In this document: in pieces, positions 1 to 15,816 of the stretch
How positions within the stretch are numbered: the stretch's first letter is position 1
How the letters are laid out: each line of letters opens with the position of its first letter
IMG/VR virus record: IMGVR_UViG_2711768076_000018
DNA: 15,816 nt
From: a virus
Lineage: Duplodnaviria > Heunggongvirae > Uroviricota > Caudoviricetes
Strand: one strand, 5' to 3'
Notes under the pieces: generated by a model
What the model saw: only the letters and a program-made list of their open reading frames with translations
Database searches by the model: none
Told to the model about the DNA's origin: nothing
Program-made: the position numbers and the translations under genes

Positions 1-1236
1 ATGATTACACATTTCCGTCAAGCCATAGAAGAAACGCTACCCTGGCTCTCCTCTTTTGGCGCTGACCCAGCGGGTGGGATGACCCGTTTACTTTATTCGC
101 CGGAATGGCTGGAAACCCAGCAGCAATTTAAAAAAAGAATGGCAGCAAGCGGGCTGGAAACACGTTTCGATGAAGTGGGGAATTTATACGGTCGCCTGAG
201 TGGCACCGAATATCCACAGGAAGTGGTTCTGAGCGGTTCGCATATCGATACCGTGGTTAACGGCGGTAACCTCGACGGGCAATTCGGCGCGCTGGCGGCG
301 TGGCTGGCAATTGACTGGTTGAAAACGCAATACGGCGCGCCGTTACGTACGGTCGAAGTGGTGGCGATGGCAGAAGAAGAAGGCAGCCGCTTCCCGTATG
401 TCTTCTGGGGCAGTAAAAATATCTTTGGGCTGGCGAACCCTGACGACGTGCGGAATATCTGTGATGCCAAAGGAAATAGTTTTGTCGATGCGATGAAGGC
501 TTGCGGATTTACTCTGCCGAACGCCCCACTAACTCCGCGTCAGGATATTAAAGCCTTTGTTGAACTGCATATTGAACAGGGCTGTGTGCTGGAAAGTAAT
601 GGTCAATCAATTGGCGTGGTGAATGCAATTGTCGGGCAGCGTCGCTATACGGTGACGCTGAACGGCGAATCAAACCATGCAGGCACCACGCCGATGGGTT
701 ATCGTCGTGATACGGTTTACGCTTTCAGTCGCATTTGCCATCAGTCGATCGAAAAAGCGAAAAAGATGGGCGATCCGCTGGTTCTGACCTTTGGCAAAGT
801 AGAGCCGCGTCCGAATACGGTGAATGTGGTACCGGGTAAAACCACGTTCACCATTGATTGTCGTCATACCGACGCTGCCGTGCTGCGCGATTTCACCCAA
901 CAGTTAGAAAACGACATGCGGGCGATTTGCGATGAAATGGACATTGGTATTGATATCGATTTATGGATGGACGAAGAACCCGTGCCGATGAATAAGGAGC
1001 TGGTCGCCACCCTGACAGAATTGTGTGAAAGTGAAAAACTGAATTACCGGGTGATGCACAGTGGTGCCGGGCACGACGCGCAAATTTTCGCGCCTCGCGT
1101 ACCAACCTGCATGATTTTCATTCCCAGCATCAATGGGATCAGCCATAACCCGGCGGAACGCACCAATATTACCGACCTTGCCGAAGGGGTCAAAACGTTG
1201 GCACTCATGCTTTATCAACTTGCCTGGCAGAAATAA
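1..1236 (+). CDS. allC: allantoate amidohydrolase (M20 peptidase family)
   Basis: 411-aa ORF starting at window position 1 (MITHFRQAIEETLPWLSSFG ... LYQLAWQK). Recognised from memory as enterobacterial AllC, essentially full length. ATG start, TAA stop at 1234-1236. Confidence 0.9.
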   Translation: MITHFRQAIEETLPWLSSFGADPAGGMTRLLYSPEWLETQQQFKKRMAASGLETRFDEVGNLYGRLSGTEYPQEVVLSGSHIDTVVNGGNLDGQFGALAAWLAIDWLKTQYGAPLRTVEVVAMAEEEGSRFPYVFWGSKNIFGLANPDDVRNICDAKGNSFVDAMKACGFTLPNAPLTPRQDIKAFVELHIEQGCVLESNGQSIGVVNAIVGQRRYTVTLNGESNHAGTTPMGYRRDTVYAFSRICHQSIEKAKKMGDPLVLTFGKVEPRPNTVNVVPGKTTFTIDCRHTDAAVLRDFTQQLENDMRAICDEMDIGIDIDLWMDEEPVPMNKELVATLTELCESEKLNYRVMHSGAGHDAQIFAPRVPTCMIFIPSINGISHNPAERTNITDLAEGVKTLALMLYQLAWQK

Positions 1237-1246
1237 GGAGTCATAA

Positions 1247-1285
1247 ATGGGATATATCTATAACTTATTTTCAATAACGCATTGA
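1247..1285 (+). pseudogene. orphaned gene start: 12-codon ORF (MGYIYNLFSITH) with strong SD, possibly the truncated 5' end of the gene that normally follows allC
   Basis: GGAG at 1237-1240 lies 6 nt upstream of ATG 1247, and the ORF stops after 12 codons. The spacing (10 nt after the allC stop) is typical of a coupled operon gene. From memory, E. coli allE/ylbA begins MGY, but this is not verified. Confidence 0.3.
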
Positions 1286-1329
1286 TTTAATTAAACAATA
1301 TACACTGCAAGAAGTGCCAAAAATCGCAA

Positions 1330-1353
1330 ATTAACTACACCATTAACTACACC
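1330..1353. repeat. perfect tandem direct repeat, 2 x ATTAACTACACC
   Basis: Read directly: 1330-1341 and 1342-1353 are identical 12-mers in a non-coding AT-rich stretch. Confidence 0.6.
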
Positions 1354-1462
1354 GTTCGGTGCACTGTATGAAACAACGTGGAACAAATAGACACAAGAAA
1401 TATACAGGCGGGTCATCTTTCCAGGGAGAAGCACGCCAATTCATGAGGGGCGTTAATGTCGA

Positions 1463-1629
1463 TATGGGGATCCCCATAACGGGGCTACCTGGCTTTTTTC
1501 CGGTTAAATGTCAATCAGGCTGGTGGGTTTTACATACCCTTGATCACCGTAATGATGATCCAGATCTGCACCTTTCCACCAATGGTGGAAAAGCCCACAG
1601 CAGGCCGCCCAGCCTCCCCCAATGGGGGA
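1463..1629. repeat. cluster of three GC-stem hairpins/palindromes in a non-coding region
   Basis: tATGGGGATCCCCATa (1463-1478, perfect palindrome); TTTCCACC-AAT-GGTGGAAA (1573-1591); TCCCCC-AAT-GGGGGA (1615-1629). The last two share an AAT loop. No convincing ORF covers them. Confidence 0.45.
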
Positions 1630-1884
1630 TTGTGGAAGAATCAACGGGTTAGGCCTTACCAGCAAAAAAGCACATCAACTGTAACGGAAATCGTTATGGT
1701 TGCTGGTGGGCTAAATCATCGTTATGGTGATGCAGCCATGTAGACGTTCCGGTCTCCTCAAATTGAGGTTTCCGAAAATATCAGCGGGTTAGCGATTAAA
1801 CTGACCATTAATTAAACTGCGAAAATGTCGTAGTTGTGAGGGGTGTAGCCAACCCATTTTTGGAACGTCGGGAATATCAACCAG

Positions 1885-2178
1885 TTACCGCCGCAACCGC
1901 TCCGGCTTCTTCCAGTGGTAAGTAATTTTTTCTTTCTCCTGGTACATCTCCACGCGGCGACGATATGACAACAACTCCAGAACTCTGGTGCGTATATTGC
2001 GTATATCCACGCCGTTAAGCTCGATACCGTCACGGCGCATCACCTCAGCCACCACACGCGCGTAATTTTTGGCTATCACGCTGTCCGGCTGCGTGGCCTC
2101 CTGTTTGCCTGCTTCCTGGCTGATTCCGGTAACGCGGCGGATTATTTTTAGTAGTTCGGTTTCGCTCATTCTCGTCAT
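1885..2178 (-). CDS. hypothetical protein (97 aa), last gene of packaging operon
   Basis: ATG at 2178 overlaps the TerL stop (ATGA overlap), suggesting translational coupling. No family recognised. Confidence 0.5.
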   Translation of the reverse strand: MTRMSETELLKIIRRVTGISQEAGKQEATQPDSVIAKNYARVVAEVMRRDGIELNGVDIRNIRTRVLELLSYRRRVEMYQEKEKITYHWKKPERLRR

Positions 2179-3836
2179 ACCCCATCAAACGCCGCAAGCC
2201 GCTCTTTGTGGCTGTCGCTCATATCAAATGCAAATTCCTCATGCTCTGCCTGGAATGTGCCAAACGCCATCAGCGCCGCAACGCTCGGGTCTATCTTGTT
2301 GGATGATTTTTTCTTGTTCGGCTTGATATTGGCGTTCGCGTCACTCTGCATCACAACATTACTCATTGACCAGGCCAGCACCGGATCGCCACGATGCACA
2401 ATCACCTTCCGGTTAACAAAAACTTCGAACGATTTCGCCGCCGGACTGAAACGAAGGTATGTTTGCGGGAACGGCTCCACCTCAAATCCTGCCCCCTGTA
2501 GCTGCGTCCTCAGGTGCGTGGCGTTCCATGTATCGAAGCCCACCAGCCTGATATTGAAATTCTCTGCATCCGCCATGATGTCATCACGGATACGGTCATA
2601 ATCAATGCAGTCACCCGGTGTTGTGCGTATCCAGCCCGCCTTTACCCACTGGCGATAGATGGCGCGGTTTTTATTGGCGGGGTTCTGTAGCTGAAATTCC
2701 GGCAGATAGTGACGGGAAACCAGCATAATCTTTTTACCGACCGGAAAGGCATAGCACACGCTGGAAATATCGCTGGTTGATGATAAGTCCAGCCCCGCGT
2801 AGCACTCCTGACCGTATAAATCCGCCTCCGCGAACGTTCCGGCGCACTCCGCCCATGCACCGTTACCCATCCACGGCGTAGCCCCCTGACACCAGATATT
2901 GAATCGCTTGGTGAGCATTTCCACCCACTGCGACGGAATACCCCGCGCTTTCTGGATGGTTGAGGCCAGTTTTTCACGATCGACGGAAACATCGATATTG
3001 GGATTCGCCTTTATCCACATCGCCGGATCGTCAACCTCGCTTTCATCATCCAGCTCGTAAATCAGCACGAACATGGATTCGTTCACCTCTTCACCATCCA
3101 GTATCTGGCAGCAATAGTCATAGTGTTGTTTACAGGCTGAAACAACGTTGCTCCCCGATGTGGTGATGGCAAATAACAGCCCCTCCGGACGCGCCCCCAT
3201 TCCCAGTTCAAGCGCGGAATAAACCCCGTTGTCAGGGTGCAGGTGATATTCATCCACAATGGCAAGACTCGGGTTTGTACCTTCAATGGTTGCCGCTTTT
3301 GCTGCCAGTGGCTTTAACAGGCTGTTGGTTTTCGGGTGTATCACCTTGTGTGCCTGAATATTTACCCGCTTTCGTAACGGTCGGGATAAAAGGCACATCT
3401 GACGCGCATCATCAAACACGATCCGCGCCTGATCACGACTCACGGCGGCGGTGTAAATATCCTGCTGCCCGTTTTCCATAACCAGAAACCAGTTAGCCAG
3501 GATAGCGGCGACCGTGGATTTGGCATTTTTTCGCGGCACTTCAATGAATGCGCTGGTGTATTTGCGCCGTCCGGTGGCCTTAACCTTAAAGCCCAGGATG
3601 CACGCAAAGGCGAACTGCTGCCACGGCTCCAGCTCAATGGGGCTACCGCGCATTGCGCCTTTTACGTGCGGACACACCCTGGAAAAGGCAATAAACCGCT
3701 CCACGACCTCCGGATCGAACGTGTAAAGGGGGTTTTCAAGGTCAGAAAAATACCGTTTAACGGCCTGTTTCAGTCGTTTACAGGCCGTAATTTTGCCGTT
3801 TTTTACGCCTTCTGCGTACTCATGCCAGGCGGTCAA
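2175..3836 (-). CDS. terL: terminase large subunit (HK97-like Terminase_1 family ATPase/nuclease)
   Basis: 553-aa ORF with typical large-terminase length and motifs. The ORF-track start at 3836 is a TTG codon preceded by GAGGA; no in-frame ATG lies nearby. Confidence 0.85.
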   Translation of the reverse strand: MTAWHEYAEGVKNGKITACKRLKQAVKRYFSDLENPLYTFDPEVVERFIAFSRVCPHVKGAMRGSPIELEPWQQFAFACILGFKVKATGRRKYTSAFIEVPRKNAKSTVAAILANWFLVMENGQQDIYTAAVSRDQARIVFDDARQMCLLSRPLRKRVNIQAHKVIHPKTNSLLKPLAAKAATIEGTNPSLAIVDEYHLHPDNGVYSALELGMGARPEGLLFAITTSGSNVVSACKQHYDYCCQILDGEEVNESMFVLIYELDDESEVDDPAMWIKANPNIDVSVDREKLASTIQKARGIPSQWVEMLTKRFNIWCQGATPWMGNGAWAECAGTFAEADLYGQECYAGLDLSSTSDISSVCYAFPVGKKIMLVSRHYLPEFQLQNPANKNRAIYRQWVKAGWIRTTPGDCIDYDRIRDDIMADAENFNIRLVGFDTWNATHLRTQLQGAGFEVEPFPQTYLRFSPAAKSFEVFVNRKVIVHRGDPVLAWSMSNVVMQSDANANIKPNKKKSSNKIDPSVAALMAFGTFQAEHEEFAFDMSDSHKERLAAFDGV

Positions 3837-4176
3837 GCTCGTCCTCTTCCTCTGTTTCCGGTGGATTTCTGCGGCGACTTACCGGGTCAAAACCCAGCAA
3901 AGAAGCCATTTTGATCATTATTCTTTCAGCGTCAGCCTTTGCGCTCAGGGCGGGGTTTCTGCTCTCGCTGCCCTGACTGTTAACAATGCTGAACCCGCGC
4001 GTGGCAAGGTCTTCGACGGCTTTGCGGTATATGGAGTAGTTAACGCAATACAGCTCCAGATTGCTCCAGTCGGCGGGAGTAAGGTCTTCCCGTCCGGAAA
4101 GCTGGCGCGATTTTTCCTTCCACTGCCTGACCGCGATTTCATCCAGGTAAGCGGGGGCTTTTGGTGGTCTTGCCAT
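3820..4176 (-). CDS. terS: terminase small subunit (P27-like family)
   Basis: The C-terminal 119 aa (MARPPKAPAYLDEIAVRQW ...) look like a small terminase. The 47 codons upstream to the ORF-track start (4317) have odd composition and rare codons, so ATG 4176 is preferred. Confidence 0.65.
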   Translation of the reverse strand: MARPPKAPAYLDEIAVRQWKEKSRQLSGREDLTPADWSNLELYCVNYSIYRKAVEDLATRGFSIVNSQGSESRNPALSAKADAERIMIKMASLLGFDPVSRRRNPPETEEEDELDRLA

Positions 4177-4464
4177 GTTCTTTTTTCGCCCAATTATTTT
4201 CAAAAAAATTCCCGTGCACAAAAATTTGAGGAGGCGGTCGGTGTCCGGCAGGGACGGTTTCGTCCTGAAAACCACCCCCACCCCCTCTGACGGCCTCACC
4301 AGCGATTGCGAAAACATTCCATGACCTCGCGGTCACGGTCGGTTAATTGCTTCGCTGTGGTGCGTTCTGTGCGCCCTGTCCTGTTGGCTTTGTGCCCTGT
4401 CTCCTGTGTCTTCCATAAGTCACGCTGCCTTATCAGTCCACGTATCAGCCTGGTTTGCTCCTGT
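4177..4464. other. HNH-TerS intergenic region, candidate cos/packaging site
   Basis: About 290 bp gap containing hairpin GGACGgtttCGTCC (4251-4264) and C-tract CCACCCCCACCCCCTC (about 4272-4287). In HK97-type cos phages the cos site lies between the HNH gene and terS. Confidence 0.3.
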
Positions 4465-4475
4465 TCAGTCATCAT
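4296..4475 (-). CDS. possible small basic protein (about 59 aa) overlapping the HNH 3' end
   Basis: In-frame ATGs at 4481/4475/4472 overlap the last HNH codons (MMTEQEQTRLIRGLIRQRDLWK ...). The SD is weak, so this is speculative. Confidence 0.25.
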   Translation of the reverse strand: MMTEQEQTRLIRGLIRQRDLWKTQETGHKANRTGRTERTTAKQLTDRDREVMECFRNRW

Positions 4476-4905
4476 CGCCATACATCCAGTCGTTACGGTG
4501 TGCTGCCCGTTCTTCCTGTTCGCGATACATGCCCGCCTTACGGTTCGCTTTCGTGGCTGGATCTTCCCGTGTCGTCTTACGGTTGTGGCACGTCTGGCAC
4601 AATGCCTGGTGGTTCCACTCAGGCCAGAAGAGAACATCACCGCCGCCATTGATGGGGATGATGTGATCCACCACAAGAGCTGGCGTATAAATCCCCTTAG
4701 CCAGACAACGCACGCATAACGGGTTTTTGCTCAGGTACAGGGCGCGGTATTTGTCCCACTGTCGGGAATACCCGCGCGCGCGGCGGTGTCCCCGTCTGGC
4801 ATCCTCTGCACGCCATACAGCCCGTCTGTGCTCTTCACACTTGCCGGACTTCACGCGCTTATTACAGCCCGGCTCAGTGCATCGCCTTAATGGTTGCCAC
4901 GGCAT
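4465..4905 (-). CDS. HNH endonuclease (terminase-associated)
   Basis: 146 aa with Cys-rich N-terminus and an HNH motif (DHIIP ... NHQALCQTCHNRKT). ATG 4905 overlaps the stop of the upstream gene (ATGA). Confidence 0.85.
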   Translation of the reverse strand: MPWQPLRRCTEPGCNKRVKSGKCEEHRRAVWRAEDARRGHRRARGYSRQWDKYRALYLSKNPLCVRCLAKGIYTPALVVDHIIPINGGGDVLFWPEWNHQALCQTCHNRKTTREDPATKANRKAGMYREQEERAAHRNDWMYGDDD

Positions 4906-5207
4906 CAGTACACCCCCACATCACGATAAACCGACCAGAGCGCAGAAATAGCCATAGGCAGTTCAGACTGCTCCACTGGTGAAACTGCTTCCCTGTTCTC
5001 GTACAGGAAAGCGATGTACATCAGGCAACCAACACGCATTGCCGGGGTAAATTCCAGCCCGTCTTCAAAACGTTTCCCGATATGCTTCTGGCAGGCTTCC
5101 AGCGCCGCATCGGTATACATTTTCAGAAGTTCGCCTTCACCGGATAAATCATCATCAAGTCGAAGATGTGCCCTGACTTCATCAGGTGTAATTCTGGCTT
5201 CACTCAT
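4905..5207 (-). CDS. head-tail connector / DNA-packaging protein, gp6-like
   Basis: About 100 aa from ATG 5207 (MSEARITPDEV ...) with a strong SD (AGGGAG) just after the portal stop. The ORF-track start at 5270 is GTG and less likely. Confidence 0.65.
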   Translation of the reverse strand: MSEARITPDEVRAHLRLDDDLSGEGELLKMYTDAALEACQKHIGKRFEDGLEFTPAMRVGCLMYIAFLYENREAVSPVEQSELPMAISALWSVYRDVGVY

Positions 5208-6414
5208 CTTTTCTCCCTTTAATTTCCACAGTCTGTTTCCATGCCTGGCTGAACTCATCACCACCTTCACGCGGCGGCATACCCTCGCGTTCGCGAGCTT
5301 CGTTCGGATTCATGATCCCGCTCTTAATCCCTTTCTCATACGTGGCATAACGTTCGGTGGGTGTGGCGCGCAGTAAATCGGCTGAATCAAACTCAACCAG
5401 ATAACGGGTACCAGGTACGGGAGAAGTCACCAGCAAAGCGGCCTTGATTTGCTGTTCGAAGTTCGCCAGCCACGGGCGCATTGTCATGGTCAGAAATGCG
5501 CGGCTCGCCTCACTGAAATTGCTGTAGGTGCTGTTGCTGTATTCCTGAAGAAAAATCGGCGACACGTTGAACATCCTGGCGATGTCTTCAATGGAGAAGC
5601 GACGGGAGGCCAGCCATTCCGCATCCTGGTTACTCATCCCCAGCTGCCTGTAATCCATGCCCCCTTCAAGGATTGGCGTTTTTCCGGCATTTTTCGCCCC
5701 CTTGTAGCGTTCCAGTGCGTCTAATGCCTGTTTACCTTTCACGCCGTCCAGCCATTCACCTGACGTGATAATCCCTGCCGCCATCATGCCATCTTTCATA
5801 ATGCTGGCTCCGTGACGCTGTTGAGCAAGGCCAAGCCCCAGCGCCTCACGGCAAATCGTGACGGGGGAACGCCCCAGAAAGCCATCATCCGAGGCATAGC
5901 GGAGATGCAGAACTTCTTCCTGTAAATACGTGCGCACCGTTCCTGTACAGGGTTCGGTGATGGTATAGCGGTATTTGTGTGTGCCTGTGCGTTCCGGTAC
6001 AACACACCCCGGCGCATAAGGATGAAGTGATTTTGGCTGCCCGTCCCGCCCCCACTCAATAACCGCATAGGCGTTACCGTTCAGCAGGCAGTGACGCATC
6101 ATTGTGCGTTTAAACTGGTAAGGTGTCAGGCACGAATTAGGCTGCTCATTCAGCAGAATATCTACCGGGTGACTGTCCAGCCATTCCCGCGCCTCTCTGC
6201 CCTTATCATTGCGTACCAGATACAGGTAACACGGCATCGTGGCCACCGCCTCAGCGATGACAGAAACCGCGTTCATCACAGCAGGCAATGATTCAGCCGT
6301 CCCGGCAGAAACATATTCTCCGGATCCGGTATTTGGTACACCAGACAACGCCAGAAAATCATCAATGGACAGGTTACGCAGATCGCTTTTTTTACGACTA
6401 AAAGGCCACCACAT
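5200..6414 (-). CDS. portal protein (HK97 family)
   Basis: About 404 aa from ATG 6414 (MWWPFSRKK ...), 1 nt after the protease stop and preceded by a GGGGG SD. The ORF-track start at 6504 is TTG. Size and composition fit a portal. Confidence 0.85.
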   Translation of the reverse strand: MWWPFSRKKSDLRNLSIDDFLALSGVPNTGSGEYVSAGTAESLPAVMNAVSVIAEAVATMPCYLYLVRNDKGREAREWLDSHPVDILLNEQPNSCLTPYQFKRTMMRHCLLNGNAYAVIEWGRDGQPKSLHPYAPGCVVPERTGTHKYRYTITEPCTGTVRTYLQEEVLHLRYASDDGFLGRSPVTICREALGLGLAQQRHGASIMKDGMMAAGIITSGEWLDGVKGKQALDALERYKGAKNAGKTPILEGGMDYRQLGMSNQDAEWLASRRFSIEDIARMFNVSPIFLQEYSNSTYSNFSEASRAFLTMTMRPWLANFEQQIKAALLVTSPVPGTRYLVEFDSADLLRATPTERYATYEKGIKSGIMNPNEAREREGMPPREGGDEFSQAWKQTVEIKGRKDE

Positions 6415-6415
6415 A

Positions 6416-6976
6416 TCACACCCCCGCCAGTTCAGCCCAGCGATGACGATTATTTCCTGCCGGGCGTAATTCAGGGTACTGTGCAAACAACGAACGGTGG
6501 GCAATCTCCACGCCGGATTCGGGATAAGCAGGCATCGATGTTATCGTGATTTCACGGAGTTCTGCTGCGGTTACAGTACGCAGATACGGTTTTTGCGCGA
6601 TATTCCACTCCTCGCATAATGCGCGAAAGCCAAAGCTCATTCCTGTAATATCGCCACGTTCCACCAGCGTAAGCACATCTTTTCCAAGCTGGGTATTTGG
6701 CGGTGTCAGTTCAAAACGTAGCCCGGTGTTATCCTCAGTCAGTACCAGTGAGCCGGATTTGGTACGCCCCAGCAGTTGGGTATAGTCATGCTCATACAGA
6801 CAGCGCACATCATTACCTGCCGCCAGATAGTCAGCAAAAGCCCCCGGCGTGAACTGTTCGCGAAACTCGTCCCAGATAATTTCTGAAAGGCTGTTCCAGC
6901 GAACGGCATAACCCACCAGTTTTTTATCGCTGGCGGTCAGTTCAGATGTACGGATTTCAAAATCGGTGTTTTTCAT
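6416..6976 (-). CDS. prohead maturation protease (HK97 family)
   Basis: 186 aa from ATG 6976 (MKNTDFEIRTSEL ...) with GGAG SD. Conserved GMSFGF-type motif region. The ORF-track N-terminal extension to 7201 overlaps the capsid gene and is unlikely. Confidence 0.85.
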   Translation of the reverse strand: MKNTDFEIRTSELTASDKKLVGYAVRWNSLSEIIWDEFREQFTPGAFADYLAAGNDVRCLYEHDYTQLLGRTKSGSLVLTEDNTGLRFELTPPNTQLGKDVLTLVERGDITGMSFGFRALCEEWNIAQKPYLRTVTAAELREITITSMPAYPESGVEIAHRSLFAQYPELRPAGNNRHRWAELAGV

Positions 6977-6996
6977 CGGTGTACTCCATAAAGCTG

Positions 6997-7020
6997 AAAA
7001 AGGAGGCCGAAGCCCCCTTT
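6997..7020 (-). terminator. intrinsic terminator/attenuator immediately after the capsid gene
   Basis: Minus-strand RNA reads AAAGGGGGC-UUCG-GCCUCCUUUUU: a GC stem with a UUCG tetraloop and a U5 tract, 6 nt downstream of the capsid stop and upstream of the protease SD. Confidence 0.6.
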
Positions 7021-7025
7021 GCTCA

Positions 7026-8171
7026 TTACTTGCCAGCCTGAATTTCCAGAATCTTGATGGCGTTCGAATCCACCACACCACCGCCCAGATATTTCTGGGT
7101 ATAGATGTTAATGAATCCAGGCTCGCTGAAATCCGGACGGGTACGCGTACCGGTTTTATGGTCAACGATGAAATAACCGCGCTTAAAGTCACCGACTGCA
7201 ATCACACCGTCCGGCATAAATTCCAGATATTCAACCGGAAGCCCCAGCAGAGAATCAGGATCACCAGCCTGTAAACGATCGCGCCAGATGTAATCACCAG
7301 TGGCATTTTTCAGTTTTTGTGCGGAGGCGGCTGTATTTGAGTTCATCACCCATACAGCTTTTTTGCGGTACTTATTGCGCAGCGTAAATTTCAGGTCAAT
7401 CAGCATATCGGCGCTGAGACTGCCAGTCACTTTTTTCGTCTGGAGCGTACCGAAAGGACGGGTTTTGTCATTATCCGTAGTGCGCGGGAAAGTCAGGAAA
7501 CCTTTGGCTTTTTTCTCGCCATCACCGGAAACCAGATCCGTTTCTTCGGTATCAACGAAAGTGTCGCCAATTTCAGAAGATAACCAGCCCATAATATCGA
7601 CTTCGGAAAAATCGATAATTTCCTGAGTGGTTTTCGGGTAAGCGTAGATCGGATACAGGCGGATACTGACTTCATTCAGTTTTGGGGTTGCCGTCTGGTT
7701 ACGTGCCGCACCTTCTTCGCCGTGTCCCACGACCGCCCCCCCGGCAGAAACCAGTTGCTTAAATTCATTACTGTGAATGGTTTTAACAGTACAGATTTTA
7801 CGCATCACCGACTCATCAGAAAGCTGACGCATAATTTCTCTGTTCAGTTCCGGGATAACCGTATAACCACCATCAGCCGGAACACTGCCGGACAGGTTGC
7901 GGGTTTCCCCGGTCAGAATGTAAGAGCGTAGCTCATTTTTGGTGATTTTATCTTCGACGGGAACACCAGGCTGGTTACGTTCTTCATCAGCCACAGACTC
8001 GAGGCGGGAAATTTCTGTGTCGAGGGAATCGGCTTTTGCACGCAGTTCATCAAACTGTTTGCCTTCGTCATCGGTTAGACTGCGGTTTTCACTGTCGGCT
8101 TTTTCCAGCAGGGATCGCATCTGGTTTTTCAGGGCGGTTTTTTGCTGGCGGAGTTCGATTAATTTCTTCAT
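7026..8171 (-). CDS. major capsid protein (HK97 fold) with N-terminal coiled-coil delta domain
   Basis: 381 aa, ATG at 8171. The N-terminal 60 aa are coiled-coil-like (MKKLIELRQQKTALKNQ ...), followed by a capsid-shell domain with HK97-like C-terminal motifs. Confidence 0.9.
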   Translation of the reverse strand: MKKLIELRQQKTALKNQMRSLLEKADSENRSLTDDEGKQFDELRAKADSLDTEISRLESVADEERNQPGVPVEDKITKNELRSYILTGETRNLSGSVPADGGYTVIPELNREIMRQLSDESVMRKICTVKTIHSNEFKQLVSAGGAVVGHGEEGAARNQTATPKLNEVSIRLYPIYAYPKTTQEIIDFSEVDIMGWLSSEIGDTFVDTEETDLVSGDGEKKAKGFLTFPRTTDNDKTRPFGTLQTKKVTGSLSADMLIDLKFTLRNKYRKKAVWVMNSNTAASAQKLKNATGDYIWRDRLQAGDPDSLLGLPVEYLEFMPDGVIAVGDFKRGYFIVDHKTGTRTRPDFSEPGFINIYTQKYLGGGVVDSNAIKILEIQAGK

Positions 8172-8354
8172 GAAGGTTTTCTCGCATTGGTTAAGATTCA
8201 GGACGTGAAACCAACACGGGGGGAGCGCCGCCCGACACTCTCGGCATCTCGCAGATCAACCCGGCATCGCGCAGGGGGTCAGGCGGCATTGTGGCGGCTC
8301 ACGTCTGAGTGCCACACGCCAACATATACATAAAAATCAGTATGTAAACATCAA

Positions 8355-8392
8355 CCAGAATCACCGAACAACCTGGAACAACCACGAACAAA
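8355..8392 (-). promoter_or_regulatory. three 10-bp-phased TTGTTC repeats upstream of the capsid operon (candidate activator site)
   Basis: Plus-strand GAACAA at 8366, 8376 and 8386. On the minus strand this reads TTGTTCGTGGTTGTTCCAGGTTGTTCGG. The 18-mer TTGTTCGTGGTTGTTCCA is identical to 14651-14668. Confidence 0.5.
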
Positions 8393-8407
8393 TAATTTAC
8401 AAAACCT

Positions 8408-8440
8408 GAAAAAAGGCCCGGAAAAAATCCGGGCCTTTAT
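8408..8440 (-). terminator. intrinsic terminator after the replication/ProQ operon (bidirectional-capable)
   Basis: GGCCCGGA-loop-TCCGGGCC hairpin. The minus-strand RNA has a U6 tract after the stem. Lies just 3' of the 82-aa ORF and about 240 bp upstream of the capsid start. Confidence 0.7.
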
Positions 8441-8444
8441 CGCT

Positions 8445-8693
8445 TTATTGTTTCACTGGCTCCCGCATTCTGCGTCTTATTTTCCACAAATATTCGATCA
8501 TCGCTTCCACCTGCTCACGGTTGGTTGCGAAAATTTCCCCGGTCAGTGAGCTACGCAGAAAATCATGATGATCCACAAAAAATAACGCATCGGAAGAAAG
8601 CAACCGACGATATTTTTTTGCTGTCGTGGTTTCCAGATCATCAAAACCATGAAGCTTTTTATGTTGCTGAACTTCTTCAAATGTCACTGGCAT
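8445..8693 (-). CDS. hypothetical protein (82 aa)
   Basis: ATG at 8693 overlaps the end of the ProQ/FinO gene by 10 nt. No family recognised. Confidence 0.5.
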   Translation of the reverse strand: MPVTFEEVQQHKKLHGFDDLETTTAKKYRRLLSSDALFFVDHHDFLRSSLTGEIFATNREQVEAMIEYLWKIRRRMREPVKQ

Positions 8694-9214
8694 GTATCCC
8701 CCTTTGCTGCCCGGCGCTGGCGCTTGTGCTTCTCATTCAGCACCATCAGCCGTGTTTCTGCCTCCTGCTGTTCCTGTGGTGTCACTTCCCCACATGGCTG
8801 GCCTTTCAGGTCGTAACGTGCGCCACCAGCTATCAGGGCGCGGTAATAGCGCGGAGACTGCGCATAGGATGCCAGCGTCGCACGTAATACCCCCGGCCCG
8901 AATGCCAGCCCCCTGACGGCGATATCCTGCATCAGGTCGTCGAATATCCCCACCTTAAGCGGCTTCGGTGCTTTATGGCTGAATAAGTCAGGCCACATCT
9001 CAGTGAGGCGGTTAACGCGTCGGCGGTTTTTGCGCTGCCTTTTGGTCATATGCTGCCACGGTGTCGCCCCTGTGGGCTTCTGCTGTGCGTTCTGATTGCC
9101 GGGTATCACTTTATGCGCCGATGTGGTTTTATCCTGCTCTTGCGCCGCCTGCGTCGTTTTCTGCGGCGTGCCGTAAATGCCTTTCGGCTTCCGGTTAATG
9201 GTCAGCGTTGTCAT
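8684..9214 (-). CDS. ProQ/FinO-domain RNA-binding protein
   Basis: 176 aa. The segment PLKVGIFDDLMQDI ... LRATLASYAQSPRYYRALIAGGARYDLKGQPCGEVTPQEQ matches the ProQ N-terminal FinO-like domain from memory (PLKIGIFQDL ... [22 protein letters not shown]). Basic low-complexity N-terminus. ATG 9214 with GGGGAAGG SD. Confidence 0.75.
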   Translation of the reverse strand: MTTLTINRKPKGIYGTPQKTTQAAQEQDKTTSAHKVIPGNQNAQQKPTGATPWQHMTKRQRKNRRRVNRLTEMWPDLFSHKAPKPLKVGIFDDLMQDIAVRGLAFGPGVLRATLASYAQSPRYYRALIAGGARYDLKGQPCGEVTPQEQQEAETRLMVLNEKHKRQRRAAKGDTCQ

Positions 9215-9250
9215 GCCTTCCCCTGTAATTACTCTGTTCGCTGTTGTGAA

Positions 9251-9676
9251 TTAAAACGGTATGTTATCCCCGTACGGGTCATCGTGCTGGCTTGTCTGTT
9301 GTTTTGCCCTGTTCAGTGCGTCAGTGGCCTGGCCCTGTTGACCTTTTTTGCCGCCCGGTCGCGCCGTTCGCGCACTGATTACGCTGTCTGCAATAACCTG
9401 CCAGCCCTGCCGCGTTTCCCCGTTCTGGCCTGTCCACTGGCTCACCTGCATGTTACCCGCCACGCTCACCAGTTCGCCTTTGTGGTGTTTTGCCAGTGCG
9501 TCGGCCTGTCTGCCAAACGCCAGGACAGATAACCACATCGTCGCCGTTCCGTCATCTGCCTGGCTGCACGGCAGGGGAACCGCCATACTCGCCATCGCCA
9601 TTTGTGTCCCTTTGCTGGTGGTCTTTAACTGCGGGTCAGCCACCAGCCGCCCGTAAGCCGCTATCTGTGCTGTCAT
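9251..9676 (-). CDS. ssb: single-stranded DNA-binding protein
   Basis: 141 aa with an OB-fold N-terminus (YGRLVADPQLKTTSKG ...), a Gly/Gln-rich linker and an acidic tip DDPYGDNIPF (compare DDDIPF in E. coli SSB). ATG 9676 overlaps the upstream stop. Confidence 0.85.
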   Translation of the reverse strand: MTAQIAAYGRLVADPQLKTTSKGTQMAMASMAVPLPCSQADDGTATMWLSVLAFGRQADALAKHHKGELVSVAGNMQVSQWTGQNGETRQGWQVIADSVISARTARPGGKKGQQGQATDALNRAKQQTSQHDDPYGDNIPF

Positions 9677-9918
9677 GCTGTCTGCTCTCCGGTTTTAACG
9701 TTGATGGTTGTCACCTGTTCCGCTTCGGCAATCTCCCGTTCTGTCAGCGTGGCAAAGTTTGCCGCTGCCGTGGTCATGAATGCGCTTACCAGTTCGGGAT
9801 GTGCTTTTGCGTACCCTTCTCCCGCGTTGCGGTCGATGATTTTTATCGCCACCCTCAGCCAGTGTTCTGTCAAATCAAGGGCGTGAGATTGTGGTTTTTT
9901 TGCGTGCTTCGTTGTCAC
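9673..9918 (-). CDS. hypothetical protein (81 aa)
   Basis: GTG start at 9918 with GAGGT SD; stop overlaps the ssb start. First gene downstream of the ori. Confidence 0.45.
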   Translation of the reverse strand: MTTKHAKKPQSHALDLTEHWLRVAIKIIDRNAGEGYAKAHPELVSAFMTTAAANFATLTEREIAEAEQVTTINVKTGEQTA

Positions 9919-9963
9919 AGGCTTTACCTCACAGCAATAAAATAAAATTTTTGCATTTTAACC

Positions 9964-10192
9964 CTTCACCTGTTCACCTTTTGAGATTTTCCCTTTTTAT
10001 TCATAATGTTAAGGGGTGAACAGTTTCACAAAAACTATTCACCAACTGTTCACCACTGTTCACCCTTAAAGCTCAATAAATAATCAAAAAGGTGAACAGT
10101 GAATAGTTTGGTGAACAGTTCACAAATAACTGTTCACCCTATAATGTACTGATATAAAAGATATTTATAACAGGGTGAACAGTGGTGAACAG
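9964..10192. repeat. replication origin: iteron array of 9-bp GGTGAACAG / CTGTTCACC repeats flanking AT-rich DNA
   Basis: Perfect copies of GGTGAACAG at 10015, 10091, 10110, 10174 and 10184. Perfect inverse copies CTGTTCACC at 9970, 10046, 10056 and 10130. Degenerate copies at 10035 and 10099. AT-rich stretch at 10140-10170. The array abuts the primase stop at 10206. Confidence 0.75.
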
Positions 10193-10205
10193 TTATTCCA
10201 TAAGT

Positions 10206-12020
10206 TTAATTTTTGCTGTCGTCATTTGTGACCGATGCACATGATGGCATCCAGTCTTCTGAATCCTCTGTCAGTGTCACATTTGAACGCAAACCGTGCT
10301 TCGTTTTCCGTTTTATATACTCCCTGCCATATTCCGCCATTGCCCCCGGCATATCTTTACCGAAGCGCGTCAGTGTTACAGGTTTACCGAATCCGTGTGC
10401 CCTCATATATGCCAGATAGGCGTGATAAAGATACCTGCGCGGACTGAACGGAATAATTTCGGCATTACCCACTAACAGACCATCACACATTACCGACGAC
10501 ATGAGATAGCCACAGAAGTCCACCAGCGAATCGCCCTCGCGTTTTATCACCAGAGCTTCTTCTGATTTCTGCTGCTCATACAGCAGGCGTTTAGCTTCGT
10601 CCTGGTCAGAAAAACGAGTAAGCAGATGGCGAATCACAACCGCCAGCTCTCCTTCTATTTTTTCTGCCAGCATGGGGTCGCGCTCGTTCTCCGGTACAAC
10701 CTCCGAAAAATTGAATATCACCCGACGACGTGAGATCCCCCCGCTGCGGTCACTGAATGACATGGCGTTATTGTTCACCGCCAGCACGACCGCCTGAATG
10801 CGTGTTGAGTAGGGGGCTTTATGCTTCGGGTCGATTGCCACCTTGTCACCGCCTGTAATAGCCTTAATTCCTGCGCCATCACCAGCGTAGCGGGTCATAT
10901 CCGGCATGATAATCAGCGAAAAGCCAACCACTAACGCGCGTTCCCTTGCATCTTCCAGCGCCTTCATGCTTGCCGATACTGTGTTGGCCTTACCCGCCAG
11001 CATGGTGCAAATCTCCGCCATCACGCTTTTACCACTTCCCCCTGGACCTGTTACCTCAATGAATAACTGCCAGTCGTACCGGTTCGCCAGCACCATGAAT
11101 AATGCAGCCAGCACGCGATCCGTCTTGCGGTCATTCTCTGCCACCGAGCAGCGTAACCACTTCCAGAAATTCGGCGCATGTGTTGCCAGCGTTTCCCCCT
11201 CTGCTGGTGGGCTGAAAGGTAATTCACTGGCAATTAACAACCAGTCGTTTTTGTTATGCTCCCGAAAATTACCTGTTCTGGTATCAAATACCCCGTTACT
11301 GAATCCAATCAGGTTACGGGCTGTATTCCCCATTACAGGCAAACTTAACTTCATGGTATCGACCGCCGATTTAATGGCGTTCTGCGAATAGCTGATCTCC
11401 GCATCAATGAAAATCTGCGCCATAGCACGCTGTAACTCTTTATCCTGAATCGGCTCCCATACAACGCCGTTGTAATGGTGAACAGTGTCAGAGTCGGCAT
11501 GAATCGCCAGTTCACCGCCATAATGTGCCAGGAGAACTTCGCCGCGCTGGCTTGCTCCCATCTGGTTAAGCGCCAGTGGTGCGGCGCTGTCTTCTGTTTT
11601 TTTCTTAACAGGAAGCTGAATCACCAGACCATCAGAAAGATTCTGGCGCTCACGGGCCAGATATTCGCGCCAGTTCTGCACCTCCTGGCCGTGCATACCC
11701 TCAGGATAAAAATTTGCATCCTGTACGCCTGCCGCCGCCAGCTTCTGACCAATCGCCTTTATCATTACTGGCGCAAGATATCCGGCCCTGAATATGCGCA
11801 CGGATTTTCTGCCTTCCGGCACAATTTGCAGCTTATCCAGTTCGGATAACTGCTGCTCCCCAAGCCACACAGGAGGCTCATTATCTCCGGCCATACGCGC
11901 GTCATGTTCCTGCCATTGTTTTGCGTGTGACCAGGCATCACTACCCGCAAAAATAATGACTTCTGTTTCTTTGTGTTTTATGCCGCGTGACTGCTGTTTT
12001 ACGTTCGGTGCCAGTTTCAT
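10206..12020 (-). CDS. primase/helicase replication initiator (P4-alpha-like, Walker A NTPase C-terminal domain)
   Basis: 604 aa with Walker A GPGGSGKS in the C-terminal half, of a size typical for satellite or plasmid primase-helicases. ATG 12020 overlaps the upstream stop (ATGA). Confidence 0.85.
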   Translation of the reverse strand: MKLAPNVKQQSRGIKHKETEVIIFAGSDAWSHAKQWQEHDARMAGDNEPPVWLGEQQLSELDKLQIVPEGRKSVRIFRAGYLAPVMIKAIGQKLAAAGVQDANFYPEGMHGQEVQNWREYLARERQNLSDGLVIQLPVKKKTEDSAAPLALNQMGASQRGEVLLAHYGGELAIHADSDTVHHYNGVVWEPIQDKELQRAMAQIFIDAEISYSQNAIKSAVDTMKLSLPVMGNTARNLIGFSNGVFDTRTGNFREHNKNDWLLIASELPFSPPAEGETLATHAPNFWKWLRCSVAENDRKTDRVLAALFMVLANRYDWQLFIEVTGPGGSGKSVMAEICTMLAGKANTVSASMKALEDARERALVVGFSLIIMPDMTRYAGDGAGIKAITGGDKVAIDPKHKAPYSTRIQAVVLAVNNNAMSFSDRSGGISRRRVIFNFSEVVPENERDPMLAEKIEGELAVVIRHLLTRFSDQDEAKRLLYEQQKSEEALVIKREGDSLVDFCGYLMSSVMCDGLLVGNAEIIPFSPRRYLYHAYLAYMRAHGFGKPVTLTRFGKDMPGAMAEYGREYIKRKTKHGLRSNVTLTEDSEDWMPSCASVTNDDSKN

Positions 12021-12316
12021 TTTTTACCCCTGAATCCGTTAATCATGGTTTTCAGCTTCTGGATGTTTGCCCGTGCCCTGGCGTTGCTGGTGGACACGTT
12101 ATGCGGCGCGGTCTGTACCAGAGAAAAATCACGCCGGAACTGATAAACAGGCATCACGCAATCATATTCGTAACCTTCACGGCGGTAGGTTACGCGCCGT
12201 TCTTCCACGCCCTTAATCATTACCGTGCCGCCGTACTGGTCGCGGTAAATATCGCCGCGCGTAAATTTAGGGTGAGTGTTGCCACTGGCAGTTAAGCCAG
12301 AATATTTAAGTTTCAT
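12017..12316 (-). CDS. hypothetical protein (99 aa)
   Basis: ATG 12316; tightly packed in the operon immediately upstream of the primase. Confidence 0.5.
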   Translation of the reverse strand: MKLKYSGLTASGNTHPKFTRGDIYRDQYGGTVMIKGVEERRVTYRREGYEYDCVMPVYQFRRDFSLVQTAPHNVSTSNARARANIQKLKTMINGFRGKK

Positions 12317-12321
12317 TATTT

Positions 12322-12555
12322 TTATTCTCCGGTGTGCTGTTCTTTATATCTGTCGTGCAATAGATCTATTTCTTGCAGTTCCATTATTACAGGCTCAAGA
12401 AGCGTTATTAATGCCGTGGCAATTCTTGATTTTTGTTTGTCGCGTTCATTGTCGCCAAGTGTTTCAAGCCATATGCGCAATATTTCCAGCATGTTTTCAC
12501 TGTGAGAAAGTGCAAGAAATGCGCGGTCTATTGTTTCGTGGTAAATATCACGCAT
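12322..12555 (-). CDS. hypothetical protein (77 aa)
   Basis: ATG 12555 overlaps the upstream stop by 8 nt. Confidence 0.5.
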   Translation of the reverse strand: MRDIYHETIDRAFLALSHSENMLEILRIWLETLGDNERDKQKSRIATALITLLEPVIMELQEIDLLHDRYKEQHTGE

Positions 12556-13012
12556 GGCTTACATCCTCAGGAAATTTTCTTCTATAACGCGCCTCTGCCA
12601 CATATTCCGCATAATCGGCGGCGATATTCAGTACATCAAGCCCCGTTGATTTATATTCTCTCGTGGAAAGTAAGAAAAAAGCCGCTCTAATAAGCTCTGG
12701 CATTGACGAAAGCGCATCAGCCGCATCATCAGGAACGCCGGAAAATTCCTGTTTCAGGGAATTAAAACGATCATCACGCATAACCCCCCCATTTTCACAA
12801 TCAGCAATCAGGATGGCTTTAGCCTCATTCAGCGCCATATCCGCACTAAGTTGCATAACAGCCAGTGAGTGAGGAACGAAAGCCCCGGCATATTCTGTTT
12901 CGCTGGTGGCGCGCTTATGCGCCTTGTCTGCGATAACAGAAATATCAATCAGCGCGTGCATCAGCGTTTTGATGGCTTCGGCGGCTGCGTCCGGACGGGT
13001 GTTATTGCACAT
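12548..13012 (-). CDS. hypothetical protein (154 aa)
   Basis: ATG 13012 overlaps the upstream stop by 11 nt. Confidence 0.5.
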   Translation of the reverse strand: MCNNTRPDAAAEAIKTLMHALIDISVIADKAHKRATSETEYAGAFVPHSLAVMQLSADMALNEAKAILIADCENGGVMRDDRFNSLKQEFSGVPDDAADALSSMPELIRAAFFLLSTREYKSTGLDVLNIAADYAEYVAEARYRRKFPEDVSHA

Positions 13013-13208
13013 GGCGTACCCCCTGACGAATACGGGCAGCGAATACCATCACGCAGCCATCAGGAGATTGCTGACGCGCTTCCTGTTCGCTGGTGGCCTC
13101 AATGGTAATCACGCGCGGTTGTGCCGTGCTCAGGGCGATAAAACGCCAGATGTATTTATTCAGGTTGTACGAGTCCCGCCCTTGCGGGTGTCTGGTATAA
13201 TTTCTCAT
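13002..13208 (-). CDS. hypothetical small protein (68 aa), first gene of the leftward replication operon
   Basis: ATG 13208 with GAGG SD. This is the in-frame C-terminal part of a 374-aa ORF-track call that is itself implausible. Confidence 0.4.
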   Translation of the reverse strand: MRNYTRHPQGRDSYNLNKYIWRFIALSTAQPRVITIEATSEQEARQQSPDGCVMVFAARIRQGVRHVQ

Positions 13209-13407
13209 AGCTGCCTCGATACTTCTGCTATCGTTGGTGGTTAGAAGCCCGTTGGTGTTGGTAGCACCTGCGGGCTTTGTCTTTTCATCGATTACCTTAA
13301 TAAAGGTGTCAGCCACTATACTAGTGACAGGTGTCAGCCACGTCAATAGTGTTTTTCTATTTTCTTGTGTGTATACTGTCAGCCACCTAATAACAAGGAA
13401 ATCAGAT
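13209..13407. promoter_or_regulatory. divergent promoter/operator region with three TGTCAGCCAC repeats
   Basis: TGTCAGCCAC at 13307-13316, 13332-13341 and 13377-13386. The third copy overlaps a TATACT -10-like hexamer upstream of the plus-strand gene at 13408. On the minus strand the repeats read GTGGCTGACA and contain -35-like TGACA. Confidence 0.45.
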
Positions 13408-13587
13408 ATGGCAACGAAAGCAGTTAATGGAAAATCCAAAAAACTTGAGGCACGAGTACCCCATGCAATAGCTGACGCTGTAGAAAATTTAAAGGAAGAA
13501 GGCGAAAGCACTGGGCAATTTATCGTTTCGGCGCTTGAAGGTGAGATCAAACGCCGCCAGCGCCGAAAGGCCAAAGAGCAGGAATAA
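13408..13587 (+). CDS. small ribbon-helix-helix-like DNA-binding protein (59 aa), candidate regulator
   Basis: ATG 13408 with AAGGAA SD. The predicted strand-helix-helix pattern (KLEARVPHAIADAVENLKEEGESTGQFIVSALEGEI) and basic C-tail fit an RHH protein. It is one of only two plus-strand genes in the element and diverges from the replication operon. Confidence 0.55.
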   Translation: MATKAVNGKSKKLEARVPHAIADAVENLKEEGESTGQFIVSALEGEIKRRQRRKAKEQE

Positions 13588-13644
13588 CCATCACCAGCGC
13601 CGTGGTGTAAGGTATTACGGCGCATTGCTATGCAGGACAACACA

Positions 13645-13818
13645 ATGACCGATAAAGAATTGACCAAAACATTATCACCGACACGGAAAAGACGACGCAG
13701 AAAGATAGAGCATGAATCAGAAAGATTCGCGCCATGTGCTTTTGCCCTTGAGCAATTCCTTAAAGAGTACAGGGAAAAGCGCTCATTGCAGGTATGGCAA
13801 CGAACTGAACCAGACTGA
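13645..13818 (+). CDS. hypothetical small basic protein (57 aa)
   Basis: ATG 13645 preceded by AGGA at 7-nt spacing. Followed by a plus-strand terminator at 13885-13913. Confidence 0.35.
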   Translation: MTDKELTKTLSPTRKRRRRKIEHESERFAPCAFALEQFLKEYREKRSLQVWQRTEPD

Positions 13819-13884
13819 TTGCATTGCCCACCAGCCGCAAATGTGGCATTGTTGGTGATGCTTTTGTTTTCCCTTGTTCCCACT

Positions 13885-13913
13885 GGCGACCCTTTTGCGG
13901 TCGCCTTTGTTTT
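13885..13913 (+). terminator. intrinsic terminator for the plus-strand small-gene unit
   Basis: GGCGACC-cttttgc-GGTCGCC hairpin followed by TTTGTTTTGCTT. Confidence 0.65.
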
Positions 13914-13951
13914 GCTTGTTATCCGGCAATAGTGGCGCTTCACCACACGGT

Positions 13952-14038
13952 TGATATAATTCCCCTGCACTGATCCATTTTTTTCGCAGCAGGTTAATTG
14001 TTCAGAAAGGCGGTTCCTTATCGGGGCCGCTTTTTTTA
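13952..14038 (+). ncRNA. candidate small RNA (about 70 nt) from an extended -10 promoter to an intrinsic terminator
   Basis: TGaTATAAT at 13952-13960 is a consensus -10 with extended TG motif; the -35 is poor. Terminator hairpin GCGGTTCC-ttatc-GGGGCCGC plus T7 lies at 14010-14037. No ORF with an RBS lies between. Confidence 0.3.
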
Positions 14039-14150
14039 TGCCTGAAAATACCCGATAACATGGCTTTTTAGTTTCACCAGGACGAACGAAGCCCCGCCCC
14101 TGTTCGGGCGTATATCCAGTATTCATGGTTAGATCTCTGTGTTAGTGGAT

Positions 14151-14175
14151 GGCTGGCGGCGGTGCGCCGCCAGCC
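14151..14175 (-). other. perfect 11-bp GC-rich hairpin 3 nt downstream of the alpA stop
   Basis: GGCTGGCGGCG-gtg-CGCCGCCAGCC with no U-tract on either strand. Possibly a transcript-stabilising or Rho-related structure. Confidence 0.4.
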
Positions 14176-14178
14176 TGA

Positions 14179-14367
14179 TTAGTGAACTGCCTCGCGGCTG
14201 TCCTTCCATGCCAGAACTTCGGATAAAGACCAGCCAACGGAACGACCGCCGAGTTTACGCCGTGATGGGAATTGTCCGGTCTTCTCCAGGCGATACCGAC
14301 ATGAGCGGCTCAGGCCTGTAAGTTGCTGACATTCTTTTTCACGTATAAAGCGATCTGTGCTTAACAC
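14179..14367 (-). CDS. alpA: AlpA-family (Xis-like winged-helix) transcriptional regulator
   Basis: 62 aa with the AlpA signature: a helix-turn-helix around TGLSRS and a downstream GWSLSEV motif (compare VGW in CP4-57 AlpA). GTG start at 14367 with a strong AAAGGGGGAA SD. Sits immediately downstream of int. Confidence 0.8.
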   Translation of the reverse strand: MLSTDRFIREKECQQLTGLSRSCRYRLEKTGQFPSRRKLGGRSVGWSLSEVLAWKDSREAVH

Positions 14368-14410
14368 AATTCCCCCTTTGTTGTTTCTTAAAGAGTCATT
14401 GGGTGGATTA

Positions 14411-14458
14411 TTGGGTTGGGTTGTGTCTGATTGTGTCAGGATGATTCAGAGTTGGCAA
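14411..14458 (-). promoter_or_regulatory. candidate alpA promoter overlapped by 10-bp-phased TTGNGT repeats
   Basis: Minus-strand TTGCCA (plus 14453-14458), a 17-bp spacer, then CACAAT (plus 14430-14435). Plus-strand repeats TTGGGTTGGG / TTGTGTCTGA / TTGTGTCAGG at 14411-14440 have exact 10-bp phase. Confidence 0.3.
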
Positions 14459-14530
14459 ATGTTGAGGCCGTATGGTTTACAGAAAGAGGAACAATCAGGA
14501 TAAAATCATTTAAATTCATGTTAATACAAA

Positions 14531-14560
14531 GGCATAAAATCTCGTTTTATGCCTTTTTTC
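14531..14560 (-). terminator. intrinsic terminator between int and alpA (bidirectional-capable)
   Basis: GGCATAAAA-tctcg-TTTTATGCC hairpin, with TTTTTTC following on the plus strand and TTTGTATT on the minus strand. Confidence 0.6.
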
Positions 14561-14650
14561 TTACGCGTTAAAGCGTTATTCGCTAATGTATAAAAAACCA
14601 GTCACACAAATAAAATCAGTCACTTATAAACCTGTGTACTTTTTCGCCTC

Positions 14651-14700
14651 TTGTTCGTGGTTGTTCCACGTTGTTTCACATTGTTCGCCGTTGTATCTGT
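14651..14700 (+). promoter_or_regulatory. five tandem 10-bp-phased TTGTTC-type repeats just 3' of int
   Basis: TTGTTCGTGG TTGTTCCACG TTGTTTCACA TTGTTCGCCG TTGTATCTGT. The first 18 nt are identical to the array upstream of the capsid operon (8374-8391, opposite strand). Confidence 0.5.
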
Positions 14701-14742
14701 GTGCTTATCCAGTATGCGCATACTGAAAAAACACGAAAAAAA

Positions 14743-15816
14743 TTATTTTCTTCTGGCTGCTGGTAGTGCGGTTACGTTTTCATGTGCTCCCGCCAGTATC
14801 CCTAACCGCTCCGTCCACATATCCAGCGCATTGCGTTTCGCATCCAGATAACGGGAGTGATTATAGACTCGTTGCATCCCTGGCATCTGGTGTCCTGTAA
14901 GCTGCTCCACGACATGCGGATCAACGCCTAAATCGTTCAGCATGGTTGTAAAGGTGCGCCGGATGTCATGCAGTGACCAGTGGGGGTGATTAAGCCTCCT
15001 GTGCGCTAATCTTCCATACTGCGATACGCTGGCCTCCTGTTTCACTTCCCCCAGCAATAAGCCCGTGTGCCTGTTCTGCTCCACCAGCTGCGTGATGAAC
15101 GGCAGTATTGCTTCCGGTATAGGCCGGAATATGGCTACCTTCGTTTTGCTGTGCTCCTTCGGAACGGTCCAGAGCATTTCGGTAAAATCCCACTCGCCGA
15201 TCTCCGATAACCTAAGTTCGACCGTCCGGCATCCGAACACAATCAGGAGGCGGATTAGCGCGATGTAGTAGGGGGAAAATATTTTTTTGTCCAGTGCCTG
15301 CAATAATTCGCCCAGCTCTTTATTGCTTAAGACACGTTCGCTTATATCCGGTTTTTTCCCAACGTCCGCTACGTTCAGATCATCGAGAACGTTACTGATT
15401 GCATAGCGCCGCCTCCGGCAGTACTTAAGCGCCTGTTTGCATGTCTGTAGCACGAATCCGGCAGTAACAGGTGTTCGCTTTGCCACCTGGTCAAAGCAGG
15501 CCAGCCAGTGCCGTAGCTCGCATTTATCCAGCGGCATAGCACCAATTTTGGTGATTATGTTTTTATTGATCCGGCTTTTCAGTGATTCGTAATCTGTGCG
15601 CTTTTCCTTTGCGTACGACTCAAGCCAATAGGTGAGCGCATCGCCAACCGTTACAGGCTTTAACGCTTCCTGCATGGTGTAATTCAGTTCATAGCGTGGA
15701 TTTTTCCCCTCAGCCAGCCATGCGCGACACTGGGCGGCTTTTTCCCTGGCTGCTTTCAGACTCAGATCGGGATAATTTCCCAGCTTAACGCGTTCAGGTT
15801 GTGTCCCTCTTCCCAT
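14743..15816 (-). CDS. int: tyrosine integrase (P4/CP4-57 type), 5'-partial
   Basis: 357 aa visible, with the C-terminal catalytic region (HDIRRTF ... YNHSRY). The region LGNYPDLSLKAAREKAAQCRAWLAEGKNP aligns, from memory, to around residues 55-85 of P4-type integrases, so about 45 N-terminal codons probably lie beyond the window. Confidence 0.85.
   Translation of the reverse strand: MGRGTQPERVKLGNYPDLSLKAAREKAAQCRAWLAEGKNPRYELNYTMQEALKPVTVGDALTYWLESYAKEKRTDYESLKSRINKNIITKIGAMPLDKCELRHWLACFDQVAKRTPVTAGFVLQTCKQALKYCRRRRYAISNVLDDLNVADVGKKPDISERVLSNKELGELLQALDKKIFSPYYIALIRLLIVFGCRTVELRLSEIGEWDFTEMLWTVPKEHSKTKVAIFRPIPEAILPFITQLVEQNRHTGLLLGEVKQEASVSQYGRLAHRRLNHPHWSLHDIRRTFTTMLNDLGVDPHVVEQLTGHQMPGMQRVYNHSRYLDAKRNALDMWTERLGILAGAHENVTALPAARRK

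Follow-up and report, generated by a model that had tools for sequence, protein, structure and literature searches.

In P4, eta/kil adjoins the alpA homologue, and translation of Eta prevents termination (PMC10111431). A region of this kind is found both in P4 and in the PICIs, where the "Bro zone", with P4 eta as its prototype, comes after the integrase/AlpA zone. Premature termination in P4 without Eta translation is reportedly Rho-dependent, as the 1999 work of Forti et al. is said to have found. Small antisense RNAs are described for other phages and mobile elements. The OOP RNA of phage λ is a 77-nt antisense RNA transcribed from the promoter pO and ended by an intrinsic terminator; it overlaps the 3′ end of the cII mRNA and leads to RNase III-dependent cleavage. 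The sar RNA of phage P22, 68–69 nt long, is antisense to the RBS of ant, and the immI region also encodes the ribbon-helix-helix proteins Arc and Mnt. SymR of E. coli, which acts on SymE (RF01809), is a cis-antisense RNA of ~77 nt with a promoter inside its target gene, and it covers the RBS. In the FinP/FinO system of F-like plasmids, the antisense RNA has a terminator hairpin, and its two stem-loops lie over the traJ RBS.

For the Gram-negative PICIs, the activating side of regulation is described in EcCICFT073. There, AlpA switches on the island genes and its own promoter, and transcription of the alpA operon continues past alpA (PMC6092414). Uncontrolled replication of the island, which AlpA overexpression can cause, affects cell growth and viability, and no repressor of these islands is known (PMC6092414). 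Here, a candidate small-RNA unit located between the regulator genes and alpA of such an island is analysed and compared with the systems named above.

The island and its regulatory zone

The window, i.e., the whole 15.8-kb stretch of DNA that was analysed (15,816 nt), is by its gene content a part of allC followed by a capsid-forming PICI phage satellite of E. coli (Table 1). Near-identical copies of the island are found in E. coli chromosomes between allC and allE. All main island genes are on the − strand and include, besides those listed in Table 1, genes for DUF4222, SSB, capsid, prohead protease, portal, TerS, and TerL. The region was matched in 1576 of 5426 complete E. coli genomes (~29%); it is also present in EcCICFT073, the model island, and in the island of O157:H7 that lies between roxA and phoQ and that we take to be SpLE2/CP-933C.

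The candidate unit sits within a gap of 970 bp, extending from the Icd-like gene to alpA, that forms the regulatory zone. As the first-pass annotation had pointed out, it is convergent to alpA. On its 5′ side there is a + strand operon of two small genes, with matches to phrog_949 (E = 6.3e-23) and phrog_21027 (E = 1.5e-15); both proteins belong to PHROG families without a function annotation. Reading its own sequence, we consider the YlcI-family protein a candidate ribbon-helix-helix protein. Three TGTCAGCCAC repeats are candidate sites for this protein.

Table 1. Coordinates of the features discussed, given as positions in the window
Feature	Position	Strand	Remarks
allC (Peptidase_M20)	1-1236		window opens inside allC
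ProQ/FinO-domain protein	8684-9214	-	Pfam ProQ, E = 1.2e-23
D5-type primase	12020-10206	-
Long stop-free frame, 374 codons	13002..14126	-	ATG 52 nt past the alpA stop; ends as Icd/Kil-like protein
Icd/Kil-like gene	13208-13002	-	C-terminal end of the long - frame
Twin unit	13193..13286	+	TGgTATAAT (13193-13201), two hairpins, tail TTTGTCTTTTC, end near 13286
Operon 5′ of the unit	13408..13818	+	YlcI/YnfO-family protein gene and 62-aa ORF
YlcI/YnfO-family gene	13408-13587	+	PGAP annotation in near-identical genomes
62-aa ORF	13630-13818	+	in the + strand operon
Terminator T1	13885..13914	+	stem GGCGACC/GGTCGCC (13885-13905), loop CTTTTGC, tail TTTGTTTTG; terminator of the regulator operon
Imperfect inverted repeat	13932..13946		GTGGCG-CTT-CACCAC, over the -35/spacer region
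Extended -10 TGaTATAAT	13952..13960	+	-10 hexamer 13955-13960; -35 GTGGCG poor
Predicted small RNA, ~71 nt	13967..14037	+	5′ ~43 nt largely unstructured, then T2 hairpin and U-tail
Conserved single-stranded core CGCAGCAGGTTAATTGTTCAGAAAG	13985..14009	+	common to islands differing on both sides
Terminator T2	14010..14037	+	stem GCGGTTCC (14010-14017), loop TTATC, GGGGCCGC (14023-14030), T7 (14031-14037)
alpA, island activator	14179..14367	-	Pfam Phage_AlpA, E = 2.7e-18; convergent to the candidate RNA
Integrase	14743 to beyond 15816	-

A candidate promoter–terminator unit

The first-pass annotation had proposed that an RNA of about 70 nt is made here from an extended −10 promoter and ended by an intrinsic terminator. 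The annotated promoter element is present, and judged by sequence criterion only it conforms to the TGnTATAAT type of extended −10 sigma-70 promoters. Promoters of this type put up with a poor −35, which is dispensable for them. The inverted repeat over the −35/spacer region reads GTGGCGCTTCGCCAC (perfect) or TGGTCATTTCGACCA in relatives, its 3′ arm often being imperfect; it may be an operator, or it may be functionless. As such promoters initiate transcription 6–8 nt downstream, we infer a start at G13967, 7 nt past the −10, from which the predicted transcript measures 70–72 nt and agrees with the annotated size. The stretch is free of ORFs, as had been claimed: within the predicted RNA neither ATG nor GTG was found on the + strand, and the sole TTG frame (13999) crosses the terminator without a stop. 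The fold of the 73-nt RNA has an energy of −21.1 kcal/mol (z = −2.15). A further hairpin in the 5′ part, CCTGC/GCAGG, was considered and dropped, its pairing being inconsistent between variants.

The stem of T2 is 49 nt away from the −10. With an 8-pair stem, a 5-nt loop, and U7, T2 has the make-up of a Rho-independent terminator, for which a G+C-rich stem of 5–10 pairs, a short loop, and at least 5 U directly behind the stem are required. The "8-bp GC stem, T7" of the annotation was right as to the number of pairs and the T-run, but not as to the composition, as six pairs are G-C and two are G.U. Because of these two G.U pairs, the stability of T2 depends on the strand: as + strand RNA it forms a stable hairpin of −14.9 kcal/mol, whereas on the − strand, where they become C.A mismatches and where there is no U-run, the value falls to −9.1 kcal/mol. 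The second terminator, which the annotation had placed upstream as isolating the unit, corresponds to T1; it was flagged by the terminator scan (hairpin −14.2 kcal/mol, z = −4.84) and is predicted to shield the unit from upstream transcription. At the T1 position of CFT073 there is another stem, GGCCACC/GGTGGCC, which is still fully paired. The consensus scan flagged neither the 13952 promoter nor the T2 hairpin: the promoter was passed over because its −35 (GTGGCG) is poor, and T2 because the upstream AAAG lets the stem run into the T-run (14 pairs).

The element TGNTATAAT occurs twice in the 15.8-kb window, where 0.48 copies are expected and 17 of 200 shuffles reach two. Both copies are on the + strand of the one 1-kb regulatory gap (13193 and 13952), and from each of them it is ~45–50 nt downstream to the base of a + strand hairpin with a T-rich tail behind it. 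The copy at 13193 belongs to a twin unit, and its −10 sits, on the + strand, within the first codons of the Icd-like gene. A twin RNA of ~78 nt starting at ~13208 would be antisense to the icd-like start codon, the SD, and the leader. Its fold is strong (−35.9 kcal/mol, z = −5.07). In relatives, the twin −10 reads TGGTAT(A/G)AT, and at least five versions of the large hairpin occur, all of them paired but with loops that differ greatly; several of these stem versions carry G.U pairs valid on the + strand only. The twin also gives a weak, full-length SymR-like match with 23.7 bits, far below the gathering score of 61. The finding of two units of the same design, one for each of the nested eta/kil translation starts, makes each of them more credible.

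Conservation of the unit among related islands

More than 100 distinct loci were collected from IMG/VR via a pattern in the core, and 80 further loci were collected via the neighbouring 62-aa gene, a sample unbiased as to the core. Three arrangements can be distinguished. In cassette A, found in this window and in CFT073, T1, TGATATAAT, the core, and T2 follow the 62-aa gene in that order. In cassette B, found in O55:H7 and in the O157:H7 island between roxA and phoQ, only the core and T2 are present. A T1-type terminator alone, without core and T2, characterises cassette C (13 of the 80 loci). The core is thus present in 67 of the 80 loci collected via the 62-aa gene, and the RNA must be dispensable for the island family, given the 13 islands that lack the core and T2. 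Searched as a 19-nt degenerate pattern in one genome per species, the core gave only chance matches, except in Shigella flexneri.

Across 33 distinct cassette-A variants, TGATATAA is invariant, and the final T of the promoter element is replaced by C a single time. The bases on either side vary, and as this variation leads to other amino acids in the − strand frame, the conservation of TGATATAA must lie at the DNA level. We regard this conservation as the main argument against a chance origin of the unit. BLAST matches from other islands span positions 13985 to 14040 (a 56-nt stretch of core plus hairpin), with different sequences on both flanks. Homology between islands breaks off precisely where the T-run ends, and at least five unrelated downstream classes follow. 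T2 exists in relatives in two fully paired versions, GCGG[C/T]TCC/GGGGCCGC and GCGCTCC/GGGGCGC. Covariation within one stem version is not significant (88 of 500 shuffles equal it), and what carries the argument is therefore that two versions exist and that the hairpin is intrinsically strong. Cassette B contains a promoter-like site of its own, TTGCCC-17-TATCAT, the −10 of which ends ~37 nt before the core and the hexamers of which are constant in all B variants, so both cassettes could make an RNA with the same 3′ 55 nt.

It has to be considered whether these observations could be explained without a separate RNA. T2 might be a back-up terminator, or an insulator, that protects alpA from transcription of the regulator operon, and TGATATAAT might be silent or irrelevant and kept by close kinship. 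We find this unlikely, although several observations fit it. In the islands without TGATATAAT, no terminator other than T2 follows the + strand genes, and T2 lies 44–95 nt past the last stop codon; the cassette-C islands manage with T1 alone; some islands (L172-type loci) have tandem terminators at the same position, T1 followed by a hairpin with a T-run, with no obvious promoter between them; and the sampling is shallow, since the columns of the alignment have a mean identity of 91%. However, a neutral element would not be expected to remain a perfect extended −10 in all 33 variants while its flanks vary. T1 is already strong, so T2 would seldom be needed in cassette A. A terminator alone also has no need of the 25-nt unpaired stretch before T2, which is conserved across cassettes, and it would not explain why the cassette without TGATATAAT carries its own conserved promoter-like site.

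An RNA gene of ~71 nt is therefore the likely reading of the locus, because TGATATAA is invariant, the stems keep their pairing, and homology ends at the T-run. As judged from its sequence, the unit is a candidate for a small-RNA gene that is well formed and conserved but has no annotation. The small-RNA unit of the first-pass annotation was upheld in that it is a self-contained promoter–terminator pair conserved as an sRNA gene would be. What has to be revised is the treatment of the unit as intergenic, since the opposite strand is not empty.

The long open frame on the opposite strand

On the − strand, a stop-free frame starts shortly after alpA and crosses T2, the promoter, T1, the 62-aa ORF, and the YlcI gene before it reaches its Icd-like end. 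It contains no stop over this distance, whereas the other two − strand frames contain 17 and 18, and none of 2000 dinucleotide shuffles reaches even 306 open codons. In related islands, the frame through the core is open for 227–819 codons in ~100 of 115 distinct loci. Changes in cassette length agree with this: lengths of 46, 52, 148, 154, and 160 nt differ from each other by multiples of three (1 mod 3), and lengths of 159 and 161 nt go with broken frames. There is also a class of 192 nt (0 mod 3; four variants), of which one example (L079) still has an open frame of 414 codons. Taken together, the sequences clearly point to selection on the long frame to stay open.

What the frame encodes is a different matter. 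Its translation is rich in Cys, Ser, and Arg, has the look of antisense noise, changes freely between islands, and belongs to no family except at the C-terminus. The first 29 codons contain 11, 13, and 14 variable columns at codon positions 1, 2, and 3, which gives no clear coding signature. RefSeq marks part of the long frame as a truncated pseudogene, and the pseudo-CDS over the unit is an annotation artefact.

By gene order and shared PHROG profiles, the long frame is the counterpart of P4 eta/kil: it comes directly after the alpA/vis homologue and has a Kil/Icd-like end. AlpA shares its match to phrog_2790 with P4 Vis, and the Icd-like protein shares its match to phrog_1743 with residues 73–137 of the P4 ORF (the Kil part). 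The link runs via shared PHROG profiles only; when the Icd-like protein was compared with the P4 ORF by BLASTP, the match was not significant (E = 3.4). A possible anti-termination role for the translation of the long frame has only indirect support from the absence of stops and from length changes in multiples of three.

The position of the frame changes the view of the target. Since the 374-codon frame spans the unit, the RNA is antisense to this frame and not to alpA, and its obvious target lies in cis. alpA, which the first-pass annotation had listed for target prediction, is thus not the obvious target. In this window, the candidate RNA covers codons 30–54 of the long frame, 90–160 nt inside it, so a simple block of initiation cannot apply here. 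The arrangement differs in the ATGTTCAT class (e.g., L006 and L007), where the SD and ATG of the frame lie 3–9 nt beyond the 3′ end of the RNA. In islands of this class, the RNA would pair from about codon 3, where an initiation block would be possible.

Proposed function and alternative explanations

The function that we tentatively favour, with a confidence just short of evenly balanced, is that of a small-RNA gene of the immunity/regulatory zone, cis-antisense to the eta-like frame, which would damp the read-through from alpA into the replication genes. Its layout is that of a cis-antisense sRNA: it is bounded by a promoter and a terminator of its own, contains no ORF, and overlaps a frame in the alpA operon. 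It is proposed that the extended −10 starts transcription near G13967 and that T2 stops it at ~14037. The resulting RNA of ~71 nt would be fully complementary to the mRNA from the alpA promoter, within the 5′ part of the long frame, and the pairing would lead to a block of translation or to cleavage of the duplex. Leaky alpA-operon transcripts would then terminate before the toxic icd/kil and the replication genes, and this would hold the island in a quiescent state for as long as alpA is not boosted by a helper phage. The twin unit would act likewise at the RBS of the short icd/kil gene. A brake of this kind would be needed because AlpA activates its own promoter, uncontrolled replication harms the cells, and no repressor is known (PMC6092414). 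On the other side, the mRNA of the whole + strand operon would in itself be antisense to the long frame, and a small RNA made for this purpose is hence not strictly needed.

An RNA acting in trans seems improbable to us. In such a case, GGUUAAUUGUUCA would serve as the seed for pairing with host or helper-phage mRNAs, and Hfq, the host ProQ, or the ProQ/FinO protein of the island would be the chaperone. The build of the candidate would be typical for this class: the 5′ part is unstructured, a single-stranded stretch is conserved, and a U-tail follows the terminator hairpin. The first-pass annotation had remarked that 3′ ends of this type are bound by ProQ/FinO proteins, and the island in the window does encode a protein with this domain. 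Such a gene was found only in islands with the TGATATAAT cassette, 9 of 48 cassette-A islands and 0 of 37 cassette-B islands, loci that are not independent of each other. Most islands with the unit, however, do not have the gene, and the ProQ/FinO link must be called weak. A perfect target exists in cis, and apart from it the duplex search within the island found no site that pairs better than shuffled queries: non-cis sites reached a strength of at most −33 kcal/mol, compared with a mean of −30 and a best value of −34.6 kcal/mol for the shuffles. This leaves alpA without support as a trans target too. Helper phage transcripts, the other targets that had been suggested, also found no backing, as a collection of 50,697 phage genomes contains neither similarity nor extended complementarity to the RNA. 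Finally, the list of EHEC sRNAs (EcOnc) obtained by Hfq crosslinking in O157:H7 Sakai has no entry labelled SpLE2. The O157:H7 island carries the variant without TGATATAAT (cassette B), and the absence from the list is mild evidence against a strongly Hfq-bound RNA from that cassette.

It is very improbable that the conserved block acts via the − strand, as the start of an Eta/Bro-like protein or as a structure or protein site in the alpA-operon mRNA or DNA, with the + strand signals as by-products: the selected openness of the long frame, a Bro-N/anti-repressor-like fragment in the frame of CFT073, and several synonymous differences between islands in codons 5–19 would suit it, but the familyless and freely changing translation over the unit, the mismatches that replace the G.U pairs of the hairpin, and a T-run and TGnTATAAT that are meaningless on the − strand do not.

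Comparison with described systems

The cis-antisense RNA that we favour was not found among described RNA families. At the gathering threshold, Rfam gave no family for it in the whole window; with E up to 10 in the region 12800–14800, only a match to Atu_C8 (17.6 bits, taken as chance) and the SymR-like match elsewhere were obtained. The families of Esr41 (RF02676), AgvB (RF02702), AsxR (RF02703), and STnc100 (RF02076) gave no match. Esr41 was rejected as a candidate identity also because it is encoded on another island, SpLE1. Nor is the unit one of the Pas sRNAs of EPEC: they are encoded in lambdoid prophages, PasB in the structural operons of true phages, whereas the unit has no match in the phage collection. 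A full-text literature search with six DNA/RNA strings from the core and terminator returned no paper.

The closest parallel by position is the immunity region of P4. In both cases, the region lies between the alpA/vis homologue, which it follows directly, and the primase operon, the long frame ends in a Kil/Icd-like domain (phrog_1743), and small RNAs of the zone decide, or in the island would decide, whether transcription reaches the replication genes. The means are different. The CI RNA of P4 is cut from the strand of eta itself and pairs with nearby sites in the same transcript, whereas the candidate RNAs of the island would be true antisense RNAs, each transcribed from the opposite strand between a promoter and a terminator of its own.

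In this respect, the candidate resembles OOP of phage λ. The two are similar in size, have their own constitutive-looking promoter and an intrinsic terminator, and are convergent to a key temperate regulator; both pair within or after a coding region and not at the RBS, as far as the arrangement in this window is concerned. There is no relation in sequence or in Rfam, and OOP overlaps the regulator gene, whereas a distance of 141 nt separates the end of the island RNA from alpA, and the overlap is with the next frame. The likeness to sar of P22 lies in the setting, an antisense RNA in an immunity region together with small DNA-binding proteins and an anti-repressor/Bro- or Icd-type gene. Moreover, where the long frame starts beside T2, the RNA would cover its first codons as sar covers the start of ant. 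Again, the sequences are unrelated.

SymR provides a model for the twin, which would likewise start inside its target gene and cover the RBS; the 13952–14038 unit itself has no SymR match, and that of the twin is sub-threshold. The FinP/FinO system shares with the island an antisense RNA with a terminator hairpin and an element encoding a ProQ/FinO-domain protein. However, the island RNA has one stable hairpin, as opposed to the two stem-loops of FinP, and it lies on codons 30–54 of its frame and not over an RBS; in addition, the ProQ/FinO gene is missing from most islands that carry the candidate RNA.

Implications for Gram-negative PICIs

The comparison with P4 raises the question of what replaces its CI RNA. 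The models of C4 (RF01695, clan CL00128) and isrK/seqA (RF01394) do find P4 and several related islands, and they are absent in the CFT073 and O55/O111 islands. In the window, they gave no match, even at E = 10 over 12800–14800. It could be proposed that this large family of capsid-forming and other E. coli PICIs without a P4-type CI RNA is silenced by an antisense pair, one RNA acting on the 5′ part of the eta-like frame and the other on the icd/kil RBS, each blocking translation so that transcription ends before the replication genes, though we regard this generalisation as doubtful. If it is true, the long "junk" frame would stay open for no other purpose than to be translated as a track for anti-termination, and the antisense pair would be the missing negative regulator of Gram-negative PICIs. 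The unit and its twin are, in any case, concrete candidates for the brake that keeps Gram-negative PICIs quiescent, and they belong to a type of element present in nearly a third of complete E. coli genomes (~29%).

The long frame after alpA

A stop-free frame on the - strand runs antisense to two + strand genes, the YlcI/YnfO-family gene and the 62-aa ORF, with two terminators along its course; its apparent counterpart in P4 is eta/kil. The frame is open in about 100 related islands, in which its length differs by multiples of three, and its third codon positions coincide with those of the + strand genes. Several synonymous differences between islands fall within its first 22 codons, and the comparison between islands showed no overall third-position bias in this start region. 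The same stretch also contains a hairpin that includes GGGCGGGG. Ahead of the frame's ATG, 4 nt past the alpA stop, lies a perfect inverted repeat, which has no U-run after it on either strand; the CFT073 and O55:H7 islands have a similar hairpin. In RefSeq/PGAP, the stretch 13589-14126, which spans the candidate small RNA (13967-14037, + strand), is annotated as a truncated pseudogene, "hypothetical protein" or "Icd-like" (NZ_CM128601.1, NZ_AP043644.1); this annotation probably arose because gene calls in other genomes had taken the long open frame for a protein.

Features of the alpA-icd region and of related islands (positions in the window unless a locus is named)
Feature	Position	Strand	Remarks
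Inverted repeat GGCTGGCGGCG-GTG-CGCCGCCAGCC	14151-14175		perfect, 11 bp
Long frame	13002-14126	-	374 codons; links the region directly after alpA to the Icd-like gene
First 22 codons of long frame (MNTGYTPEQGRGFVRPGETKKP)	14040-14126	-	fairly conserved among islands
Direct repeats of TGTCAGCCAC	13307, 13332, 13377 (span 13307-13386)		n=3
Promoter-like site TTGACG-17-TAGTAT	13346 to 13318	-	
Promoter-like site TTGCCC-17-TATCAT	L005 (O55:H7 island) 1436-1464		same site in O157:H7 island (L168)
Second candidate antisense RNA	13193-13286	+	TGgTATAAT, two hairpins, T-rich tail
Hairpins of second candidate RNA	13217-13233; 13245-13277	+	
ProQ/FinO-domain protein	8684-9214	-	176 aa; adjoins SSB
190-nt insert	L004 (EcCICFT073) about 1735-1925		between terminator T2 and alpA

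Promoter-like sites and a second candidate RNA

The TGTCAGCCAC repeats overlap the TTGACG-17-TAGTAT site and the region immediately preceding the YlcI-family gene, whose product reads, from its sequence, like a ribbon-helix-helix protein; they are likely the operators of a predicted divergent promoter pair. Islands without TGATATAAT conserve the TTGCCC-17-TATCAT site, in which the -10 ends 37 nt short of the core that they share with the window (13985-14009 there); the near-palindrome TGATAGC-G-GCTATCA overlaps this site. The TGgTATAAT of the second candidate RNA sits inside the Icd-like gene, in its first codons, and the predicted transcript covers the RBS of this gene. This RNA has a fold z of -5.07, many paired versions of its stems in relatives and a weak SymR-like match in Rfam.

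Variable contents of related islands

Only a minority of related islands encode the ProQ/FinO-domain protein. The insert in EcCICFT073 (CFT073) extends the long frame by a Bro-N/anti-repressor-like fragment (weak PHROG matches, Ant families). Some islands carry, alongside the + strand module, P4/P1-type C4 and isrK RNAs (L052 9391-9576; L163, L197, L239 and others); in these islands a second copy of the icd-like gene lies on the - strand, and the long frames have up to 819 codons. Since the C4/isrK RNAs and this module occur in the same islands, both kinds of control can coexist.

Follow-up and report, generated by a model that had tools for sequence, protein, structure and literature searches.

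Phased GAACAA repeats at five places in a capsid-forming phage satellite of Escherichia coli as candidate AlpA binding arrays

In the publications that we searched, where AlpA binds and how it cooperates with the integrase are treated as open questions, and no AlpA binding site has been mapped in any PICI. The region between int and alpA in the IMG/VR virus record IMGVR_UViG_2711768076_000018 carries a set of short direct repeats spaced by 10 bp, which raises the question of which protein might read them and what they might control. Throughout, the window is the whole stretch of DNA that was analysed (15,816 nucleotides), and its features are collected in Table 1.

The window is an E. coli capsid-forming PICI (cf-PICI), a phage satellite inserted in the 5′ end of allE. 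We defined a cf-PICI of the EcCIEDL933 type by the order int-alpA-primase followed by its own capsid, protease, portal, HNH, TerS and TerL genes, a length of about 14-15 kb and an att site of its own, and Pfam matches, RefSeq annotation and junctions mapped against K-12 agreed with this definition. Nearly all genes of the mobile element are on the minus strand. The int gene runs past the end of the window, and the full protein of 409 aa was read in the identical locus of E. coli AST240, whose int-alpA segment is identical and located between allC and allE; RefSeq annotates in that island a prohead protease, a head-tail connector, HNH, TerS, SSB and a ProQ/FinO protein in addition. The second junction, also defined against the empty K-12 site, lies about 240 bp past the window end (19049-19055 of locus L001). 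Segments related to the int-alpA segment of the window were found in 1157 of 5426 complete E. coli genomes.

Table 1. Positions of host genes, element genes, repeats and predicted control signals in the window
Feature	Position	Strand	Description
allC (host gene)	1-1236		Peptidase_M20; opens the window
GGGATAT	1249-1255		7-bp identity common to both junctions; crossover region in the first allE codons (compared with the empty K-12 site)
ATTAACTACACC x2	1330-1353	+	12-bp doublet; proposed integrase arm-type sites
Left att arm array	1370-1396	+	Three phased units GAAACAA, GGAACAA, GACACAA; 16 bp after the 12-bp doublet
TerL gene	2175-3836		Pfam
Portal gene	5200-6504		Pfam
HK97-type capsid gene	7026-8171		Pfam
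Capsid-upstream block	8361-8405	+	Ultraconserved, 45 bp; three to four phased units
Primase-helicase gene	10206-12020		D5_N/Pox_D5
GAACAAGGGAAAACAA	13864-13879	-	Two-unit pair, weak candidate site; beside a plus-strand terminator (13885-13905)
alpA	14179-14367	-	62 aa; PF05930, winged-helix excisionase-type
Promoter-proximal phased units	14411-14436	-	Plus strand: TTGGGT 14411, TTGTGT 14421, TTGTGT 14431
Predicted alpA sigma-70 promoter	14430-14458	-	-35 TTGCCA (14458-14453), 17-bp spacer with TG, -10 CACAAT (14435-14430)
Second promoter-like site (predicted)	14497-14524	-	TTAACA-16-TATCCT, 9/12; directly after the hairpin
A/T-rich hairpin	14528-14556		Arms AAAGGCATAAAA / TTTTATGCCTTT; 12-13 bp stem
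Two AAAAYCAGTCAC repeats	14594-14623	+	18 bp apart; within the best-conserved block of the int-alpA spacer
Five-unit array	14651-14700	-	10-bp-phased; ATACAA/GAACAA/AAACAA/GAACAA/GAACAA on the minus strand
int	14743-15816 and beyond	-	P4-type tyrosine integrase; first ~52 codons past the window end

Read on the plus strand, the units of the int-alpA array are TTGTTC at 14651 and 14661, TTGTTT at 14671, TTGTTC at 14681 and TTGTAT at 14691, with a spacing of exactly 10 bp. The pattern TTGTTYN4TTGTTY, with at most one mismatch, matched the window 10 times against 0.62 matches expected, a count reached by none of 200 shuffles, and three arrays with at least three phased cores were found in the window against none in the 200 shuffles. 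The 10-bp-phased TTGTTC repeats described in the initial annotation are thus real and well above chance, whereas their placement in the 3′ region of int was wrong: int ends with its stop codon at 14743-14745, and the array lies in the int-alpA spacer, 43-92 bp 3′ of that codon; the predicted alpA promoter follows some 200-250 bp downstream.

The array is a stable feature of the family. Among 70 related loci with AlpA proteins 87-100% identical, 67 have an array at this position, with 3-6 units whose number changes by whole 10-bp steps. When distinct sequences were compared with the window, core positions matched in 91% of cases, spacer positions between the units in 64%, and the int-alpA spacer as a whole in 77%. 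In contigs representing one genome per species, AlpA relatives were limited to three loci, two of them too distant to compare. No RNA family reached its gathering score anywhere in the window, and the surroundings of the spacer gave chance-level matches only.

The same GAACAA-core motif in 10-bp phase occurs at five places in the element and is not peculiar to the int-alpA region: apart from the five-unit array, it is found over the alpA -10 (14421-14436), ahead of the capsid gene, in the left att arm and, beyond the window, in the right att arm, where two groups of units lie between the int start and the core. All 18 relatives for which the flank is available have an array upstream of int, and the type of array seen in the left arm also occurs at the far end of 19 relatives and in EcCICFT073 and loci L075 and L076. 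Before the capsid gene, the array is present in 26 of 27 capsid-bearing relatives; in the window its GAACAA units start at 8366, 8376 and 8386 on the plus strand, about 195 bp upstream of the capsid gene and just after an adjoining terminator (8415-8440). This block is identical at 41-43 of 45 positions between lineages whose flanks share 35-45%. Every 7-mer that the spacer has in common with both att arms goes back to the unit TGAAACAACGTG. Because the cores are conserved, the number of units varies by 10-bp steps and the capsid-upstream block is nearly identical between lineages, the arrays bear the marks of a site for a sequence-specific protein under selection. When viral contigs were scanned for four-unit AACAA arrays in order to detect the motif beside an unrelated integrase, low-complexity noise and members of the same family were the only matches. 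A small-terminase or cos-site role seems unlikely, since the arrays are also present in relatives without packaging genes.

A constant helical phase could have a structural origin instead, with no sequence-specific binder, the short A-tracts producing bent DNA that aids intasome folding and promoter function. The AA and AAA runs of the units are indeed in helical phase, and in islands with a second AlpA allele (described below) the corresponding part of the spacer is occupied by a different phased A/T-rich repeat, AATATC. However, the invariant positions include C and G (G/C-AACAA) rather than A-tracts alone, the G/C-rich spacers of the capsid-upstream block are conserved too, and the A-runs are below the length of classical bending tracts; we consider this explanation very unlikely.

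A candidate binder is encoded next to the array. AlpA matches the Pfam profile PF05930 (E = 2.7e-18) and the GIsul2 excisionase of PDB entry 8c3t (E = 5e-7), and its structural model (pLDDT 88) has as best folds the GIsul2 excisionase (TM 0.80-0.86), RdfS, TorI and BldC. Proteins with this winged-helix excisionase fold form head-to-tail oligomers with one DNA turn per protomer, and they bind attP beside Int arm sites as well as promoters, including their own (PMC11963761). The arrays of the element resemble the binding arrays of such proteins in that there are at least three one-turn repeats, copies in attP beside arm-type sites and a cognate protein encoded by the element itself; apart from Int and AlpA, no protein is shared by every island that bears the arrays. 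In EcCICFT073, AlpA activates a PalpA-lacZ fusion, and its expression alone, without a helper, leads to int-dependent excision and replication (PMC6092414). In the cf-PICI EcCIEDL933, induction is abolished by mutation of alpA.

Because the motif occurs in both att arms and also before the capsid operon, the reading that unifies its positions is a set of AlpA sites for excision plus transcription. With rather more belief than doubt, we infer that AlpA is the bound protein and that the arrays are its head-to-tail binding arrays, AlpA being directionality factor and transcription regulator at once; the sign of regulation at each site and the activation of the late operon are inferred in the same way. 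AlpA protomers would bind head-to-tail, one per helical turn, on GAACAA-core direct repeats. On the arrays beside the doublets in both att arms, AlpA would serve as the directionality factor for excision. Autoregulation of alpA would be mediated by the arrays ahead of its promoter and at the -10: the upstream five-unit array may be a high-affinity activating or nucleating site, and the degenerate units over the -10 could limit alpA expression at high AlpA levels. The array upstream of the capsid and packaging operon would act in late-gene activation.

That the repeats look like a protein operator connected with the control of alpA, as first proposed, is supported by the contrast between core and spacer conservation and by the related units over the alpA -10. 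Autoregulation gains a further basis from EcCICFT073, whose AlpA activates its own promoter region (PMC6092414), is identical to that of the window at 61 of 62 positions and is encoded beside a homologous spacer. The proposed extension of AlpA control to int fared differently: AlpA leaves Pint-lacZ unchanged in EcCICFT073 (PMC6092414), despite the arrays upstream of int, an observation that counts against the AlpA reading.

The positions in the att arms raise the question whether the integrase itself reads the arrays. Under this alternative, which we judge quite improbable, they would be arm-type sites, with Int also bound 3′ of its own gene and ahead of the capsid operon. Lambda-type arm sites can be tandem with a spacing of about 10 bp, and the arrays are present in both att arms of all islands of the integrase clade, whichever the AlpA allele, and absent from HE-PICIs, whose Int is 41-45% identical. 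However, the position of arm sites is held by a separate 12-bp doublet, one per arm, as in HE-PICIs and P4. A second ATTAACTACACC doublet lies outside the window, 23 bp upstream of the int start codon (18897-18920 of L001); the doublets are about 78-80 and 132 bp from the core, and GAACAA arrays lie 7-16 bp away from them in both arms. In an island at thiM/rcnR, the beta-sheet of the Int N-domain is DGGGLEIKHSKGGKLTWYFRYR instead of DGGNLSVRHSTSGLLTWYFTYR, and exactly with this change the doublet becomes ACTGACCACACA x2 while the adjoining GAACAA arrays are unchanged. An island at clpS/cspD, which has the beta-sheet of the window type, retains ATTAACTACACC despite a different AlpA allele. Because the doublet changes with the Int N-domain and the arrays do not, the doublet follows Int, as judged from a small number of lineages. 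Int is moreover without a known role at late promoters. Since the arrays do not differ between Int A and Int B islands, we rejected them as integrase arm sites in favour of the 12-bp doublets, and propose from the sequence comparison that the doublet fits integrase arm binding better than the arrays do.

A second AlpA allele, 61% identical to that of the window, was found in 317 genomes. Its islands retain the GAACAA arrays of the att arms and, when an HK97-type module is present, the one ahead of the capsid gene as well; most of them have two or three AATATC units with 10-bp spacing where the five-unit array of the spacer would be. Both alleles share the wing SRR(K/N)LGGRSVGW and the residues R21, R24 and Y25 of the predicted recognition helix. 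When the motif is set against the AlpA surface, the spacer array thus differs between the alleles and the arrays of the att arms and capsid operon are the same. This pattern implies either that both alleles read GAACAA, with AATATC serving otherwise, or that the binder is not AlpA. Motif and protein therefore lack a clean covariation in the islands with the second allele, and the AlpA reading, which requires both alleles to recognize GAACAA, does not account for the AATATC array; both points speak against AlpA. The same holds for the HE-PICIs, which bear an AlpA (54-58% identical) and no comparable arrays; their Int differs as well. A further point against AlpA is that the orientation of the arrays with respect to transcription is opposite for alpA and the capsid operon, and no convincing promoter could be placed downstream of the capsid-upstream array.

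The replication protein can be set aside by a similar comparison. About ten TGTTCACC iterons cluster just downstream of the primase gene (9971-10191), and the arrays might be extra iterons for the primase/helicase initiator, comparable to the crr region of P4: TTGTTC resembles the start of the iteron, and crr is a second iteron cluster near attP. However, the arrays are unchanged in islands whose replication protein is 41-60% identical or belongs to another family (RepA helicase, DUF927), whereas L075, with a primase and iterons of the window type (89% identical), is without a GAACAA array in the int-alpA spacer. Because replication proteins vary (41-100% identity, and other families) while the arrays persist, and the arrays do not covary with the primase allele, we rejected this role, which is hardly conceivable and to all intents ruled out.

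Finally, the binder might not be encoded by the island, which is an unlikely reading but the most serious of those set beside AlpA: a winged-helix excisionase or regulator of a helper phage, or a host regulator of the OmpR/PhoB type, would bind the arrays, and the int-alpA array would be the place where helper or host switches alpA on. P4 has three 10-bp-spaced TTAAAG repeats upstream of vis, the boxes through which the Cox protein of the helper P2 activates P4. OmpR/PhoB-type regulators also read tandem 10-bp half-sites such as GAAACA; several sites of the OmpR family typically have a spacing of 11 bp, however, and that of the arrays is 10 bp. The distribution of the arrays matches neither the division into AlpA1 and AlpA2 nor that into Int A and Int B, and cross-talk of excisionases between elements has been reported (PMC11773190). 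In EcCICFT073, alpA transcription rises only upon induction of the helper phage, and the inducer was left under study (PMC6092414); we found no later identification of it in the literature searched. Against an outside factor, AlpA alone suffices for excision, replication and PalpA activation in EcCICFT073, so that a binder encoded by the island is sufficient, and the arrays stand in the att arms beside the Int doublets, as they would for a cognate directionality factor. More specifically, the five-unit array could be a helper-responsive switch at which a winged-helix excisionase or regulator of the helper, instead of or together with AlpA, turns alpA on. Our analysis gives this proposal little probability; if it were true, the GAACAA and AATATC arrays of the spacer would set which helpers induce which PICI.

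The promoter predicted for alpA scored 9/12, the best sigma-70-like site, and a second scan agreed. Its spacing of 17 bp is within the 16-18 bp expected of sigma-70 promoters, and it is conserved in relatives: the -35 is invariant in 54 distinct relatives, and a variant lineage with a different spacer sequence retains TTGCCA-17-AACAAT, its -10 lying inside a GGAACAAT unit. Read on the minus strand, the TTGTGT units at 14421 and 14431 are ACACAA, and their positions coincide in part with the -10 and the likely start site. The phased TTGGGT/TTGTGT set, noted earlier as overlapping the alpA -10, is genuine, though weaker than the five-unit array. The second promoter-like site is located in a well-conserved stretch.

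The hairpin between array and promoter had been annotated as a bidirectional terminator. Both strands give a stable fold (plus strand, -16.6 kcal/mol, z = -4.5; minus strand, -15.2 kcal/mol, z = -3.5), and the hairpin is conserved, with a compensatory change from A-U to G-C in relatives. On the plus strand it is terminator-like, with a TTTTTTCTT tail whose T-tract is kept in 24 of 24 sequence variants. The tail on the minus strand, TTTGTATTAA, is weak: it falls short of the scan threshold, and about 7 of 55 variants lack it. The label 'bidirectional' therefore fits only partly. The hairpin may insulate the alpA promoter region from outside transcription. Rightward transcripts from the alpA side would be ended by the conserved plus-strand terminator ahead of the array and int. 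The antisense transcript that had been suggested across the int 3′ end finds little support, as promoter-like sites on the plus strand score at most 8/12, and an AlpA-driven antisense-int RNA is so far unsupported. A suitably spaced -10-like element, CATACT, occurs 21-22 nt past the last unit both in the spacer (plus strand) and before the capsid operon, and it is missing from the second spacer lineage.

Among known elements, EcCICFT073, the model PICI of Gram-negative bacteria, located in CFT073, is one of the closest. Its int-alpA spacer has a five-unit array and the hairpin, together with 75 bp next to the promoter that are nearly identical to the window, and its att arms consist of doublet plus array as in the window. 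Unlike the window element, it belongs to the classical PICIs; its capsid gene is of the lambda type and is not preceded by a GAACAA array. It is integrated between roxA and phoQ with the core GGACATATT, whereas the window element is in allE.

Satellite P4 shows a likeness as well. Its int is likewise followed by an AlpA-family gene, vis; the record NC_001609 annotates 12-bp 'attP arm sequence repeats' as tandem doublets in both arms; a GGACAA/GGAAGA/GGACGA triplet with 10-bp spacing lies 19 bp after the int-proximal doublet; three 10-bp-phased repeats precede vis; and TGTTCACC iterons stand beside the primase gene in both elements. The predicted recognition helix of Vis begins with LSRS, as does that of AlpA in the window. 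On the other hand, vis is preceded by TTAAAG boxes, which are bound by P2 Cox and not by Vis; P4 lacks both a capsid operon and an array on the 3′ side of int; and Vis, with 88 aa and an N-terminal extension, aligns only loosely with the AlpA of the window. Footprinting by Vis within attP has been reported, as has regulation of int by Vis and Int (PMC2603039).

In HE-PICIs, a doubled motif, TGTATTGC x2, is present twice in the same orientation, at distances of about 81 and 132 bp from the crossover; it was proposed to be bound by the integrase as arm sites and reported to be unique to HE-PICIs (Mageeney et al. 2023). The tandem 12-bp period and the geometry are those of the ATTAACTACACC doublets in the window, whereas the sequence is different and neighbouring GAACAA arrays are absent.

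AlpA shares its winged-helix fold with lambda Xis, RdfS, BldC and TorI. Lambda Xis is known to have its sites on one arm only, whereas the arrays of the window flank the doublets on both arms. Like the proposed AlpA, these proteins bind direct repeats with one protomer per turn at attP and at promoters; the sites of RdfS and BldC, however, have little or no sequence consensus (PMC11963761), and the arrays described here have a sharp core.

The antiterminator AlpA of Pseudomonas aeruginosa resembles the protein in name, helix-turn-helix DNA binding, positive control of lysis-type genes and the presence of terminators nearby. It contacts DNA through residues 128-142, inserts a ring formed by its N-terminal segment into the RNA exit channel and recognizes the ABE, a single GGGACG element between -35 and -10 (PMC9371919). 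This protein is much longer, whereas the 62 aa of the window AlpA comprise a winged-helix domain only, with no ring segment, and antitermination of the P. aeruginosa type was rejected on protein size and architecture.

The principle that an excisionase regulates transcription through phased direct repeats is already known from Xis, Vis, Cox, TorI and RdfS. What our sequence analysis would add is a candidate AlpA box with its five positions, and it suggests that the doubled attP motif extends beyond HE-PICIs to other PICI integrase clades and P4. In Gram-negative phage satellites the master switch is AlpA, whose expression alone excises and replicates them. The comparison presented here keeps the candidate AlpA box apart from the likely integrase arm sites, and because the layout is common to EcCICFT073, where reporters and mutants exist, it provides candidate sites that are readily testable.

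The island carries several short repeat clusters and hairpins in addition to its 10-bp-phased GAACAA arrays, the candidate AlpA sites. The TGTTCACC octamers lie directly downstream of the primase-helicase gene, and the cluster is probably the replication origin. In the record of satellite phage P4, ori and crr both carry annotated 8-bp 'ori type 1 repeats', and P4 ~9310-9413 contains GGTGAACA, the complement of the window octamer. The strong hairpin that stands between the ssb/proQ-like genes and the capsid-upstream array is a terminator-like boundary separating the replication and packaging modules.

Coordinates of sequence features in the window and, where indicated, in related islands
Feature	Position	Strand	Details
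IHF-like site	1275-1287	-	AATCAATGCGTTA, match to IHF consensus WATCAANNNNTTR
Strong hairpin	8415-8440		GGCCCGGAAAAAATCCGGGCC, A and T runs on flanks
Octamers	9971-10191	both	~10 exact TGTTCACC, some in 10-bp tandem
Repeats upstream of YlcI/YnfO-family gene	13307-13386		3 exact TGTCAGCCAC, two of three within a 25-bp tandem AGGTGTCAGCCAC... unit
Terminator past alpA	13885-13905	+	TTGTT units on its flanks
Spacer repeats	14594-14623		2 AAAAYCAGTCAC, 18 bp apart; most conserved block of int-alpA spacer
Hairpin before alpA	L127 13865-13901; L076 ~15225-15260		G+C-rich, then T5-8, directly before alpA start codon

The TGTCAGCCAC repeats occupy the divergent region upstream of the YlcI/YnfO-family gene (13408-13587, + strand), where they surround a promoter-like site on the - strand (TTGACG-17-TAGTAT), and this arrangement resembles an operator of its own that would serve another regulator. 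Between this gene and alpA, the stretch 13589-14126 holds overlapping open reading frames without support, and RefSeq lists its equivalent as an incomplete hypothetical protein in AST240, an E. coli with an identical int-alpA segment, and as an incomplete 'ash family' protein in L075, an island with the second AlpA allele. The + strand terminator at 13885-13905 lies within this stretch. A comparison of the stretch with Rfam gave no family match; like the P4 immunity leader, it may be regulatory rather than coding.

The AAAAYCAGTCAC repeats of the int-alpA spacer occur nowhere else in the window. The lambda Int arm-type consensus is built around CAGTCAC, and because the known helpers are lambdoid, the likeness of these repeats to that heptamer is of interest. 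Islands with the second AlpA allele (L075 13832-13857; L077-L108) have two or three AATATC units at 10-bp spacing just past the int stop, in the position of the window's GAACAA array; their copy number differs between islands in 10-bp steps, as does the number of GAACAA units, and no further copy of the AATATC array was found elsewhere in these islands. In the thiM/rcnR integrase clade (L127, L076), the G+C-rich hairpin leaves no space for a promoter between itself and alpA. Expression of alpA in these islands may rely on antitermination or on read-through of the terminator.

P4 attP (3984-4009) contains a GGACAA/GGAAGA/GGACGA triplet at 10-bp spacing, 19 bp past the annotated int-proximal arm-repeat doublet. 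This candidate Vis site carries no annotation in the P4 record.

The insertion point of the island falls within the first codons of allE, right after allC (window 1249-1255 and 1237-1330; 19049-19090 in L001, the locus used for coordinates past the window end). The IHF-like site lies halfway from the crossover core to the left-arm doublet, a placement that would suit an arm-bending site. The left junction retains the original allE ATG. In the RefSeq annotation, allE of the lysogen is 42 nt (14 codons) shorter than K-12 allE, so insertion of the island probably changes allE expression.
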